Shown here piece after piece: positions 1 to 64,000 of a stretch of 64,000 nucleotides of DNA. The notes beneath the pieces were generated by a model. It made no database searches. It saw only the letters and a program-made list of their open reading frames with translations, and was not told the DNA's origin. Source of the DNA: Bacteroidota bacterium. Lineage in GTDB: Bacteria; Bacteroidota; Bacteroidia; Bacteroidales; GCA-2748055. Position 1 is the first letter of the stretch. Each line of letters starts with the position of its first letter. The DNA lies in contig JBNJEV010000011.1 of the NCBI GenBank assembly GCA_051746185.1, positions 9,995-73,994 on the forward strand, given 5' to 3'. Made by a program: the position numbers and the translations under genes.

Positions 1-886
1 TCACATCCATGGTATCGTACATGGTCCAGTCGTCCTCCACAAAATGGTATTTCCCCGCATTGCAGAAGACTTTCTCGGGATGGTCCACCTGCAATACCCA
101 GCGGGCCACATCGAATTCATGGGTGGCATTGTTGCCGGTCTCCCCCGTCCCCCACGGCCAGAACCAGTGCCAGTTGTAATCAAAATAGATATCCTTGTAA
201 GCCTCCCTGGGGGCAGGACCCTGGAAGAGTTCCCAGTCAAATCCTTCCGGAACCGGAACCACCTTTCCGTTCCCGATGGATCCCCGCCGGTTGGCATAAT
301 GGGCGGTCACATGATATATATCCCCGATAAGGCCCTCCTGCAGTTCACCGATCACTTTCTGTGCGGTAAGCTGTGACCGCTGCTGGGTACCCATCATGAT
401 CACCCGGTTGTATTTATTCTGCAGTTCGAGGAACAGCTCGCCTTCCCTGGCATTGTGGGCCAGGGGCTTTTCCACATAGATGTGCTTTCCGGCCTTGGCG
501 GCCATACAGGAAGCGGGACCGTGCCAGTGGTCGGGGATCAGCTGGAAAACAGCATCCACTTTAGGATCCTCAAGGATCTCCCTGAAATCGTTGACCGCTC
601 TGGGCACATACCCCACCGCTTCTTTCATGGATGCAGCATAATCGTCCCTTCTTTTTTTCACCACATCGCAAACGTAACCCACATCCAAATGGTCTTTCAG
701 TGCGGCATAGGAAGAACGCAGTGCATTTGCGCGGCGGTAACAGCCGATCACCGCTATATTCAATCGTTCATTGGCGCCGGGGATCCGGCGATAGCTCCGG
801 GCAGACATGGCAGTTCCGCCCAGGGTGATCCCGGCCGCAGCCACACCTGTTTTTTTGAGGAAATCTCTTCTGTTCTCTGTTTTCAT
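1..886 (-). CDS. Gfo/Idh/MocA-family oxidoreductase with twin-arginine (Tat) signal; C-terminal part lies beyond the left edge (partial)
   Basis: My own minus-strand translation from the ATG at 886 reads MKTENRRDFLKKTGVAAAGITLGGTAMSARSYRRIPGANERLNIAVIGCYRRANA...AGKHIYVEKPLAHN...VEDDWTMYDTMDV. The frame is open to position 2 with no stop, so it is missing from the supplied complete-ORF track. It has an RRDFLKK Tat motif, an NIAVIGC Rossmann start and the EKP family motif. Confidence 0.8.
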   Translation of the reverse strand, partial: MKTENRRDFLKKTGVAAAGITLGGTAMSARSYRRIPGANERLNIAVIGCYRRANALRSSYAALKDHLDVGYVCDVVKKRRDDYAASMKEAVGYVPRAVNDFREILEDPKVDAVFQLIPDHWHGPASCMAAKAGKHIYVEKPLAHNAREGELFLELQNKYNRVIMMGTQQRSQLTAQKVIGELQEGLIGDIYHVTAHYANRRGSIGNGKVVPVPEGFDWELFQGPAPREAYKDIYFDYNWHWFWPWGTGETGNNATHEFDVARWVLQVDHPEKVFCNAGKYHFVEDDWTMYDTMDV

Positions 887-1002
887 AGTAACCTTGATAA
901 ATAGTTTCGTGTTTAAACTTAACTATTTTTTCCCAGACCGGGGAATCTGTCAAAAAGGGACTGGCTGACTGGTTTCTCCGGTGATTTGCTGACCCATGAA
1001 GG

Positions 1003-3174
1003 ATGGTATCCTGTTCTGCCCGGATACCTTTTTCTACCGGAAAATGGTATATTCGGCTCCCCATGCAATCATCATCCCGACACAGGACCATTTTGTTCTC
1101 CTGCATGTTCATCTGCATGATACAACCACTGCAGGGTCAGCAGCGGTTCAGAACAGAAACGCTGAAAATGCAGGTGGAGGCTGTCTGGTTTGATCGTCCT
1201 CCGGTCATCGATGGAAATATGAACGACGATGTGTGGAAAAAAGCCTTGCCGGTTACCGAATTCAAGCAGAGAGAACCGGATACCGGTGAGCCGTTTTCAC
1301 AGGACACGGAGGTTTATTTCGGTTTTGACAGGGATCATCTTTATGTGGGATTCCGTTGTTTGTGCGATCCTTCCACCATCACCGCCAAAGAGATGGCACG
1401 GGATGTGAGCCTCGGGAACGATGACCGCGTACAGGTGATCCTGGACACCTACCTGGACCGGCGGAATGCATACTGGTTCCAGATAGGCCCCCGGGGATCC
1501 ATCGGAGATGCCATTATCAGTGAGAACGGGGCGGCCTTCAACAAGGCCTGGGATGGTCTCTGGACCGGTAAAGCAAACATCCACGGGAATGGCTGGGATG
1601 CCGAACTGGTTATTCCGTTCAAGACCATGGGATTTGAGAAAGAGCTTGAGCACTGGGGCCTGAAGCTGATCCGGTACCATATGAGAAACCAGGAGTCGGG
1701 CTACTGGCCGGTGGCCAATCTGAACTCCCACAAATTCCAGGTCTCCGATGCAGGACTTCTCACCGGACTGGAAGGGATCAGCCAGGGGGTGGGTCTGGAT
1801 GTGGTGCCCTATGGCCTTACCGGTGCAGATTACAGAGGCCGGCCGGAAGAAATCAGGGGAGTGCTCAATGCCGGACTGGAAACCTATTATCATATCACCC
1901 CGAGTCTGAAGGCGGCAATCACCATCAATACGGACTTTGCCCAGACCGAGGTCGACGACCGGGAGATCAATCTGACCAGGTTCAGGCTGTTCTACCCGGA
2001 AAAACGCGATTTCTTCCTGGACGGGGCCAATTACTTCAATTTCGGGATCAACGGTGACAGGGAGAATCCGTGGAATACCAGGATGATCCCATTTTTCACA
2101 AGGCGCATCGGACTCGATTCTGCGGGAAGTCCCATCCCGGTCCTTTTCGGGAGCAAGATCACAGGACAGGCCGGGTTGTGGAACATCGGAGCCATGTATA
2201 TGAAGGATCAGCGCCCCGGATGGAGGAATGCTCATTTTGCTGTAACCAGGATCTCACGAAATATGGGCGGGCAATCGCAGATCGGGATGATAAGCACCTG
2301 GGGGAATGCCATTGAAGACCGGCCGGTCCTGCTGGCGGGACTGGACGCGAAACTAGCCACATCGCATTTCAGGGGGAACAGGAACCTGTCATTGACAATG
2401 TACGGTCTGAGATCCTTCACTTTTCCGGACAATGAGAGTCAGGCCGAAAAAGAAAGATCATTGACCTGGGGTGCGGAATTGCTGTATCCCAATGATCTGG
2501 TCCACTTCAGGGCCGGGCACCTCCAAATCCAGGAAGATTTTGTTGCAGGAACAGGATTCGTCCCCCGGCCCGGGATCATCCAATCCTACGGGGAATTGAT
2601 GGTCGGACCCAGGCCTTCCCGGTGGGGAATCATGCAGGTCCTGGCGGGGACAGGGCTGGATCATATCAGCGATTTTGAAGCACGGATGTTAACCAGGGAG
2701 GTAACATTCACCCCGCTCGATATCCGGTTTTTAACGGGCGAACAGGTCACCTGGAAGATGACCTCGACCTATGAATACCTGGACAGGGAATTCCGGATGT
2801 ACCGGGACCATATTGTACCGGCAGGGGCCTACTCCTTTTTCTGGCAAAACGTCAGTTTCCAATCAGCCCAGCGCAGATCTCTCTGGGCGGCGGCAGCCTG
2901 CCGGTGGGGGAGGTTTTATGGCGGCACCCGTCATGAAATCCGCCTGGAGGCGGGTTACAAGGTCGCTGTGCCTCTGTTCGTGGGAGGTGAAGTGATCCGA
3001 AATGATATTGAACTGGAAGGAGAATACAGTATGATTCCCAGTCAGACCGGGCAGGCTGGCAGTCCAGGTTCCAGTGGATCATCCGGCCGGGCAGAGAGTT
3101 CTTCCTGGTATGGAACAGCATTGCCGGAGATCCCTTCGACAGGTTCCGGCTCGAGGAATCCTCCGCTCGCCTGA
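1003..3174 (+). CDS. CBM9-like / DUF5916 domain protein (secreted carbohydrate-binding family); likely start at 1063; 3' end probably frameshifted, with the authentic C-terminus ending at 3200 in another frame
   Basis: The 723-aa ORF contains VIDGNMNDDVWKKALPVTEFKQREPDTGEP...EVYFGFDRDHLYVGFRC, typical of the CBM9-like/DUF5916 family. The internal Met at 1063 starts a signal-peptide-like MQSSSRHRTILFSCMFICMIQPLQGQQ. The last ~45 aa of the called frame are low-complexity (QAGSPGSSGSSGRAESSS). The frame ending at 3200 reads YDSQSDRAGWQSRFQWIIRPGREFFLVWNSIAGDPFDRFRLEESSARLKVKFTLRF. Confidence 0.7.
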   Translation: MVSCSARIPFSTGKWYIRLPMQSSSRHRTILFSCMFICMIQPLQGQQRFRTETLKMQVEAVWFDRPPVIDGNMNDDVWKKALPVTEFKQREPDTGEPFSQDTEVYFGFDRDHLYVGFRCLCDPSTITAKEMARDVSLGNDDRVQVILDTYLDRRNAYWFQIGPRGSIGDAIISENGAAFNKAWDGLWTGKANIHGNGWDAELVIPFKTMGFEKELEHWGLKLIRYHMRNQESGYWPVANLNSHKFQVSDAGLLTGLEGISQGVGLDVVPYGLTGADYRGRPEEIRGVLNAGLETYYHITPSLKAAITINTDFAQTEVDDREINLTRFRLFYPEKRDFFLDGANYFNFGINGDRENPWNTRMIPFFTRRIGLDSAGSPIPVLFGSKITGQAGLWNIGAMYMKDQRPGWRNAHFAVTRISRNMGGQSQIGMISTWGNAIEDRPVLLAGLDAKLATSHFRGNRNLSLTMYGLRSFTFPDNESQAEKERSLTWGAELLYPNDLVHFRAGHLQIQEDFVAGTGFVPRPGIIQSYGELMVGPRPSRWGIMQVLAGTGLDHISDFEARMLTREVTFTPLDIRFLTGEQVTWKMTSTYEYLDREFRMYRDHIVPAGAYSFFWQNVSFQSAQRRSLWAAAACRWGRFYGGTRHEIRLEAGYKVAVPLFVGGEVIRNDIELEGEYSMIPSQTGQAGSPGSSGSSGRAESSSWYGTALPEIPSTGSGSRNPPLA

Positions 3175-3239
3175 AGGTGAAATTCACATTGCGTTTTTGA
3201 CTTACACAGGCACACTGGCTGGTGGAAGAGTCAATCTTT

Positions 3240-5693
3240 CTACTCGTAATGCAGTGCCACTGCCGGATTGATGCGTGCCGCCCGCAGGGAGGTGACTGTG
3301 ACGGTGACCATGGCGATGAGGATAGCCAGCAATGCCGCGGAGAGGAAAAGCAGCGGCTGGAATCCAACATTGTACGGGAAATCCATGAGCCAGTCGCGCA
3401 TCATATAATAGGCCACGGGCATGGCGATCAGAATGGAGACCCCCACTGCCGTCATCACGCTCCGGCTGATCACGGCGACGATGTTCGGCTCGGTGGCACC
3501 CAGTACTTTCCTGATCCCGATCTCCCTGATCCGTTTCTGGGAATTGTACAGGGTCAGTCCGAAAAGCCCCAGGGAGGCAATGAAAATGGCCAGGATGGAA
3601 AAGATCAGGGTGACCGCACCGGTGCGTCTTTCTTCCGCATAAAAGGAATCCAGCTCTTCATCCAGGAAAAAATACTGCAGCGGCTGGTCATGGGTGAAAT
3701 CCTTCCACGTTTTGTCTATATGCTCCAGTCCGGCCTCGATGTTGTCTTTGCCCGGAGCCAGCCTGACGGTCAGATAACCTGCCCAGTCCCATCTTTGCGG
3801 CTTGAGGATCAGGATCTGCGGCGCCACCTCGTGTTTCAGTGTAAGGAAATGGTGGTCTTTCATCACCCCGATAACCCTCAACTCGGTAAATTCCCCCATG
3901 TCAGTATCCCACAGGATTTTCTGATTCAGAGGATCTTCAAGGTTAAAATTTCTGACCGCAGCCTCGTTGATCAGACAGGCGGTCGAATCGGTGGCGAAAT
4001 CCTCTGAAAAGAAACGGCTGTCAGGTGTGGCCATCCCGAAGCGGTAAGTCTCCATAAAATCCTCATCGGTCCAGAATGTATAGAAGAGCACTGATTCCTC
4101 CCTGGGCCTTCCCTTCACACCATATGCATTGTTGTTGTTGGGTGCCCCCAGGTATGCCGTGGAATTGGTGGCCGAAAGGATGGAGCTGTGGCCGGTCAGC
4201 TCATCCTTGAAGGTCTGGATCCGGTTTCCCAGCGGATGGATCCGCTCCAGCACCACCAGCTGTTGTTCTTCGAATCCCAGCTCCTTGCCTGTCATATAGT
4301 TGAACTGCCGGAAGATCACCAGGGTCCCTGCAATGATGATGATCGAGATGGAGAACTGGACGATCACCAGGGAATTCCTCAGCCAGGTGGTGCCGTTTTT
4401 CATTTCAACATTCCCCTTCAGCGCAAAGATCGGTCTGAAGGAAGCCAGCACTAAGGAGGGATAGCTTCCTGAGAGCAGTCCCACCAGGATTGCCAGCACC
4501 AGGAAAGCCGGGATCATGTACCAGCGGAAAATATCCCCGAAGTTCAGGTTCAGATCCACCAGGTTGTTGAACGGCTCCAGCAGGATTACCACCAGGATGA
4601 TGGCAATCACCAGCGAGAGCAGGCTCAGGAACACACTTTCGAACAGAAACTGCCTGATCAGCTGCCTGCGGCCGGATCCCACCACCTTTCGCAGGCTCAC
4701 TTCCCTGGCCCGGCTCAGGGACCTGGCCGTGCTCAGGTTCATGAAGTTGATGGAGGCAATGATCAGAACGAAAAAAGCAATGATCCCGAAAATCATCAGG
4801 TAAGTGCGGTTCCCGATGGGCCGGAACCCGATATCATTGGGTAACTCGATCTCCGAATCCAGATGGATCTTCAGCAGAGGCTGGGTAAAAACACCGTACC
4901 GGTTTCCTGCATCGATGAATTCTTCGGGTTCGATCCCCATGAATTGCTTCAGCTGGGCCCGGATATTCTCAAGCAAAGATGCATTGATCTTATCATCCAG
5001 CAGCTGCTGGTCGGTTCCCGGGCGGACCAGGATATAGGTGAACATGTGGTTGTTGAACCAGATGGTCCTCCGGCTCGACTCATAGGTGGAATAGGAACAG
5101 ATGAAATCATAAAAAAAATGGGACATCCTGGGGGCATCCTCCACCACTCCCGTGACCGTGTAAAGTGTGGAATCATCGTTCATGGCGATGACTTTCCCCA
5201 GGGGATCCCCTTCAGGAAAATATTGCGGCACCTTTGATTCGGACAGCAGAATGGCATTGGGTTCATCCAGGCAGGTGGCCGGGTCGCCCTCCAGCAGGTT
5301 CATGGAAAAAACATCGAAGAAAGTGGAATCGGCATACATGATCCGGTTCTCCAGGTATTTCTGGGTTGGATCGGACCACATCAGCCGGTTGTTGGCAAAA
5401 TCGAAGCGGCAGAAATTCTCGATCTCCGGGATCTCCTCATGGAAAGTGGGTCCGAAAATGGGACTGTTCCAGGCACCTTTTACCTCTTCACTGGCTATTT
5501 TCCCGTCCAAATAAAGGCGGTAGATGTCATCCGCCCTGGCATGGAACCGGTCATAGCCGGTTTCGCTGATGATGTACAGAATGATGAAAATGGCACTGGC
5601 CATGCCGATGGCCAGTCCGGAGATATTGATCACATTGAATACTTTGTTCTTATTAATGCTCCGGATGGTGACATGCAAAAAATTCTTCCACAT
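3240..5693 (-). CDS. ABC transporter permease, FtsX/MacB-like (duplicated FtsX domains with large periplasmic domains)
   Basis: 817-aa ORF. The N-terminus MWKNFLHVTIRSINKNKVFNVINISGLAIGMASAIFIILYI is the standard start of Bacteroidota FtsX-family permeases. TM clusters occur in the middle and at the C-terminus (…RKVLGATEPNIVAVISRSV…AARINPAVALHYE). Confidence 0.85.
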   Translation of the reverse strand: MWKNFLHVTIRSINKNKVFNVINISGLAIGMASAIFIILYIISETGYDRFHARADDIYRLYLDGKIASEEVKGAWNSPIFGPTFHEEIPEIENFCRFDFANNRLMWSDPTQKYLENRIMYADSTFFDVFSMNLLEGDPATCLDEPNAILLSESKVPQYFPEGDPLGKVIAMNDDSTLYTVTGVVEDAPRMSHFFYDFICSYSTYESSRRTIWFNNHMFTYILVRPGTDQQLLDDKINASLLENIRAQLKQFMGIEPEEFIDAGNRYGVFTQPLLKIHLDSEIELPNDIGFRPIGNRTYLMIFGIIAFFVLIIASINFMNLSTARSLSRAREVSLRKVVGSGRRQLIRQFLFESVFLSLLSLVIAIILVVILLEPFNNLVDLNLNFGDIFRWYMIPAFLVLAILVGLLSGSYPSLVLASFRPIFALKGNVEMKNGTTWLRNSLVIVQFSISIIIIAGTLVIFRQFNYMTGKELGFEEQQLVVLERIHPLGNRIQTFKDELTGHSSILSATNSTAYLGAPNNNNAYGVKGRPREESVLFYTFWTDEDFMETYRFGMATPDSRFFSEDFATDSTACLINEAAVRNFNLEDPLNQKILWDTDMGEFTELRVIGVMKDHHFLTLKHEVAPQILILKPQRWDWAGYLTVRLAPGKDNIEAGLEHIDKTWKDFTHDQPLQYFFLDEELDSFYAEERRTGAVTLIFSILAIFIASLGLFGLTLYNSQKRIREIGIRKVLGATEPNIVAVISRSVMTAVGVSILIAMPVAYYMMRDWLMDFPYNVGFQPLLFLSAALLAILIAMVTVTVTSLRAARINPAVALHYE

Positions 5694-5847
5694 ATCTGCA
5701 GGTTTTTCTTTGACAGATCAGAAATTGTGCCACAGGACTTTAAGTGCTGATTATCTGGTCTTTATCATGTTTTTCCCGGTTCACGAATGGTTCGTAACCG
5801 TACATGGGTGTACGAATACGGACATGGACCTTTTGAATGGATTTCTC

Positions 5848-5855
5848 TATCTTTG
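5848..5855 (+). promoter_or_regulatory. Candidate Bacteroidota -7 promoter box (TAnnTTTG)
   Basis: tatctttg matches TAnnTTTG and ends 36 nt upstream of the ATG at 5891, in a divergent intergenic region. This is a motif match only. Confidence 0.3.
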
Positions 5856-5890
5856 ATCAAACATATCCGTGAACATTAAACCCGAATGAC

Positions 5891-7366
5891 ATGAACTACC
5901 GGACTGTTACAAGGCGCGAATTTGTAAAACTATCTGCTGCGGCTGCAGCGGGAGTCACCCTTTTGCCCGGATGCGGGTTCCGGCTGGATCAGCTGCCGGC
6001 TCCCATGAAAAGGGAATTTGGAAAGACCGGCTTCCGGGTGACCACCCTGGGGCTCGGGGGACAGGCCTCCCTGCAGTGGACCCCGGAAGACGTGGACCCC
6101 GTACCCATCATCCTGAAGGCATTCAACATGGGGATCAACTACTTCGATACCTCCAATGTCTATGACGGCAGCCAGATGAATTACGGCAAGGCATTCAGGC
6201 AGCTGAACCTGATCCCCGGCCACCCGGAATATGACGAAAAACTGCGCGAGTCCATCTGGCTGACCACCAAGACCGGCATCAGATGGGCAAAAGGAGGATA
6301 CCCTGAAATGGAAGGGGTAAGGAATTTCACCCAGGGGGATCACGGAGAAGGTGCGGTGGCCGACCTGAAGCGTTCCCTGTCCCAGATGTTCGGCGACGGG
6401 AAGGGAAATTATCCGGAGGGAGCCTATGTGAATATGATCCTGATGCACGCCCTGGACAATTTTGAGGAGGTGGAAGTGCTGTACCGGGGTCTCGATACAC
6501 CCCCGGATCCTGACGGGAATTTCGGGGCACTGGTGGCAATCAGGGATTTCAGGGACGGGACCAACATCACGGGTTTGAATCCGAAGCATGAACAGCTGGT
6601 GAGGCATATCGGCTTTTCGGGACATCTGAATTCACCGGCCATGATCGAAATGATCCAGCGGGACCGTTACGGGCTCCTGGACGGAATGCTGGTGGCCATC
6701 AATCCCAATGACAAGCTCTACCTGAACCACCAGTACAACGTGATCCCTGTGGCAGAGGCCGGGGGACTGGGGATCATTGCCATGAAGGTATTTGCCGACG
6801 GGGCCATGTACACCAAGGAGGCACGCTGGTCGGGTAATCCCGAAGATGTGGTCCGGACCGTGGGCAGTGAGGAGCTACCCAGCAACCCCCTGGTGGAATA
6901 TGCCCTGACCACCCCGGGTATCCATACGGCCATCATCGGGATCGGACAGATCTCCGATGATCACCTGAATTGCCAGCTGGTTCAGAACTACTACGCAGCC
7001 CAGATCGCCCCGGACGGAATGGAGCACCGGAAAAGGCTGGAGATGGAGCAGAAGACGGCACAGGTAAAAGACGGAAAGACCAATTATTTCCAGCGTCCCA
7101 AAGTTGGGCTCACTCCTCCGAACAATCCCAGGATCCTTGAGGAAGGAGAAATAAAACTGGCCTGGGACACTGCCTATGCCGGAGATTTTCCCGTTTCCCA
7201 TTACGAGGTATTCAGGGACGGGGAACAGGTGGGCAGCATTCCTCATACGCCCCAGACCACAAAGGAGCCATTCATTTTCCGGGACGAAACCGGGGGGCGT
7301 TCCTACCGGGTGGTCTCGGTGGATACAGAGGATAACCGGGCAGAAAGCGAACCCCTGGTGGTTTGA
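5891..7366 (+). CDS. Aldo/keto reductase with Tat/lipoprotein-type signal and a C-terminal ~90-aa beta-rich (Fn3-like) extension
   Basis: 491-aa ORF. The N-terminus is MNYRTVTRREFVKLSAAAAAGVTLLPGC (twin-Arg plus a lipobox-like Cys). The AKR core includes FGKTGFRVTTLGLGGQASLQW…INYFDTSNVYDGSQ. The tail is …KLAWDTAYAGDFPVSHYEVFRDGEQVGSI…YRVVSVDTEDNRAESEPLVV. Confidence 0.8.
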   Translation: MNYRTVTRREFVKLSAAAAAGVTLLPGCGFRLDQLPAPMKREFGKTGFRVTTLGLGGQASLQWTPEDVDPVPIILKAFNMGINYFDTSNVYDGSQMNYGKAFRQLNLIPGHPEYDEKLRESIWLTTKTGIRWAKGGYPEMEGVRNFTQGDHGEGAVADLKRSLSQMFGDGKGNYPEGAYVNMILMHALDNFEEVEVLYRGLDTPPDPDGNFGALVAIRDFRDGTNITGLNPKHEQLVRHIGFSGHLNSPAMIEMIQRDRYGLLDGMLVAINPNDKLYLNHQYNVIPVAEAGGLGIIAMKVFADGAMYTKEARWSGNPEDVVRTVGSEELPSNPLVEYALTTPGIHTAIIGIGQISDDHLNCQLVQNYYAAQIAPDGMEHRKRLEMEQKTAQVKDGKTNYFQRPKVGLTPPNNPRILEEGEIKLAWDTAYAGDFPVSHYEVFRDGEQVGSIPHTPQTTKEPFIFRDETGGRSYRVVSVDTEDNRAESEPLVV

Positions 7367-7376
7367 GGGGTTCAGC

Positions 7377-7440
7377 CTGGTTTGCGCAGTTCGGCTGGTT
7401 TGCGCAGTTCGGCTGGTTTGCGCAGTTCGGCCTGGTCTGG
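7377..7440. repeat. Perfect 18-bp tandem repeat x3 (ctggtttgcgcagttcgg) plus a partial fourth unit
   Basis: Read directly: units at 7377-7394, 7395-7412 and 7413-7430, then cctggtctgg. It lies between convergent stops (TGA at 7364-7366, TCA at 7445-7447). Confidence 0.95.
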
Positions 7441-7444
7441 GGGT

Positions 7445-8866
7445 TCAGCTGCCTTTGAACCCTTTGCGTTCCATGACCCCCCAGGTATTCTTTCTGAAGA
7501 GCTTGTCCAGGTTCCCCTTGATGATCATCAGAAGTACAACGGGATGGTAAAATATCGGCTCCAGGAAAGCTGTGCCGATGAGTTTCAGAACATCCCTCCT
7601 TTTTTCATATTTATGGAAAGTGATCTCTTCGAAAAGAACGGACCAGATGGATAGGGAAACAGCGAAGAAATAGACAAATCCCAGAAGAAGCAGGAAAAAG
7701 GGCCAGTTCAGCCTGCCTGTAACTGCCAGGAATATGAACCAGAGGATCCCCAGAAATTCTATAATGGGGGCCAGGTATTCGAACACCAGCCAGTAAGGAT
7801 ACCCCAGCAAACCCAGCTTGCCGTATTTTTTATTGAAAAACAGCTTCCTGTGGGAGATCAGGGTTTCCAGGGTGCCGCGGGTCCAGCGGCTTCGCTGCCG
7901 GGCCAGCATTTTGATCGAGGAGGGGACCTCGGTCCAGCAGAGCGGATCGGGAATATACACCACATCATACTTCTGTCCCTGCTCTGCCATATAGCGCCGG
8001 ATGCGTACAACCAGCTCCATGTCCTCTCCGACGGTATCGGTCCGGTACCCTCCGGCCCGGATCACGATCTCACGGTCGAACATTCCCAGTGCACCCGAGA
8101 TCAGCAGCAATCCGTCCAGTTCGCTCCAGGCCATACGTCCCATCAGAAAGGCCCTGGTGTATTCCATCACCTGTGCGCGGGGCAGGAATTTCCGGGGAAG
8201 ATGGATCTTCCGGATATGTCCGCCGGAAATCTCGCATGAATTGGCGATCCGGATCACCCCTCCGGCACCGATCACCTTTTTTTCCTTGGCTTCCAGGAAT
8301 GGCTTCACCAGTTTTAGCAGGGCATCCGGTTCCATGATCGAATCCGCATCGATGCTCACCACCAAATCGTTCCTGGAAACATTCAGTCCGGCATTGAGCG
8401 AATCGGCCTTACCCCCGTTGATCTTATCGATCACCGTCAGTTTTTTGAAGGACCTGTTTTGCGATTTGTACACCCCCCGGATCCGTTTGCAGGGAATGCG
8501 GTAATCGAAATAGTAATTCACCTTTTCCAGTTCATAGGCCCGGATGATCTTCTCCAGGGAATCGTCTGTGCTCCCGTCGTTGACCACGATCACCTCGTAA
8601 TTGTTGTAATACAGAGAAAGCAACGTACGGATATTGTCCACAATCGTCTGGCTTTCATTGAAAGCGGGTGCGATCACCGACAGGGAAGGGGCCAGCGGAG
8701 AGGAGACAATGGAATTGTAATCCACGTAGCTGTTCTTTCTCAGGTATTTGCGAAGCGAAACCGCCGAAAATATGGTAAGCATCAGATAGGTACTGAAGAT
8801 CAATGCGGTGATGATGAAGATCGCATGCAGGAAAAAAAACCTCAGTATGTCGTACATCTGTTCCAT
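7445..8866 (-). CDS. Family-2 glycosyltransferase, processive membrane-embedded polysaccharide synthase type (PgaC/IcaA/NodC/BcsA-like)
   Basis: 473 aa. It has N-terminal TM helices and a GT-A core with VVNDGSTDDS (D96), SIDADS (D173xD175), GEDMEL (E281-D282) and QRSRW (324-328). About four C-terminal TM helices follow (YPYWLVFEYLAPIIEFLGILWFIFLAV…). Confidence 0.85.
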   Translation of the reverse strand: MEQMYDILRFFFLHAIFIITALIFSTYLMLTIFSAVSLRKYLRKNSYVDYNSIVSSPLAPSLSVIAPAFNESQTIVDNIRTLLSLYYNNYEVIVVNDGSTDDSLEKIIRAYELEKVNYYFDYRIPCKRIRGVYKSQNRSFKKLTVIDKINGGKADSLNAGLNVSRNDLVVSIDADSIMEPDALLKLVKPFLEAKEKKVIGAGGVIRIANSCEISGGHIRKIHLPRKFLPRAQVMEYTRAFLMGRMAWSELDGLLLISGALGMFDREIVIRAGGYRTDTVGEDMELVVRIRRYMAEQGQKYDVVYIPDPLCWTEVPSSIKMLARQRSRWTRGTLETLISHRKLFFNKKYGKLGLLGYPYWLVFEYLAPIIEFLGILWFIFLAVTGRLNWPFFLLLLGFVYFFAVSLSIWSVLFEEITFHKYEKRRDVLKLIGTAFLEPIFYHPVVLLMIIKGNLDKLFRKNTWGVMERKGFKGS

Positions 8867-8869
8867 ATC

Positions 8870-10171
8870 TCAATAGATCCGGCCATCCAGTACATGCCGG
8901 ATGATGATCTGGTAATTTCTGTATTCAGATTTTGATTTCATGAGCCTGACCAGCATGGATATCCCCGGCTCATCCGTATTCTCCATCGCTTTTGTGGCCT
9001 GGATCTGCAGCTGAACGTCCTCTTCCCTGTCCAGTACCGATTTTAAAAATTTCAGGTGCCGGGCATCCGGGATCCTGGCGAAAGTCCGCAGGATCTCCAG
9101 TTTATTGTGGTAAGTCTCCCCCTCATAGATCCTTTTCAGCACCGGTAACGATCCCTTCAGGCCGATCTCTCCGCAAACCCTGATGGCTGTGTGCCGGACC
9201 TCCGCATCCTCGTGTTGAAGCAACCGGATCACATCCCTGCCCACCCCATGCTGTTTGAACCATGCAGCCATCTCCAGGGCAAATTTTACCACCGACAGAT
9301 TCTCCGAATCAAACCACTGCCTGAAAGGGGGAACTTTCAGGTTATGCTGTATGAGCATTTCATGCAGGGTGATCTGTTCCCATTTTGCCAGGGGTCTTTC
9401 CATGTAATGCAGGAAGTGATAAGGGTTTTCGTCCGATAATCTCACCAGTGCGATCTGAGCTTCCATTCTCAGGATCTCATTGCCGGAATTCACACATTCT
9501 ATGATCCTTTGATTCGCCTCCCTGATATTCATGTATGCCAGTTCCCTGAAACCTTTCACATTCTCGTGCCATTTCCGGCTGTAGGCTTTTTTGAGGGAAT
9601 CTTCCCTGAGGCCCAGGATCAGGTAGAGTTCCCTGATCCGGTCCTTGATGTCACCTTTCAGGTTAATGCTCAAATCGATCATCTGGTCGATCAGGATCTG
9701 ACGGTCGAACCTGCCCGAGGCGACCTTCTTAAGATCCCTGACACACCGTTCCCGGCTGCTTTCATCAAACAGGTAATCCATAAGCATTTGCTGGTACTCC
9801 TGCCTGAGATACTCGGTCCGCTCCTCTTCTCTCCGGAGCTTTTTCCTGTGGAGCAGAATAATGATCAGCAGGGTGATCAGGGTCACAATGGAATAAAGGA
9901 TCACCACATAGAGGACCGTAATGAACAGGGGTGATTTATTAAACCGCTTCACGATCCACCTGGCATAACTTTTCAGTGCGCCTTCCTTTTCCGGTTCCGT
10001 TTCAAGGGAAGCTTCTGTTTCTGTCAGATTTTCATCATTTTTGGTATAATCTGTCCGTTCAATGGTACCGGCACGCCCGGCTGTATTTTGCTGCTGAACC
10101 AGCGCCACGGAACTGCAAAGGGGCAACCCGTAACACATTACGATCAGGATATATTTGACGCTTCGCTTCAC
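8870..10171 (-). CDS. Membrane-anchored HEAT-repeat protein (2 predicted TM segments, cytoplasmic HEAT/PBS-lyase-like repeats)
   Basis: 433 aa. It has a hydrophobic N-terminus, an acidic linker and a TM segment (SPLFITVLYVVILYSIVTLITLLIIILLH). HEAT-like repeats follow, e.g. VIRLLQHEDAEVRHTAIRVCGEIGLKGSLPVLKRIY. It overlaps the upstream gene by 4 nt and is 3 nt from the GT2 start. Confidence 0.7.
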   Translation of the reverse strand: MKRSVKYILIVMCYGLPLCSSVALVQQQNTAGRAGTIERTDYTKNDENLTETEASLETEPEKEGALKSYARWIVKRFNKSPLFITVLYVVILYSIVTLITLLIIILLHRKKLRREEERTEYLRQEYQQMLMDYLFDESSRERCVRDLKKVASGRFDRQILIDQMIDLSINLKGDIKDRIRELYLILGLREDSLKKAYSRKWHENVKGFRELAYMNIREANQRIIECVNSGNEILRMEAQIALVRLSDENPYHFLHYMERPLAKWEQITLHEMLIQHNLKVPPFRQWFDSENLSVVKFALEMAAWFKQHGVGRDVIRLLQHEDAEVRHTAIRVCGEIGLKGSLPVLKRIYEGETYHNKLEILRTFARIPDARHLKFLKSVLDREEDVQLQIQATKAMENTDEPGISMLVRLMKSKSEYRNYQIIIRHVLDGRIY

Positions 10172-11403
10172 TTTCCCAGACTGATATAGATCCCCGTCCT
10201 GAAGTGGATGCGGTGCCGGTGTTCCCTGTCCGCATATTCCTCATATGCATAACCGCTCGACGCGTCCAGGCGCAGGTTATACCGGAATTGCCATGAAATC
10301 CCCAGTCTGAATGAATAAGCCCCAAGCCGGTCAAGATCGGAAGCCACCAGGATGGGTTCATCAGGCGCTGTCCCGAATCCCAGGGTCGCCGACACATAAT
10401 TGTACCTGTCAGCAAAATACCGGCGGGCGCTCAGGTAATAGGATCCCGACACCCCGTAATCCTTAAAGAACAGGTAATTTCTCAGAGAGAACCAGTAGTT
10501 ACCGGCATACTTCTCCCCGGAAAATGTCAGAAAGGTGAAATGGCGGTCCCAGTAGAAATAACGCATACCGGCTGACAGTGAAAATCCCCCGGGCAGGACC
10601 TGCCAGAGTTCCAGGGCGGCCCTGTGCAGCGGCAGGTACATGGTACGCTGACCGGGAGAGATGCCGTATCCGGCCAGCAGATAATTTTTCTCTCCCAGGT
10701 GGAGATAGGAATCCAGGTTCAACTGTATGTCAGAGTTGGGACGGTCAAGTCCGCCGTGAATCCCTGTATTGATATAAGGAATAAGCACCCCTGCCCTCAG
10801 CGGTAGATTCCCTCCCACGGTCAGCATGTGCCAGTTACGGACATAGGGTTTTTGGAAATGATCATATGCATAGAAAACATATATCTCGGGTACTTCCTGA
10901 GAGACAGCCAGTTTGTACCTGGCCAGCCGGTACCTCCCCCTGATGGGGGGATCATCCGGAAAGATTTGAAGGGCCTGCCGGGCGTACACGGCCAGGGTTT
11001 CCCAGTCATTTTCCCAGTAGGCAAGATCCACGAGTACCCTGTGCGCTTCCAGCAATGTGGAATCCACTGCCAGGACATCCTCAACACGTGCATATGCTGA
11101 ATCGTATTCCCCCTGCCATCCGTGAACCCTGGCCAGGTAAAGGGAAACATCCCCGTAACCGGGATTTTCTTCAAGCAGCCGGTACCCGATGTCCTCCGCC
11201 TTTTCATATTGCCCTTCGGCAGCGTGGACCCGCATCAGTGCAAATCCCTCCCCGGGATTCTGATAGGTTGCCGGGGACTCCTGTCCCGTGGCGGAAAAGA
11301 AAATGCAGACCAGCAGGATCAGCAAACACCCCCTTCTATTGATCATCCTTTTCATATATTTTTCCAAGGGACCGGACCAGCTCAAGCAAAGCATCCGGAT
11401 CAA
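10168..11403 (-). CDS. TPR-repeat + YaiO-family outer-membrane beta-barrel protein (likely start at 11355 or 11346)
   Basis: The signal peptide MKRMINRRGCLLILLVCIFFSATGQ begins at the internal Met. The N-terminal TPR-like part includes AEGQYEKAEDIGYRLLEENPGYGDVSLYLARVHGWQGEYDSAY. The C-terminal part has alternating aromatic beta-strand patterns and ends …HRIHFRTGIYISLGK, as in YaiO-type barrels. Confidence 0.7.
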   Translation of the reverse strand: MIRMLCLSWSGPLEKYMKRMINRRGCLLILLVCIFFSATGQESPATYQNPGEGFALMRVHAAEGQYEKAEDIGYRLLEENPGYGDVSLYLARVHGWQGEYDSAYARVEDVLAVDSTLLEAHRVLVDLAYWENDWETLAVYARQALQIFPDDPPIRGRYRLARYKLAVSQEVPEIYVFYAYDHFQKPYVRNWHMLTVGGNLPLRAGVLIPYINTGIHGGLDRPNSDIQLNLDSYLHLGEKNYLLAGYGISPGQRTMYLPLHRAALELWQVLPGGFSLSAGMRYFYWDRHFTFLTFSGEKYAGNYWFSLRNYLFFKDYGVSGSYYLSARRYFADRYNYVSATLGFGTAPDEPILVASDLDRLGAYSFRLGISWQFRYNLRLDASSGYAYEEYADREHRHRIHFRTGIYISLGK

Positions 11404-11728
11404 AAGGTTTGGTAAGATATCCGCTTGCCCCCAGTTCCATCGCGTGGACTCTTGTCTCCTCCAGATTGATGATGGAAATAATGATCACAGGGATTTTTGT
11501 TTCCATCTCTTTATTCACATACCGAACCACCTCCAGTCCTTTTGCATAGGGCATGTTGATATCCGTGATCACCAGATCGGTTTTCTTTTCGTTCAACATG
11601 CGGATCGCCTGCTCCCCGTCTTCTGCCTTCAGGACCTCATATCCCTCTTTGACCAGTGTGAACTCAATGGTCCTCAGGGTCATGGGATTATCCTCGCAGA
11701 CGAGTATTTTCATGGGATCTTTGCTCAT
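11336..11728 (-). CDS. Stand-alone response-regulator receiver (CheY-like) protein
   Basis: 130 aa. KILVCEDNPMT carries the acidic pair, DLVITDINMP the phospho-acceptor Asp, and GYLTKPF the conserved Lys. There is no output domain. Confidence 0.85.
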   Translation of the reverse strand: MSKDPMKILVCEDNPMTLRTIEFTLVKEGYEVLKAEDGEQAIRMLNEKKTDLVITDINMPYAKGLEVVRYVNKEMETKIPVIIISIINLEETRVHAMELGASGYLTKPFDPDALLELVRSLGKIYEKDDQ

Positions 11729-11752
11729 TGTTCTGCAAAGTTAATCAAATCC

Positions 11753-14368
11753 TCATTGGATAATGACCTTATGTGATTCCATGGAACGATCTGTAAAGAT
11801 CCGGATGAGGTAGGTCCCCGGCTGAACATCCCCGAGCGGGATCACCGTTTCAGTCCGTTGAAGCTCTGCAGAGGCAATCTCCCTCCCCACCATGTCCGTG
11901 ATCACGACCATTGCCGTGTCAAATGGCCGGGAAGACCGGATATGGAGAAGATCCTTTGCAGGATTGGGGAAGATCTCAAAACGATCCACGGGATCCTCCC
12001 CGGCAACTGCATTATCTGCCAGGGGAAATTCGACCCTGATGGTTACGGGTACCAGGGAGGAAAATTCATACCCGTCATCCAGGTAATACATGAAAAAGTC
12101 CTCTCCCCGGAATCCCGGATCGGGATAATAGTTGAAACTGCCATCGGGATGCAGGTACAGTGATCCGCCGTGTGTGGCCCTTCCCGGTGCAAGAATTGCC
12201 ATGACCGGGTTCCCGTCAATATCAAAATCATTGGCCAGCAATCCGTCCTGTGCTTCCGGATCCAGATAACCGCCGGGGCGGACAATGAAGGTATCGGGAT
12301 AACCGATGGGGGGCGAATTGAACAAGGGCAATTTATGTTTCAGGAAATGAAAAGATTGTTTCTTGCGTTCGATGGGCGGATCAGCCAGGATCTTTTCGAA
12401 ATCCCAGAAATCCCACGTGTGCCTCTCCGTCTGATACAATTCATCCCCCAGGGAAAGTGTGAGAGCAATGCCTTCGGACAGGGTATCCTGCTTCAATATG
12501 ACGATATCATCTCCCTGTTGTTCCGAGAGATAATGCATCGCCCGTCTGACATTGGGAGCCGTAAAGTTGATCAGGGTCCAGGGAATCCGGATCTCCAGGC
12601 TATCCTTGAATTTGGTGACCGCATTGAGGAACTGGTAAGGATCCTCGTCCCGGGAGATCCGCAGTGCCCCGATATTTTGTGCGTAGTTGTAAAAATAGTT
12701 GGTTTTCCATCTGACCGGATTCCAGATCCCTTCATCGCTTCTTACGGATACCACCGTATCCAGCCGAACCGGCTGTTTGACCCCGAATACATCATAGGAG
12801 GGGATCACATGGAGACTGGCCAGGCTGCCTTCCAGGGGGATGCCCAGTGCGAATTCCGCCCTGAGGGTGTCGGTATCCCCGCCCAGGGAGGCACCGCCGG
12901 GAAAAATGGATTCACCCAGATTTTTTTCGTAGGTGTCCAGCGCTATCCACAGGGTATCCCCGGTATGCTTCTCCGTATCCATATAGAGACGGATCCTGAA
13001 GAATGTGTAGTCGGAAACCATCCTGATGCCGGAAATAGCCTTCCCCGGATAGGAACCCGATTCAATATACGGGAAAGGAGGAGGGGCATATGAAAGTATG
13101 CCGAAATTCTGCTCAGGTGCGGTGATGTTGTGCCATAAATGCCGGTATTGTTTGTCCGAAAAAGGATTGGTGATCCAGGTCTGCTTGAACCATTCATCGA
13201 TGAGTGAAAACTGAATCCCCCCGGCACAGTCCGCTTCCCGGATATTGTCCAGCATGCGGATGGAATACCTTCCCTGCTGTTCTTCCGTGAGCCCCCCGTG
13301 ATGCATCCCCGAGGAAGTCAGGTGGGCACTTCCCCAGCTGGAAGGCACACCGAATTCAGCGATCAGCAGGGGAATTCCTTCATAATGATCCTTCAGATCC
13401 TTCAGGTATCCCAGGTAGCTGTTGGGTCCGATCGAATCGGATTCAAAACCATAATATGGATCCTGTACAATGAAATCAGGGTAATAAGGATAGGCATGGT
13501 AACTGATAAAAAATCCACCCGACGAATCGGCAGCGACCATCCCCGAGAGATCGATCTTTTCATCATCCTCCTGACTGTTCTCCCACATCTGCTCGGTGGG
13601 ATGGGTAAGCGGATCAAGGGTGGGCCAGGAAGAGAATCCGACCGGACGGACGGAACCGAACTGCCGGGCTTCAAAGATCATCAGACTGTCGAGCCGCTGT
13701 GCCATCCAGACCTCTGCCGGATCTGCCTCCCCGGTCAACCGAAAATAGGTCCCGCTGTAGACATCCTCCTCCGGATGGATCTGGTTGGTCAGGGCCACTT
13801 CTGAGGGATAAATCTCCCGGCCGATCAGGTACCCGGCCACCCACCGGGAAATGTCCACGGAAAAAACACCATGGGCCTTCCCCGGACGACTCTGGATGAG
13901 GATGTCTCCGTGGACCGCGCTGACCACGTCCCTGATCTCCCGGCTGAAAGCAGGGGTCAGACCGAACAGGTCCGTGGGCGTTTCCTGCTCTTCGAGCCAT
14001 ATGCCCTGGATCACCAGCAAAGGAGATGCCGGGTGCTCCGAGTTGAACCGGGACAATTCTTCATAGAATCTCGGATAGTGCAGGGTGTAGAGCCTGATGG
14101 TGTTGTAACCCGCTTCCCTGATCAGCTGGAACCATCGCCTGTAATCTTCACGGGAGACAGCAAGCTGTCCCGGCTGTGTTCCGGGCACCGCCACACCCAT
14201 ATTGATCCCTTTGATAAACAGAGGAGTATATTGCCTTCCGTTCCATATGGCAAACCGTTCTTCCTCTATGGTGAACCGGCCCCTGTATGCTGTCTGGCTC
14301 AGACTGTCAACGGGAACAGACAAAAGGATCAGATTAAGCAGAAGCAGGAAGAAGGATCTTATGCACAT
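11753..14368 (-). CDS. Secreted multidomain protein: N-terminal TIM-barrel glycoside-hydrolase-like domain, cadherin/VCBS-like Ig domain, T9SS C-terminal sorting domain
   Basis: 871 aa with signal peptide MCIRSFFLLLLNLILLSVPVDSLSQ. Clan GH-A-like strands are present: FIKGINMGVAVPG…GYNTIRLYT, VAGYLIGREI (E185) and IPLLIAEFGVPSS (E338). GLLANDFDIDGNPV…FFMYYLDDG is a cadherin-like motif. The C-terminus FEIFPNPAKDLLHIRS…GTYLIRIFTDRSMESHKVIIQ is a Por secretion tail. Confidence 0.7.
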   Translation of the reverse strand: MCIRSFFLLLLNLILLSVPVDSLSQTAYRGRFTIEEERFAIWNGRQYTPLFIKGINMGVAVPGTQPGQLAVSREDYRRWFQLIREAGYNTIRLYTLHYPRFYEELSRFNSEHPASPLLVIQGIWLEEQETPTDLFGLTPAFSREIRDVVSAVHGDILIQSRPGKAHGVFSVDISRWVAGYLIGREIYPSEVALTNQIHPEEDVYSGTYFRLTGEADPAEVWMAQRLDSLMIFEARQFGSVRPVGFSSWPTLDPLTHPTEQMWENSQEDDEKIDLSGMVAADSSGGFFISYHAYPYYPDFIVQDPYYGFESDSIGPNSYLGYLKDLKDHYEGIPLLIAEFGVPSSWGSAHLTSSGMHHGGLTEEQQGRYSIRMLDNIREADCAGGIQFSLIDEWFKQTWITNPFSDKQYRHLWHNITAPEQNFGILSYAPPPFPYIESGSYPGKAISGIRMVSDYTFFRIRLYMDTEKHTGDTLWIALDTYEKNLGESIFPGGASLGGDTDTLRAEFALGIPLEGSLASLHVIPSYDVFGVKQPVRLDTVVSVRSDEGIWNPVRWKTNYFYNYAQNIGALRISRDEDPYQFLNAVTKFKDSLEIRIPWTLINFTAPNVRRAMHYLSEQQGDDIVILKQDTLSEGIALTLSLGDELYQTERHTWDFWDFEKILADPPIERKKQSFHFLKHKLPLFNSPPIGYPDTFIVRPGGYLDPEAQDGLLANDFDIDGNPVMAILAPGRATHGGSLYLHPDGSFNYYPDPGFRGEDFFMYYLDDGYEFSSLVPVTIRVEFPLADNAVAGEDPVDRFEIFPNPAKDLLHIRSSRPFDTAMVVITDMVGREIASAELQRTETVIPLGDVQPGTYLIRIFTDRSMESHKVIIQ

Positions 14369-14380
14369 GTCTGTCTTTCA

Positions 14381-14396
14381 TTGGAAGGCCTTCCAA
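14381..14396. promoter_or_regulatory. Perfect 16-bp palindrome ttggaaggccttccaa, immediately upstream of the first gene of the 14368..7445 operon
   Basis: Read directly. It lies 13 nt upstream of the ATG at 14368 and 38 nt downstream of the lysC stop. It has no loop and no U-tract, so it looks more like an operator than a terminator. Confidence 0.3.
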
Positions 14397-14433
14397 AGGT
14401 AAAGAAAGGCAGGTGGGACGGCAACAGAAGTTA

Positions 14434-15702
14434 TTAACCCAGATCCCGGACCAGCAGCTGGATATTCTGGACCCCCCGCTGTTCCATGATCAGTTCCTTG
14501 TTGATCATGACCCTGTCGATGGTGGACTGGTCAAAATACCGGATGGTGATCAGTTCCAGACCGGTCTGATAAGCCACCCTGTAATTTTTCTCCAGGTCAT
14601 CTACCACAGACCGGACCTTTCTTTTATCATTGTTCACGATCATGAGAAAGCTTACCGCGGAGTTCTGCATCAGGTTTATACGCATCCCGTGTTTATGAAG
14701 GATCCCGAAGATCTCCTCCAGGTTGTCCTCCGTGATAAAGGAGAAATCGAGGGGGGAGGTGCGGATCAGCACCTGGTCCATTTTGAAAATAAAAGACGGG
14801 ATCAGTTTATCATAGCCGATATTCCCGATCAGGGTGCCGGGGGCGTTGTGGTCCATAAATGACTTTACATAGAGATTGATGTTCCTGTTCTGAAGAGGCT
14901 TGATGGTCTTGGGATGGATCACACTGGTGCCGAAATAAGCCAGTTCAATGGCATCCAGGTAAGAGATCTTCTCCAGCAGCAGCGTATCATCAAAATATTT
15001 TGGATCGGCATTGAGCACGCCCGGAACATCCTTCCAGATGGTCACGCACTCTGCATTCAGCATATAAGCCATCAGAGCAGCGGTATAGTCAGATCCTTCC
15101 CTTCCCAGGGAGGTGGACTGGTCATTGATAGTGGAAGCAATAAATCCCTGGGTGATCAGGATCCGTTCCCCGTCATCGAAAGTAAATTGCTCATTGACCA
15201 GCCGGGTGGAAAGTTCCCAGTCCACCCCGGCCTCACGCCAGTTATTGTCCGATTTGAGCGACCGCCGGATATCCATCCACCTGGTCTTCACTCCCGCATG
15301 GTTCAGGTAATGAGCAATAATACTGGTGGAGAGCAGCTCACCATAACAGATGATCTGATCGTAGTCGTAGTCATAATTCAGGGTGGGCTCCTTGGAAAGC
15401 CGGTTTTCAAGTCCGGAGAAAAGTTCTTCCACATCCTGAAAGGCCGGGTGGTCATGTTTTGTGAACAATCCTTCCAGGATCTCCAGGTGGTAGTCTTTGA
15501 TCCGGTCAAACTCCTCCTTCATCCCCGGCCCATTTTTACCGGCATATTGTTCAATGACCCGTTCCAGGGCATTGGTGGTCTTTCCCATGGCCGATACCAC
15601 CACCACGATCTGGTCATCAGGGTAGTTACCGAGTATTTCAGCAATGTTCCTGACCGCATCGGCACTTTTGACCGATGCACCGCCGAATTTGAAAACGAAC
15701 AT
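14434..15702 (-). CDS. lysC: Aspartate kinase
   Basis: 422 aa. MFVFKFGGASVKSADAVRNIAEIL… is the canonical aspartokinase N-terminus (KFGG.S). C-terminal ACT-like regions are present. Confidence 0.9.
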   Translation of the reverse strand: MFVFKFGGASVKSADAVRNIAEILGNYPDDQIVVVVSAMGKTTNALERVIEQYAGKNGPGMKEEFDRIKDYHLEILEGLFTKHDHPAFQDVEELFSGLENRLSKEPTLNYDYDYDQIICYGELLSTSIIAHYLNHAGVKTRWMDIRRSLKSDNNWREAGVDWELSTRLVNEQFTFDDGERILITQGFIASTINDQSTSLGREGSDYTAALMAYMLNAECVTIWKDVPGVLNADPKYFDDTLLLEKISYLDAIELAYFGTSVIHPKTIKPLQNRNINLYVKSFMDHNAPGTLIGNIGYDKLIPSFIFKMDQVLIRTSPLDFSFITEDNLEEIFGILHKHGMRINLMQNSAVSFLMIVNNDKRKVRSVVDDLEKNYRVAYQTGLELITIRYFDQSTIDRVMINKELIMEQRGVQNIQLLVRDLG

Positions 15703-15710
15703 CCGTTTGT

Positions 15711-16154
15711 TTGGGTTTATTTTGTAAATTCATGGATAAAAATAGCAATCAACAGTATTTTTATAAAACGAAGATGAAAATAATTATTCGTTTCGCCACC
15801 TACCAGGTCGAGGCCGAACTGTATGACACCGACACCGCCCGGGCGATCTTTCAGATGCTTCCCATCCGGGAGAACGTCAACACCTGGGGAGATGAGATCT
15901 ATTTCCCCATCTCAAAGGATATCCCCCTGGAATCCGGCGCCACTGCCAGTGTATCCGTGGGCGATCTGGCTTACTGGCCCCGACTGCCGGCATTCTGTAT
16001 TTTTTTCGGTCCCACCCCAGCCAGCAAAGGAAACACTCCGGCTGCTGCAAGCGAGGTGAATGTTTTCGGCAGACTGACCAAGGTGGAACCGGAGAGGCTG
16101 AAAAAGATCCCCACCGGTGAAAATGTGAAAATCCTTCAGCCCGGTCAGGAATAA
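15711..16154 (+). CDS. Cyclophilin-like fold protein (TM1367/DUF3830-like); likely start at 15774
   Basis: From the internal Met the protein reads MKIIIRFATYQVEAELYDTDTARAIFQMLPIRENVNTWGDEIYFPI…GDLAYWP…FCIFFGPTP. This pattern matches the small cyclophilin-like family. The upstream 21 codons are AT-rich and look non-coding. Confidence 0.6.
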   Translation: MGLFCKFMDKNSNQQYFYKTKMKIIIRFATYQVEAELYDTDTARAIFQMLPIRENVNTWGDEIYFPISKDIPLESGATASVSVGDLAYWPRLPAFCIFFGPTPASKGNTPAAASEVNVFGRLTKVEPERLKKIPTGENVKILQPGQE

Positions 16155-17308
16155 TAACGGATCATTCTGGCAATCCTTTCCCCGGTTTGCTCTGCCATCT
16201 CAGGGGCATCACGGAAGGCTTCCTCCAGGGTCATGGGACGATTGATAACAGGAAAGATGGCCGTGATCCCCTCCCTGTAAAGGAGATCCGCACCGGTCCC
16301 CATATTCCCTGTCACCGCCACCACGGGTTTCAGGTGCCTTGCAGCAAGCCGTGCAACCCCTATGGGAGTTTTGCCAAATAGGGTCTGCCGGTCGATTTTC
16401 CCTTCACCGGTGATCACCAGGTCCGCTTTGCTGATCTTTTTTTCCAAATCCAGCATCCCTGCGATCAAATCAAAGCCTTTTTCCAGTTTTCCATCCAGAA
16501 AAGCGATCAGTCCGGCGCCCAGTCCGCCTGCCGCTCCGGCCCCGGGAATGGTTTCCACCTCTGTTCCCAGGGTCTCGAGGATCTTTCCGGCGAAATACCG
16601 GAGATTGGAATCCAGCCGGTCTGCCATTTGCGCATCTGCTCCTTTCTGGGGACCGTAGATCCTTGATGCCCCTTCCGGCCCTGTCAGCGGATTGCTCACA
16701 TCGCATGCCACCAGGATCTCTGTCTGCCCGATCCTCGGATCCAGACCGGAGGTATCGATCCGGTCCACATCGCCCAGTCCGCCTCCTCCTTTCTGCACCG
16801 GACGACCCATCTGGTCCAGGAATCTGATCCCCAGTGCCTCGGCCATCCCCGCACCGCAGTCGTTGGTGGCACTGCCTCCGATCCCGATGAGGATCTTCCG
16901 GCATCCCCTGTCCAGAGCGGCAGCAATGAGCTGGCCCGTACCGTATGTGGAGGTGATCCAGGGGTTTCTGCTGGCAGGATCCAGTTTCTCAAGCCCCGAT
17001 GCTGCCGCCATTTCAATGATTGCGGTTTCGCCATCCCCGGTGATCCCGTAAAATGCGTCCGTCTCCCTCATGAGCGGATCCATCACTTTGATCACCAGCC
17101 GCTTCCCGTGGGTGGCATCCACCAGCGCCTCCACGGTCCCTTCCCCGCCATCTGCCAGCGGTAGCATCTCAATATCATTGCCCGGAAAACCTCGCAGGAA
17201 TCCCATTTTTAATGCCAGGGCCACCTCCCTGGCACTCAGTGAATCTTTGAATGAATCGGTGGCAATGAGAATTTTCATGGATGAAAACCGATCCTGTGAA
17301 AAGTTCAA
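16145..17308 (-). CDS. Glycerate kinase; likely start at 17278
   Basis: MKILIATDSFKDSLSAREVALAL…LPLADGGEGTV…GIGGSATNDCGAGMAEALG…ADLVITGEGKIDRQTLFGKTP is the canonical glycerate kinase family signature. Confidence 0.85.
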   Translation of the reverse strand: MNFSQDRFSSMKILIATDSFKDSLSAREVALALKMGFLRGFPGNDIEMLPLADGGEGTVEALVDATHGKRLVIKVMDPLMRETDAFYGITGDGETAIIEMAAASGLEKLDPASRNPWITSTYGTGQLIAAALDRGCRKILIGIGGSATNDCGAGMAEALGIRFLDQMGRPVQKGGGGLGDVDRIDTSGLDPRIGQTEILVACDVSNPLTGPEGASRIYGPQKGADAQMADRLDSNLRYFAGKILETLGTEVETIPGAGAAGGLGAGLIAFLDGKLEKGFDLIAGMLDLEKKISKADLVITGEGKIDRQTLFGKTPIGVARLAARHLKPVVAVTGNMGTGADLLYREGITAIFPVINRPMTLEEAFRDAPEMAEQTGERIARMIRYYS

Positions 17309-17379
17309 ACGTAATGCTTTTTATGAAAAAATACACATGCTTCATAAAAAACTATACGGAACCAGTTCCCGCCGGCGGA

Positions 17380-18645
17380 TTATTGCTCCTCATATTCCGG
17401 CCTGCCCACCTTGCCCATGAAAAGGATCGCCCCGGTGGAATTTTCTTTGATCAGGTACAGGAAAGGCCTGTCCGCCCTGAAAACGGGTGGTCCCGGTGAG
17501 GCCACCTCCCGGAGCTCCACAATGGTGGCCGCAGCCGCTTCGGTCCCTTCCTCCTGCACATCGATGAATGTCTGGTGGATCACCCTGGAAATATAGATCC
17601 CTCCCCCCGGACTGATCCTTGAAAAATCCGCACCTTCCGAGAAGGCCACTCCCAGTCCCAGGTTCTTCAGGGGATCGTTCAGCAGGTCTTTGAAACCGTA
17701 TTTGAATTTGGGCAGCTCGATCTGTACATCCCGGTAAACGGGAGTGGCGAACCAGCTCTCCCACAGCTCCAGGTCCAGGTTCTCCGCCATCTCCTCCACG
17801 GTCTTGCCCTGACCGGGGAGCACCACCACCATGCTGAAGGTGCTGTCGCCATAGGGCAGTTCCACAGCCGAATAATCGGAGGTCTTTTGGTAATAATTGA
17901 ATGAACCTTTCAACTTCATGAAATCGGCCGTGTGGGTAGTGCCATCCTCCGGATAAAAGGTGCCGGGGGAGGTATCTTCAGGATCGAACCCGTATTTCCA
18001 TTTTGCATTGAAATAGATGGCGTTGATCAGGTACATGACCGCATCCCCGGGAATCTGATCGAGCATATCCCGGATCTTATCGTTGGTCTTCTCCTCGATC
18101 CAGTCATTGATGATCTCCACTGACTGCGGATCGGAGAAATCCAGTTCACTGACCATGGCATCGAAATAGGTCCGGTTGGTGGTAATGAATTCCTCCAACA
18201 CCTGATAACCCAGCCTGTACCAGATGCTGTTGGCGATGGAGAATTTCACCTGCTCATCCAAACGGACCATCTGGTCCATCAGGTCCTGGTAACTCTCATT
18301 CACCTCCTGGTCGGTCAGATCCCCGAAATGCAGTACATCACGGAAAGCATCCCGGGTGGTCCCTGCCGCCCCGTTCAGGGTCATCCCCAGGGCATAGGAA
18401 ACACTGAGCGGGGAGACCATGATGTTCTCCTGTTCATTCAGTGTACAGACCTCCCGGAACAGCTCGAAAGCAAATTCACGGTCGGCCCGGATGATCTCCG
18501 AAGATTTTTTCCGCAGCTCGATTTGCTTTGGTTCCCGGTCCGGCGCCCCGGACTTCTCGCAGGCGGGAAAAATGAACAAAGCGGATAAAAGGATCAGCAC
18601 CGCAATGGCTCCCGGAGCATGTATGAGATATTTCATGTGCTTCAT
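17380..18645 (-). CDS. Serpin-family protease inhibitor, probable lipoprotein
   Basis: 421 aa. It has a lipobox-like LFIFPAC and a serpin core. The hinge/RCL is VQEEGTEAAAATIVELREVASPGPPVFRADRPFLYLIKE, which has the inhibitory-type hinge EEGTEAAAAT. Confidence 0.85.
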   Translation of the reverse strand: MKHMKYLIHAPGAIAVLILLSALFIFPACEKSGAPDREPKQIELRKKSSEIIRADREFAFELFREVCTLNEQENIMVSPLSVSYALGMTLNGAAGTTRDAFRDVLHFGDLTDQEVNESYQDLMDQMVRLDEQVKFSIANSIWYRLGYQVLEEFITTNRTYFDAMVSELDFSDPQSVEIINDWIEEKTNDKIRDMLDQIPGDAVMYLINAIYFNAKWKYGFDPEDTSPGTFYPEDGTTHTADFMKLKGSFNYYQKTSDYSAVELPYGDSTFSMVVVLPGQGKTVEEMAENLDLELWESWFATPVYRDVQIELPKFKYGFKDLLNDPLKNLGLGVAFSEGADFSRISPGGGIYISRVIHQTFIDVQEEGTEAAAATIVELREVASPGPPVFRADRPFLYLIKENSTGAILFMGKVGRPEYEEQ

Positions 18646-18841
18646 TATTGAGATAATGTGTATATCCAGATAACGCTCACTGACAGGACGCAGTATCCCT
18701 GCACAGGGTTGCGCAATCCATTAATTATTTATCATACCCTTTTGTGAATTTTTGATTAAAAAAGTTTATTCTCGTTTCATCAGATTTTCCATACTTTTCC
18801 TCTTGAAAACTTCAGAGCTGTTTTCACCTCAATAAAGGGAT

Positions 18842-20515
18842 ATGTCTGCAGGTTTGCTTGCGCTGATCGCTTCGCTTCCCATCCTGGTAATCCTGGTCCT
18901 GGTGGTGGGTTTTACATGGCCCGCAACCAGGGCACTGCCGGTTGCGTTTGCCATTACCCTTCTGCTTGCCATGACCGTCTGGAAGACACCGCTCCCCTGG
19001 ATCCTTGCCTCCACCGTGAACGGAATAAAGATCGCACTGGAGATTGTTCTGATTGTGTTCGGCGCCCTGCTGCTGCTTTTCACCATTCGGGAAAGCGGCG
19101 CCATCGGAGCCATCAACAGGGGATTCACAGGGATCTCTCCTGACCGCAGGATCCAGGCCATCATCATCGCCTGGATGTTCGGAGGATTCATTGAAGGTGC
19201 CGCCGGCTACGGAACTCCCGCAGCCCTTGCCGCCCCGTTGCTGCTTTCCCTGGGATTCCCTGCCATGGCAGCTGTCATGGTAGCTCTGATCGTCAATGTG
19301 ACACCCGTTTCTTTCGGGGCCGTGGGAACCCCCACCCTGATCGGCATCCAGAGCTCCCTGGAGATCCCCTCCGTTCAGGAATCCATCGCCGCCTCCGGCA
19401 TGACCTTCAATGGCTACATTCATCAGGTAGGAGTATGGACCTCGATTTTGCATGCACTCCCCGGGATCCTGCTGCCACTGATCATGACCGCGATGCTGAC
19501 GCGTTTTTTCGGTGAGAAAAGATCCTTCAGGGAAGGGCTTTCCATCTGGCCCTATGCTCTGTTTGCCGGATGCTGCTTCGTGGTCCCTTACCTGCTGGTG
19601 GCCATCTTTCTCGGTCCCGAGTTTCCCGGGCTGCTGGGCGGATTCATCGGACTGGCCATCCTGGTGCCGGCCACCCGGGCCGGATTCCTCGTTCCCGAAT
19701 CAAAATGGGACTTCCCGGACCGGCAGCGATGGGACAGGGATTGGTCGGGATCCATTGCGGCAGAGGGTCCCGGGGGATACGGCAGGATGTCTGTTTTCAG
19801 GGCCTGGACTCCCTACCTGATGATCGGCATCCTGCTTGTTCTGACCCGGATCAGGTCACTTCCTTTCGGGGACTGGATCCGGTCCGCCGGCATCACCTAT
19901 AACGATCTGTTCGGAACCGGTGTCAGCGGGGAGATCACTCCCCTGTATAATCCGGGGATCCTCCCCTTCATCCTGGTGGCTCTGCTGTGCATTCCCCTGT
20001 TCCGGATGAGATCCCGGCAAATCGGAGCTGCCTGGAAAGAGGCTGCTGCAAGGATCAGGGATCCGCTCATTGCCCTTTTGTTTGCTGTTCCCATGGTACG
20101 GATCATGATGCGATCGGGGAACAATCCGGAGGAGATCATGGCCATGCCCATCGCCATGGCAGCAGCCGCCACCCGCCTGTTCCGGGAAGCATGGCCATTG
20201 GTGGATCCGTTTATCGGGGCGCTGGGTTCCTTCCTGGCCGGATCCAACACGGTATCCAATATGCTGTTTTCCCTGTTCCAGTATTCCGTCGCCGAACAAC
20301 TGGGCATGCCCACACTGCTGATCCTCAGTCTGCAAAATGTCGGCGGGGCCATGGGTAACATGATCTGTATACACAATGTGATCGCTGCCTGTGCAACTGT
20401 CGGCCTTGTGGGGGTGGAAGGACGGCTGATCCGGAGAAACCTGCTGCCCATGTTCGTGGTGGGACTGATCGTGGGTCTGACCGGACTGGTCCTGGTCCAC
20501 ACAGCCGGATCGTAA
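18842..20515 (+). CDS. L-lactate permease (LctP/LldP family)
   Basis: 557 aa, polytopic. It contains the [25 protein letters not shown] family motif. Confidence 0.85.
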
Positions 20516-20517
20516 AT

Positions 20518-20560
20518 TCGCACCGGCGGATTGTAACTCCGCACCGGCGGATTGTAACTT
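20518..20560. repeat. 21-bp tandem repeat x2 (cgcaccggcggattgtaact)
   Basis: Read directly: 20519-20538 and 20540-20559 are identical. It starts 3 nt after the lactate permease stop. The unit resembles the gene's 3' end ccggatcgtaaatt. Confidence 0.9.
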
Positions 20561-20605
20561 TGATGCCGCTGTCTCGGCAGATTTCAGTAATTTTAGGCCC
20601 TCATA

Positions 20606-23600
20606 ATGAACATGCAGAAGAATTTATCAGACAGCATGATCAGTAATCCCTATACGGAACATCCCGGGATCTCCGGGATCACTGAAACCCTGAGCGGGGA
20701 GCAGGAAGGTATACAGTACCTGGAAGGACTCTCAGGCTCTTCCAGGGTAGCTGTGATCCACGGGTGCATGGCGAAACTGAAAGGGCCCCATCTGATCCTG
20801 CTCAATGACAGGGAACAGGCGGCATATTTTTATACCGACCTGGTCACCCTGGAAGGGACACCTGACCGGACCCTTTTCTTTCCTTCTTCCTACAAACGGT
20901 CCATACAGTACAGGCAGACCGATGAGGCCAACATCATTACCCGTACCCAGACCCTGAGGCGTCTTTCGGAAAGACGAACGGCCAGCTTCATCATTTCCCA
21001 TTCGGAAGCACTGGTGGAAACAGTTATCACCAGAAAACACCTCTCAGAAAACACCCTGGAGGTAAAAGCGGGGGAAAGGATCGACATGGGATTTTTGGAG
21101 GAAGTCCTACGAACATACGATTTCCATCTGGTGGATTTCGTATACGAGCCGGGGCAGTATTCCGTCAGGGGAGGGATCGTCGATGTCTTTTCCTATGCAT
21201 CCAGTCATCCTTACCGCATCGATTTCTTTGGAGATGAGGTAGATACCATCCGCCGTTTCGACACCGATACCCAGCGTTCCCTGGAGAATGTCAAAAAGGT
21301 GAACATCATTCCCAACATCCAGTGGGAAAAGGAAATGGACCGGGAAAGGATCTCCTTCCTGGAATATATCCCCCGGAATACCATCCTGTGGATGGATCAC
21401 CCCGGACTGATCCGCGAACAGGTGCAATCGCTGTATGATAAAACAGAGCTGGATGACGGATCACCCGAAACGATCGATAAATCCAAATTTCTCAGGTCAG
21501 GAAAGGAGATCTCGGAACAGATGCTCGGCTTCAGAAGGGTGGTTTTCGGGGATCCCGCCAGGGACCGTATGGGCAGGACCTGGAGTTTCCAGACCTCTCC
21601 CCAGCCGGCCTTTCAGAAGAATTTCGAGCTGCTCACCGGTTACATGAGGGAACGCAGTGCAGCGGGATATACCAATTACCTGCTTTCGGAGAATGAAAAG
21701 CAGCTGGAACGCCTGGGTGCCATCTTCGATGAGATCGATCCGGGGCTGCAGTACCGGACCCTGCAGAATACCCTGCACGAGGGTTTCATCGATCATGAGC
21801 TGAAACTCGCGTTTTATACCGACCACCAGATCTTCGAGCGATACCATAAGTTCAGGCTGCATGACAGGTTCAGCAGGAAACAATCGCTCTCCATGAAGGA
21901 GCTGATCGGACTGAATCCGGGCGATTACGTGGTCCATGTGGATCACGGGATCGGGATTTTCGGGGGACTGGAAAAGATTGAGGTGCAAGGGCGCATCCAG
22001 GAAGCCATCAAACTGGTGTACAAAGACAAAGATGTACTCTATGTGAACATCCATTCCTTGCACCGTATCTCCAAATACAAAGGAAAGGATACCGAGCCTC
22101 CCAGGATCTATAAGCTGGGGACCGGGGCATGGCAGAAACTGAAAAACAATACAAAAAAGAAGGTCAGGGACATTGCCCGGGAGCTGATTTTGCTCTATGC
22201 CAGAAGAAAGGAACAGAAAGGGTTCTCTTTTTCTCCGGATACCTACCTTCAGCGGGAACTGGAATCCTCTTTCATCTACGAGGACACTCCCGACCAGCTG
22301 AAAGCCACCAACGATGTGAAGACGGGGATGGAAGCCGGTTATCCCATGGACAGGCTGGTGTGCGGGGATGTGGGCTTCGGCAAAACAGAGGTGGCCATCC
22401 GGGCGGCCTTCAAGGCGGTGACCGACAGCAAGCAGGTAGCCGTGCTTGTCCCCACCACCATTCTGGCATTTCAGCATTTCAACACCTTCCGCGACCGCCT
22501 GAAAGATTTTCCCTGCACGGTCGACTACCTCAGCAGGTTCCGCAGTTATGCCGACCAGAAACGGATCAGCCGCATGCTGAAAGAGGGAGGGATCGATATT
22601 GTCATCGGGACCCACAAACTGGTGGGAAAAGAGATCGGGTTCAGGGATCTGGGATTGCTGATCATTGATGAGGAACAGAAATTCGGGGTAAGTGTCAAGG
22701 AAAAACTGAAACAGATGAAACTGAATGTGGACACCCTCACCCTGACCGCCACCCCCATCCCCCGCACCCTTCAGTTCTCACTGATGGGCTCCAGGGACCT
22801 TTCCATCATCCATACCCCGCCACCCAACCGGCATCCCATTATCACAGAATTGCACACCTTCAGCGAGGACATCATCCGGGAAGCCATCGAGTACGAGGTG
22901 AACCGCGGGGGACAGGTCTTCTTTATCCATAACCGTGTGCAGAATATCATGAAGATCAAGGAGATCGTGGACCGGTTGCTTCCCCATATCAGATCAGTGG
23001 TGGCCCACGGGCAGATGGAAGGAAGAAAACTGGAAGCGCTGATGCTGGATTTCATGCAGGGCGATTATGATGTGCTGATCGCCACCACCATCATTGAATC
23101 GGGACTGGATATCCCCAATGCCAATACAATTCTTATCAACAATGCCCAGCATTTCGGACTGAGCGATCTGCACCAGCTCAGGGGGAGGGTCGGACGCTCC
23201 AACAAAAAGGCTTTCTGTTACCTGTTCGCTCCTCCCGTGACCCACCTTTCCTCTGAGGCATACAGGCGGCTGAAGGCAGTGGAAGAGTTTTCCGCCCTGG
23301 GAAGCGGTTTCAACATCGCCCTGCAGGATCTGGATATCAGGGGTGCGGGGAATTTGCTGGGGGCCGAACAGAGCGGTTTTATCGCCGATATGGGTTTCGA
23401 TACCTATAATCAGATCCTGAACGAAGCGGTCATGGAACTGAAGGAGGGAGAATTCAGGGACCTTTACGAGGAGGAACGCGGGAAACCGCGTGAAGATGAT
23501 TCGTTCTTTGCTGATTGTCATGTGGATACAGACCTGGAATTGCTCTTCCCAGACAGTTATGTAGCCAATATCAGCGAACGGGTGGATCTCTATCGCGAAC

Positions 23601-23971
23601 TGGATTCCATCCAGACGGAAAAGGAGCTGGATGAATTCCGGCTGATGCTTGAAGACCGCTTCGGTCCGCTTCCGCCTCCCTCGGAAGAACTGCTCGACGT
23701 GGTAAAGCTCCGCTGGCTTGCCCGGCGCATCGGTGTTGAAAAAATTGTTTTGAAAAAGAGTACGATGATCACGTATTTTGTAAGCAATCCTGAATCTCCT
23801 TTTTACAGGTCTTCTAGATTTGAGGAGGTGGTCAGGAACATCCAGGCCCATCCCGGAATCTTCCGGATGCGGGAGGACCAGGATAAGCTCAGCCTCAGGG
23901 TTGATCATGTGGAGCATATTTCTGAAGCCATCAGGACTCTTCAGAAACTGGGTAACGGACAGCATTTATGA
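20606..23971 (+). CDS. mfd: Transcription-repair coupling factor
   Basis: 1121 aa. It has a UvrB-homology N-terminus, a CarD/RID region and SF2 helicase motifs (GDVGFGKTEVA, DEEQKFG, TATPIPRT, QLRGRVGRS). Confidence 0.95.
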   Translation: MNMQKNLSDSMISNPYTEHPGISGITETLSGEQEGIQYLEGLSGSSRVAVIHGCMAKLKGPHLILLNDREQAAYFYTDLVTLEGTPDRTLFFPSSYKRSIQYRQTDEANIITRTQTLRRLSERRTASFIISHSEALVETVITRKHLSENTLEVKAGERIDMGFLEEVLRTYDFHLVDFVYEPGQYSVRGGIVDVFSYASSHPYRIDFFGDEVDTIRRFDTDTQRSLENVKKVNIIPNIQWEKEMDRERISFLEYIPRNTILWMDHPGLIREQVQSLYDKTELDDGSPETIDKSKFLRSGKEISEQMLGFRRVVFGDPARDRMGRTWSFQTSPQPAFQKNFELLTGYMRERSAAGYTNYLLSENEKQLERLGAIFDEIDPGLQYRTLQNTLHEGFIDHELKLAFYTDHQIFERYHKFRLHDRFSRKQSLSMKELIGLNPGDYVVHVDHGIGIFGGLEKIEVQGRIQEAIKLVYKDKDVLYVNIHSLHRISKYKGKDTEPPRIYKLGTGAWQKLKNNTKKKVRDIARELILLYARRKEQKGFSFSPDTYLQRELESSFIYEDTPDQLKATNDVKTGMEAGYPMDRLVCGDVGFGKTEVAIRAAFKAVTDSKQVAVLVPTTILAFQHFNTFRDRLKDFPCTVDYLSRFRSYADQKRISRMLKEGGIDIVIGTHKLVGKEIGFRDLGLLIIDEEQKFGVSVKEKLKQMKLNVDTLTLTATPIPRTLQFSLMGSRDLSIIHTPPPNRHPIITELHTFSEDIIREAIEYEVNRGGQVFFIHNRVQNIMKIKEIVDRLLPHIRSVVAHGQMEGRKLEALMLDFMQGDYDVLIATTIIESGLDIPNANTILINNAQHFGLSDLHQLRGRVGRSNKKAFCYLFAPPVTHLSSEAYRRLKAVEEFSALGSGFNIALQDLDIRGAGNLLGAEQSGFIADMGFDTYNQILNEAVMELKEGEFRDLYEEERGKPREDDSFFADCHVDTDLELLFPDSYVANISERVDLYRELDSIQTEKELDEFRLMLEDRFGPLPPPSEELLDVVKLRWLARRIGVEKIVLKKSTMITYFVSNPESPFYRSSRFEEVVRNIQAHPGIFRMREDQDKLSLRVDHVEHISEAIRTLQKLGNGQHL

Positions 23972-24708
23972 ACTTAGTACTGGATCTTGGGAATACTTAC
24001 GGGAAGATCGCTGTATGCGAGGGGAACAGCGTGATCGAGAGTGCCGGCTATGAAAGGATCACCAGCAGGGAAATCGCCTATTTCCTTTCAAAATACAAAG
24101 GTTTACGAGGAGTGATCATTTCATCGGTGGTGAATCATTCCAGAGAGATCATCGATTATCTGGTCAATCTCTTCAGCACATGTATTGAATTGAACCACAA
24201 TACGCCTATTCCCCTGGAAAACCGGTACCAGACCCCGGATACGCTGGGATATGACCGGATCGCAGCCGCCGTCGGGGCAAATACCCTTTATCCCGGGAAG
24301 AATGTCCTGGTCATCGATACCGGGACGGCCATCACCTATGATATTATTACTGCTCAGGGGGCCTACCCGGGGGGAAACATCTCCCCGGGTCTCGAGATCC
24401 GTTTCCGGTCACTGCACAAACATACCAGCCGGCTGCCCCTCCTGGAACGTCCGGAAAGGACCCCTGCCCTGGTGGGCAACAGTACAAAAGAGGCCCTTTA
24501 TTCCGGGGTGGTCAACGGAATATTGTTTGAGATAGAGGGATTTATTGCGGCAATGAGCGAGAAATACCCTAAATTACAGGTAGTTTTAACAGGAGGAGAT
24601 GCAAAATACTTTGAAGGAAAATTAAAAAATACCATATTTGTGGACCTGAATCTGAACCTGATCGGACTGAACAGAATACTGGACTACAATGATGGCAAGA
24701 AAATATAG
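23968..24708 (+). CDS. coaX: Type III pantothenate kinase
   Basis: 246 aa: MNLVLDLGNTYGKIAV…GYDRIAAAVGA…VIDTGTAITYD. It overlaps the mfd stop by 4 nt. Confidence 0.9.
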   Translation: MNLVLDLGNTYGKIAVCEGNSVIESAGYERITSREIAYFLSKYKGLRGVIISSVVNHSREIIDYLVNLFSTCIELNHNTPIPLENRYQTPDTLGYDRIAAAVGANTLYPGKNVLVIDTGTAITYDIITAQGAYPGGNISPGLEIRFRSLHKHTSRLPLLERPERTPALVGNSTKEALYSGVVNGILFEIEGFIAAMSEKYPKLQVVLTGGDAKYFEGKLKNTIFVDLNLNLIGLNRILDYNDGKKI

Positions 24709-25978
24709 GATATTGATCATTCTCCTTTCCGTTTCGTTCCCTCTTTTTTCACAGTTCAATACTTATTCACCCTATACCCGGTTCGGACTGGGAGATTTGG
24801 TACGCGGAGGCCTTCCTCAGAACCTGGCCATGGGAGGAACGGGGATTGCCATTCATGAAAACAACAGGATCAATTACCTGAATCCTGCGGCTTTTTCGGC
24901 CCTGGACAGCACATCGGTCTATTTCGATCTGGGAGCCAATACTTTCCACAATCAATACAGAACGGAAAACTACTCCAACAGCTGGTGGAACATGAATCTG
25001 CACCATGTTACCTTTGCCACCTCCATGGGAAAATATTTGGGCCTTTCTGCCGGGATCGTCCCATACAGCAGCATCGGTTATAATATCAAGCAGGAATACA
25101 ACGATTATGTCACCGGCGATGCCATGGATGTGTATTACAAAGGAGACGGGGGGATCATGAATTTCTACCTGGGGGCTTCTCTCAAGCTGTTCAACCGGAT
25201 CTCCCTGGGAGCCTCCATGAATTACCTGCTGGGAAGGCTTACCCGGGAACGGTTGATCGAATTTCCCGTGAATTCCTATTCTGTGGCCTCCTCGATGGAG
25301 AATTTCGATCTACAGCATCCCATCTTCCGTTTCGGGATGCAGTACAGGGAGGTGATCCGTGATAAATTCTTCTTTACCCTGGGCGGTGCCTACGACCTGG
25401 AGGCCAATGTGGGAGCTTCAGTTCAGTATAACCTCACCAACAACATCTATGGCACCAAGCCTACCTTTCTGAATGATTCGGTTATCGTGGATTCGCGGTA
25501 TTCCGTTGGACAGGACACCATCAACAACAATTTTATCATTCCTCCCAGGACCGCACTGGGAATATCCCTGGGAATCCCCGGTAAACTGATCATTACCGGC
25601 GATTTTATCATGCAGGACTGGACCGGCGCATTGACGGGCGAGAACTATTCGCTGACCGATGCCAGCTCCCTTCACCTGGGCGTGGAATATACCCCTGATG
25701 TGGAAGCGCTCCGGGGTTATCATAAGCTTATGAGTTACCGGGTGGGAGGATATCGCTCCAATTACTATTTGGAGGTGAACGGACACCAGTTGGAAGACTA
25801 TGGCATAACTTTTGGTGTAGGATTACCGGTAAGGTCGATACAATCAAGTTTTAATGTGGCTTTTACACTGGGAACCAGAGGAACTACAGAGCATAATTTA
25901 ATTAAGGAAAATTATGGAATTATCACTTTTAATGTAACTTTGCACGACCTTTGGTTCCGGAAACGGAGATTCGATTAA
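24689..25978 (+). CDS. Putative outer-membrane beta-barrel protein (FadL/PorV-like fold), function unknown
   Basis: It has a signal peptide MMARKYRILIILLSVSFPLFSQ. The N-terminal YSPYTRFGLGDL…MGGTGIA…NPAA pattern is typical of FadL-like barrels, and there are alternating aromatic strands. It ends …LHDLWFRKRRFD. Confidence 0.5.
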   Translation: MMARKYRILIILLSVSFPLFSQFNTYSPYTRFGLGDLVRGGLPQNLAMGGTGIAIHENNRINYLNPAAFSALDSTSVYFDLGANTFHNQYRTENYSNSWWNMNLHHVTFATSMGKYLGLSAGIVPYSSIGYNIKQEYNDYVTGDAMDVYYKGDGGIMNFYLGASLKLFNRISLGASMNYLLGRLTRERLIEFPVNSYSVASSMENFDLQHPIFRFGMQYREVIRDKFFFTLGGAYDLEANVGASVQYNLTNNIYGTKPTFLNDSVIVDSRYSVGQDTINNNFIIPPRTALGISLGIPGKLIITGDFIMQDWTGALTGENYSLTDASSLHLGVEYTPDVEALRGYHKLMSYRVGGYRSNYYLEVNGHQLEDYGITFGVGLPVRSIQSSFNVAFTLGTRGTTEHNLIKENYGIITFNVTLHDLWFRKRRFD

Positions 25979-26002
25979 ACTTGGAAAAACAAAATATTTG
26001 GT

Positions 26003-27343
26003 ATGAAAGCGAAAGTGTTACAAACGGTTTTATTGAAGACCTTGATCCTTTTGTTTGCCCTACCCGTCATGTCACAAACAGGGCTTGAGTCCGGATCCAA
26101 ATACGGCAAAGGCCAGGACTCCATAAACTGTATCAAGAATCTTTCACTATACCGGGAATTTTACAAGCATAATAATTACAAAGATGCCATCGGACCATGG
26201 CGCAAGGTGTTTTCGGAGTGTCCTGCCTCCAGTGAAAGGATGTATGTGGAAGGTGTTTCCATGTACCGCAAATTCATTGATGATGCGACGAATGATGAAC
26301 GCAGGGAGGAATTGATCGATACCCTGATGCTGATCTATGGCAGGCGCATGGAATACTTCAACGACAGAGGCAATGTCCTGGGTCGGAAAGGCATCGATCT
26401 GCTGCGTTACCGGAGGACCGAAATAGAAGCCGTGGAGGAGGCATACGGATACCTGAAAGAAAGCATCGAAGTGGGTCAGAGGAAATCCAGGGATGCGGTG
26501 ATGATCACCTTCATTTCGGCCAGCATCACCCTGAACCAGACCGGCAGGATCGAAGATGACCAGACCATTGAAGATTATTTTATGGTGACGGAGATCCTGG
26601 ACCCGCTGGTCGGCAGAAGCTCACGCTGGGAACGGGCCAAAGCCACCATCGACGAAAACATGCTGAAAAGCGGATTGCTGACATGTGATGCGCTCAATGA
26701 ATACTTTGGGCCCAAATTCGAGGCGAACAAGGATGACAAGGAATTCCTCCAGCAGGTGATCACCTTTTATTCTGCCTCGGGATGCGACCGGGCTGATCTT
26801 TACGTACAGGCATCCGAGAAGATGTACGAGATCGATCCGGGAGCAGAATCTGCACACAACCTGGCCATTTTGTTCATTTCCAAAAACAATTACCTGAAGG
26901 CCATCCGGTACCTGAAAGAAGCGTGTGCGGCCGGGGGAGCGATTGATGATGAGACCAGGTCAGAGTGGTTCTATGAGCTGGGCGTTGTTACCAGTGCCAA
27001 CGGGGATTACTGTGATGCCATCGATTATGCCAGGGAAGCCATCGCCCTGAATCCCGATTATGGAAAAGCATACATCCTCCTGGGAGATGCCTATATTGCA
27101 TCCCGCAGCAACCTGGGCGAAGAATTCGAGCAGCGGACCGCCTTCTGGGCAGCGGCTGACAAATATGCCAAGGCTGCTTCCGTGGATCCCGGTGTGGCTG
27201 ACGAGGCGGAACAGAAGCTGAATGATTACCGGTCCCAGTATCCCGATAAAGAGGAGGTCTTCTTCCGCGACATGAAGGAAGGAGATTCCTACCTGGTCGG
27301 AGGATGTATCGATGAATACACCACCGTCAGGGCCAGGGATTAA
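26003..27343 (+). CDS. Secreted TPR-repeat protein
   Basis: 446 aa with a signal peptide (LILLFALPVMSQ). TPR-like helices are present, e.g. YCDAIDYAREAIALNPDYGKAYILLGDAY. It occupies the conserved position between coaX and lptC. Confidence 0.6.
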   Translation: MKAKVLQTVLLKTLILLFALPVMSQTGLESGSKYGKGQDSINCIKNLSLYREFYKHNNYKDAIGPWRKVFSECPASSERMYVEGVSMYRKFIDDATNDERREELIDTLMLIYGRRMEYFNDRGNVLGRKGIDLLRYRRTEIEAVEEAYGYLKESIEVGQRKSRDAVMITFISASITLNQTGRIEDDQTIEDYFMVTEILDPLVGRSSRWERAKATIDENMLKSGLLTCDALNEYFGPKFEANKDDKEFLQQVITFYSASGCDRADLYVQASEKMYEIDPGAESAHNLAILFISKNNYLKAIRYLKEACAAGGAIDDETRSEWFYELGVVTSANGDYCDAIDYAREAIALNPDYGKAYILLGDAYIASRSNLGEEFEQRTAFWAAADKYAKAASVDPGVADEAEQKLNDYRSQYPDKEEVFFRDMKEGDSYLVGGCIDEYTTVRARD

Positions 27344-27459
27344 AAGTCTGATCCATGATCTGTTGGCGAAGGTCTTCAAGAAAACAGTTATTCCTGTTCA
27401 ACTGAGGATGCTTTCTCGTAATATGCGAATAGAGGCTGTCTCAAAAAAGGTTTGTATCA

Positions 27460-28026
27460 ATGATTTTTTCAGGGAAACATCCGGTATGTGCATTGATCCT
27501 GGGAATGATCCTGTCCGCGGGTTGTGAAAACGATATTGAGCGAATCAACATGCTGACCGATGAAACAGTGAGACCCCGGATAGAGGGGTCCAATGTGGAG
27601 GTCATATACAGCGATTCCGCCACTGTCAAAGTCCAGATCCTGGCCCCTTCCTACAGACAGTTCTCGGAAACGGAAGAGCCCTATATGGAATTTCCCGAAG
27701 GGATTGAAGTTTTCTTCTATAACGATTCCATGGAGATAGAATCGGAAATCCGGGCTGATCACACCATATACTATCCCGAAGAGGGTCTGTGGCATGCTTC
27801 CGGGAATGTGGTGGCCAAACAGCTGGATAACGGGGATGCACTCAATACCGAAGAGCTTTTCTGGGATGAGGAAAAGCACATAATCTATTCCAATACCTTC
27901 ACCAGGATACAGAATGAGGACGGCACTTTTTACGGGAAGCGCGGCTTCGAATCTGACCAGGCCCTCACCAACTGGCAGTTGAAAGGGTCCAGCGGAACAG
28001 TGAACGTTCAGGATGAAGAGCAATAG
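27460..28026 (+). CDS. lptC: LPS export protein LptC-like
   Basis: 188 aa with lipobox-like ILSAGCEND. The beta-jellyroll-type pattern includes SNVEVIYSDSATVKVQILAP…GNVVAKQLDNGDALNTEELFWDE. Size and context are typical of Bacteroidota lptC. Confidence 0.7.
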   Translation: MIFSGKHPVCALILGMILSAGCENDIERINMLTDETVRPRIEGSNVEVIYSDSATVKVQILAPSYRQFSETEEPYMEFPEGIEVFFYNDSMEIESEIRADHTIYYPEEGLWHASGNVVAKQLDNGDALNTEELFWDEEKHIIYSNTFTRIQNEDGTFYGKRGFESDQALTNWQLKGSSGTVNVQDEEQ

Positions 28027-28104
28027 TTCTGGTTGAACAGTAATAGTTCAGGTTGAACAGTAATAGTTCAGGTTGAAGAGCAATAGTTCAGGATGAGAAG
28101 TAAC
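28005..28104. repeat. 20-bp tandem array, 5 units (consensus agttcaggttgaacagtaat)
   Basis: Read directly in 20-nt register: cgttcaggatgaagagcaat / agttctggttgaacagtaat / agttcaggttgaacagtaat / agttcaggttgaagagcaat / agttcaggatgagaagtaac. Unit 1 contains the last lptC codons and the first base of its TAG stop (28024-28026). Unit 5 contains the ATG at 28093. Confidence 0.95.
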
Positions 28105-28278
28105 ATTTCCGGCATATTCGAGGTTATCTGGTTTGTCCTGGGCGGACTGATGCTTTTCATCGCGGTGGATGTTACCTTCAGTGATGGTTTCGGTGAGAGC
28201 TGGTATTACTATATTTTTGCCATCCTCGCCTTTATCATGTACTTTTTCAGAAGAAGGATGCGGCTCACACGACGTTAA
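28093..28278 (+). CDS. Small (61-aa) two-TM membrane protein, hypothetical
   Basis: It has two hydrophobic helices (IFEVIWFVLGGLMLFIAV; YYIFAILAFIMYFF) and a basic tail RRRMRLTRR. The stop is 3 nt before the next gene's ATG, suggesting translational coupling. No recognised family. Confidence 0.4.
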   Translation: MRSNISGIFEVIWFVLGGLMLFIAVDVTFSDGFGESWYYYIFAILAFIMYFFRRRMRLTRR

Positions 28279-28281
28279 CCC

Positions 28282-29550
28282 ATGTCTTATTCCATCATTA
28301 TTCTGGTCTCCATCCTTTTCTCCGGCTTTTTTTCGGGTATGGAGATCGCTTTTGTTTCTTCCAACAAACTCCGCATCGAGATCGACAAAAAGCAGGGGAA
28401 GTACTTCGCCCCCATTATCAGCTATTTCACCCTGCGTCCTGCCAGGTTTATTGCCACCATGCTGGTCGGGAACACCCTTTCCCTGGTGATCTACGGGATT
28501 GCTTTCGCCAGGCTTCTTGAGCAGCCCATTGAGAACCTGCTGGCGACCGATTCCCGGGTGATCGTGCTGCTGGTACAGACACTGATCTCAACCCTGATCA
28601 TTCTGCTCACTGCAGAGTTCCTTCCAAAAACCCTTTTCAGACTGAATCCCAACAATCTGCTTCGGTTGCTCAGTGTACCCATTCTGGTCTTTTACATCAT
28701 TCTCTATCCCATCACCCTTCTGACCATCAGTATTTCAAACTTCACCATGCGGCACCTGCTCCGGGTGATCCCCGATACCAAAAGTGTGGAACCGGTTTTC
28801 ACCAAGGTGGACCTGGATCATTTCCTCACTAGCCTGCAGCCAGAAGAGGAAAGCAACCGGGAGGCACTGGAAGATCTGAGAATTTTCAAGAATGCCCTGG
28901 AGTTTTCCCGGCTGAGGGTACGGGACTGCATGATTCCCCGTCCGGATATGATCGCCCTGGAAAGCCATACCGGCGTAAACGAACTAAGAAAAAAATTCAT
29001 TGAGACCGGCCTGAGCAGGATCCTCATTTACGATGAACACATCGATAACATCACCGGTTATGTGAATTCAAAGGACCTGTTCAAAAGGCCCGATAAGATC
29101 AGGTCGCAATTGATCCCCATCCAGTATGTTCCTGAAACACTTCCCGTGAACAAACTGCTGACCGCTTTCATCAAAGAGGGAAAAAGCATCGCAGTGGTGG
29201 TGGATGAGTTCGGGGGGACTTCGGGGGTGATCACCACAGAAGATATCATCGAGGAGATCTTCGGTGAGATTCAGGACGAACATGACACCAGCGACCTGGT
29301 TGAAAACAAGCTGGACGATACCAGGTTCCTGTTCTCAGGAAGACTGGAGATTGATTATCTGAATGAGAAATATCTCCTGGGCATTCCGGAATCGGAAGAA
29401 TATGATACCCTGGCCGGTTATATCATTTACCACTACGAAAGTATCCCTGAAAAAGGGGTATCCGCAACAATCGATAATTTCCAGATCACCGTGACCGGCA
29501 TGAGTTCAAACCGCATTGAACAGGTGGAACTGAAACTGATCCATACCTGA
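28282..29550 (+). CDS. CNNM/DUF21-CBS-CorC hemolysin-family membrane protein (GldE-like)
   Basis: 422 aa. It has an N-terminal DUF21 TM domain (FFSGMEIAFVSSN), a CBS pair and a CorC_HlyC C-terminus (…GYIIYHYESIPEKG…). Confidence 0.85.
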   Translation: MSYSIIILVSILFSGFFSGMEIAFVSSNKLRIEIDKKQGKYFAPIISYFTLRPARFIATMLVGNTLSLVIYGIAFARLLEQPIENLLATDSRVIVLLVQTLISTLIILLTAEFLPKTLFRLNPNNLLRLLSVPILVFYIILYPITLLTISISNFTMRHLLRVIPDTKSVEPVFTKVDLDHFLTSLQPEEESNREALEDLRIFKNALEFSRLRVRDCMIPRPDMIALESHTGVNELRKKFIETGLSRILIYDEHIDNITGYVNSKDLFKRPDKIRSQLIPIQYVPETLPVNKLLTAFIKEGKSIAVVVDEFGGTSGVITTEDIIEEIFGEIQDEHDTSDLVENKLDDTRFLFSGRLEIDYLNEKYLLGIPESEEYDTLAGYIIYHYESIPEKGVSATIDNFQITVTGMSSNRIEQVELKLIHT

Positions 29551-29580
29551 CAGGAACCGTTTCATACCAGACCCCATGCC

Positions 29581-29666
29581 TGGCAGGAGCCGATCCATTC
29601 TGGCAGGAGCCGATCCATTCTGGCAGGAGCCGATCCATTCTGGCAGGAGCCGATCCATTCTGGCAG
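29581..29666. repeat. Perfect 20-bp tandem repeat x4 (tggcaggagccgatccattc) plus a partial fifth unit
   Basis: Read directly: 29581-29660 is four identical units, followed by tggcag. A degenerate copy tgacaggaaccgtttcatac at 29548-29567 contains the stop codon of the upstream gene. Confidence 0.95.
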
Positions 29667-29755
29667 ATAAATTTTTGCCTGTTACGTCTTTAATAAACCT
29701 CTAAATATTACTATATTCGTACGCTCAAAAATAGATATTTAATCAATTTTGACAG

Positions 29756-31912
29756 ATGGCAACATTACAGAATATTAGGAACAGGGCGGGATTACTGGTT
29801 GCGATTGTGATTGGACTGGCACTTTTTGCCTTCATCCTCGGTGATATGCTGGGATCGGGCACGACCGTCTTTAACAAAAGGACGGTGGCCGAGATCCGGG
29901 GCAAAGCTATCGGGGTCTCAGAATATATGGAACATGAGCAAAGATTACGTGAATTCTACCAACTCAATGCAGATGGGCAGTCACTGGATGCAGAAATGGA
30001 AAGACAGATCCAGACGGAGACCTGGAGAAGGCTGGTCAGGCAAACCGTGATGGATCATTCTTACCAGGACCTGGGGGTTCATGTAAGTACAGATGAGCTG
30101 AAGACCATGATCACGGGCGACCAGTTTATGGCCAAGAGCGGAAGCCCGGAATTCGCTGAGCCCCATCCCATTGTGAGGCAAATGTTCTCCAATCCGGAAA
30201 CCGGGTTGCTCAACCGCGAGGTCATGACCAATTATTTCAATGCACTGGATAACCCGCAGTTTGCGCAGGAAAAGAGAAGATGGCTGTTCATTGAACAGGA
30301 GATCGTCAATGAAAAGATGAGCCAGAAGTATTTCAACATGGTAAAACAGGGGATTCAGCCTTCGTCGTTCGATCTGAAAAACCACATCACCGAGACAGGA
30401 ACAAGTGTTGATTTCACCTACCTCAGTAAACCTTATTCATCCATATCGGATGAAGAGATCACCTACACCGAGTCTGATCTGAAACAGTATTACCGTTCAC
30501 ACAGGGAGCTTTACAGGCAGGAAGCTTCCAGATCCTTTCAGTACGTGGCCTTCGAAGTGGAGCCCAGTGAAAAAGACATAGAATACGCCAGGCTGTGGAC
30601 CGCCCAGACCAAAGCAGAGTTCTCCCGGATCGAAAATAACCGGGTGCCCGGGTATGTGAATGGCACTTCCGATGAGCCATTCAATCCCCGTTACTACAGC
30701 TATGAAGAAGTCCCGGAGATCATCCGCGATTCGGTATTAGATGCATCCACCGGTGAGGTATTCGGACCTTACAGGGATGAAGATGCTTTTAAACTGACCC
30801 GGTTTCACGATGTAAAGATGCGGCCCGATTCGGTCCGGGCAAGGCATATCCTGCTCTCTCCGCAGGCAACCCAGGCCACCAAAGAAGAACTGCTCAGTCT
30901 GGCCGACAGCCTGAAAGGTGTCATTGAGCGCGGAGGAAATTTCAGCGAGATCGCAATGCAATACTCAGCTGACGAGAGCAACAGGGCCATCGGGGGAGAT
31001 CTGGGATGGTTCGGCGAAGAAACAATGGCCGCTGGATTCAACGATGCGTGTTTCAAGAACCAGACAGGAGATGTGGTTATCGCGGAAACCAATTTCGGAA
31101 TTCACATCATCAGGATTGAGAATCAGAGCAGACCTGTTCGCAAAGTACAGCTGGCTACCATTGTCAGAAATATCTACGCCAGTGATGAGACTAACCAGGA
31201 TTACTACAATCGTGCTGTCAAATTCAGGGGCAAAGCCACCAACCTTGAAAAATTCACCGAACAGGCACGTGAATTCGGACTGGATCCGCGTTTTGCTCCC
31301 AACATTACCAAAGATCAGCAATCCATACCCGGAATCGAGCAACCCATTCCCATCATCAAATGGGCCTTCACTTCTGATGTGAACAGGGTGAGCAACATCT
31401 TCAGTCAGAGCGATGACAAATACATTGTCGCTGTACTTACAGAAGCCAAGGAAGAAGGTTATGCAACTCTCGATGATATCCGGCCCGAGATCGTGAATGA
31501 AGTCAAAAAGCAGAAGAAGGCAGAGAAATTGTCACAGCAGCTGAATGAACAGCTGGCGGGCATTTCGGACCTGAGCCAGTATGACGCAGGGAACCGGGAG
31601 AACCTGGGAGAAGCCACCCAGGTGAAATTTTCCAATACCTATGTCTCGGGAATCGGGCTTGAACCGTATATTGTGGGTGCGGCCATGCAACTTCCATTGA
31701 ATGAGATCTCTGAGCCCCTGGCAGGGGAAAGCGGTGTGTTCGTGATATCGGTATCCGATCGGACGGTACCCGAAATCCCTGAAGAAATCGACCCGGCAAT
31801 CATTTCAAGGCTCACCTATACCCTGGAATCCAGGAGTAATTCCGAAGCCTATAATGCACTTCTGGAGGCCGCAGATGTTGAGGACTACCGCCTGGATATC
31901 TTCTATAACTAG
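29756..31912 (+). CDS. Membrane-anchored periplasmic chaperone / peptidyl-prolyl isomerase (PpiD/SurA-like)
   Basis: 718 aa. The N-terminal anchor is MATLQNIRNRAGLLVAIVIGLALFAFILGD. A parvulin PPIase block is present (ARHILL…FSEIAMQYSADESNRAIGGDLGWFGEETMAAGFNDACF). Confidence 0.8.
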   Translation: MATLQNIRNRAGLLVAIVIGLALFAFILGDMLGSGTTVFNKRTVAEIRGKAIGVSEYMEHEQRLREFYQLNADGQSLDAEMERQIQTETWRRLVRQTVMDHSYQDLGVHVSTDELKTMITGDQFMAKSGSPEFAEPHPIVRQMFSNPETGLLNREVMTNYFNALDNPQFAQEKRRWLFIEQEIVNEKMSQKYFNMVKQGIQPSSFDLKNHITETGTSVDFTYLSKPYSSISDEEITYTESDLKQYYRSHRELYRQEASRSFQYVAFEVEPSEKDIEYARLWTAQTKAEFSRIENNRVPGYVNGTSDEPFNPRYYSYEEVPEIIRDSVLDASTGEVFGPYRDEDAFKLTRFHDVKMRPDSVRARHILLSPQATQATKEELLSLADSLKGVIERGGNFSEIAMQYSADESNRAIGGDLGWFGEETMAAGFNDACFKNQTGDVVIAETNFGIHIIRIENQSRPVRKVQLATIVRNIYASDETNQDYYNRAVKFRGKATNLEKFTEQAREFGLDPRFAPNITKDQQSIPGIEQPIPIIKWAFTSDVNRVSNIFSQSDDKYIVAVLTEAKEEGYATLDDIRPEIVNEVKKQKKAEKLSQQLNEQLAGISDLSQYDAGNRENLGEATQVKFSNTYVSGIGLEPYIVGAAMQLPLNEISEPLAGESGVFVISVSDRTVPEIPEEIDPAIISRLTYTLESRSNSEAYNALLEAADVEDYRLDIFYN

Positions 31913-31982
31913 GCAGCACCCTCCGGCCGCTCTTCAGCGACGATCCTGTAGTTCATATTCCTGACGGGATTTTCAACGTGGT

Positions 31983-32137
31983 GGTCGGGACCATGTAACG
32001 TTGTTTCGGGATTGCGGGTCGGGACCATGTAACTCCCTTCGGTCCGTTACATAGTGTCCCTCTCCCGCAATCCCTCCACTCTCCTCCTCTTCAATCCGTT
32101 CCCACTGGGTGAAATGGTGTCCCTTCTCCGTAATCTC
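31983..32137. repeat. Composite nested palindromic element, copy A
   Basis: The inner hairpin at 32007-32073 is gggattgcggg-tc-gggac-c-atgtaac / gttacat-agt-gtccc-tct-cccgcaatccc, about 23 bp of stem. A partial outer left arm gtcgggaccatgtaac lies at 31983-31998. A degenerate outer right arm gtgtcccttctccgtaatctcc lies at ~32116-32137. Confidence 0.75.
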
Positions 32138-32630
32138 CTAGTAAACAGGTGCTTGAGGGGTAACAATGTGGCTGCAGCTGTCTACGCTGGATTCCGAAGT
32201 CGATGATGATCCCTTCGCTGACATCCTGAAAGTGATGCATCAAAAGAAAAAACCGAAAAATCTCGGTATCGTCATTTCGGTACTTTGCCACTTAATAATC
32301 TTCTTAATTCTTCTTAATTCTGTTAGTTTTTCAAAACTCATTCTCTTTTTTGGATGCCTTGTATGTGATTGAATACAAGTCTTATGGAAAAAAGGAATAA
32401 GAATATCCAGAGATCAGCGACTTAATAAGTTTGTTAAGAATTAATAACTTTATTAAGTCTGCTTTTCCCGAAATGGGATACCGGTAAAAAATATGCAACC
32501 CGTCAGGCGGTACGTATCACATGTGTTGTCGCGCTCCTGTGATCCCATTGAGTGGTGAGGGACCTGAATTGTGATGAACCTGAATGGTGCTTTTGGACTG
32601 CAGATCGGACCATATCCCTCCCTGTGTTTC

Positions 32631-32769
32631 AGGATTGCGGGTCGGGACCATGTCGCTGGGTTACGGGATTGCGGGTCGGGACTATGTAACTCCCTCCGGT
32701 CCGTTACATAGTGTCCCTCCTCCGCAATCCCTCCACCCGGGGAAAATCGCGTCCCTCTCCCGCAATCCC
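32631..32769. repeat. Composite nested palindromic element, copy B (same orientation as copy A)
   Basis: The outer arms are aggattgcgggtcgggaccatgt (32631-32653) and gtccctctcccgcaatccc (32751-32769). The inner hairpin at 32665-32731 is nearly identical to copy A (about 74 of 78 positions by eye). Confidence 0.8.
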
Positions 32770-32826
32770 TTCAAGTATACGCGTTTACAGGGAATCGATG
32801 AGCCTGCAGGTGCCTGAGCCGGTACT

Positions 32827-34269
32827 TCAGTCCACGTTGTCGTGGAGGTAGGAGTTGTCATTGCGGAGTTTGGGGCCGCTTTCCTCTCCTTCCTCCTCAT
32901 CGGTGAGGCGATATCGGGAAACCTCCTCGTCATCCGAATGTTTCTGCCGGTCGATAATGACCTTCTTCCGGATGTAGGCAGGTACGTTTTCCATTTCCTC
33001 GATCTCATCATCCCTGGAACCGGTTGTGTACCCCTGCTGTTTCAGCTTCTCGTGTGTTTTCTTCAGGCTTCGCACCCGGTCGGCCATCTTTTTCTCATTC
33101 TCCTTCTGGCCTGATTCCTTCCGGTGGTCCATCAAAACATATTCTTCCGGATTTTCTCCGTCCTTCACGTCAAATCTTAGGGAGGCCTGATGGGCGTTTA
33201 CACCTGGATGCATCTTTTTCTCATGTTCACGCTCCGGATCGGCATCCCGCAGGGGGACAATGTGCTTTTCTTTTTTCCCCACATAGATCTCCGGAATGCT
33301 GTTCATCTTGAAACCGGTGGCAATGATGGTCACACTGATCTCCTCTCCCAGGCTTTTATCCTGGCCCAGACCCCAGATCAGGGTGGTTTCACGGGAAGCC
33401 GCACCAACCACATAATCGGTAATCTCTGATATCTCGTCCATAGTGATTTCCTCGCTCCCGGAGGTAATATTCAGAAGAACGCTCCGGGCCCCGATAATGT
33501 CATTGTTGTTAAGCAGGGGGGAAGTAAGGGCAGCCTTGATGGCTTCCCGGGCGCGGTTTTCGCCGGAAGCCGTGGCAGATCCCATGATGGCCACACCACT
33601 GTTGATCATGACGGTCTCCACATCGGCAAAATCCACATTGATGTATCCGTGCACGGTGATAATCTCGGCAATTCCCCGGGCGGCAATGGCCAGCACATTA
33701 TCAGCCTTATCAAAGGCATTGCTCACCTTCAGGTTCCCGTAGATCTCACGGAGCTTTTCATTGTTGATCACCAGCAATGAGTCCACATGGTCCTTCAGTT
33801 CATTGATCCCTTTGATGGCCTGGTCGATACGCTCAGGTCCCTCGAACCGGAAAGGAATGGTGACTATGGCAACGGTAAGTATTCCCATTTCCTTTGAGAC
33901 TCGAGCAATCACCGGAGCGGCGCCGGTACCGGTTCCCCCGCCCATGCCCGCGGTAATGAACACCATGTTTGTATTGCTGGAAAGCACTTCCTTGATCCGG
34001 TCAAGGCTTTCCATGGCTGCTTCCCTGCCAATATCAGCCTTGCTCCCTGCCCCTCTTCCTTCAGTCAGGACATCCCCCAGCTGTACTTTTACCGACACAG
34101 GACTGTTGTGCAAAGCCTGCGCATCGGTGTTACAAACCACGAAGTTCACATCCTTGATGCCTTTACTGTACATATGGTTCACCGCATTGCTGCCTCCTCC
34201 TCCCACACCGATCACTTTAATGATGGATGATCGCTCGGGCGGCAGGTCGAAATTCATAAGATCTTCCAT
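32827..34269 (-). CDS. ftsZ: Cell division GTPase FtsZ
   Basis: 480 aa. It has IKVIGVGGGGSNAVNHM and the tubulin signature GGGTGTGAAPVIA. The C-terminal peptide VPAYIRKK is followed by a Bacteroidota-type tail ending YLHDNVD. Confidence 0.95.
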   Translation of the reverse strand: MEDLMNFDLPPERSSIIKVIGVGGGGSNAVNHMYSKGIKDVNFVVCNTDAQALHNSPVSVKVQLGDVLTEGRGAGSKADIGREAAMESLDRIKEVLSSNTNMVFITAGMGGGTGTGAAPVIARVSKEMGILTVAIVTIPFRFEGPERIDQAIKGINELKDHVDSLLVINNEKLREIYGNLKVSNAFDKADNVLAIAARGIAEIITVHGYINVDFADVETVMINSGVAIMGSATASGENRAREAIKAALTSPLLNNNDIIGARSVLLNITSGSEEITMDEISEITDYVVGAASRETTLIWGLGQDKSLGEEISVTIIATGFKMNSIPEIYVGKKEKHIVPLRDADPEREHEKKMHPGVNAHQASLRFDVKDGENPEEYVLMDHRKESGQKENEKKMADRVRSLKKTHEKLKQQGYTTGSRDDEIEEMENVPAYIRKKVIIDRQKHSDDEEVSRYRLTDEEEGEESGPKLRNDNSYLHDNVD

Positions 34270-34283
34270 GGTGTTCTTTTTTA

Positions 34284-35606
34284 CTACATTTTTACGTCAC
34301 TCTCATCGAAAATGTCGCTGAGGGTATTTTTCAGACTTTCCAGGATCTTTCCTTTCCTGGTAGCTTTCCTGTTCTTGCTCCTGGTCTCACCTTCTTCAAG
34401 ATCTTCCCCCTGGTCGATCTCTTCCACCACCATTTCTTCCTGCTTCTCCTCATAAAATTCGAGACCTTTCAGCAACAGTCCGACCGAGGTGGAGAACATG
34501 GGCTGATTTACCTCATCGGGAGTATCAGCAGCCAGTCTTTCACTGGGAAAGCCCACACGCACATCCATCCCGGTCTTAAACTTTACAAGCTGGTTCAGGT
34601 GTTTCAGCATGGCCCCTCCTCCGGTCAGTACAATACCCGCACTCAGATGATCCATATAACCTGAATTCTCGATCTCATAGATGACCGCATCAATGATCTC
34701 TTCCATCCTTGACTGGATGATATAGGCCAGGCTCCGGAAGCTGATCTCCTTGGGATCACGGCCGGAAATGCCGGGGATGGTCACAACCTTATCCTCCTGG
34801 GCAAGATCCCCCAGGGCCGAACCGAACTGGATCTTGAGTGATTCGGCCTGGCGCTGAAGGATGGCACATCCTTCCTTGATGTCTCTGGTGATCACATTGC
34901 CACCGAACGGGATCACCGCCGTGTGCCTGATCACATCGTCATAATACACGGCAACATCGGTGGTACCGCCCCCGATGTCCACCAGGGCAACACCCGCCTC
35001 TTTTTCATCTTCTGTAAGGACGGCAGCACTGGAGGCCAGGGGTTCCAGCACCAGCTGTTTCACATCCAGTCCCACCCGGTTGATGCATTTTCCAATATTC
35101 CGGGCCGAAGAGATCTGTCCGATCACAATATGGAAATTGGCCTCCAGGCGTTTACCGAACATGCCCACCGGATTCTTTACCCCGGTCTCGTTATCCACAA
35201 TATAGCTCTGGGGCAGGACATGGATGATCTCTTCTCCCACATCCACCGGGATCTTGTACATGTCATCGATCAGTTTTTTCAGATCCTCCCGGATGATCTC
35301 TTGATCATAGGCATCCCGGTTGATATATCCCCTGTTGCGGACTGATTTGATATGCTGCCCGGCAATGCCCACAAATACTTCGCTGAACCTGATACCGGAT
35401 TGATCCATTGCTTCAGCGGAGGTGGTCTGTATCGCGTTGACGGTCTCCTCGATATTGAGTACCACCCCGCGTTTGACTCCTTTAGAAGCTGTCTGGCTGA
35501 TACCCAGCACCTCGAGCCGCCCCTGGTCGTTCAATCGACCCACCAGGCTGACGATCTTGGTGGTGCCGATATCCACCGCAGCTACGATTTTTTCATGATT
35601 AGCCAT
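34284..35606 (-). CDS. ftsA: Cell division protein FtsA
   Basis: 440 aa with an actin-like ATPase fold (VAAVDIGTTKIV…, VALVDIGGGTTDVAVY). It sits between ftsQ and ftsZ. Confidence 0.95.
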   Translation of the reverse strand: MANHEKIVAAVDIGTTKIVSLVGRLNDQGRLEVLGISQTASKGVKRGVVLNIEETVNAIQTTSAEAMDQSGIRFSEVFVGIAGQHIKSVRNRGYINRDAYDQEIIREDLKKLIDDMYKIPVDVGEEIIHVLPQSYIVDNETGVKNPVGMFGKRLEANFHIVIGQISSARNIGKCINRVGLDVKQLVLEPLASSAAVLTEDEKEAGVALVDIGGGTTDVAVYYDDVIRHTAVIPFGGNVITRDIKEGCAILQRQAESLKIQFGSALGDLAQEDKVVTIPGISGRDPKEISFRSLAYIIQSRMEEIIDAVIYEIENSGYMDHLSAGIVLTGGGAMLKHLNQLVKFKTGMDVRVGFPSERLAADTPDEVNQPMFSTSVGLLLKGLEFYEEKQEEMVVEEIDQGEDLEEGETRSKNRKATRKGKILESLKNTLSDIFDESDVKM

Positions 35607-35610
35607 AGTC

Positions 35611-36381
35611 TTAACGTTTTGTACAAATTACCTGATTTGAATATTTTAAATTGATCTGTTCATACGTGTTCCAGCCATACCTGGAAAATCCCTGACGGTA
35701 AAGCAGCTCCAGATTTTTCAGCTTTTTCTGCCATTGTTCCATTTCGCCCAGCAGGATATGATGGGCCCCCACCCGCGGGATCAGTTCATACTCTGTTTTT
35801 TCGTTCACATAGATCTGTACGATCTGGTCGTTCCAGAAAGGATGGCTGTCAAGATATCTGGCGAACCGGTAGATCTCCTCCAATCTTCCTTCCACTGTCC
35901 GGCTTTCTCCGGGTGAGGGAATGTTCCCAGTCGCCAGAATGATCAGCGGGGTAAAGCGCTCCGAAAGCGGCATGACCGTTCCTTCCCGGTCCAGATAGAA
36001 ACCTTCCCTGCCACCGGGCATGATCCTGATCAAAGGATCCCGCTGTTCAATGAATACTTGCAGCGTCCCGGAAATGTCTTTGCTGACCTCTGCATTTCTC
36101 ACATAAGGATTTTTTTCAAGCATTTCTTCCAGGAACCAGGTATTGATCTCCCTCAGCGGATATCCCTGTAATTCCTCGGAAGATGCTTCCAGCATCTCCC
36201 GGATCTCCTCACGGGTCACAAAATGATTTCTTGCCGTATCCGAAAATACCACATCGATGTTCCTGCAGAGTACTTTATCTGACTGGTCGGACACAAATCC
36301 CATGGTCACCGAAAACCATGCGGCGATCAGGATCCATGTCCCTGCCTGTATGATCCAGTGCAATCTTTTCATTTCATCCAC
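35611..36381 (-). CDS. ftsQ: Cell division protein FtsQ
   Basis: 256 aa with a single N-terminal TM (WIIQAGTWILIAAWFSVTMGF) followed by POTRA-like and FtsQ-type domains. It has the conserved position in the dcw cluster. Confidence 0.8.
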   Translation of the reverse strand: MDEMKRLHWIIQAGTWILIAAWFSVTMGFVSDQSDKVLCRNIDVVFSDTARNHFVTREEIREMLEASSEELQGYPLREINTWFLEEMLEKNPYVRNAEVSKDISGTLQVFIEQRDPLIRIMPGGREGFYLDREGTVMPLSERFTPLIILATGNIPSPGESRTVEGRLEEIYRFARYLDSHPFWNDQIVQIYVNEKTEYELIPRVGAHHILLGEMEQWQKKLKNLELLYRQGFSRYGWNTYEQINLKYSNQVICTKR

Positions 36382-37736
36382 TCTCTGATCGGTTCGACAA
36401 ACTGATCGATATCGCCGGCTCCCATGGTGACCAGTAACCGGGGATCCCGCTCCCTGATCACAGGCATCAGCTGTTCTCTTGAAACCAGTATCTTGTCTTT
36501 TATTCTCACCCTGTCCAGGATCATGGAAGAGGTGACCCCCGGAATGGGTTCCTCCCGGGCGGGGTAGATTTCCATCATGATCAGCTCGTCAAGCATTTCC
36601 AGGCTGCGGGCGAAATCGTCTGCAAAATCCCTGGTCCTGGAAAAGAGATGGGGCTGAAAGACCCCGGTAATCTTCTTTTCAGGGTAAAGGGATCTTACCG
36701 AGGACAGAAAGGCTCTGATCTCCTCCGGATGATGCGCATAGTCATCAATATAGATCCGCTCTGCGGTCTCCACCTGGTAGTCAAACCTTCGTTCCACTCC
36801 CCTGTAAGAGGCAACCGCCCTGGCAATGATCTCCGGTGCGATCCCCAGCTGGTGCGCCACAGTGATGGCGGCCAGGGCATTTTCCACCATCAGCAATCCG
36901 AAGATCCTCAGCCTTACGCCCGGAATAACCAGATCGGGAGTTACCACGGTGAATTCATACCAGGAACCATCACGTTTCACCCTGGTGGCATAATAATCTG
37001 CATGCCTGTTATCCAGTGCATAGGTAACCCTCTCCACATGGTCAGGCACCTCCGGATCGAGTCCGTATTTCAGGACCAGCTTACCTTTACCCCTGATCTG
37101 TGAGATATATGTTTCAAAACCCTTCACCAGGTTTTCCCCGGACTTGTAAATGTCCAGGTGATCCGGGTCCATGGAGGATATCACCGCGATCTCCGGGAAC
37201 AGGGTCAGGAAAGAATGATCATATTCATCCGCTTCCGCAATGACGATCGCTGAGGCGGTATCAAGATAGAGGTTGCTGCCGATGTTCTTGCTGATGCCAC
37301 CCAGGAAGGCATTACAGCCCAGGGTGGAGTTGTGCAGGATATGAGCCAGGATAGCCGAGATGGATGTTTTTCCATGGGTGCCGGCCACGCCGATGCCTCT
37401 TGCTGCATTGAAGACTTCTCCCAGGGCCACCGCTCGTTTGATCACCCTGAAGCCCCTGTTCTTGAAATAATTCAGTTGCTGGTTGTTTTCCGGTACGGCC
37501 GGGGTGTAGATCACCAGGGTCCGTTCCGGATTCCGGAAAGCATCGGGGATCAGTACCGACCGGTCCTCAAAATGGATATCGATCCCTTCCCTGATCAGCT
37601 GGTCGGTCAGAGTGGTGGTCACCCTGTCGTATCCCGCCACTTTTTTTCCCTGACTGACGAAATAACGGGCCAGCGCACTCATTCCAATTCCTCCAATGCC
37701 TATAAAATATACACTATCCAGGTTCTTCCAGATCAT
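36369..37736 (-). CDS. murC: UDP-N-acetylmuramate--L-alanine ligase
   Basis: 455 aa: VYFIGIGGIGMSALA…, GVAGTHGKTSISAILA. It has the Mur ligase middle and C-terminal domains. Confidence 0.95.
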   Translation of the reverse strand: MIWKNLDSVYFIGIGGIGMSALARYFVSQGKKVAGYDRVTTTLTDQLIREGIDIHFEDRSVLIPDAFRNPERTLVIYTPAVPENNQQLNYFKNRGFRVIKRAVALGEVFNAARGIGVAGTHGKTSISAILAHILHNSTLGCNAFLGGISKNIGSNLYLDTASAIVIAEADEYDHSFLTLFPEIAVISSMDPDHLDIYKSGENLVKGFETYISQIRGKGKLVLKYGLDPEVPDHVERVTYALDNRHADYYATRVKRDGSWYEFTVVTPDLVIPGVRLRIFGLLMVENALAAITVAHQLGIAPEIIARAVASYRGVERRFDYQVETAERIYIDDYAHHPEEIRAFLSSVRSLYPEKKITGVFQPHLFSRTRDFADDFARSLEMLDELIMMEIYPAREEPIPGVTSSMILDRVRIKDKILVSREQLMPVIRERDPRLLVTMGAGDIDQFVEPIREWMK

Positions 37737-38926
37737 AATTTTTTGATGATTTTGATCACCTCGTCAGCAATTCGCTGCGACGCATCGGAAATTCCGAGTT
37801 GCCTGATATTTTTTACCAGTTCATTTTTCTGTTCCTCATCCCTGATCAATTCTATCATCCGGTCCACAAGTTCCTCCCTGGCCAGACGGTCAGTTACCAT
37901 GATGGCCGCATGACGGGAAACCAGGGCTTCTGCATTCCTGGTCTGGTGGTCCTCGGCCACATTGGGCGAGGGAACCAGAATCACTGGCTTTCCTACCAGG
38001 CACAGTTCAGAGATGGTGATGGCTCCCGCCCTGGATACGATGAGATCCGCAGCACCGTATGCACGATCCATCTCAGATATAAAAGCATAAACCCTGACCT
38101 GATCCATCCCGCTTTCGCTGACCCGCTTCTCTGCCTCCGGTAAATACCGGCTGCCGCATTGCCAGATCACCTGAAGTTCGCTCCCGACAAGCCGGTCCAA
38201 TCCCTCCATGATGCTCTCATTGATGGTCCGTGCACCCAGGCTCCCTCCCACAACAAGACAGACCGGCTTTTCATCTGTCAGCTGAAATGTTTTCAGGTTC
38301 TTCCGGCGGTCCCCCGGGAGCTGTATCAGTTCACTGCGTACCGGGTTGCCGGTCACAACGATCCGGCCGGAAGGAAAATAGCGGTCCATGTTCTCATAAG
38401 CCACACAGATGGTCTCGGCCGAACGGGCCAGCATCCGGTTGGTCACCCCGGCATAAGAGTTCTGCTCCTGGATCAGGATCGGAACTCCTTTCCTCGCGGC
38501 GGCCTTCAGGATGGGACCGCTGGCATATCCTCCCACTCCCACCGCCACATGGGGCCTGAACCGGCTTACGATCCTGTGGGAGCGGACCATGCTCACCAGT
38601 AACCGCACGAAAAAAGTGAAATTCCTCCAGCTCCATTTCCTCTGAAAACCGGAAACCGGCAAACCCACGATCCTGTAACCGGCGCGGGGGACTTTCTCCA
38701 TCTCCAGGCGTCCGCGTGCCCCCACGAAAAGGAATTCCATGCCCGGTTCCTTCTGTTTCAGGGCATCTGCAATGGCCAGTGCCGGGAAAACGTGTCCCCC
38801 GGTACCCCCTCCGCCTATCAGGACCCTATATGTTTTCTGCCGGTTCATTGACATAAAATTCCTGTTGTTCTTTCTCCGTTCTGCGTTCCGCTTCCCCGGT
38901 GCCCTCCTCCGCCGGATCCTTCTCAC
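37733..38926 (-). CDS. murG: UDP-GlcNAc:undecaprenyl-PP-MurNAc-pentapeptide GlcNAc transferase; likely start at 38854/38848
   Basis: YRVLIGGGGTGGHVFPALAIADAL is the canonical MurG N-terminus. The first 24 codons of the longest ORF (MRRIRRRRAPGKRNAERRKNNRNF) overlap the ftsW 3' end and look untranslated. Confidence 0.9.
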   Translation of the reverse strand: MRRIRRRRAPGKRNAERRKNNRNFMSMNRQKTYRVLIGGGGTGGHVFPALAIADALKQKEPGMEFLFVGARGRLEMEKVPRAGYRIVGLPVSGFQRKWSWRNFTFFVRLLVSMVRSHRIVSRFRPHVAVGVGGYASGPILKAAARKGVPILIQEQNSYAGVTNRMLARSAETICVAYENMDRYFPSGRIVVTGNPVRSELIQLPGDRRKNLKTFQLTDEKPVCLVVGGSLGARTINESIMEGLDRLVGSELQVIWQCGSRYLPEAEKRVSESGMDQVRVYAFISEMDRAYGAADLIVSRAGAITISELCLVGKPVILVPSPNVAEDHQTRNAEALVSRHAAIMVTDRLAREELVDRMIELIRDEEQKNELVKNIRQLGISDASQRIADEVIKIIKKL

Positions 38927-40061
38927 CGTCTTTCTTGTTGCTCTCTTCCCTGGTTCCCCAGCTGACCGAAAGGATCATTCCGGTGGCCATGCTGGTGAAG
39001 AAGATGGAAGACCCTCCCATGCTCACCAGGGGAAGGGTCTGGCCTGTCACAGGCAGGAGTCCCACGGCCACGGCCATATTCACGAACGCCTGCAGGACCA
39101 GTCCCATGGAGAGACCGAAAGCAAGGAAAGCACCGTACGTGCTTCTGCTTTGTCTGATGATCAGGCCGGTCCTGAAAAAAAGCCACAGGTAAAGGGAAAG
39201 CATCAGCACTCCCCCGATCAAACTGCCGTATTCCTCAATGATAATGGCAAAAATGAAATCGGAGTATGGATGGGGCAGCAGGTTGCGCTGGGTACTGTTC
39301 CCCGGCCCTTTTCCGAACAATCCGCCCTGTACGATGGCCACCCTTGCCTGATCGGCCTGGTAATTGTTCACTTCCCCGTCCAGGTAAGATTCAATACGGT
39401 GTTGCCAGGTGGTGATGCGTCCCTCCCTGTCAAATGCCAAATTGAGGCCCACAAAGAGGGAAATGGCAAATATTCCCGTAAATACCATCAGGAAAAGGTA
39501 TTTCAGCGGGATTCTTCCCACAAACATCAGGGTGAAGGCCGTCACAAAAAGAATGGCCGAGGTGGAAAAATTGGCAGGCAGGATCAGCAGGCAGACGATC
39601 ATGATGGCTGCTGCGGTCTTCAAAAAGACCCCTTTGAAATCTTTGATGTTGTTCTGTTTCGCCGAAAGGATCCTGGCCACATACATCACCAGGGCGATCT
39701 TGGCAAAATCGGATGGCTGGATGGTCAGGCCGGTACCCGGGATCTGCAACCAGCGGGCAGCCTCGTTATAGGAAGTGCCCGCCAGCAGGGTTACCACCAG
39801 GAGAGGAACGGACAGGTAGAGGGCGAATACGGAAAAACGGCTGTACACCCGGTACGGGACCAGATGTATAAAAAAGATGACCAGCAGGCCGAGCAGGATG
39901 AATTTGAGCTGCCTGAACAGGTAAAAAAAGGTATTGCCCGACCTGTGCTGGTAGGCAAGCGATCCGGTGGAACTGAATACCGAAAGCAGGGAGATCACCA
40001 GCAGGATCAGCACCACGATCCATATGATCCTGTCACCTTTGATATATCTTCTGATTCCCAT
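38826..40061 (-). CDS. ftsW: SEDS-family peptidoglycan polymerase FtsW
   Basis: 411 aa, about 10 TM. It has FtsW/RodA motifs (…LQPSDFAKIALVMYVA…, …GQTLPLVSMGGSSIFF…). It sits between murD and murG. Confidence 0.9.
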   Translation of the reverse strand: MGIRRYIKGDRIIWIVVLILLVISLLSVFSSTGSLAYQHRSGNTFFYLFRQLKFILLGLLVIFFIHLVPYRVYSRFSVFALYLSVPLLVVTLLAGTSYNEAARWLQIPGTGLTIQPSDFAKIALVMYVARILSAKQNNIKDFKGVFLKTAAAIMIVCLLILPANFSTSAILFVTAFTLMFVGRIPLKYLFLMVFTGIFAISLFVGLNLAFDREGRITTWQHRIESYLDGEVNNYQADQARVAIVQGGLFGKGPGNSTQRNLLPHPYSDFIFAIIIEEYGSLIGGVLMLSLYLWLFFRTGLIIRQSRSTYGAFLAFGLSMGLVLQAFVNMAVAVGLLPVTGQTLPLVSMGGSSIFFTSMATGMILSVSWGTREESNKKDGEKDPAEEGTGEAERRTEKEQQEFYVNEPAENI

Positions 40062-40182
40062 CGAACTTCCTGATTCCCTTTAATGTTACTGATCCCTTTT
40101 AATTCCTCTGATTCCCATCGAACTTCCTGATTCCCTTTAATGTTACTGATCCCTTTTAATTCCTCTGATTCCCATCGAACTT
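40051..40182. repeat. 57-bp tandem repeat, 2 full units plus an 18-bp partial third, covering the ftsW start codon and the murD-ftsW spacer
   Basis: Read directly: ctgattcccatcgaactt recurs at 40051, 40108 and 40165, a period of 57. Units 40051-40107 and 40108-40164 are identical by eye. Each contains cat (minus-strand ATG) at 40059-61, 40116-18 and 40173-75. Confidence 0.9.
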
Positions 40183-40211
40183 TTCTCCTGTTGCTCCCGG
40201 ATCACGATCCA

Positions 40212-41558
40212 TTAAAGGTTCCTGACTGCGGCCTTAAACTGTCTTCCGCGATCTTCAAAGCTTTCGAACAAATCAAAGCTGGCACAGGCCGGGGAAAGGA
40301 GGACGGTCTCCCCGTCCCTTGCCAGGTAATAGGCAGTCTTGACCGCCTCTTCCATGTTCGATGTCTCAATGATCGATTCCACTTTCCCGGTGAAAGCCCT
40401 GATGATCCTCTGATTGTCCTTTCCCAGGCAGACAATGGCCTTGACCTTGTTCTCCACCAGGTTGTACAGTTCACTGTAGTCATTGCCCTTGTCCACCCCT
40501 CCTGCGATCCATACGGCATCTCCCTTCACGCTTTCCAGTGCATACCAGGTGGAGTTCACATTGGTGGCCTTGGAATCATTGATAAAATTGATGCCATGGA
40601 CTTTCATTACGGGTTCCAGCCGGTGCTCCACCCCCTGGAAGTCCATGAGCGCTTCCCTGATCACCTCGTTCCGGATCTTCAGTACATTCCCCGCAATTCC
40701 GGCCGCCATGCTGTTGTAGGTATTATGCCGCCCTTTCAGAGAAAGTTCCTCCACGGACATGGAAAAATCCACATCATCGAACTCGATCCGCATGAGCTCA
40801 TCATTTTCCACCCAGGCCACATCATTTTCCTTTTTCTTGTAGGCGAAGGGAAGCTGTTCTGCCCGGGAAACGATCTTTTCCAGTTCCTTGATGGTGATCT
40901 CATCGTCGGAACAGAAAACGAAATACTCATCCTCGGTCAAATTCTGGGTCACCCGGAACTTGGAATCCACATAGTTCTGGAAATTGTAATCATACCGGTC
41001 CAGGTGATCGGGGGTAATGTTCAGCAGGATCGCGATATCTGCCCTGAATTCGTACATGCCATCAAGCTGAAAACTGCTCAGCTCCAAAACATAATAGTCA
41101 TAGTTCTCGGTGGCCACCTGAAAGGCAAAGCTCCGGCCCACATTCCCCGCTATGCCCACGTTAAGCCCCGCTTTCCGCATCATGTGGTGGATCAGGGAAG
41201 TGGTGGTGGTTTTCCCGTTGCTGCCCGTGATGCAGATCTTTTTGGCATGGGTATACCTGCCTGCAAATTCCACCTCTGAGATGATCCGGATATCCTTTTT
41301 CCGAATGGCCTTTACAATGGGCACGCTTTCAGGAATGCCCGGACTTTTGATCACCTCCGTCGCATTGAGGATCAGGCGTTCGGTATGTCCTCCTGACTCG
41401 TAGATGATATTAAAATCATCCAGCATTTCCCTGTAGAAGGGATTGATCCTGCCGGCATCGGAGACAAAAACATCGAATCCTTTCTGCCGTGCAAGTATGG
41501 CCGTACCTGTACCGCTTTCACCAGCTCCGAGAATGACGATACGTTCTCTGTTTTCCAT
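40212..41558 (-). CDS. murD: UDP-N-acetylmuramoylalanine--D-glutamate ligase
   Basis: 448 aa: IVILGAGESGTGTAILA…, ICITGSNGKTTTTSLI. It is a Mur ligase in the dcw position. Confidence 0.95.
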   Translation of the reverse strand: MENRERIVILGAGESGTGTAILARQKGFDVFVSDAGRINPFYREMLDDFNIIYESGGHTERLILNATEVIKSPGIPESVPIVKAIRKKDIRIISEVEFAGRYTHAKKICITGSNGKTTTTSLIHHMMRKAGLNVGIAGNVGRSFAFQVATENYDYYVLELSSFQLDGMYEFRADIAILLNITPDHLDRYDYNFQNYVDSKFRVTQNLTEDEYFVFCSDDEITIKELEKIVSRAEQLPFAYKKKENDVAWVENDELMRIEFDDVDFSMSVEELSLKGRHNTYNSMAAGIAGNVLKIRNEVIREALMDFQGVEHRLEPVMKVHGINFINDSKATNVNSTWYALESVKGDAVWIAGGVDKGNDYSELYNLVENKVKAIVCLGKDNQRIIRAFTGKVESIIETSNMEEAVKTAYYLARDGETVLLSPACASFDLFESFEDRGRQFKAAVRNL

Positions 41559-41576
41559 ACGCTTCTCTGGTTTGAA

Positions 41577-42827
41577 TTATCTGATCTTCAGTGTTACGAT
41601 TGAAATCACCGCCAGCAGAATGCCCACAATCCAGAACCTGATCACGATCTTGGGTTCCGGGTACCCCTTTTTCTGGTAATGATGATGCAGGGGGGCCATG
41701 AGAAACAATCTCCTTCCCTCCCCGTATTTTCTTCTTGTCCTTTTGAAATAGCTCACCTGGAAGATGACCGACAGGCTTTCCATCAGGTAAATACCGCAGA
41801 AGATGGGGATCAGCAGCTCCTTGCGGATCACCACCGCCAGGATGGCAATGATCCCGCCCAGGGAAAGGCTTCCGGTATCTCCCATGAAGACCTGTGCGGG
41901 ATAAGAGTTATACCAGAGGAAACCAATGGTTGCCCCCACGAAAGCCCCCGCATAGATCACCAGCTCACCTGAATAGGGTATATGCATGATGTTCAAATAA
42001 TTTGAATAGATCACATTGCCGGAAAGCCATGCCAGAATCCCCAGGGTGGTCCCGATGATGGCCGCCGATCCCGTGGCCAGTCCGTCCAGTCCGTCGGTCA
42101 GATTGGCACCATTGGAAACCGCGGTCACAATAAAGATGACCGCCAGCACAAAGACGATCCATACCAGCTGATCGGCATATTCGCCCGCAAACCACACCAG
42201 CCAGCGGTAATCGAACTCATTGTTCTTCACAAAGGGAATGGTGGTCAGCGGTTTCTTGTGCTCATCGATCACATAAAGATTTCCGCCGTTGTCCACCAGC
42301 ATTTCTTCTGTCCTGTACTGTTCGAAATTTTCATTGGTGATGGGTACCCTTTCCCGGATCATCACATCATCGCTCAGATAAAGGGTGACCCCGACGATCA
42401 ATCCCAGGCCGATCTGGCCCACCACCTTGAACTTGGCGCGGAGTCCTTCCTTGTTCCGTTTGAACACCTTGATATAATCATCCAGAAAGCCGATGATCCC
42501 CAGCCAGAGGGTGGAGACCAGCATCAGGATGATGTAGACATTGCTCAGATTGCCAAAAAGCAAAACGGGAATGATGATCGATGCCAGGATGATGAGCCCT
42601 CCCATGGTAGGAGTTCCCTGTTTCAGGGATTGTCCGTCCAGCCCCAGGTCGCGGACCGACTCTCCGATCTGTTTGCGCCGGAGAAACTTGATGATCCTTT
42701 TGCCGATGATCATGGAGATCGCCAGGGAGGTGATCACCGTGAATAGGGCCCTGAAGGAGAGGAAATAAAACATTCCGGCTCCCGGGAAATCGAACTGGTC
42801 AAGGTATGTGAACAGATGATACAGCAT
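41577..42827 (-). CDS. mraY: Phospho-N-acetylmuramoyl-pentapeptide transferase
   Basis: 416 aa, polytopic: …[11 protein letters not shown]…, [32 protein letters not shown]. Confidence 0.95.
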
Positions 42828-42832
42828 ATGGC

Positions 42833-44284
42833 TCAGTTCATGTTCTTCTTCAGGATCTCCATATCGTCAAAGGCCACCCGCTTGCCTTTGACCTCCTGGT
42901 ATTTTTCATGGCCTTTCCCGGCCACCAGGATGATGTCGCCGGTTTCTGCCATCATGCATGCAGCACGGATGGCCTCCCGGCGGTTCACAATACGCATGAC
43001 GGTTCCCTTCAGCTCGTCCGCAATCCCCGCCACCAACTCATCCAGGATCCTGCCGGGATCCTCGTACCTGGGATTATCCGAGGTGAGGATGGTCCTGTAA
43101 CTGGATTCGGCGGCAATGCGGGCCATCACGGGACGTTTCTCCCTGTCCCTGTCACCACCCGCACCCAGCACGGTAATGATCTTTGCTCCCTCCGGAATGA
43201 CCTCCCGGATGGAGTCCAGTATATTCTTCAGGGCATCCGGTGTATGGGCATAATCCACGATCCCGGTGGTTCCGCTTTCAGACCGGTGCATTTCGAACCT
43301 TCCCTCAACCGGGCCCAGCCGGCTGAGGGCCTCCAGCACATCATCGGGATGGTGACCGAGAAGGACAGAAGCGCCATAGACCGACAGCAGATTGGATGCA
43401 TTGAAATAACCCGGGTGCATGATCCACACTTCCCTGCCATCGATCAGCAGGGAGGTCCCCTCCAGGTGCATCTCCCTGATCTTTCCCTGAAAATCGGCAA
43501 CCGACCTCAGGCTGTATCCATGTTTCCGGGCCCGGCAGTTCTGGAGCATCACCCTCGCATTCCGGTCATCCCGGTTGACCAGGGCGAAAGCCTCTTCCGG
43601 CAACCGGTCAAAGAACTTTTTTTTGACCGTCAGGTATTTCCTGAAATCCCCGTGGTAATCCAGATGATCGTGGGTCAGGTTGGTAAAGATCCCCCCTGTA
43701 AAATGGAGTCCCCCGATCCGCTCCTGGTCAATAGCATGGGAGGATACTTCCATGAAACAATATTCACAACCCCCATCGGCCATTTTCCTGAGATATTCAT
43801 TGATCCTGACCGGATCGGGTGTGGTATGGGTGGCCGGGAAGGATTGAGTCCCGATCATTACCCGGATGGTGGACAGCATCCCTGCCCTGAAATTCAAAAG
43901 AATATGGAGCTGGTAGAGCAAAGTGACTATGGTGGTCTTTCCATTGGTTCCGGTCACTCCCACCAGCTGCAACTCCCTGGAAGGATGCCCGTAGAAAGCC
44001 GAAGCCATTCGCGAGAGTGCCACCCTGGAGTCCGGGACCGCAATCCATGCCACCTTCTGATCCAATTCAGCGGGCAGTCCTTCGCAAACCACCCCCGCCG
44101 CTCCCCTGGCAAGTGCATCCCCGATGTACCGGTGTCCGTCGGCCGTCACCCCCCTGATGGCCACGAACAGGTCCCCCTCTCCGACTTTCCTGGAGTCAAA
44201 ACGGACCGCCCCGATTTCAGGATCACCCCCGGCACCTTCCCGGCGGGTAATTTCCAGTCCCTCTATGATCTTTTCCAGGTTCAT
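42833..44284 (-). CDS. murE: UDP-N-acetylmuramoyl-L-alanyl-D-glutamate--2,6-diaminopimelate ligase
   Basis: 483 aa: [11 protein letters not shown], …DYAHTPDAL…, and a DNPR motif ([10 protein letters not shown]) consistent with a meso-DAP-adding MurE. Confidence 0.95.
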
Positions 44285-46392
44285 CCTTCCCTGATACTCA
44301 TTTTCAGTGTGATCATCTCTTTTCCCCGGATCACCCTACCCGGTATGATGGACTGTTCCCGGACCGTGCCCCTGCCGTCCACCTCCACTTTCAATCCCCT
44401 GCTTTCAAGCAGATAGAGTGCATCCTTCAGTCCCATATCCACCACATTGGGTACCAGCCTGTCGGGTATGGAACGGGGATAGACCACCACACTGTCCGTC
44501 AGACTCCTGATGGAAACCCACCCGGCTTCCGGCTGTTCTACTTCCAGGGGAAGATCCAGGTAATTGAATACCGACATGAGCTCTTCACTCCGTCCGCTTT
44601 TTGAATAAGGGGCCTGCACAAGTCTCCCTGTCTCCTCCTCTTTTTCCTGCAGTCCGTACTCCCGCACATAGATCCTGTCGGTGATCTCGCGGAAGATGGG
44701 TCCGGCCACCAGATTCCCGTAATAGATCTTTTTGGAAGGGGCGTTCACCACCACAATGCACGAATATTTCGGTTCGCCGGCCGGAAAATATCCCACGAAA
44801 GAGGCCTGGTAGAGGGATTCCACATACCCTTCCTTGTCGAGCGCCACCTGGGCGGTCCCGGTCTTACCCGCAATCTTATAATGGCTGTTCAGCAGGTTTC
44901 GGGCGGTGCCGTTTTCCACCACCCCTTCCAGCATGTCTTTCACTTTTTCCATCGTTTCCCGGGAACATATATGGTTGTTCAATACCTCGGTGCCAAAGCG
45001 CCTGACCGTCTTCCCGTGGGAACGCATTTCATCCACGAACACGGGTCTGACCATTTTGCCGTCATTGGCAATGGCATTATAGAAGGCGAGCATCTGAAGG
45101 GGGGTCATGCGCACTTCGTAACCAATGGCCATGAAAGGAAGTGAAATCCCTGACCAAAGCTTGTTATCGGTATACTTAATATCCGGATGCCCTTCCCCTT
45201 TGATGGAAATCCCCAGTTTCCTGTTGAGCCCCATCTCATAGAGCCGGTTGATGAATTTTTCCGGCTTGTCCCTGTAGTTCTCATAGACGATCCGGGAAAT
45301 CCCCACATTGGACGAAACCTCGAAGGCTTGCCTGACAGTGATCTCTCCCTGTCGGCCCTCACCGCTGTCCTCCACCTTCTGCCCGTAATAGGTGGTCACT
45401 CCATCTTCCACATCCACCTTGTCGCCGGGTTCGACAAACCCGTCCTCAAGCAGTGCGATCATGGAAGCCAGTTTGAAGGTGGAGCCGGGTTCCGTGCTCT
45501 CTCCGACGGCAAAATTGTAGGTTTCCCGGTAATTTCCCAGCCGGTCCCTGGCCAGGTTGGCAATGGCACGCACCCTGCCGGTTTTGACCTCCATCAACAC
45601 TACTGTGCCATGATCCGCCTCATGCTTCATGAGCTGGGTATAGAGGGCACTCTCGGCAACGTCCTGGAGGTCCACATCAATGGTGGTCACAATATCATAC
45701 CCGTCTTCAGGTTCGATCTCATTGGCATCGCTGATGGGCATCCAGATGTCTCCCCGGATCTTCCTCATCAGCCTGTAGCCCTCCACCCCCTTCAGTTCAT
45801 GGTCATAGGCACCTTCCACTCCCACCACACTTCTCAATCCCCCGCTCATGGTATATCCCACTGTCCTGGCCGCCAGCCACCCGTAAGGTTTCACCCGTTT
45901 GTTCTGCTGTACATACATGACCCCTCCCCGGTACCTTCCCAGGTTGTAAATGGGGAATTGTTTCACCTGCTGAAGCTGGGTATAGGTAACATTCCGCTTG
46001 ACCAGGAAGTACCTGTGACCCTCTTCCCTGGCCCGGACCAGCTCTCTTTTGTAGGTGGTCCAGTGGCGGTCCTGGAAAAGATTGGAAAGGGCTTTGGACA
46101 GCGCATCCACATTCCGGTCAAATATTTCACGGGTGAAGGATTCAGAACGGAAATCCATCCGTATCTCGTAAAAGGGGACATCAACGGCCAGAAGACGGCC
46201 TTCCGAAGAATAAATGTTGCCACGGTTGGGTTCGATCACCCTGTGACGGATGGTGCTGTTTTCCTCGCTGGCCCATTTCTCTTTCTCAAACACCTGGAGA
46301 TGCAGGGTTTTCCCAAGGATCAGGATCCCTGCCAGCAGCATCCCCAGGTAGATCAGGGAAACACGAACCAGTATGTCACGCTTCAGGGACAT
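44281..46392 (-). CDS. ftsI: Penicillin-binding protein (FtsI/PBP3-type transpeptidase) with a C-terminal PASTA domain
   Basis: 703 aa with an N-terminal TM. The transpeptidase motifs are STFK (…EPGSTFKLASM…), SSN and KTGTA. The C-terminal VPNVVDMGLKDALYLLESRGLKVEVDGRGTVREQSIIPG matches the PASTA consensus. Confidence 0.9.
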   Translation of the reverse strand: MSLKRDILVRVSLIYLGMLLAGILILGKTLHLQVFEKEKWASEENSTIRHRVIEPNRGNIYSSEGRLLAVDVPFYEIRMDFRSESFTREIFDRNVDALSKALSNLFQDRHWTTYKRELVRAREEGHRYFLVKRNVTYTQLQQVKQFPIYNLGRYRGGVMYVQQNKRVKPYGWLAARTVGYTMSGGLRSVVGVEGAYDHELKGVEGYRLMRKIRGDIWMPISDANEIEPEDGYDIVTTIDVDLQDVAESALYTQLMKHEADHGTVVLMEVKTGRVRAIANLARDRLGNYRETYNFAVGESTEPGSTFKLASMIALLEDGFVEPGDKVDVEDGVTTYYGQKVEDSGEGRQGEITVRQAFEVSSNVGISRIVYENYRDKPEKFINRLYEMGLNRKLGISIKGEGHPDIKYTDNKLWSGISLPFMAIGYEVRMTPLQMLAFYNAIANDGKMVRPVFVDEMRSHGKTVRRFGTEVLNNHICSRETMEKVKDMLEGVVENGTARNLLNSHYKIAGKTGTAQVALDKEGYVESLYQASFVGYFPAGEPKYSCIVVVNAPSKKIYYGNLVAGPIFREITDRIYVREYGLQEKEEETGRLVQAPYSKSGRSEELMSVFNYLDLPLEVEQPEAGWVSIRSLTDSVVVYPRSIPDRLVPNVVDMGLKDALYLLESRGLKVEVDGRGTVREQSIIPGRVIRGKEMITLKMSIREG

Positions 46393-46397
46393 CTCAG

Positions 46398-46772
46398 CTA
46401 TCGGGGTTCTTTCAGTTTTTTAGGCGGCTCCAGGTTCTCTTCCAGGCCCAGGTCATACTCTTCCACCAGCCGGACCACCTCGGACTGCCGGCTGATCCTT
46501 ACCAGGTCGGAGGAAATGGTAATGGATTTGGCCCGTAATTCCTTTACATCCCCCTGCAGATTGTTGAGCCGGATCACGGTCTTCTCGGCATGGTTGCGGT
46601 TGGCGATCAGAATGAACGCGATGAGGACCAGCAGGAGGATGAACCTGACCTGTTTCATGACTACCTTTTTGGTCAGTACATTTCCATTGATCAGGTCCCG
46701 GAGGGAAAAGATCTTCTCCTGGTCTTCCAGCGAGTGGTCAAATTCAATATTTTTTCTTTCCCTGGTCATCAC
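46398..46772 (-). CDS. ftsL: FtsL-like cell division protein
   Basis: 124 aa, single TM (FILLLVLIAFILIA) followed by a coiled-coil-like segment. It lies between rsmH and ftsI, with a 4-nt overlap with rsmH. The call rests on position and topology. Confidence 0.6.
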   Translation of the reverse strand: MMTRERKNIEFDHSLEDQEKIFSLRDLINGNVLTKKVVMKQVRFILLLVLIAFILIANRNHAEKTVIRLNNLQGDVKELRAKSITISSDLVRISRQSEVVRLVEEYDLGLEENLEPPKKLKEPR

Positions 46773-47671
46773 TGCTTTTTTTCCGCTATTCTCAGTTTGG
46801 CACTCCTGGCCCTTTTATTTTCCGCGATCTCCGCGGCAGCGGGCCTGATCACATTCCGGTTCACAATCTTCCATGGGGTTTCCGCATGTCCGTAAAAGTC
46901 CTTGTGAATGATCCCCTCCAGGTTCCCCGATCGCATATAGTTCTTCACCAGCCGATCTTCCACCGAATGATAGGTGATCACCACCAAGCGTCCGCCCGGG
47001 GCCATGCATTCCGCGGTTTGCGGTAACATGTCCTTCAGTGCTTCCACCTCTTCATTCACCTCGATCCGCAGGGCCTGATAGACCCGGGCCAGGAATTTGC
47101 TGGGATGACTCCGGGGGATGAATTTCCGGAGCACTTCCTGCAGGTCCCCGGTGGTGGTCAGTTCCCTTTCGGTTCTCGCCCTTGCCACGGCCCGGGAAAT
47201 GATCCTTGCATTATTCAGCTCCCCATATTGCCTGAAGATCCTTTCCAGATCCTCCGGTGAGTAGCGGTTCAGTACCTCTGATGCCTTTTTTTTCCCCCGG
47301 ATGTCCATGCGCATATCAAGCGCCTGGTCGGATTTGAAAGAAAAGCCCCGTTCGGGGCTGTCGATTTGATGTGATGAAATACCCAGATCCGCCAGGATCC
47401 CATTGACCCGATCAATGGCATGGTATCTCAGGAAATTTCTTAAGTATCTAAAGTTTGCCCCCACAAAGATGAACCGCTCGTCATCCGGAACATTGGCTTC
47501 CGCTTCCAGATCCTGATCAAAGGCCACGAGCCTGCCCTGTTTCCCCAACTTGTTAAGAACTTCTCGGGAGTGCCCCCCTCCACCAAAGGTCAGATCCACA
47601 TAAATGCCCTTTGGGTGTATGTTTAATCCTTCAATACTCTCATGCAACAGTACCGGCCTGTGATAGCCCAT
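46769..47671 (-). CDS. rsmH: 16S rRNA (cytosine1402-N4)-methyltransferase
   Basis: 300 aa: HRPVLLHESIEGLNI…YVDLTFGGGGHS…ADLGISSHQID…ITYHSVEDRLVK. Confidence 0.95.
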   Translation of the reverse strand: MGYHRPVLLHESIEGLNIHPKGIYVDLTFGGGGHSREVLNKLGKQGRLVAFDQDLEAEANVPDDERFIFVGANFRYLRNFLRYHAIDRVNGILADLGISSHQIDSPERGFSFKSDQALDMRMDIRGKKKASEVLNRYSPEDLERIFRQYGELNNARIISRAVARARTERELTTTGDLQEVLRKFIPRSHPSKFLARVYQALRIEVNEEVEALKDMLPQTAECMAPGGRLVVITYHSVEDRLVKNYMRSGNLEGIIHKDFYGHAETPWKIVNRNVIRPAAAEIAENKRARSAKLRIAEKKQ

Positions 47672-48138
47672 TATGTATCTGGTTCCTCAAATGATCCTCC
47701 CAGGATTCTCTCGGCCATGGCAGCAAAATCCTCATCTGCCTGGCTGACCCTGCCGTACTGGTCAGATGCCCAGACCTCAATTCGTCCCGACTGGCCAGCC
47801 ATCACCACCTCATCTTTGATCCCTGCATATTCCAGAAGACGTTTCGGGATCAGCATCCTGTTGCTGGCATCCAGGGAAACCTCGGCTGTCCCCGAATAGA
47901 ACATCCTTAAAAACCTAGCATGTTCCTTGTTGTAAGGATTTGTCCTGGACCTGATGATCCGGTTCTGGCGCTCCCATTCTTCCATCGGGTAGAGGATCAG
48001 GCAGGGATCAAACACATCCCGTTTCAGTACGAAACCGTTCCGGCTGTCATCCCGGATCTGCTTTTTGAATGCAGCCGGAAAGGAGAGCCTGCCCTTCGGA
48101 TCAAGCCTGACCGTATAGTCCCCGATAAAGGTTATCAT
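47671..48138 (-). CDS. mraZ: Transcriptional regulator MraZ
   Basis: 155 aa: FIGDYTVRLDPKGRLSFPAAF, plus a second DxxxR-type half (…LDASNRMLIPKRL…). It is the first gene of the dcw cluster. Confidence 0.95.
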   Translation of the reverse strand: MITFIGDYTVRLDPKGRLSFPAAFKKQIRDDSRNGFVLKRDVFDPCLILYPMEEWERQNRIIRSRTNPYNKEHARFLRMFYSGTAEVSLDASNRMLIPKRLLEYAGIKDEVVMAGQSGRIEVWASDQYGRVSQADEDFAAMAERILGGSFEEPDT

Positions 48139-48180
48139 TTGGTTACCACAGGGTTTGAACGTAAAAATAGTACTTTTTCA

Positions 48181-48216
48181 CCACTTTATACCATTTCCTC
48201 CCACTTTTTCCCACTT
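48181..48216 (-). promoter_or_regulatory. Putative MraZ operator: four direct repeats AA(G/A)TGG(G/T) at exact 10-bp spacing
   Basis: The plus strand reads ccactttata|ccatttcctc|ccactttttc|ccactttgtt. The minus strand reads aaGTGGGaaaaaGTGGGaggaaATGGTataaaGTGGTg. The boxes lie 43-78 nt upstream of the mraZ ATG. Confidence 0.55.
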
Positions 48217-48260
48217 TGTTGATAACTTTTGACCTGTAGCGATCGATGGGAATTTTTATT

Positions 48261-48268
48261 TAATTTTG
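48261..48268 (+). promoter_or_regulatory. Candidate -7 promoter box (TAnnTTTG)
   Basis: taattttg ends 20 nt upstream of the ATG at 48288 and 41 nt upstream of the ATG at 48309. This is a motif match only. Confidence 0.3.
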
Positions 48269-48287
48269 TGATCACGCCCGGGCTACC

Positions 48288-49175
48288 GTGCGGAAAGAGA
48301 TATTCGTCATGGACGAAGCAACACATAAGAGGAATTTTAAGCCGGTAAATCTCAGGGATTTATTCATGGATAAAAATCCATCCCTCGCCCGGTGGATCCC
48401 CGGTTTCGTGTACAGGCTTCTTTCCCGTATGCTTCGGATCGATTTCATGAATACCATTCTTTATGAGCACGGGCACAAAAAAAATGCGGAATTTGCACGC
48501 TCCTCCCTGGAGGTTTTCAATGTGACCACTGAAGCAGTGGGGAAAGAAAATCTACCCCGGGAAGGGAGATATATCTTTGCTTCAAATCATCCGCTGGGCG
48601 GATTCGACGGGGTCATGATCATCTGTGAGCTGGACCGTCTCTATTCGCGTCTGAAAGTGCTTGTGAATGACCTGCTGATGAATGCGAAAAACATGGATGG
48701 ACTGTTCGTACCGATCAACAAGCACGGAGCACAGGCCATGGACAATGTACGCCGCATCAATGCCCTATTTGAATCGGACGCCCAGATCCTTACATTCCCC
48801 GCCGGTCTGGTCTCACGAAGGAAAAAGGGGGTGATCAGGGATGTAGAATGGCAGAAAAACTTCATTACCAAAGCTGTGCAGACCCGACGAGATGTGGTCC
48901 CCATCCATGTGACCGGCCGCTGTTCAAATTTCTTTTACAACCTTTCCAATATCAGAAAGTTTCTGGGGATCAAGGCCAACCTGGAGATGTTCTTTTTGCC
49001 CAACGAAACCTACAGGCACCGGAACAAGCATTTTGTGATCACCTTCGGAAAACCCATTCCATACCAGACATTTGACAGGCGGTATACTCCCAAACAGTGG
49101 GCGGAGCGGGTGAAGGAGCATGTATATTCACTTCCGGAAGATCATCAGATTTCTTTCGGATCGATTAAGAACTAA
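48288..49175 (+). CDS. Lysophospholipid/glycerol acyltransferase-family protein (GlsA-like O-acyltransferase); start at 48288 or 48309
   Basis: 295 aa. It has a PlsC-type acyltransferase block YIFASNHPLGGFDG and a later FPAGLVSRR block. It lies directly upstream of an OlsB/GlsB-like N-acyltransferase. Confidence 0.75.
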   Translation: MRKEIFVMDEATHKRNFKPVNLRDLFMDKNPSLARWIPGFVYRLLSRMLRIDFMNTILYEHGHKKNAEFARSSLEVFNVTTEAVGKENLPREGRYIFASNHPLGGFDGVMIICELDRLYSRLKVLVNDLLMNAKNMDGLFVPINKHGAQAMDNVRRINALFESDAQILTFPAGLVSRRKKGVIRDVEWQKNFITKAVQTRRDVVPIHVTGRCSNFFYNLSNIRKFLGIKANLEMFFLPNETYRHRNKHFVITFGKPIPYQTFDRRYTPKQWAERVKEHVYSLPEDHQISFGSIKN

Positions 49176-49187
49176 AATCCACCTGGC

Positions 49188-50210
49188 ATGAAAATGAAAG
49201 AGATCATTCCCCCGGTACCCCTTGACGCCATCAAAAGCGAGCTCACGGATGATAAATGCATCCGGAGGACCAATAAAGCCGGGAACAGGATCTATGTGAT
49301 CAATGCGGTCAACGCACCCAACACCATGCGGGAGATCGGGAGGCTGAGGGAACTCTCCTTCCGCAATGCAGGAGGGGGAACCGGGCTGCAATGCGACCTG
49401 GATGAATTTGATACGGGAGAGAATTCCTACCAGCAACTGATCGTCTGGGATCCCGATGAAGAGGCCATTTTGGGTGGCTACCGGTTCTTTATCTGCGAGC
49501 CCGGCAATTATATCAAAGAAGGTGATATCAGGCTGGCCACCGCCAAGCTTTTCAATTTCTCCGACAAATTCATCAAACATTATCTTCCCCATATGATCGA
49601 GCTGGGGCGCTCCTTTGTTCAGCCCAGATACCAGTCCACCGCCATGAGAAGAAAGGGCATCTATGCGCTGGATAACCTCTGGGACGGACTGGGCACCCTG
49701 GTACTGGACTATCCCAGCAAAATGTATATGTTCGGAAAGGTGACCATGTACCTTCATTACCATCAGATGGCAAGGGACATGATCCTGTTCTTCCTGGACA
49801 AGCATTTCCCGGACCATGAAGAACTTGTCACACCCAAACAGCCTCTGAAGGTAGTCACCGACCGGGCCAGGCTGACTGCCATCTTCACCGGTCAGGACTA
49901 CAGCGAGGACTACAAGATCCTTTCCAGGGAGGTTCGTGCCTGTGGGGAGAACATTCCTCCCCTGATCAATGCCTACATGAACCTGTCACCCTCCATGCGG
50001 AATTTCGGTACGGTGCTGAACAAATCTTTCGGGGATGTGGAGGAAACAGGGATCATGATCACCGTCAATGATCTTTACAAGGCCAAGGTGGAGCGTCATG
50101 TGGCCAATTATGTTCCCAAACATCTTCAAAGGATAAGAAGCATCCGCAGAAGGGATTTGAAGATACGGCGGCTGTTCAGAAGGTTCAATTTCTATAAGCG
50201 CGGGCATTGA
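49188..50210 (+). CDS. GNAT-fold N-acyltransferase of the OlsB/GlsB ('hemolysin-like') family
   Basis: 340 aa: …MREIGRLRELSFRNAGGGTGLQCDLDEFD…YQQLIVWDPDEEAILGGYRF…IELGRSFVQPRYQ… This is characteristic of amino-acid N-acyl transferases of lipoamino-acid pathways. Confidence 0.75.
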   Translation: MKMKEIIPPVPLDAIKSELTDDKCIRRTNKAGNRIYVINAVNAPNTMREIGRLRELSFRNAGGGTGLQCDLDEFDTGENSYQQLIVWDPDEEAILGGYRFFICEPGNYIKEGDIRLATAKLFNFSDKFIKHYLPHMIELGRSFVQPRYQSTAMRRKGIYALDNLWDGLGTLVLDYPSKMYMFGKVTMYLHYHQMARDMILFFLDKHFPDHEELVTPKQPLKVVTDRARLTAIFTGQDYSEDYKILSREVRACGENIPPLINAYMNLSPSMRNFGTVLNKSFGDVEETGIMITVNDLYKAKVERHVANYVPKHLQRIRSIRRRDLKIRRLFRRFNFYKRGH

Positions 50211-50290
50211 GCCTGCACGGACGCGAGAAGTTCAGAGAAGCACAACGGAAGCGCGGACTGTGAGCGGCGCGGACTGTAATCCGGGAATGA

Positions 50291-52192
50291 TCAGTACGCG
50301 CGGGCATTGATGCCGTGGATATAATTCAAAAATGACCGGGTAACCACCTTGTTCCCCCCGGGAGTGGGGTAATCGCCGGTGAAATACCAGTCGCCCGTGT
50401 GCCCGGGAATGGCCAGGTGCAGGTTCTCGATGGTCTGGTAGACCACCTTTACCTCCGTGCGGATGTGCCTGTCGGTGATCATTTCGGCAATTTTTTCACT
50501 GATCTGGTCGGGTGTAAAAGGCCTGTAGATGTCTTTTACATAATTGACCTGCTCCTCAAGGGGCAGGTCCTGCTGCATGCTGCATTTTTTATACACTTCG
50601 TTGATCACGTGCTCCATCTCCTTCTCTTTCAGCAGCGCGATAGCCGCCTGGAAGGCAATGAAATCCCCCAGCTTGGCCATGTCGATCCCGTAGCAGTCGG
50701 GGTACCTGATCTGGGGAGAAGAGGAAACCACCACAATCCGTTTCGGCTTCAGCCGGTCAAGTATCCTGATAATGCTTTGCCTCAGGGTGGTGCCCCGCAC
50801 AATGCTGTCATCAATGATCACCAGGTTGTCCTTTCCCGGCCGGATGGTACCGTAGGTGATATCGTATACATGGCTGACCATCTCCTTCCGCCCCTTTTCC
50901 TGAGAGATGAAAGTGCGAAGCTTCAGGTCCTTGATGGCCACCTTTTCCACCCTGGGCTTGCGGGAAATGATCCTGCAGAGATCCTGATCTGAGAGCTGTC
51001 CCCCGGCAGCTTTCAGTTCCTCCTGCTTGCCCTTCTCCATGGTCTTTTCGACTTCCTTGATCATGCCGTAAAAGGCCGATTCTGCAGTATTGGGGATATA
51101 GGAAAAGACCGTATTCTCCAGATCATGATCAACAGCATCCAGGATCTTGGGGACCAGCAATTCCCCCAGCCTTTTCCGCTCCCTGTAGATCTCCGCATCA
51201 CTTCCCCTGGAAAAATAGATCCGTTCGAAGGAGCAGGATTTTCTTTCCCCCGGTTCGCGGACCTGCTCAAGGAGAACTTCCCCCCCTTTTTTGATGATCA
51301 GGGCATGTCCCGGGGGCAGTTCGCGGACCCGGTCAAATTCCACATCCATGGCCGTCTGTATGGCCGGGCGTTCCGAGGTAACGATGGCTATTTCTTCGTC
51401 ATGGTAATAATAGGCCGGACGGATCCCCCAGGGATCACGCATGGCAAACAGGTCGCCGTGTCCGATCATTCCCGCAACCGTATAACCTCCATCCCACCGT
51501 TTGCTGGCCTCGCCCAGGAGCTTGCCCATATTCAAATGGGTGGAGATCATCCCGGTAATGTCCCGGTTGGAGTATCCTTCATCCTTGAACCGTTCAAATA
51601 AACGCTGGTTCTCCACATCCAGGAAATGTCCCACCTTCTCCAGCATGGTCACCGTATCGGAATATTCTTTGGGAAACTGTCCCAGATCCACCAGGACCTG
51701 GAAGAGCTCGTCCACATTGGTCAGATTGAAATTCCCCGCCATGACCAGGCTGCGGGTGCGCCAGTTGTTCTGGCGCAGGACCGGGTGCAGGTTATCCGAG
51801 ACATTGCGGCCGAAGGTCCCGTATCGAAGGTGTCCCAGGTAGGCTTCCGCCGCATAGGGAAGATTCATTTTGGCCCAGTGGGGGTCCTCGATGACTTCCG
51901 CATTCTTGCGCTCTGCCTTCCCGTAATTGTTATGGATCTTTCTGAAAATCTCATTGATGGCGGCGGGACCGGCCACCCGCTGGCGATGGAAGTATTTCAT
52001 GCCCGGAGGCACATTCAGTTTGAGACTGACGATCCCCGCTCCGTCCTGTCCCCGGTTCCTCTGCTTCTCCATGAGCAGGTAAAGCTTTTCCAGTCCGTAT
52101 TGCCATGACCCGTAAGTAAGCCGGTAATACTCCAGCGGTTTCAGGAGCCTGATCAGTGCAATTCCGCACTTGTGCCTTAGCTGGTCGGTCAT
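50291..52192 (-). CDS. purF: Amidophosphoribosyltransferase (long Bacteroidota type)
   Basis: 633 aa. It has an N-terminal Ntn Cys in HKCGIALIRL, a class-II glutamine amidotransferase domain, and a PRTase motif (LVIIDDSIVRGTT). Confidence 0.9.
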   Translation of the reverse strand: MTDQLRHKCGIALIRLLKPLEYYRLTYGSWQYGLEKLYLLMEKQRNRGQDGAGIVSLKLNVPPGMKYFHRQRVAGPAAINEIFRKIHNNYGKAERKNAEVIEDPHWAKMNLPYAAEAYLGHLRYGTFGRNVSDNLHPVLRQNNWRTRSLVMAGNFNLTNVDELFQVLVDLGQFPKEYSDTVTMLEKVGHFLDVENQRLFERFKDEGYSNRDITGMISTHLNMGKLLGEASKRWDGGYTVAGMIGHGDLFAMRDPWGIRPAYYYHDEEIAIVTSERPAIQTAMDVEFDRVRELPPGHALIIKKGGEVLLEQVREPGERKSCSFERIYFSRGSDAEIYRERKRLGELLVPKILDAVDHDLENTVFSYIPNTAESAFYGMIKEVEKTMEKGKQEELKAAGGQLSDQDLCRIISRKPRVEKVAIKDLKLRTFISQEKGRKEMVSHVYDITYGTIRPGKDNLVIIDDSIVRGTTLRQSIIRILDRLKPKRIVVVSSSPQIRYPDCYGIDMAKLGDFIAFQAAIALLKEKEMEHVINEVYKKCSMQQDLPLEEQVNYVKDIYRPFTPDQISEKIAEMITDRHIRTEVKVVYQTIENLHLAIPGHTGDWYFTGDYPTPGGNKVVTRSFLNYIHGINARAY

Positions 52193-52207
52193 CAGTGAAA
52201 GGATCTG

Positions 52208-52699
52208 TTAATCGCTGTTGTTGATATTGATATAATCCTGCACCAGAATGGGATTGGGGAAATTCTTTTTTACCCGGTCATACAGCTTCAGCGCTTCACT
52301 CCTGGTCCTGCAGTCTCCCACATATACTTTGAAAAAAGGTTCGTCGTAGTGATAGTAGGCATCGATCCCGGGATAGAGTGAAAGGAACCTGGCCCTTACC
52401 CGCTGCTGTTCTTCCTTGGCTCCGATGCCGCTGTCGGAATAGATCCTGATACGGTATCCGGGAACCCCTTTTATCTCCCTGTTCCGGGCGAGGTGCTTGT
52501 AATAATTCACAACCAGCAGGCTGTCCGCAATGATCCGGACCTCTTCCTCCTGTTGGTCCATCAGCCGTGTCAGCAGATCTTCGTCCGAACCCGCAAGCCG
52601 CCGTGACTGACCGTCCAGCGCGGAGACCGGGATCAGCAAAAATAAACTACAGAGCAATATCAATCTCATTGGGATGAAATGTGGGATAAAATTAATCAA
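52208..52699 (-). CDS. SPOR-domain protein
   Basis: 163 aa with a signal peptide. The C-terminal YRIRIYSDSGIGAKEEQQRVRARFLSLYPGIDAYYHYDEPFFKVYVGDCRTRSEALKLYDRVKKNF fits the SPOR fold pattern. Confidence 0.7.
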   Translation of the reverse strand: MINFIPHFIPMRLILLCSLFLLIPVSALDGQSRRLAGSDEDLLTRLMDQQEEEVRIIADSLLVVNYYKHLARNREIKGVPGYRIRIYSDSGIGAKEEQQRVRARFLSLYPGIDAYYHYDEPFFKVYVGDCRTRSEALKLYDRVKKNFPNPILVQDYININNSD

Positions 52700-52749
52700 A
52701 ATTAAATTCCCGTTGCCGGTCCCAATACAATTTTGATTACTTTCACAAC

Positions 52750-53430
52750 ATGCAGGGGCAAAGGAACAACTGGCTGAGACGAAGGGAGGTGGTCACCGGA
52801 CTGGTGATCATCCTGGCAACTTTTGTATATTTCATCGCCATTCTTTTTGATTTCGATTTCGTAAGCTCCTATGCCACCCTGGAGGAAGACCTGGGCTATC
52901 TTTCCGAGCAGATCAGCAACCAGATGATCAGTTCCATTGCCTGGATCACCACTGCCCTGGTCACCATGGTCTCCATTCCGTTCTACCTGCTTGTATTCCA
53001 TAAAAGGCTGCAGTCACTCCATTTCTTAAACGGACTTTTTCTGCTGGGAGCATCCCTGGGGTTTCTGCTGATGGGGAAAACAGGTCTCGATCTTCACCAG
53101 GCCATGCTCCAAATGCCGGTGGAAAACCTGCAGGAAGCCGACGAAGGACTGAGGATTTCACTGCTGCAGCTATTCAGGCAGGAACAGTTGTTCAGACGGA
53201 TCGGAAGCAGCTTTGTGGGCCTGTTTGCCATCGGACTGGCACTGACACGATTCAGAATAGCCCGGATCCCGCTCTTCTCCACCGGAATTCTGCTTGTGTC
53301 GGGTCCGGTACTGATATTCTTCAACTGGTACGATCCCGATCATCTTATACGGACCGGCGCCATGGCCGGCATCATGACCGGGGTGGTGGTATTCTGCGTG
53401 AGACTGATCAACAGGGGACTCTCCGCGTAG
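52750..53430 (+). CDS. Hypothetical polytopic membrane protein
   Basis: 226 aa with about 6 hydrophobic helices and reasonable codon usage. I recognise no family with confidence (possibly DUF4386-like). Confidence 0.45.
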   Translation: MQGQRNNWLRRREVVTGLVIILATFVYFIAILFDFDFVSSYATLEEDLGYLSEQISNQMISSIAWITTALVTMVSIPFYLLVFHKRLQSLHFLNGLFLLGASLGFLLMGKTGLDLHQAMLQMPVENLQEADEGLRISLLQLFRQEQLFRRIGSSFVGLFAIGLALTRFRIARIPLFSTGILLVSGPVLIFFNWYDPDHLIRTGAMAGIMTGVVVFCVRLINRGLSA

Positions 53431-53488
53431 TGTCACTCCCAGCAAGCAATTTTCCGTCCTTCGGGCTGACGAGCAGAAGCCTTGCCGG

Positions 53489-54229
53489 TCAGGCCAGGGC
53501 CTCTGAGACTGCATCGGAGACCTCCAGGTTATGGGAGACCGACTGAACATCGTCGTCATCTTCAAATTCCTCGATCACCCTCATGATCCTTACGGCTTCC
53601 TCCACCGGCAACTCCACGGTATCATTGGGGATCCTCTGAAGTTCCGCACTGTCGGGCTCCACACCCATCTCTTCAAGTTTTTTCTGAACTGCATGGAAAT
53701 CTTCCATGGAAGTAGTGATAAGAAAGGTATCATCTTCCATATCTACCTCTTCCACTCCTGCATCGATCAGCTCCAGCTGGAACTCTTCGGGATCCAGGTC
53801 ACCTCTGGAAAGACTGATGATCCCTTTGCGATCGAACAGAAAACTAAGGGAACCGTGCGTGCCCAGGTTGCCTCCTGCCTTGTTGAAAGTGGACCGGATG
53901 CTGCTCACCGTACGGTTTTTGTTATCCGTCAGACAGTCAACAACCACCCCGATCCCGTGAGGCAACATTCCCTCAAAGGTAAGTTCCTGGAAAGAGGAAT
54001 GGTCTTTGTCCGCTTTGGAAATGGCCCGCTGGATAGTATCCTTGGGCATGTTCATGCCCTTGGCGTTCTGGATGGCGGAACGCAGACGGGGATTCGTATC
54101 GGGATCGGATCCGCCTTCTTCCGCTGCCACGGTGATCTCCTTGATCAGTTTGGTGAACATCTTTCCCCGCCTGGCATCATTGGCACTTTTTTTCCTTTTG
54201 ATGGTGGACCATTTGCTGTGACCTGACAT
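53489..54229 (-). CDS. YebC/PmpR-family transcriptional regulator
   Basis: 246 aa: MSGHSKWSTIKRKKSANDARRGKMFTKLIKEITVAA… is the canonical family N-terminus. Confidence 0.95.
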   Translation of the reverse strand: MSGHSKWSTIKRKKSANDARRGKMFTKLIKEITVAAEEGGSDPDTNPRLRSAIQNAKGMNMPKDTIQRAISKADKDHSSFQELTFEGMLPHGIGVVVDCLTDNKNRTVSSIRSTFNKAGGNLGTHGSLSFLFDRKGIISLSRGDLDPEEFQLELIDAGVEEVDMEDDTFLITTSMEDFHAVQKKLEEMGVEPDSAELQRIPNDTVELPVEEAVRIMRVIEEFEDDDDVQSVSHNLEVSDAVSEALA

Positions 54230-54245
54230 ATGCTTGTTTTTTTTA

Positions 54246-54253
54246 CAAAATTA
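54246..54253 (-). promoter_or_regulatory. Candidate -7 promoter box (TAnnTTTG) for the YebC-family gene
   Basis: The minus strand reads taattttg, ending 16 nt upstream of the ATG at 54229. This is a motif match only. Confidence 0.3.
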
Positions 54254-54303
54254 GCAAAATGCCCGCTTTCTGAAAAGCGATCCAATGCCGGCCACACGGC
54301 CCG

Positions 54304-54834
54304 TCATTTCGCGATCACCTGTACTCCCCCGAATACCACATCCACTTTGATATCCAGGGTATTTTTCTCCTTTGAATAGACATCGGTCTGGTAGACCGCG
54401 GAACCGAATACGGCCGTATTGCCATCCGGCAGCTCAGCCCCTGCAAACACCGCTTCGGCATTGACCTTTACGGGCATTTCCCTTGAGACAATGATCTGAC
54501 TTCCGCCGAAAACCGTGCTGATCTTCACCCGGAAGCTTTCCTCGCTCAGGTCCACCCCGGTGAAATCATACACGCCCTTCCCGAAAAGGACATTGTATTC
54601 CTTTCCCGGTTCCGGACGGTCATAGGTCCGTTCATTAAAAATGGTGTCTTCGGGCTCAAAATGATGAGACCACATGAATCTTCCAAACAATAACCTGACT
54701 CCCAGCAGGATGAGAAAAATACCCGCAACGACTTTGAACACCGGGAAATCCAGATTGAAAACCACTTTAAGAATCAGTGCAACACCCAGTAAGAGTAGAA
54801 ATGCACCCCAGAATAGTCCTGCTCCCATTTTCAT
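54304..54834 (-). CDS. Membrane protein with a LiaF-like (DUF2154-type) C-terminal beta domain
   Basis: 176 aa with two N-terminal TM helices. The repetitive beta-rich C-terminus is …VKISTVFGGSQIIVSREMPVKVNAEAVFAGAEL…LDIKVDVVFGGVQVIAK. Confidence 0.5.
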   Translation of the reverse strand: MKMGAGLFWGAFLLLLGVALILKVVFNLDFPVFKVVAGIFLILLGVRLLFGRFMWSHHFEPEDTIFNERTYDRPEPGKEYNVLFGKGVYDFTGVDLSEESFRVKISTVFGGSQIIVSREMPVKVNAEAVFAGAELPDGNTAVFGSAVYQTDVYSKEKNTLDIKVDVVFGGVQVIAK

Positions 54835-54854
54835 CAGTTTAAGATTTAAAACAT

Positions 54855-56291
54855 TTGTTGTCTTCCGGTTACAATATTAAGGCCTCTTCCCTTTCCTGTA
54901 AACAACAAATCGGTAAGCGGACAGAAATTGTCGGTAAACTCTCTTTTTTGCTACCTTTGTCCCCCGTGAAACCCAGGAAATTTTACATCGAAACCTATGG
55001 TTGCCAGATGAATGTGGCCGACAGTGAGGTGGTGGCTGCCATTCTTCAGCAACACGATTACCGCCACACGGAACATCCGGAAGAGGCGGACCTGATCCTG
55101 GTGAACACCTGTTCGGTGCGCGAGCATGCAGAACAGCGGGTCCGCTCCAGGCTTCGTGAACTGGGCCGGATCAAGCGGCAGAATCCCCTTTTGAAGATGG
55201 GTGTGATCGGATGTATGGCCGAGCGCCTGAAGGAAAAGCTTCTTGCGGAGGAAGTTCTGGTAGACCTGGTGGCGGGACCCGATGCCTACCGGGAACTGCC
55301 CTCCCTTCTCCGGGAGGCCGGAGAGGGCCGTAAAGGGATCAACACCCTGCTTTCCGATGAAGAGACCTATGCCGACATCAGTCCGGTGCGGATGGATCAA
55401 TACCATGTCAGCTCATTTGTATCCATCATGCGCGGATGCAACAACTTCTGTGCCTTCTGCGTGGTCCCCGCCACCAGGGGCCGGGAGCGGAGCCGGGACC
55501 CCGGATCTGTGATCAGCGAGACCCGGGAGCTGTTCAGCCAGGGCTACAGGGAGGTCACCCTGCTGGGTCAGAATGTGAATTCATACCGGTGGAGCGGTAA
55601 CGGGAAGGAACTGACCTTTGAACAGCTGCTCGGTCAGGTGGCGGAGATCGATCCCCTGCTGCGGGTAAGATTCACAACATCCCACCCCAAAGACATGTCG
55701 GATGAACTGCTGAAACAAATGGCCCGTTATCCCAATATCTGCAAGTCCATTCACCTGCCCGCACAGTCAGGAAGCACTCCGGTGCTCCGCAGAATGAAGC
55801 GGCGCTACTCCCGGGAAGATTACATGAGGCGGGTGGAAGCCATATGGAAGTACCTGCCCGGCGCTTCCATCTCCACCGATATCATTGCCGGATTCTGCGG
55901 GGAATCGGAAGAAGATCACCGGCAGACGCTCAGTCTGATGGAATGGGCAGGATTCGATTTTTCGTTCATGTTCAAATACAGCGAACGCCCGGACACATTT
56001 GCTGCAAAACATTACGTGGACGATGTTCCGGAACATGTGAAGACCCGGCGGCTGAACGAGATCATCGATCTGCAGACCAGACTGTCGCTCGCAAGCAAGC
56101 AGAAAGAAGTGGGACAGACACATGAGGTGCTTGTGGAAGGAACCTCCAGAAAGTCACCGGATCATCTGTTCGGTCGTACCTCCGGGAACAAAGGAATTGT
56201 ATTTCCACGGGGATCCCACCGGCCGGGCGATCTCGTGAAGGTACGCATCATGGACTGTACCTCGGCCACCCTGATCGGAGAGCTTGTTTAA
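54855..56291 (+). CDS. miaB: tRNA-i6A37 methylthiotransferase MiaB; the true start may be the GTG at 54966
   Basis: KFYIETYGCQMNVADSE is the UPF0004 domain start, CNNFCAFCVVP is the radical-SAM CxxxCxxC motif, and a TRAM C-terminus is present. The first 37 codons look non-conserved. A TAccTTTG box lies at 54952-54959. Confidence 0.9.
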   Translation: MLSSGYNIKASSLSCKQQIGKRTEIVGKLSFLLPLSPVKPRKFYIETYGCQMNVADSEVVAAILQQHDYRHTEHPEEADLILVNTCSVREHAEQRVRSRLRELGRIKRQNPLLKMGVIGCMAERLKEKLLAEEVLVDLVAGPDAYRELPSLLREAGEGRKGINTLLSDEETYADISPVRMDQYHVSSFVSIMRGCNNFCAFCVVPATRGRERSRDPGSVISETRELFSQGYREVTLLGQNVNSYRWSGNGKELTFEQLLGQVAEIDPLLRVRFTTSHPKDMSDELLKQMARYPNICKSIHLPAQSGSTPVLRRMKRRYSREDYMRRVEAIWKYLPGASISTDIIAGFCGESEEDHRQTLSLMEWAGFDFSFMFKYSERPDTFAAKHYVDDVPEHVKTRRLNEIIDLQTRLSLASKQKEVGQTHEVLVEGTSRKSPDHLFGRTSGNKGIVFPRGSHRPGDLVKVRIMDCTSATLIGELV

Positions 56292-56635
56292 TCAAGCACC
56301 AGCAGGATTTTCTCCTCCGTGTTTTCGCAGGTACAAAAAGTGAACCTGCCTTCCAGCTCCAGCAGGATGATCAGCTCCCTTACCTCGTCACTAACATTGC
56401 AGAGTTTGAACCCGTTCCCGTTCTTCTCTGCCCGGTCAGCTATTTCCAGCAACACCCGGAAACCTTCTGTGTCAATGAATTTGACCTCCTTCAGGTCGAA
56501 AATGACCGATGTCCCCGGCTCATCCACCAGTTCTTCCAGTTGCTCCTGAACCAGACCGGAGAAAAGGGTGTTCAACCGGTTCACCTGGAACAACTCAACC
56601 ATATACCTGTTTCCTTCCTTGGCAACTTTCAGCAT
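56288..56635 (-). CDS. STAS-domain protein (anti-sigma-factor-antagonist-like)
   Basis: 115 aa: …VIFDLKEVKFIDTEGFRVLLEIADRAEKNGNGFKLCNVSDEVRELIILLEL… is the typical STAS/SpoIIAA pattern. Confidence 0.75.
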   Translation of the reverse strand: MLKVAKEGNRYMVELFQVNRLNTLFSGLVQEQLEELVDEPGTSVIFDLKEVKFIDTEGFRVLLEIADRAEKNGNGFKLCNVSDEVRELIILLELEGRFTFCTCENTEEKILLVLD

Positions 56636-56787
56636 ATAACGAAATATTTCCCCTGCGGATTAAAGATCCTCGCAGCAGGCTGAGAGGAACCGATCCCGCA
56701 GGTTCAGCTGCAAAATAAACGGTATAACATACACTTCATATGAAATGAATGTGAACTTTTCCACAAATTATTGTGAATTCTCAAATA

Positions 56788-58539
56788 TCAGGGAAGATCC
56801 AGCTTCAGGAACAGCTCCTTCAACTGGGCCTGGGAAACGGCAGACGGGGTGTCGATCATGACATCCCTGCCCGCATTGTTCTTGGGAAATGCGATCACAT
56901 CCCGGATGGATTCAATCCCCGCAAAAAGAGCCACCCAGCGGTCAAACCCGAAAGCGATCCCTCCGTGGGGAGGGGCTCCGTAACGGAATGCATCCATCAG
57001 AAAACCGAATTGTTTCCGGGCTTCATCCCCGGTAAATCCCAGATTTTTAAACATCAGTTTCTGCATCTCCTCATCATGGATCCTGATAGAGCCCCCGCCG
57101 ATCTCGACCCCGTTGATCACCAGATCGTAGGCTTTTGCCCTGACTTTCCCGGGATCGGTCCGGAAAAGTTCCATATCCTCTTCATACGGACTGGTGAAGG
57201 GATGGTGCATGGCATGGTAACGGCCGGTCTCCTCATCCCACTCCAGCAACGGAAAATCAACCACCCACAGGGGTCTGAACTGACCGGGATCACGGAGCCC
57301 GAGCCGGTTGCCCATCTCAAGCCTCAACTCACCCAGGGCTTTCAGGGTCAGCGCCCGTTCGCCCGCCAGCACCAGGATCAGGTCGCCCGGCCCGGCACCG
57401 AACAGCTCCGCCCACTTTCTAAGCTCGGTCTCATTGTAAAACTTATCCACCGAGGATTTCAGGCTGCCGTCTTCGTTGTATTTCAGATAGACCAGTCCTT
57501 TCATCCCGATCTGCGGCCTCTGGACAAAACCGGTGAGCTCGTCCAGCTGTTTGCGGCTGTATCCGCTGCATCCGGTGGCGCAAATGCCTCCGATGTACTC
57601 CACCGAATCGAAAACCCTGAATCCTTTCCCCTGTAGCAGTCCGGTCATCGGGCTGATCTTCATTTCAAACCGGAGATCGGGCTTGTCTGTTCCGTATCTT
57701 TCCATGGCCTCCGAATACGGTAGCCTGGGAAAACCTGTCCCCACTTCCACATCCAGGATGGATCTGAACAGGTGCCGGGCAAGGCCTTCGAAGGTCCGGA
57801 GCAGGTCATCCCGCTCCACGAAAGACATTTCACAGTCGATCTGGGTGAATTCGGGCTGCCGGTCGGCACGCAAATCCTCATCCCTGAAGCACTTCACGAT
57901 CTGGAAATATTTATCGAAGCCGGCCACCATGAGAAGCTGCTTGAAGGTCTGTGGCGACTGGGGAAGGGCATAGAACTCTCCGGGGTTCATCCTGGAAGGA
58001 ACAATAAAATCCCTCGCGCCTTCCGGGGTGGATTTGATCAATTCCGGGGTCTCCACCTCGATGAACCCTTCCCCGCTCATGTACTTCCGGGTTTCCAGGG
58101 CCATCCTGTGACGGAGCTCCAGGTTTTTTCTCACCACTGCCCTTCTGAGGTCAAGGTAACGGTATTTCATCCTCAGGTCCTCGCCCCCGTCAGTTTTGTT
58201 CTCTATGGTGAAAGGGGGCACCCTGGAGGGATTCAGCACATCCAGCTTTTCCACCAGGATCTCGATATCGCCCGTAGGGATATTCGGGTTTTTGTTGCTT
58301 CTTTCGGATACCTTTCCCGCTGCCCTGATGACAAATTCACGTCCCAGTTTCCGGGCCCGCTTACAGAGGTCCGCGTTGGTTTCCATGTTGAATACAAGCT
58401 GGGTGATCCCGTACCGGTCCCGCATATCCACGAAGGTCATTCCTCCGAGATCCCTTGATTTCTGGACCCAGCCCGAAAGAAGTACCTCTTTGCCGATCTG
58501 CTGGATGGTCAGCTCGCCGCAATTGTGTGTTCTGTACAT
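56788..58539 (-). CDS. aspS: Aspartate--tRNA ligase
   Basis: 583 aa: [11 protein letters not shown]…GWV…[16 protein letters not shown] is the OB-fold region. Class II motifs are present ([18 protein letters not shown]; GGGSIRIH; [12 protein letters not shown]). Confidence 0.95.
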
Positions 58540-58565
58540 TCTGTACTGTTTTTTATGAGAAGCCC

Positions 58566-58573
58566 CGGCTATT
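58566..58573 (+). promoter_or_regulatory. Candidate -7 promoter box (TAnnTTTG) for tadA
   Basis: taattttg ends 55 nt upstream of the ATG at 58628. This is a motif match only. Confidence 0.3.
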
Positions 58574-58627
58574 TGTAATTTTGTATGTGCACATTTTTAA
58601 GGAACAGGTGCAAATTTAAGAACTTTT

Positions 58628-59095
58628 ATGAAGGAGCACGACAAGCAGGTCTTCTCGGATGAGTATTTTATGAAAGAGGCACTCAAAGAAGCACTGAAAG
58701 CATTTGATCTGGAAGAGGTGCCGGTGGGTGCCGTCATTGTCAGTCAGGGCCGGATCATTGCCAGGGCCCACAATATGACCCGGCAACTTCAGGATGTCAC
58801 CGCACATGCGGAGATGATCGCCATCACATCAGCCTCCAATTACCTGGATGCCAAATACCTGACAGAATGCAGCCTGTATGTGACCCTGGAACCGTGCATC
58901 ATGTGTGCGGCAGCGCTGAAATGGGCACAGATCAGCCGCATCGTTTACGCGGCCTCAGATCCGCGGGAAGGTTACACCCGGCTGGGAACTCCCATTCTTC
59001 ATCCGGCAACAGAAGTGATCCCCGGGATCCTGGAACAGCCGTCTTCCCGGCTGATCAAAAAATTCTTTCTGAACCGGAGGGATCTAAAGAATTGA
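58628..59095 (+). CDS. tadA: tRNA adenosine(34) deaminase
   Basis: 155 aa with the CDA zinc motifs HAEMIAI and PCIMCAAAL. Confidence 0.9.
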   Translation: MKEHDKQVFSDEYFMKEALKEALKAFDLEEVPVGAVIVSQGRIIARAHNMTRQLQDVTAHAEMIAITSASNYLDAKYLTECSLYVTLEPCIMCAAALKWAQISRIVYAASDPREGYTRLGTPILHPATEVIPGILEQPSSRLIKKFFLNRRDLKN

Positions 59096-59127
59096 CCTGC
59101 CGGAAAAATGGTGCTGCTGAGCCGGGA

Positions 59128-59180
59128 CCCGGAGCCGGACAGGGAACCCGGAGCCGGACAGGGAACCCGGAGCCGGACCC
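59128..59180. repeat. 19-bp tandem repeat, 2 full units plus a partial third (cccggagccggacagggaa)
   Basis: Read directly: 59128-59146 and 59147-59165 are identical, and 59166-59180 is cccggagccggaccc. It lies between the convergent tadA and aroA 3' ends. Confidence 0.9.
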
Positions 59181-59210
59181 ATGAAACATTCCGGGGCGGC
59201 CATTACCGTC

Positions 59211-60443
59211 TCAGGCGCGGACCAGGCGAAATCCGGCCTTTTCCAGGTCGCCCCAGTAGGCCGGGTAGGATTTGGTCACCACCCCGGGATCCTCAATGGC
59301 AATCTCCGGAAAACGGATGGCAAGAGGAGCAAAGGACATGGCCATGCGGTGATCATGATAGGTACCGATCACCGGACGGTCCTCACGCCCACAGCGTGTT
59401 CCATCCCAGGAGATCCACTCCCCGTCATCCCCGGCCTCAATGACATAACCCAGTTGGGACAGCTCTTTCTGGAGGGCCGCAATGCGGTCGGTCTCCTTGA
59501 TCCGAAGGGTCCGGGTCCCTGTGAATCTGAAGGGCACCTCCAGTCCGCACAACGTGGCCGCAAGGGTTTGCACCAGGTCAGGGCATCCGCTGAAATCATG
59601 CTGAAAAAGCCCGGGCTTTTCTTTCTCCACAGAAACCAGGGTCAGTTTCCCCTGACCGGCATGGCTCTCCACCCCCAGCGGTCTGAACAGGTCTGCTGCC
59701 ACCGAATCTCCCTGAATGCTTCCGGCGGTGAGATGGGGCAGTTCCAGCCTTGAACCGGGGATCAGGGCAGCAACCTGGTACCAGTAAGAGGCAGCACTCC
59801 AATCGGCCTCCACCCGCATGTTCTCCACTCTGTAATCCTTCCGGGGGATTCGGATCTCATTTCCTGTAAAGGTGGCATTCACACCGCATTGGCTCATCAG
59901 TTCCAGGGTCATGCGGATGTAAGGGACCGACACCGTTTCACCGGTAAGGGTGAGCTGAAGACCCCCTTCCAGCAGGGGACCGATCATCATCAGGGCACTG
60001 ATGAACTGGCTGCTGATATTTCCCCTGACGGAAATCTTTCCTCCTTTGGTCAGCCTCCGCGTGATTTTCAGCGGCGGACATCCTTCCCTGCCCAGGTACT
60101 CGATCCCCGCTCCCAGAGCCCTGAGTGCATCCACAAGGGGACCCATGGGCCGCTCCTGTAACCGGGGGGATCCTGTCAGTACAACCTCTTCCCGGCAGAC
60201 TGCATAATATGCGGTCAGAAAACGCATGGCCGTGCCGGCATGCCCCACATCTTTCTCAGGGGATGTTTCACTGAGGGCCCTGTCCATCACCCCGGTATCG
60301 TCACCGGATGAAAGATTCTCCAGAAGTGCATCAGATCCGGCCAGGGACCGGATGATCATCATCCGGTTGGAAATGCTTTTCGAGGAAGGAATATATATTG
60401 TATCTTGTACGGACCCCGCGGGCGGGAAGATGACATATTTCAT
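59211..60443 (-). CDS. aroA: 3-phosphoshikimate 1-carboxyvinyltransferase (EPSP synthase)
   Basis: 410 aa: …PSSKSISNRMMII…, …VGHAGTAMRFLTAY…, …DHRMAMSFAPLA…. Confidence 0.95.
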   Translation of the reverse strand: MKYVIFPPAGSVQDTIYIPSSKSISNRMMIIRSLAGSDALLENLSSGDDTGVMDRALSETSPEKDVGHAGTAMRFLTAYYAVCREEVVLTGSPRLQERPMGPLVDALRALGAGIEYLGREGCPPLKITRRLTKGGKISVRGNISSQFISALMMIGPLLEGGLQLTLTGETVSVPYIRMTLELMSQCGVNATFTGNEIRIPRKDYRVENMRVEADWSAASYWYQVAALIPGSRLELPHLTAGSIQGDSVAADLFRPLGVESHAGQGKLTLVSVEKEKPGLFQHDFSGCPDLVQTLAATLCGLEVPFRFTGTRTLRIKETDRIAALQKELSQLGYVIEAGDDGEWISWDGTRCGREDRPVIGTYHDHRMAMSFAPLAIRFPEIAIEDPGVVTKSYPAYWGDLEKAGFRLVRA

Positions 60444-60512
60444 GATTCAAAGATAATAATTAGCCTATATTCGTCCATTGTTGACTGAAACAGTGATCTT
60501 AAGAAAACAATC

Positions 60513-61685
60513 ATGATAGACTTTGAAGATACAAGAACTGCCTTCATGATCAAATCCGACCGCGACCTTCGAAGGGCCTATTTTTTATTCAGGCTCATCT
60601 CTTACCCCACCCTGGTAAAGATCGGGAACCCGCTGATCCGGTTTCTGTCCGCCATCAGATTTCCCGTGGGCTGGATCGTCAAGCCCACAGCATTCCAGCA
60701 ATTTGTGGGAGGCGAGACCCTGGAGGATTGCCAGGATACTGTGAACCTGCTCAAAACAGGCAATGTATATTCCCTTCTCGATTATTCGGTGGAAGGCGGG
60801 GAATCCGAAAAAGCCATAGAATCCGCCCTTCAGGAAACCCTCAGGGCCATCGCTCATGCCGGCAGCAACCCCGATATCCCTTTTGCCGTATTCAAGCCCA
60901 CGGCATTTGGAAACCTCAGGGCACTGGAAGTACTGAGCGGGGCTTCGGTTCCTGACAGGGAAACCATCCTTGAAGGAGATAAGTTCCGATCCAGGATCGA
61001 CACACTCTGCAAAGCAGCCTTTGATCACGATATCCCCATTTTGATCGATGCCGAGGACTCATACTATCAGAAGTTCATCGATACGGTGGCCATGGAGATG
61101 ATGCGTAAATACAACTACAAAAGGGCGATCGTCTTCAATACTTACCAGATGTACCGGCATGACCGGATCGGTGTGTTGGAGGAAGATATCAAATCGGCCC
61201 GTAAGGAGCATTTCTTCCTGGGGGCCAAGTTCGTGCGCGGGGCATACATGGAGAAGGAAAGGGAGCGGGCCCGGAAACTGAGGTATCCGGATCCCATTCA
61301 ACCCGACAAGGAGAGCACCGACCGGGATTACAACCTGGCGCTGAAGATCAGCATGGACAACCTGGATGTGGTTTCCATCTTCAACGGGACCCACAATGAA
61401 TACAGCAGTCTCTATCTGACCGAACTGATGACCAAACGGAAGGTAAAACCGCCGGACGAGCGGATATGGTTTTCCCAGTTGCTGGGAATGAGCGATCATA
61501 TCAGCTTCAACCTGGGTGCCGCCGGATACAATGTGGTCAAGTATGTACCCTACGGTCCGGTGCGATATGTCCTTCCTTACCTGATGCGGAGGGTGGAGGA
61601 GAACACCTCGGTGAAAGGACAGACGGGAAGGGAACTGTCGCTGATCAAAAAAGAAAGGGAAAGAAGAAAAAATGAAAGTAGATAA
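60513..61685 (+). CDS. Proline dehydrogenase family protein (monofunctional PRODH)
   Basis: 390 aa: …LLDYSVEGGESE…, FAVFKPTAFG, ILIDAEDSYYQ, …KFVRGAYMEKERERA…, SQLLGMSD, …PYLMRRVEENTS. Confidence 0.85.
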   Translation: MIDFEDTRTAFMIKSDRDLRRAYFLFRLISYPTLVKIGNPLIRFLSAIRFPVGWIVKPTAFQQFVGGETLEDCQDTVNLLKTGNVYSLLDYSVEGGESEKAIESALQETLRAIAHAGSNPDIPFAVFKPTAFGNLRALEVLSGASVPDRETILEGDKFRSRIDTLCKAAFDHDIPILIDAEDSYYQKFIDTVAMEMMRKYNYKRAIVFNTYQMYRHDRIGVLEEDIKSARKEHFFLGAKFVRGAYMEKERERARKLRYPDPIQPDKESTDRDYNLALKISMDNLDVVSIFNGTHNEYSSLYLTELMTKRKVKPPDERIWFSQLLGMSDHISFNLGAAGYNVVKYVPYGPVRYVLPYLMRRVEENTSVKGQTGRELSLIKKERERRKNESR

Positions 61686-62151
61686 CCAGCGAAATACCTA
61701 CCGGATCTGGCTCAGCAGGCTGATCATGGCCATCGTGTTCACCCTTGCGATCATCGTCATTATCTTTCTCCCCTGGTTTGAGAGCCGGCATCTGGGGATC
61801 AACAAATACCACGTGATCATTGCGATCGCTCTGATATACATTGTCATCAATGTGGTGAACTATCTGAAGGTGCCCTATTATGTATACTACAGTGACCAGG
61901 GAGAGATGATCGTGATGCGCTACTACCAGATGAGCCTGTTCACCAACAGGAAGCATTCCATAGAGATCCCCAAAAAACAGTTCATTAAATTTGAGCTTGA
62001 GCCATTCCTTCTCGGAACACAGCAGAGGATCATCCTGTATCAGCATTTCCGGAACAGGGTGGCCAAATACCCTCCCATCAGCCTCTCTGCCGTGGACAAA
62101 GAAGACCGGCAAAAGATCATTGATTCCCTCTCCGGATATGTAAAAGGCTGA
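61672..62151 (+). CDS. Hypothetical membrane protein (2 TM plus a soluble C-terminal domain)
   Basis: 159 aa. It overlaps the PRODH stop by 14 nt. It has two hydrophobic helices and coding-like composition. No recognised family. Confidence 0.45.
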   Translation: MKVDNQRNTYRIWLSRLIMAIVFTLAIIVIIFLPWFESRHLGINKYHVIIAIALIYIVINVVNYLKVPYYVYYSDQGEMIVMRYYQMSLFTNRKHSIEIPKKQFIKFELEPFLLGTQQRIILYQHFRNRVAKYPPISLSAVDKEDRQKIIDSLSGYVKG

Positions 62152-62216
62152 CCATGCAACTTTTCTGACACAGGACATCGATCAGAAGGGGATGCAACAC
62201 ATTAATCCCGAAAAAG

Positions 62217-63377
62217 ATGTCCTGTACCGAGTTGCAGCTCAGGATCGCGCTGACCATGATCCCCGACATCGGTCCCGTGACCGCCAGAAAACTCATCGAT
62301 CACCTGGGGTCAGTCCCTGCTATTCTTCAGCAGAACCCGGAAAAGCTGATGCAGATCCGGGGGATCGGTCCCCGGCTATCGGCTGCCATCAGCTCATCCC
62401 GTCTGCTGGAAAAAGCCGGGCGGGAGGAAGAATTCATTACCAGACATCATATTAAAGCGAGCTACTATGAGGATCCGGACTATCCCCGGCGCCTGAAAGA
62501 ATGTAATGACGGTCCCATCCTCCTTTATTCCCGCGGCAAACCATGCCTGAACGCGAAGCGGATCCTGAGCGTGGTGGGGACCAGGAGGGCCACCAGCTAC
62601 GGGAAAGAGGTGTGCAGGGAACTGATCAGGGGAATCGCGAACATGTACGGGGATGTGGTGATTGTCAGCGGGCTTGCCTTCGGCATTGACGTGGCGGCCC
62701 ACAGGGCAGCACTGGAAAACGGGTTGGACACTGTTGCGGTGCTGGGTCACGGACTCCGCACTATCTATCCTCATGTTCACAGGGAAACGGCAAAGAAGAT
62801 CATCCGGCAGGGTGCCCTGGTAACCGATTTTCATTCGGAGACAGGACCGGAACGGAACAATTTCCTGCGCAGGAACAGGATCATTGCGGGATTGTCCGAC
62901 GCCACCCTGGTGATCGAATCGGGTGAAAAGGGAGGGGCTCTCATCACGGCAGATCTGGCCGATTCTTATCAAAGGTACGTGATGGCCCTCCCCGGCAGGA
63001 TCGACGATATTCGTTCAAAAGGCTGCAACAACCTGATCAAAGATCACATGGCCACACTTGTCACTTCCCCAACGGACATCGCATACCTGTTGAACTGGGA
63101 AAAGACGCCATCACCCCCGGGACAATCCTTTGTTCAGGAAAGTTCCCTGGATCCGCAGGAGAAGAAAGTCCTCTCCCTGATCTCCGGGTCACCTGAAATC
63201 ACTTCCGAAGTCCTCAGCCAGAATACACACATTCCCATTCACACCCTGCTCGCCATGCTGGTGGAAATGGAACTGAAAGGGTGGGTAACAGCTCTGCCGG
63301 GAAATCGCTACAGGCTCAGGACCAGACCCCTTTGGGATTCCGAAAATCAAGGGAATATGTTTTATAACACTGTTTAA
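62217..63377 (+). CDS. dprA: DNA-processing protein DprA (Smf)
   Basis: 386 aa: …VVGTRRATSYGKEVC…IVSGLAFGIDVAAHRAAL…TVAVLGHGL…YP…, …RNRIIAGLSDATLVIESGEKGGALITA… A C-terminal winged-helix region is present. Confidence 0.9.
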   Translation: MSCTELQLRIALTMIPDIGPVTARKLIDHLGSVPAILQQNPEKLMQIRGIGPRLSAAISSSRLLEKAGREEEFITRHHIKASYYEDPDYPRRLKECNDGPILLYSRGKPCLNAKRILSVVGTRRATSYGKEVCRELIRGIANMYGDVVIVSGLAFGIDVAAHRAALENGLDTVAVLGHGLRTIYPHVHRETAKKIIRQGALVTDFHSETGPERNNFLRRNRIIAGLSDATLVIESGEKGGALITADLADSYQRYVMALPGRIDDIRSKGCNNLIKDHMATLVTSPTDIAYLLNWEKTPSPPGQSFVQESSLDPQEKKVLSLISGSPEITSEVLSQNTHIPIHTLLAMLVEMELKGWVTALPGNRYRLRTRPLWDSENQGNMFYNTV

Positions 63378-63399
63378 CGACATATAAAACCCCTGGTGA

Positions 63400-64000
<601 letters not shown>

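Follow-up and report, generated by a model that had tools for sequence, protein, structure and literature searches.

A five-gene Bacteroidota locus encoding a putative receiver-gated machine for an unidentified, exported sugar polymer

Five closely spaced genes in a Bacteroidota bacterium raise the question of whether they work together and, if so, what they make and how their activity is controlled. In the window (the whole 64,000-nucleotide stretch of DNA analyzed here), ORF calls placed g1 to g5 tightly packed on the minus strand between positions 7445 and 14368, in the order T9SS-tailed glycosidase-like protein, stand-alone receiver, TPR plus YaiO protein, membrane HEAT-repeat protein and GT2 (Table 1). 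Profile matches upheld every domain assignment that a sequence-only reading had made for the g1 sorting tail and for g2 to g5. That reading was also right about the shared strand and tight packing, but not about a 4-nt overlap between g2 and g3, which is 20 or 11 nt depending on whether the ATG at 11355 or that at 11346, the likely starts of g3, is chosen (the frame is open from a TTG at 11403). As read from the sequence, g1 and g2 are separated by 24 nt, g3 and g4 overlap by 4 nt (GTGA), and 3 nt lie between g4 and g5. The Bacteroidota -7 promoter motif TAnnTTTG occurs 28 times in the window against an expected 19 ± 4, several times just upstream of genes; one match, TACCTTTG, is situated 26 nt upstream of the g1 ATG within the 65-nt spacer that follows the aspartate kinase gene, and another, TAACTTTG, within the g1-g2 spacer. 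A scan for sigma-70-type promoters and terminators gave chance-level results only. We conclude that the five genes are a real operon for making and exporting a sugar polymer of unknown identity, although their co-transcription has not been tested.

Table 1. Coordinates of the genes, domains and promoter-like motifs of the locus
Feature	Position	Strand	Basis
Candidate operon promoter, TACCTTTG	14394..14401	-	TAnnTTTG match; motif match only
g1, secreted multidomain protein, 871 aa	11753..14368	-	Signal peptide, GH-A-like TIM barrel, beta-rich middle, Big_9/cadherin-like domain, T9SS type A sorting domain
g1 (beta/alpha)8 barrel, catalytic-type, residues ~44-425	13094..14239	-	AlphaFold2 and Foldseek
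g1 middle beta-rich region, residues ~426-683	12320..13093	-	Secondary structure and alignment
g1 Big_9/cadherin-like Ig domain, residues 684-777	12038..12319	-	PF17963, E = 2.9e-9
g1 T9SS type A C-terminal sorting domain, residues 799-871	11756..11974	-	PF18962, 37.3 bits vs 27; TIGR04183, 35.5 vs 23
Possible internal promoter for g2-g5, TAACTTTG	11736..11743	-	Second TAnnTTTG match; motif match only
g2, stand-alone receiver (REC), 130 aa	11336..11728	-	Response_reg, E = 1.9e-29
g3, signal peptide, TPR (~54-150) and YaiO-type beta-barrel (~174-401)	10168..11355	-	Profile matches
g4, membrane-anchored HEAT-repeat protein, 433 aa, GTG start	8870..10171	-	HEAT_2, E = 1e-13
g5, GT2 processive synthase, 473 aa	7445..8866	-	Motifs, profile matches, TM helices on both sides of catalytic domain

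The g5 product is shown, as far as sequence comparison can establish it, to be a processive, channel-forming GT2 of the inner membrane. Three of the four hallmarks listed previously (D173-A-D175, E281-D282 and Q324RSRW328) were confirmed, while the first aspartate, given as D96, is in fact D97 within N96-D97-G98-S99; 30 relatives, 35 to 90% identical, show no variation in any of the four motif groups. Hydropathy predicts helices at residues 15-33, 365-383 and 390-408. The best named families were PgaC_IcaA (E = 3e-38) and the XrtG-associated GT2 (E = 1e-33), positions 14-424 of the g5 family profile aligned with hyaluronan synthase, and residues 60-412 of the single sequence aligned with BcsA, TM part included. 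By the PgaC_IcaA match and these two alignments, g5 groups with processive synthases as had been proposed, and not with lipid-carrier transferases. No equivalog or curated family cut-off was reached. Within the locus, g5 is the most conserved gene, with 84 to 86% identity to relatives compared to 72 to 75% for the neighboring aspartate kinase.

In analyzing 82 loci anchored on g5 relatives (best matches rather than a survey of all genomes), we found the HEAT family in 78; of the four loci without it, three are truncated at a contig end. In 68 loci the HEAT gene immediately precedes the GT2 gene on the same strand, most of the rest lacking direct adjacency because of over-long ORF calls in high-GC genomes, and HEAT-GT2 fusions make up 36 of the best 150 GT2 representative clusters. 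Gene neighborhood and fusions together show the predicted HEAT protein to be an obligate partner of the g5 GT2 family, often joined to the GT2 N terminus. A YaiO barrel is present in 52 of the 82 loci, all belonging to phyla that possess an outer membrane (35 of the 43 Bacteroidota loci have it and none of the 14 from Bacillota and Actinomycetota), and the suggested co-conservation of GT2, HEAT and YaiO thus holds within that limit. Besides HEAT, the fusion partners of the GT2 include receiver, TPR/YaiO, glycosidase-like and sulfatase-type domains; those seen in a single cluster (REC in P0509, GH in P0378) could be gene-calling artefacts in metagenomes. Consistent with the two membrane segments described earlier for g4, hydropathy marks residues 7-25 and 89-107. 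HEAT-GT2 fusions begin with a single N-terminal helix, followed by the HEAT region in the cytoplasm, a two-helix hairpin and the GT domain; since this is the only N-terminal helix they carry, the first g4 segment is possibly a leader specific to its lineage. A basic stretch follows the predicted helix 89-107, which should place the HEAT solenoid in the cytoplasm, and the fusions support this topology. No column of the HEAT family is conserved above about 72%, and no conserved residues hint at where a ligand or partner might bind.

The receiver next to this pair retains a complete active site in g2 (E12-D13, phospho-acceptor D56, S85 and K107). Of the 62 receiver domains found beside related GT2 genes, 52 have the equivalent of D13, 56 that of D56, 57 that of S/T85 and 61 that of K107. 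Of the 82 loci, 62 (about 80%) encode a receiver-containing protein on the same strand as the GT2 and no more than 5 kb from it, and in 33 this gene immediately precedes HEAT. Receivers of other phyla come fused to Hpt, to a second REC or to GGDEF, and several Bacteroidota have a hybrid kinase gene next to the locus. That the receiver gates the enzyme directly is an inference whose only basis is gene adjacency and the single HEAT-GT2-REC fusion cluster (P0509). It remains possible, if unlikely, that the receiver has no direct effect on the enzyme and is instead a phosphate sink, as single-domain receivers often are, or a branch of another pathway, with synthase output set by transcription alone. 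The rarity of the GT2-REC fusion would fit this, as would the failure to detect any histidine kinase in the window using the kinases of related loci; however, a receiver domain adjoins HEAT-GT2 in about ten phyla whatever its other domains, and a Pfam profile search found no DNA-binding domain in g2. Activation of a polysaccharide enzyme through contact with a single-domain response regulator is not without precedent: in Myxococcus, the stand-alone receiver EpsW is proposed to switch on polysaccharide synthesis through EpsZ in this way and not through transcription (PMC12802240). That system, in contrast to ours, is Wzx/Wzy dependent, has no HEAT protein, and its target is an initiating phosphoglycosyl transferase rather than a processive GT2.

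Could the locus be a diverged Pga/Ica-type system, with the GT2 making poly-beta-1,6-N-acetylglucosamine (PNAG) and with g3 and g1 as equivalents of PgaA and of the PgaB hydrolase? Of E. coli proteins, PgaC resembles g5 most closely (27% identity over 324 residues, E = 4e-30), just as PgaC_IcaA is its best named family, and JGI labels some relatives "PgaC" or "PNAG synthase-like". PgaABCD likewise combines a processive GT2 bearing the D, DxD, ED and QxxRW motifs with a small or accessory inner-membrane partner, a TPR-plus-barrel outer-membrane exporter, a polymer-processing hydrolase and posttranslational control of the synthase. Nevertheless, we regard this explanation as improbable. With 131.8 bits, g5 stays far short of the 422.3 that the PgaC_IcaA equivalog model requires; g3, whose barrel is YaiO-type, reaches 18.9 bits where PgaA requires 366.65; and the HEAT-linked GT2s are at least 38% identical to g5 across phyla, well above the PgaC level. 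The five proteins contain neither a CE4 or other deacetylase domain nor PgaD or IcaD; g4 is instead a HEAT solenoid of ~400 aa, g1 is GH-A-like and T9SS-exported whereas PgaB has a periplasmic GH153 domain, and a receiver stands where c-di-GMP acts in Pga. A GlcNAc-based polymer is still not excluded.

Other known systems resemble the locus only in part. NfrB-NfrA-YbcH of E. coli pairs a c-di-GMP-activated GT2 with the TPR-containing outer-membrane protein NfrA under local control (PMC8669469), but NfrB has near-zero similarity to g5 past the first motif (E = 0.026) and carries a c-di-GMP-binding MshEN domain for which g5 has no corresponding extension, and Nfr lacks a HEAT partner and a receiver. 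The cryptic yaiO-yaiX-yaiP-yaiS neighborhood of E. coli also places a YaiO-family barrel gene near a GT2; YaiP, however, is a shorter GT2 (29% identity to g5 over 229 residues), E. coli YaiO lacks the TPR part of g3, and the cluster includes an acyltransferase pseudogene and a deacetylase but no HEAT protein, receiver or glycosidase. Since its function is unknown, this neighborhood explains nothing about our locus. In type II Bcs systems (BcsA/B with BcsE, BcsF and BcsG) the synthase is aided by cytoplasmic regulatory subunits, one of them, BcsE, having a degenerate receiver domain, whereas g2-type receivers keep the complete phospho-acceptor site; the sulfatase-fold transferase BcsG decorates the polymer (PMC11470070, PMC8892547), a parallel to sulfatase-domain genes and fusions in other family members, though not in the window's own locus. 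The window locus lacks a PilZ domain, BcsB and BcsC, and its CelA score is 35 bits against a cut-off of 699. The statement that no characterized system is known to have this composition stood: no equivalog cut-off was reached and no named system matched, with PgaC 27% and YaiP 29% identical to g5 and NfrB showing next to no similarity. Source annotations read "HEAT repeat domain-containing", "hypothetical" or "glycosyltransferase family 2", and we found neither a name nor a study for the receiver-HEAT-GT2 system in them or in the literature searched.

Residues 1-680 of g1 had no Pfam or NCBIfam match and no PDB match by sequence, and the TIM barrel claimed for it, which lacked sequence support, was borne out by structure prediction. 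The AlphaFold2 model (pTM 0.82) gave GH157, GH2, GH72 and GH5 as best Foldseek matches (E = 1e-10 to 1e-6, TM about 0.5, at most 17% identity), with Glu185 after beta-4 and Glu338 on beta-7 conserved in Bacteroidota and Bacillota homologues, as are R92, H291/Y293 and D391-E392-W393. On this model, the glycosidase-like domain is a clan GH-A TIM barrel, and it is outside all described families. The middle region, shared with Bacillota homologues (invariant P596/W597 in an IRIPW motif, W652 and K670), is possibly a carbohydrate-binding module, a function that is only inferred. We give little credence to the idea that g1 is an independent secreted enzyme foraging environmental glycans, located upstream by chance, with g2 to g5 alone forming the system. 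It is true that g1 is absent from 42 of the 43 Bacteroidota loci of the GT2-anchored sample, that one homologue (L002) stands alone with no GT2 nearby, and that in Mangrovibacterium g1 is linked to the GT2 but convergent to the other four genes; the position of TAACTTTG between g1 and g2 fits such a separable accessory. Yet the family lies beside the GT2 in 7 of 9 Bacillota loci (in L047 with a 4-nt overlap) and in one Gemmatimonadota locus, extending the linkage across three phyla, and a GT2-TM-GH fusion occurs in P0378. Moreover, the five-gene order is identical in the window's own lineage despite only 57 to 63% identity of g1, and no SusC/SusD-type utilization genes adjoin the locus in the window or in these relatives. 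The T9SS glycosidase is a lineage-variable accessory and not a core part.

Export is suggested by g3, which exceeds the YaiO cut-off (113 bits against 23.9) and that of TIGR04390 (74.9 against 32) and also matches TPR_19 and TPR_14. At about 230 residues, YaiO barrels are smaller than those of PgaA or BcsC, and we know of no YaiO-type barrel for which polysaccharide export has been demonstrated. That the GT2-HEAT pair makes an envelope-retained glycan (a periplasmic glucan, glycolipid or wall-linked polymer), with the receiver tuning envelope remodeling, is very unlikely: monoderm members do lack any export porin, and a membrane protein with a "Sulfatase" domain, the kind found in enzymes that add phosphoglycerol or phosphoethanolamine to periplasmic glucans, lipoteichoic acid and cellulose, is fused to or adjoins the GT2 in many lineages (though not at the window's locus), but this domain type also decorates secreted cellulose (BcsG), the TPR-barrel gene is co-conserved specifically in outer-membrane phyla and sometimes fused to the GT2, and the accessory glycosidase is extracellular, through T9SS in the window and a membrane anchor in Bacillota.

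We therefore favor, with a probability of roughly 70%, a synthase-dependent exopolysaccharide machine gated by a phosphorelay rather than by c-di-GMP; its polymer and sugar donor are unknown, and experimental data are lacking for every member. In such a machine, g5 would polymerize a UDP-sugar into a beta-linked chain while pushing it across the inner membrane, and g4 may serve as a scaffold or regulatory co-subunit in the position held elsewhere by PgaD, a PilZ domain or BcsE. The g3 protein would take the chain through its periplasmic TPR part and pass it across the outer membrane, as PgaA, BcsC, PelB and NfrA do. At the cell surface, reached via the type IX secretion system, g1 might use its two conserved catalytic-type glutamates to cleave, trim or transglycosylate the emerging polymer, a role that BcsZ, PslG and the hydrolase domain of PgaB fill in other systems and that would here be carried out beyond the outer membrane. 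The receiver g2 lacks an output domain but has its phospho-acceptor site intact; a (hybrid) histidine kinase whose gene lies elsewhere is presumed to phosphorylate it, and g2 would then turn the HEAT-GT2 complex on or off through direct contact; a phosphorelay would therefore take the place of c-di-GMP. The core of receiver, HEAT membrane protein and polymerizing GT2 recurs in about ten bacterial phyla, and the system is not specific to Bacteroidota.

The five genes run head to tail on the minus strand, from 14368 down to 7445. The sequence-only reading had described five packed same-strand ORFs; their order and tight packing are confirmed, with small corrections to junction and motif details. 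As read from the sequence, the glycosidase-like gene g1 and the receiver gene g2 are separated by a 24-nt gap, g2 and the TPR/YaiO gene g3 overlap by 11 to 20 nt, g3 and the HEAT-repeat gene g4 share a 4-nt GTGA overlap, and only 3 nt separate g4 from the GT2 gene g5. A start of g3 at ATG 11355 or 11346 yields a normal signal peptide. An aspartate kinase gene lies 65 nt upstream of g1 on the same strand, and a gene for a 491-aa protein converges with g5 on its downstream side.

Genes of the operon and features on its downstream side
Feature	Position	Strand	Length	Remark
g1, glycosidase-like	11753-14368	-	871 aa	
g2, receiver	11336-11728	-	130 aa	
g3, TPR + YaiO	10168-11355	-	395 aa	ORF open from TTG 11403
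g4, HEAT	8870-10171	-	433 aa	start codon GTG
g5, GT2	7445-8866	-	473 aa	
Gene of 491-aa protein	5891-7366	+	491 aa	convergent with g5
Repeat of 18-bp unit	7377-7436			3.3 copies, 97% identity

Two matches to the Bacteroidota promoter motif TAnnTTTG lie at the operon, one 26 nt before g1 and one within the g1-g2 gap, and these two gaps are its only real spacers. A scan for sigma-70-type promoters and terminators, a type of scan unsuited to Bacteroidota, stayed at chance level and was uninformative. Over the whole window, TAnnTTTG occurs 28 times, against 19 ± 4 expected, and many copies lie 20 to 70 nt upstream of ORF starts (e.g., 5848, 20555, and 28212), as expected of Bacteroidota promoters. 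The 78-nt spacer between g5 and its convergent neighbor holds a repeat of the unit CTGGTTTGCGCAGTTCGG; no terminator-like hairpin was found in this spacer. The 491-aa protein has a twin-arginine-like leader, MNYRTVTRREFVKLSAAAAAGVTLLPGC, and its gene is the conserved convergent neighbor of the operon: in three relatives, the gene at this syntenic position encodes an aldo/keto reductase (PF00248) with 66 to 74% identity.

The g5 protein carries the motifs D97, D173-A-D175, E281-D282, and Q324RSRW328, none of which varies among 30 relatives with identities as low as 35%, and it fulfils the D, DxD, ED (or TED), QxxRW criterion of processive membrane-embedded GT2 synthases of the BcsA/HAS/PgaC/NodC kind. 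All four hallmarks of such a synthase had been proposed before; all are present, with DxD, ED, and QxxRW at the positions proposed, but the first aspartate is D97 rather than D96. Hydropathy places helices at residues 15 to 33, 365 to 383, and 390 to 408, and the protein ends 60 residues past the last of them. The profile of the GT2 family aligns over positions 14 to 424 with the hyaluronan synthase of a Chlorella virus, and g5 as a single sequence aligns over residues 60 to 412 with BcsA, the membrane helices being included in both cases. A translocation channel in g5 is nonetheless inferred and not seen, in the absence of a g5 structure. Between the window and three relatives, identity reaches 84 to 86% for the GT2, compared with 72 to 75% for the housekeeping aspartate kinase, 63 to 67% for the HEAT protein, 57 to 63% for g1, 55 to 68% for the receiver, and 49 to 58% for the YaiO protein. 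Judged from these comparisons, the GT2 is under strong purifying selection. This unusually strong constraint on the synthase argues that the GT2 is expressed and functional.

Below E 1e-30, relatives of g5 fall into 1382 clusters (50% identity), a count that also covers GT2 proteins outside the HEAT-linked family. When one genome of each species was scanned, the matches listed comprised 80 loci with 38 to 87% identity to g5; by record title, they belong to Bacteroidota, Balneolota, Gemmatimonadota, Myxococcota, Pseudomonadota, Acidobacteriota, Fibrobacterota, Marinimicrobia, Actinomycetota, and Bacillota. The ORFs called in every locus were compared in three ways: with the five window proteins as queries, through all-against-all clustering, and against family profiles. 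A member of the HEAT family is encoded in 78 of the 82 loci of this comparison set; of the four without one, three are truncated at a contig end. The HEAT gene lies directly upstream of the GT2 gene on the same strand in 68 of the 82; in most of the others, either the GT2 is duplicated in tandem or an ORF was called too long in a high-GC genome. Two tandem GT2 paralogues follow a single HEAT gene in three loci of Chitinophagaceae type (L025, L026, and L029), of which L029 may be mis-binned, since a Chitinophaga-like layout stands there under a Beijerinckiaceae label. In an uncultured Bacteroides-like genome (locus L007, 7653-9998), the HEAT partner is 781 aa long and bears a peptidoglycan-binding SPOR domain near its N terminus.

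The same association is seen within single proteins. Of the GT2 family's 150 best representative clusters, 36 correspond to HEAT-GT2 fusions and one (P0509) to a HEAT-GT2-REC fusion, 10 carry TPR or YaiO-barrel sequence C-terminal to the GT2, one (P0378, E 3e-178) joins GT2, a transmembrane segment, and a glycosidase of the g1 family, and at least three are GT2-Sulfatase fusions. For every partner encoded in the window, a covalent link to this GT2 is therefore found in some protein, with the caution that fusions represented by a single cluster may be artifacts, since metagenomic gene calls can merge neighbors. The HEAT-GT2 fusions show one N-terminal helix, basic residues, the HEAT region, a two-helix hairpin, and the GT domain, an arrangement which argues that the HEAT solenoid is cytoplasmic and lies beside the catalytic domain. 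In g4 itself, Pfam and NCBIfam detect HEAT repeats, and hydropathy detects a hydrophobic helix at residues 89 to 107 followed by a basic stretch. No residue is conserved above ∼72% across the HEAT family, and therefore no HEAT binding site can be proposed.

Searched against Pfam and NCBIfam, g2 consists of a receiver domain only, and its phospho-acceptor set (E12-D13, D56, S85, and K107) is present. A receiver-containing protein is encoded within 5 kb and on the GT2 strand in 62 of the 82 loci, directly upstream of HEAT in 33; the acidic pocket, acceptor Asp, Ser/Thr, and Lys are kept in 52 to 61 of these 62 receivers. By sequence, then, a processive-type GT2 with an obligate HEAT neighbor or fusion partner is accompanied by an intact receiver that travels with both. 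Receivers of Bacillota, Actinomycetota, Myxococcota, and Gemmatimonadota share their protein with Hpt, GGDEF, or another receiver, and a hybrid histidine kinase is adjacent in several loci of Flavobacteriia, Sphingobacteriia, and Cytophagia. Queries with kinases that flank related loci found no histidine kinase in the window. In three loci of Bacillota and Actinomycetota (L047, L068, and L082), the receiver is part of an Hpt-GGDEF-REC or Hpt-REC-GGDEF protein next to HEAT-GT2, and phosphorelay and c-di-GMP signaling may therefore converge on this synthase in some lineages.

The g3 protein contains TPR repeats and exceeds both curated cutoffs for the YaiO barrel (PF19413, 113.1 bits against 23.9, residues 174 to 349; TIGR04390, 74.9 against 32, residues 174 to 401). 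That g3 sits in the outer membrane and has a pore through which a glycan could pass is inferred. The distribution of the TPR-barrel gene is limited to outer-membrane phyla: the YaiO family occurs in 52 of the 82 loci, all of them from such phyla, and in none of the 14 loci of Bacillota and Actinomycetota. Five GT2-family proteins of 711 to 745 aa (P0394, P0395, P0401, P0406, and P0507) have the GT2 joined directly to the YaiO barrel region without TPR. An inner-membrane synthase and an outer-membrane barrel in one chain are topologically puzzling; either gene calling has merged neighbors in these cases, or some YaiO domains are not outer-membrane barrels.

In g1, the same family searches found a Big_9/cadherin-like domain (residues 684 to 777) and, at the extreme C terminus, a T9SS type A sorting domain (799 to 871; TIGR04183, 35.5 bits against 23; PF18962, 37.3 against 27). 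By this domain g1 qualifies as T9SS type A cargo, its secretion itself being inferred. Residues 1 to 680 matched no Pfam or NCBIfam family, and neither the single sequence nor an 11-sequence profile gave a useful match to solved structures in the PDB. Since the sequence searches against structures were of no use, the fold was taken from modeling. A full-length AlphaFold2 model (32-sequence alignment, pLDDT 80, pTM 0.75) was confidently multidomain but gave low TM-scores in Foldseek because of its many domains, so that a domain-only model was needed (residues 25 to 430, pTM 0.82). The best Foldseek matches of the latter were GH157 endo-beta-1,3-glucanase, GH2 uronidases, GH72 Gel4, and GH5 (E 1e-10 to 1e-6, TM ∼0.5, at most 17% identity), which places the modeled domain in clan GH-A, with its (beta/alpha)8 barrel. 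In this clan the acid/base follows strand 4 and the nucleophile is on strand 7; in the model, Glu185 stands directly after the fourth barrel strand (177 to 183) and Glu338 within the seventh (334 to 339). The residue before Glu185 is Arg or another residue, in place of the usual Asn. Homologues from Bacteroidota keep Glu185, Glu338, R92, H291/Y293, and D391-E392-W393, and so do those from Bacillota, which are only 29 to 30% identical. The domain that g1 directs toward the surface thus has a clan GH-A fold in which the catalytic-type residues are conserved. Given this fold and this Glu pair, the barrel very probably represents an undescribed family and acts as a retaining beta-glycosidase or transglycosylase, its activity being inferred from the model. 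No substrate can be read, since the fold matches single out no one GH family. The assignments made without database searches to g1 (a TIM-barrel glycosidase-like protein with a T9SS tail), g2 (a stand-alone CheY-type receiver), and g3 (TPR plus YaiO-type barrel) were all borne out. Some g1-family members of Paenibacillus and Clostridium (clusters of L063, L076, and L043) are labeled "Family 2 glycosyl transferase" by UniRef/NCBI, a label that conflicts with the clan GH-A fold and looks like a carry-over from the neighbor gene.

The g1 family is linked to the GT2 in the window's lineage, where gene order and flanks are the same in three relatives, and in Mangrovibacterium, where its gene is convergent to the other four. 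It is also found in 7 of 9 Bacillota loci, with a membrane anchor in place of the T9SS tail and, in L047, a 4-nt overlap of the GT2 and glycosidase genes, and it is linked to the GT2 in one Gemmatimonadota locus. It is absent from the remaining Bacteroidota loci of the set. Instead, at least 14 loci (L009, L010, L011, L012, L017, L018, L020, L023, L024, L037, L041, L066, L072, and L080), mostly of other Bacteroidota classes or Balneolota, with one labeled proteobacterial, encode a membrane "Sulfatase"-domain protein, often with TPR or fused to the GT2. The fold of this domain is shared with BcsG, OpgB, LtaS, and similar transferases of phosphoglycerol or phosphoethanolamine, and the analogy suggests that the polymer of these loci may carry a phospho-alcohol decoration. 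No Sulfatase-domain gene is present at the window's own locus.

None of the five proteins reached an equivalog cutoff in Pfam or NCBIfam. The best named families for g5 are PgaC_IcaA (TIGR03937, 131.8 bits against a cutoff of 422.3) and the XrtG-associated GT2 (116.4 against 364). For Pga/Ica, g5 is 27% identical to E. coli PgaC, g3 scores 18.9 bits against the PgaA cutoff of 366.65 (TIGR03939), in the TPR region alone and with no significant blastp match to PgaA, the five proteins contain no deacetylase domain (including CE4), and none matches PgaB or PgaD. The E. coli protein YaiP is 29% identical to g5, over half of its length. For NfrAB, g5 is essentially unrelated to NfrB (E 0.026 over 56 residues), g3 matches NfrA with E 1.7, and the C-terminal c-di-GMP-binding MshEN domain of NfrB-type GT2 proteins is missing from the locus. 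For Bcs, g5 reaches 35.2 bits against 699.1 (CelA/BcsA, TIGR03030), and no PilZ or BcsB domain is found at the locus. The ydaJKLMN operon of Bacillus subtilis and the Listeria pss operon, with a GGDEF receptor, a BcsB-like protein, and GH8 as partners, were dropped as equivalents because these partners differ, without sequence comparison. The locus shares the logic of synthase-dependent systems (Pga, Bcs, Pel, alginate, and NfrAB), but membership in each named system fails where tested, and only generic memberships hold, namely, the GT2 motif set, the YaiO family, REC, T9SS cargo, and the clan GH-A fold. Relatives are annotated as "hypothetical protein," "HEAT repeat domain-containing protein," or "glycosyltransferase family 2," and a full-text literature search found no description of the HEAT-GT2-receiver combination, although most subscription journals were outside its scope and an earlier description is not excluded. 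With cutoffs unmet, relatives unnamed, and the literature negative, the earlier statement that no characterized system of this composition was known still stands within the scope of these searches. The PilZ-bearing RiGT2 of Romboutsia and the lipocone superfamily, also considered in the literature, were irrelevant.

We conclude, with a probability of roughly 0.7, that the locus is a synthase-dependent polysaccharide machine; the exopolysaccharide-like reading of the operon is supported and widened to a multiphylum family. Enzymes of the GT2 family are inverting, and those of clan GH-A have beta-linkages as their targets. The GT2 would polymerize a UDP-sugar into a beta-linked chain and translocate it, both activity and secretion being inferred. 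On the cytoplasmic side, the HEAT solenoid may scaffold or regulate the GT2, and the phosphorylated receiver would bind the HEAT-GT2 complex and gate synthesis. The putative g3 porin would lead the chain through the periplasm and the outer membrane, and g1, brought to the surface by the T9SS, could trim, release, or transglycosylate the polymer. As a precedent for the receiver, a single-domain regulator is reported to activate the initiating transferase of a Wzx/Wzy pathway by contact (PMC12802240). That the receiver gates the synthase directly through HEAT is still tentative, with the odds slightly against it. We would also give a little less than an even chance to the broader proposal that HEAT-GT2-receiver loci form an unrecognized, phylum-spanning class in which a His-Asp phosphorelay, and not c-di-GMP, gates the synthase via a HEAT co-subunit and in which the accessories are interchangeable, be it a porin of YaiO/TPR type, a new family of clan GH-A, or a decorating enzyme with the sulfatase fold.

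To our knowledge, understanding of synthase-dependent exopolysaccharide secretion is confined to a handful of systems, namely, cellulose, PNAG, alginate, Pel, and some cases with a single synthase, and nearly all of those we know of are switched by c-di-GMP. The window locus belongs to a widespread and apparently unnamed family of HEAT-GT2 polysaccharide synthase systems associated with phosphorelay. Loci of this family occur in about ten phyla, with Flavobacterium, Polaribacter, Mangrovibacterium, Paenibacillus, and Neobacillus among the cultured carriers, and they pair HEAT, proposed as a new type of obligate co-subunit, with inferred phosphorelay input. If confirmed, this would give biofilm or capsule polymers a new control logic, add a new family of glycoside hydrolases, and assign YaiO-type barrels their first function, and it would open the poorly known matrix biology of Bacteroidota and soil Bacillota to experiment.
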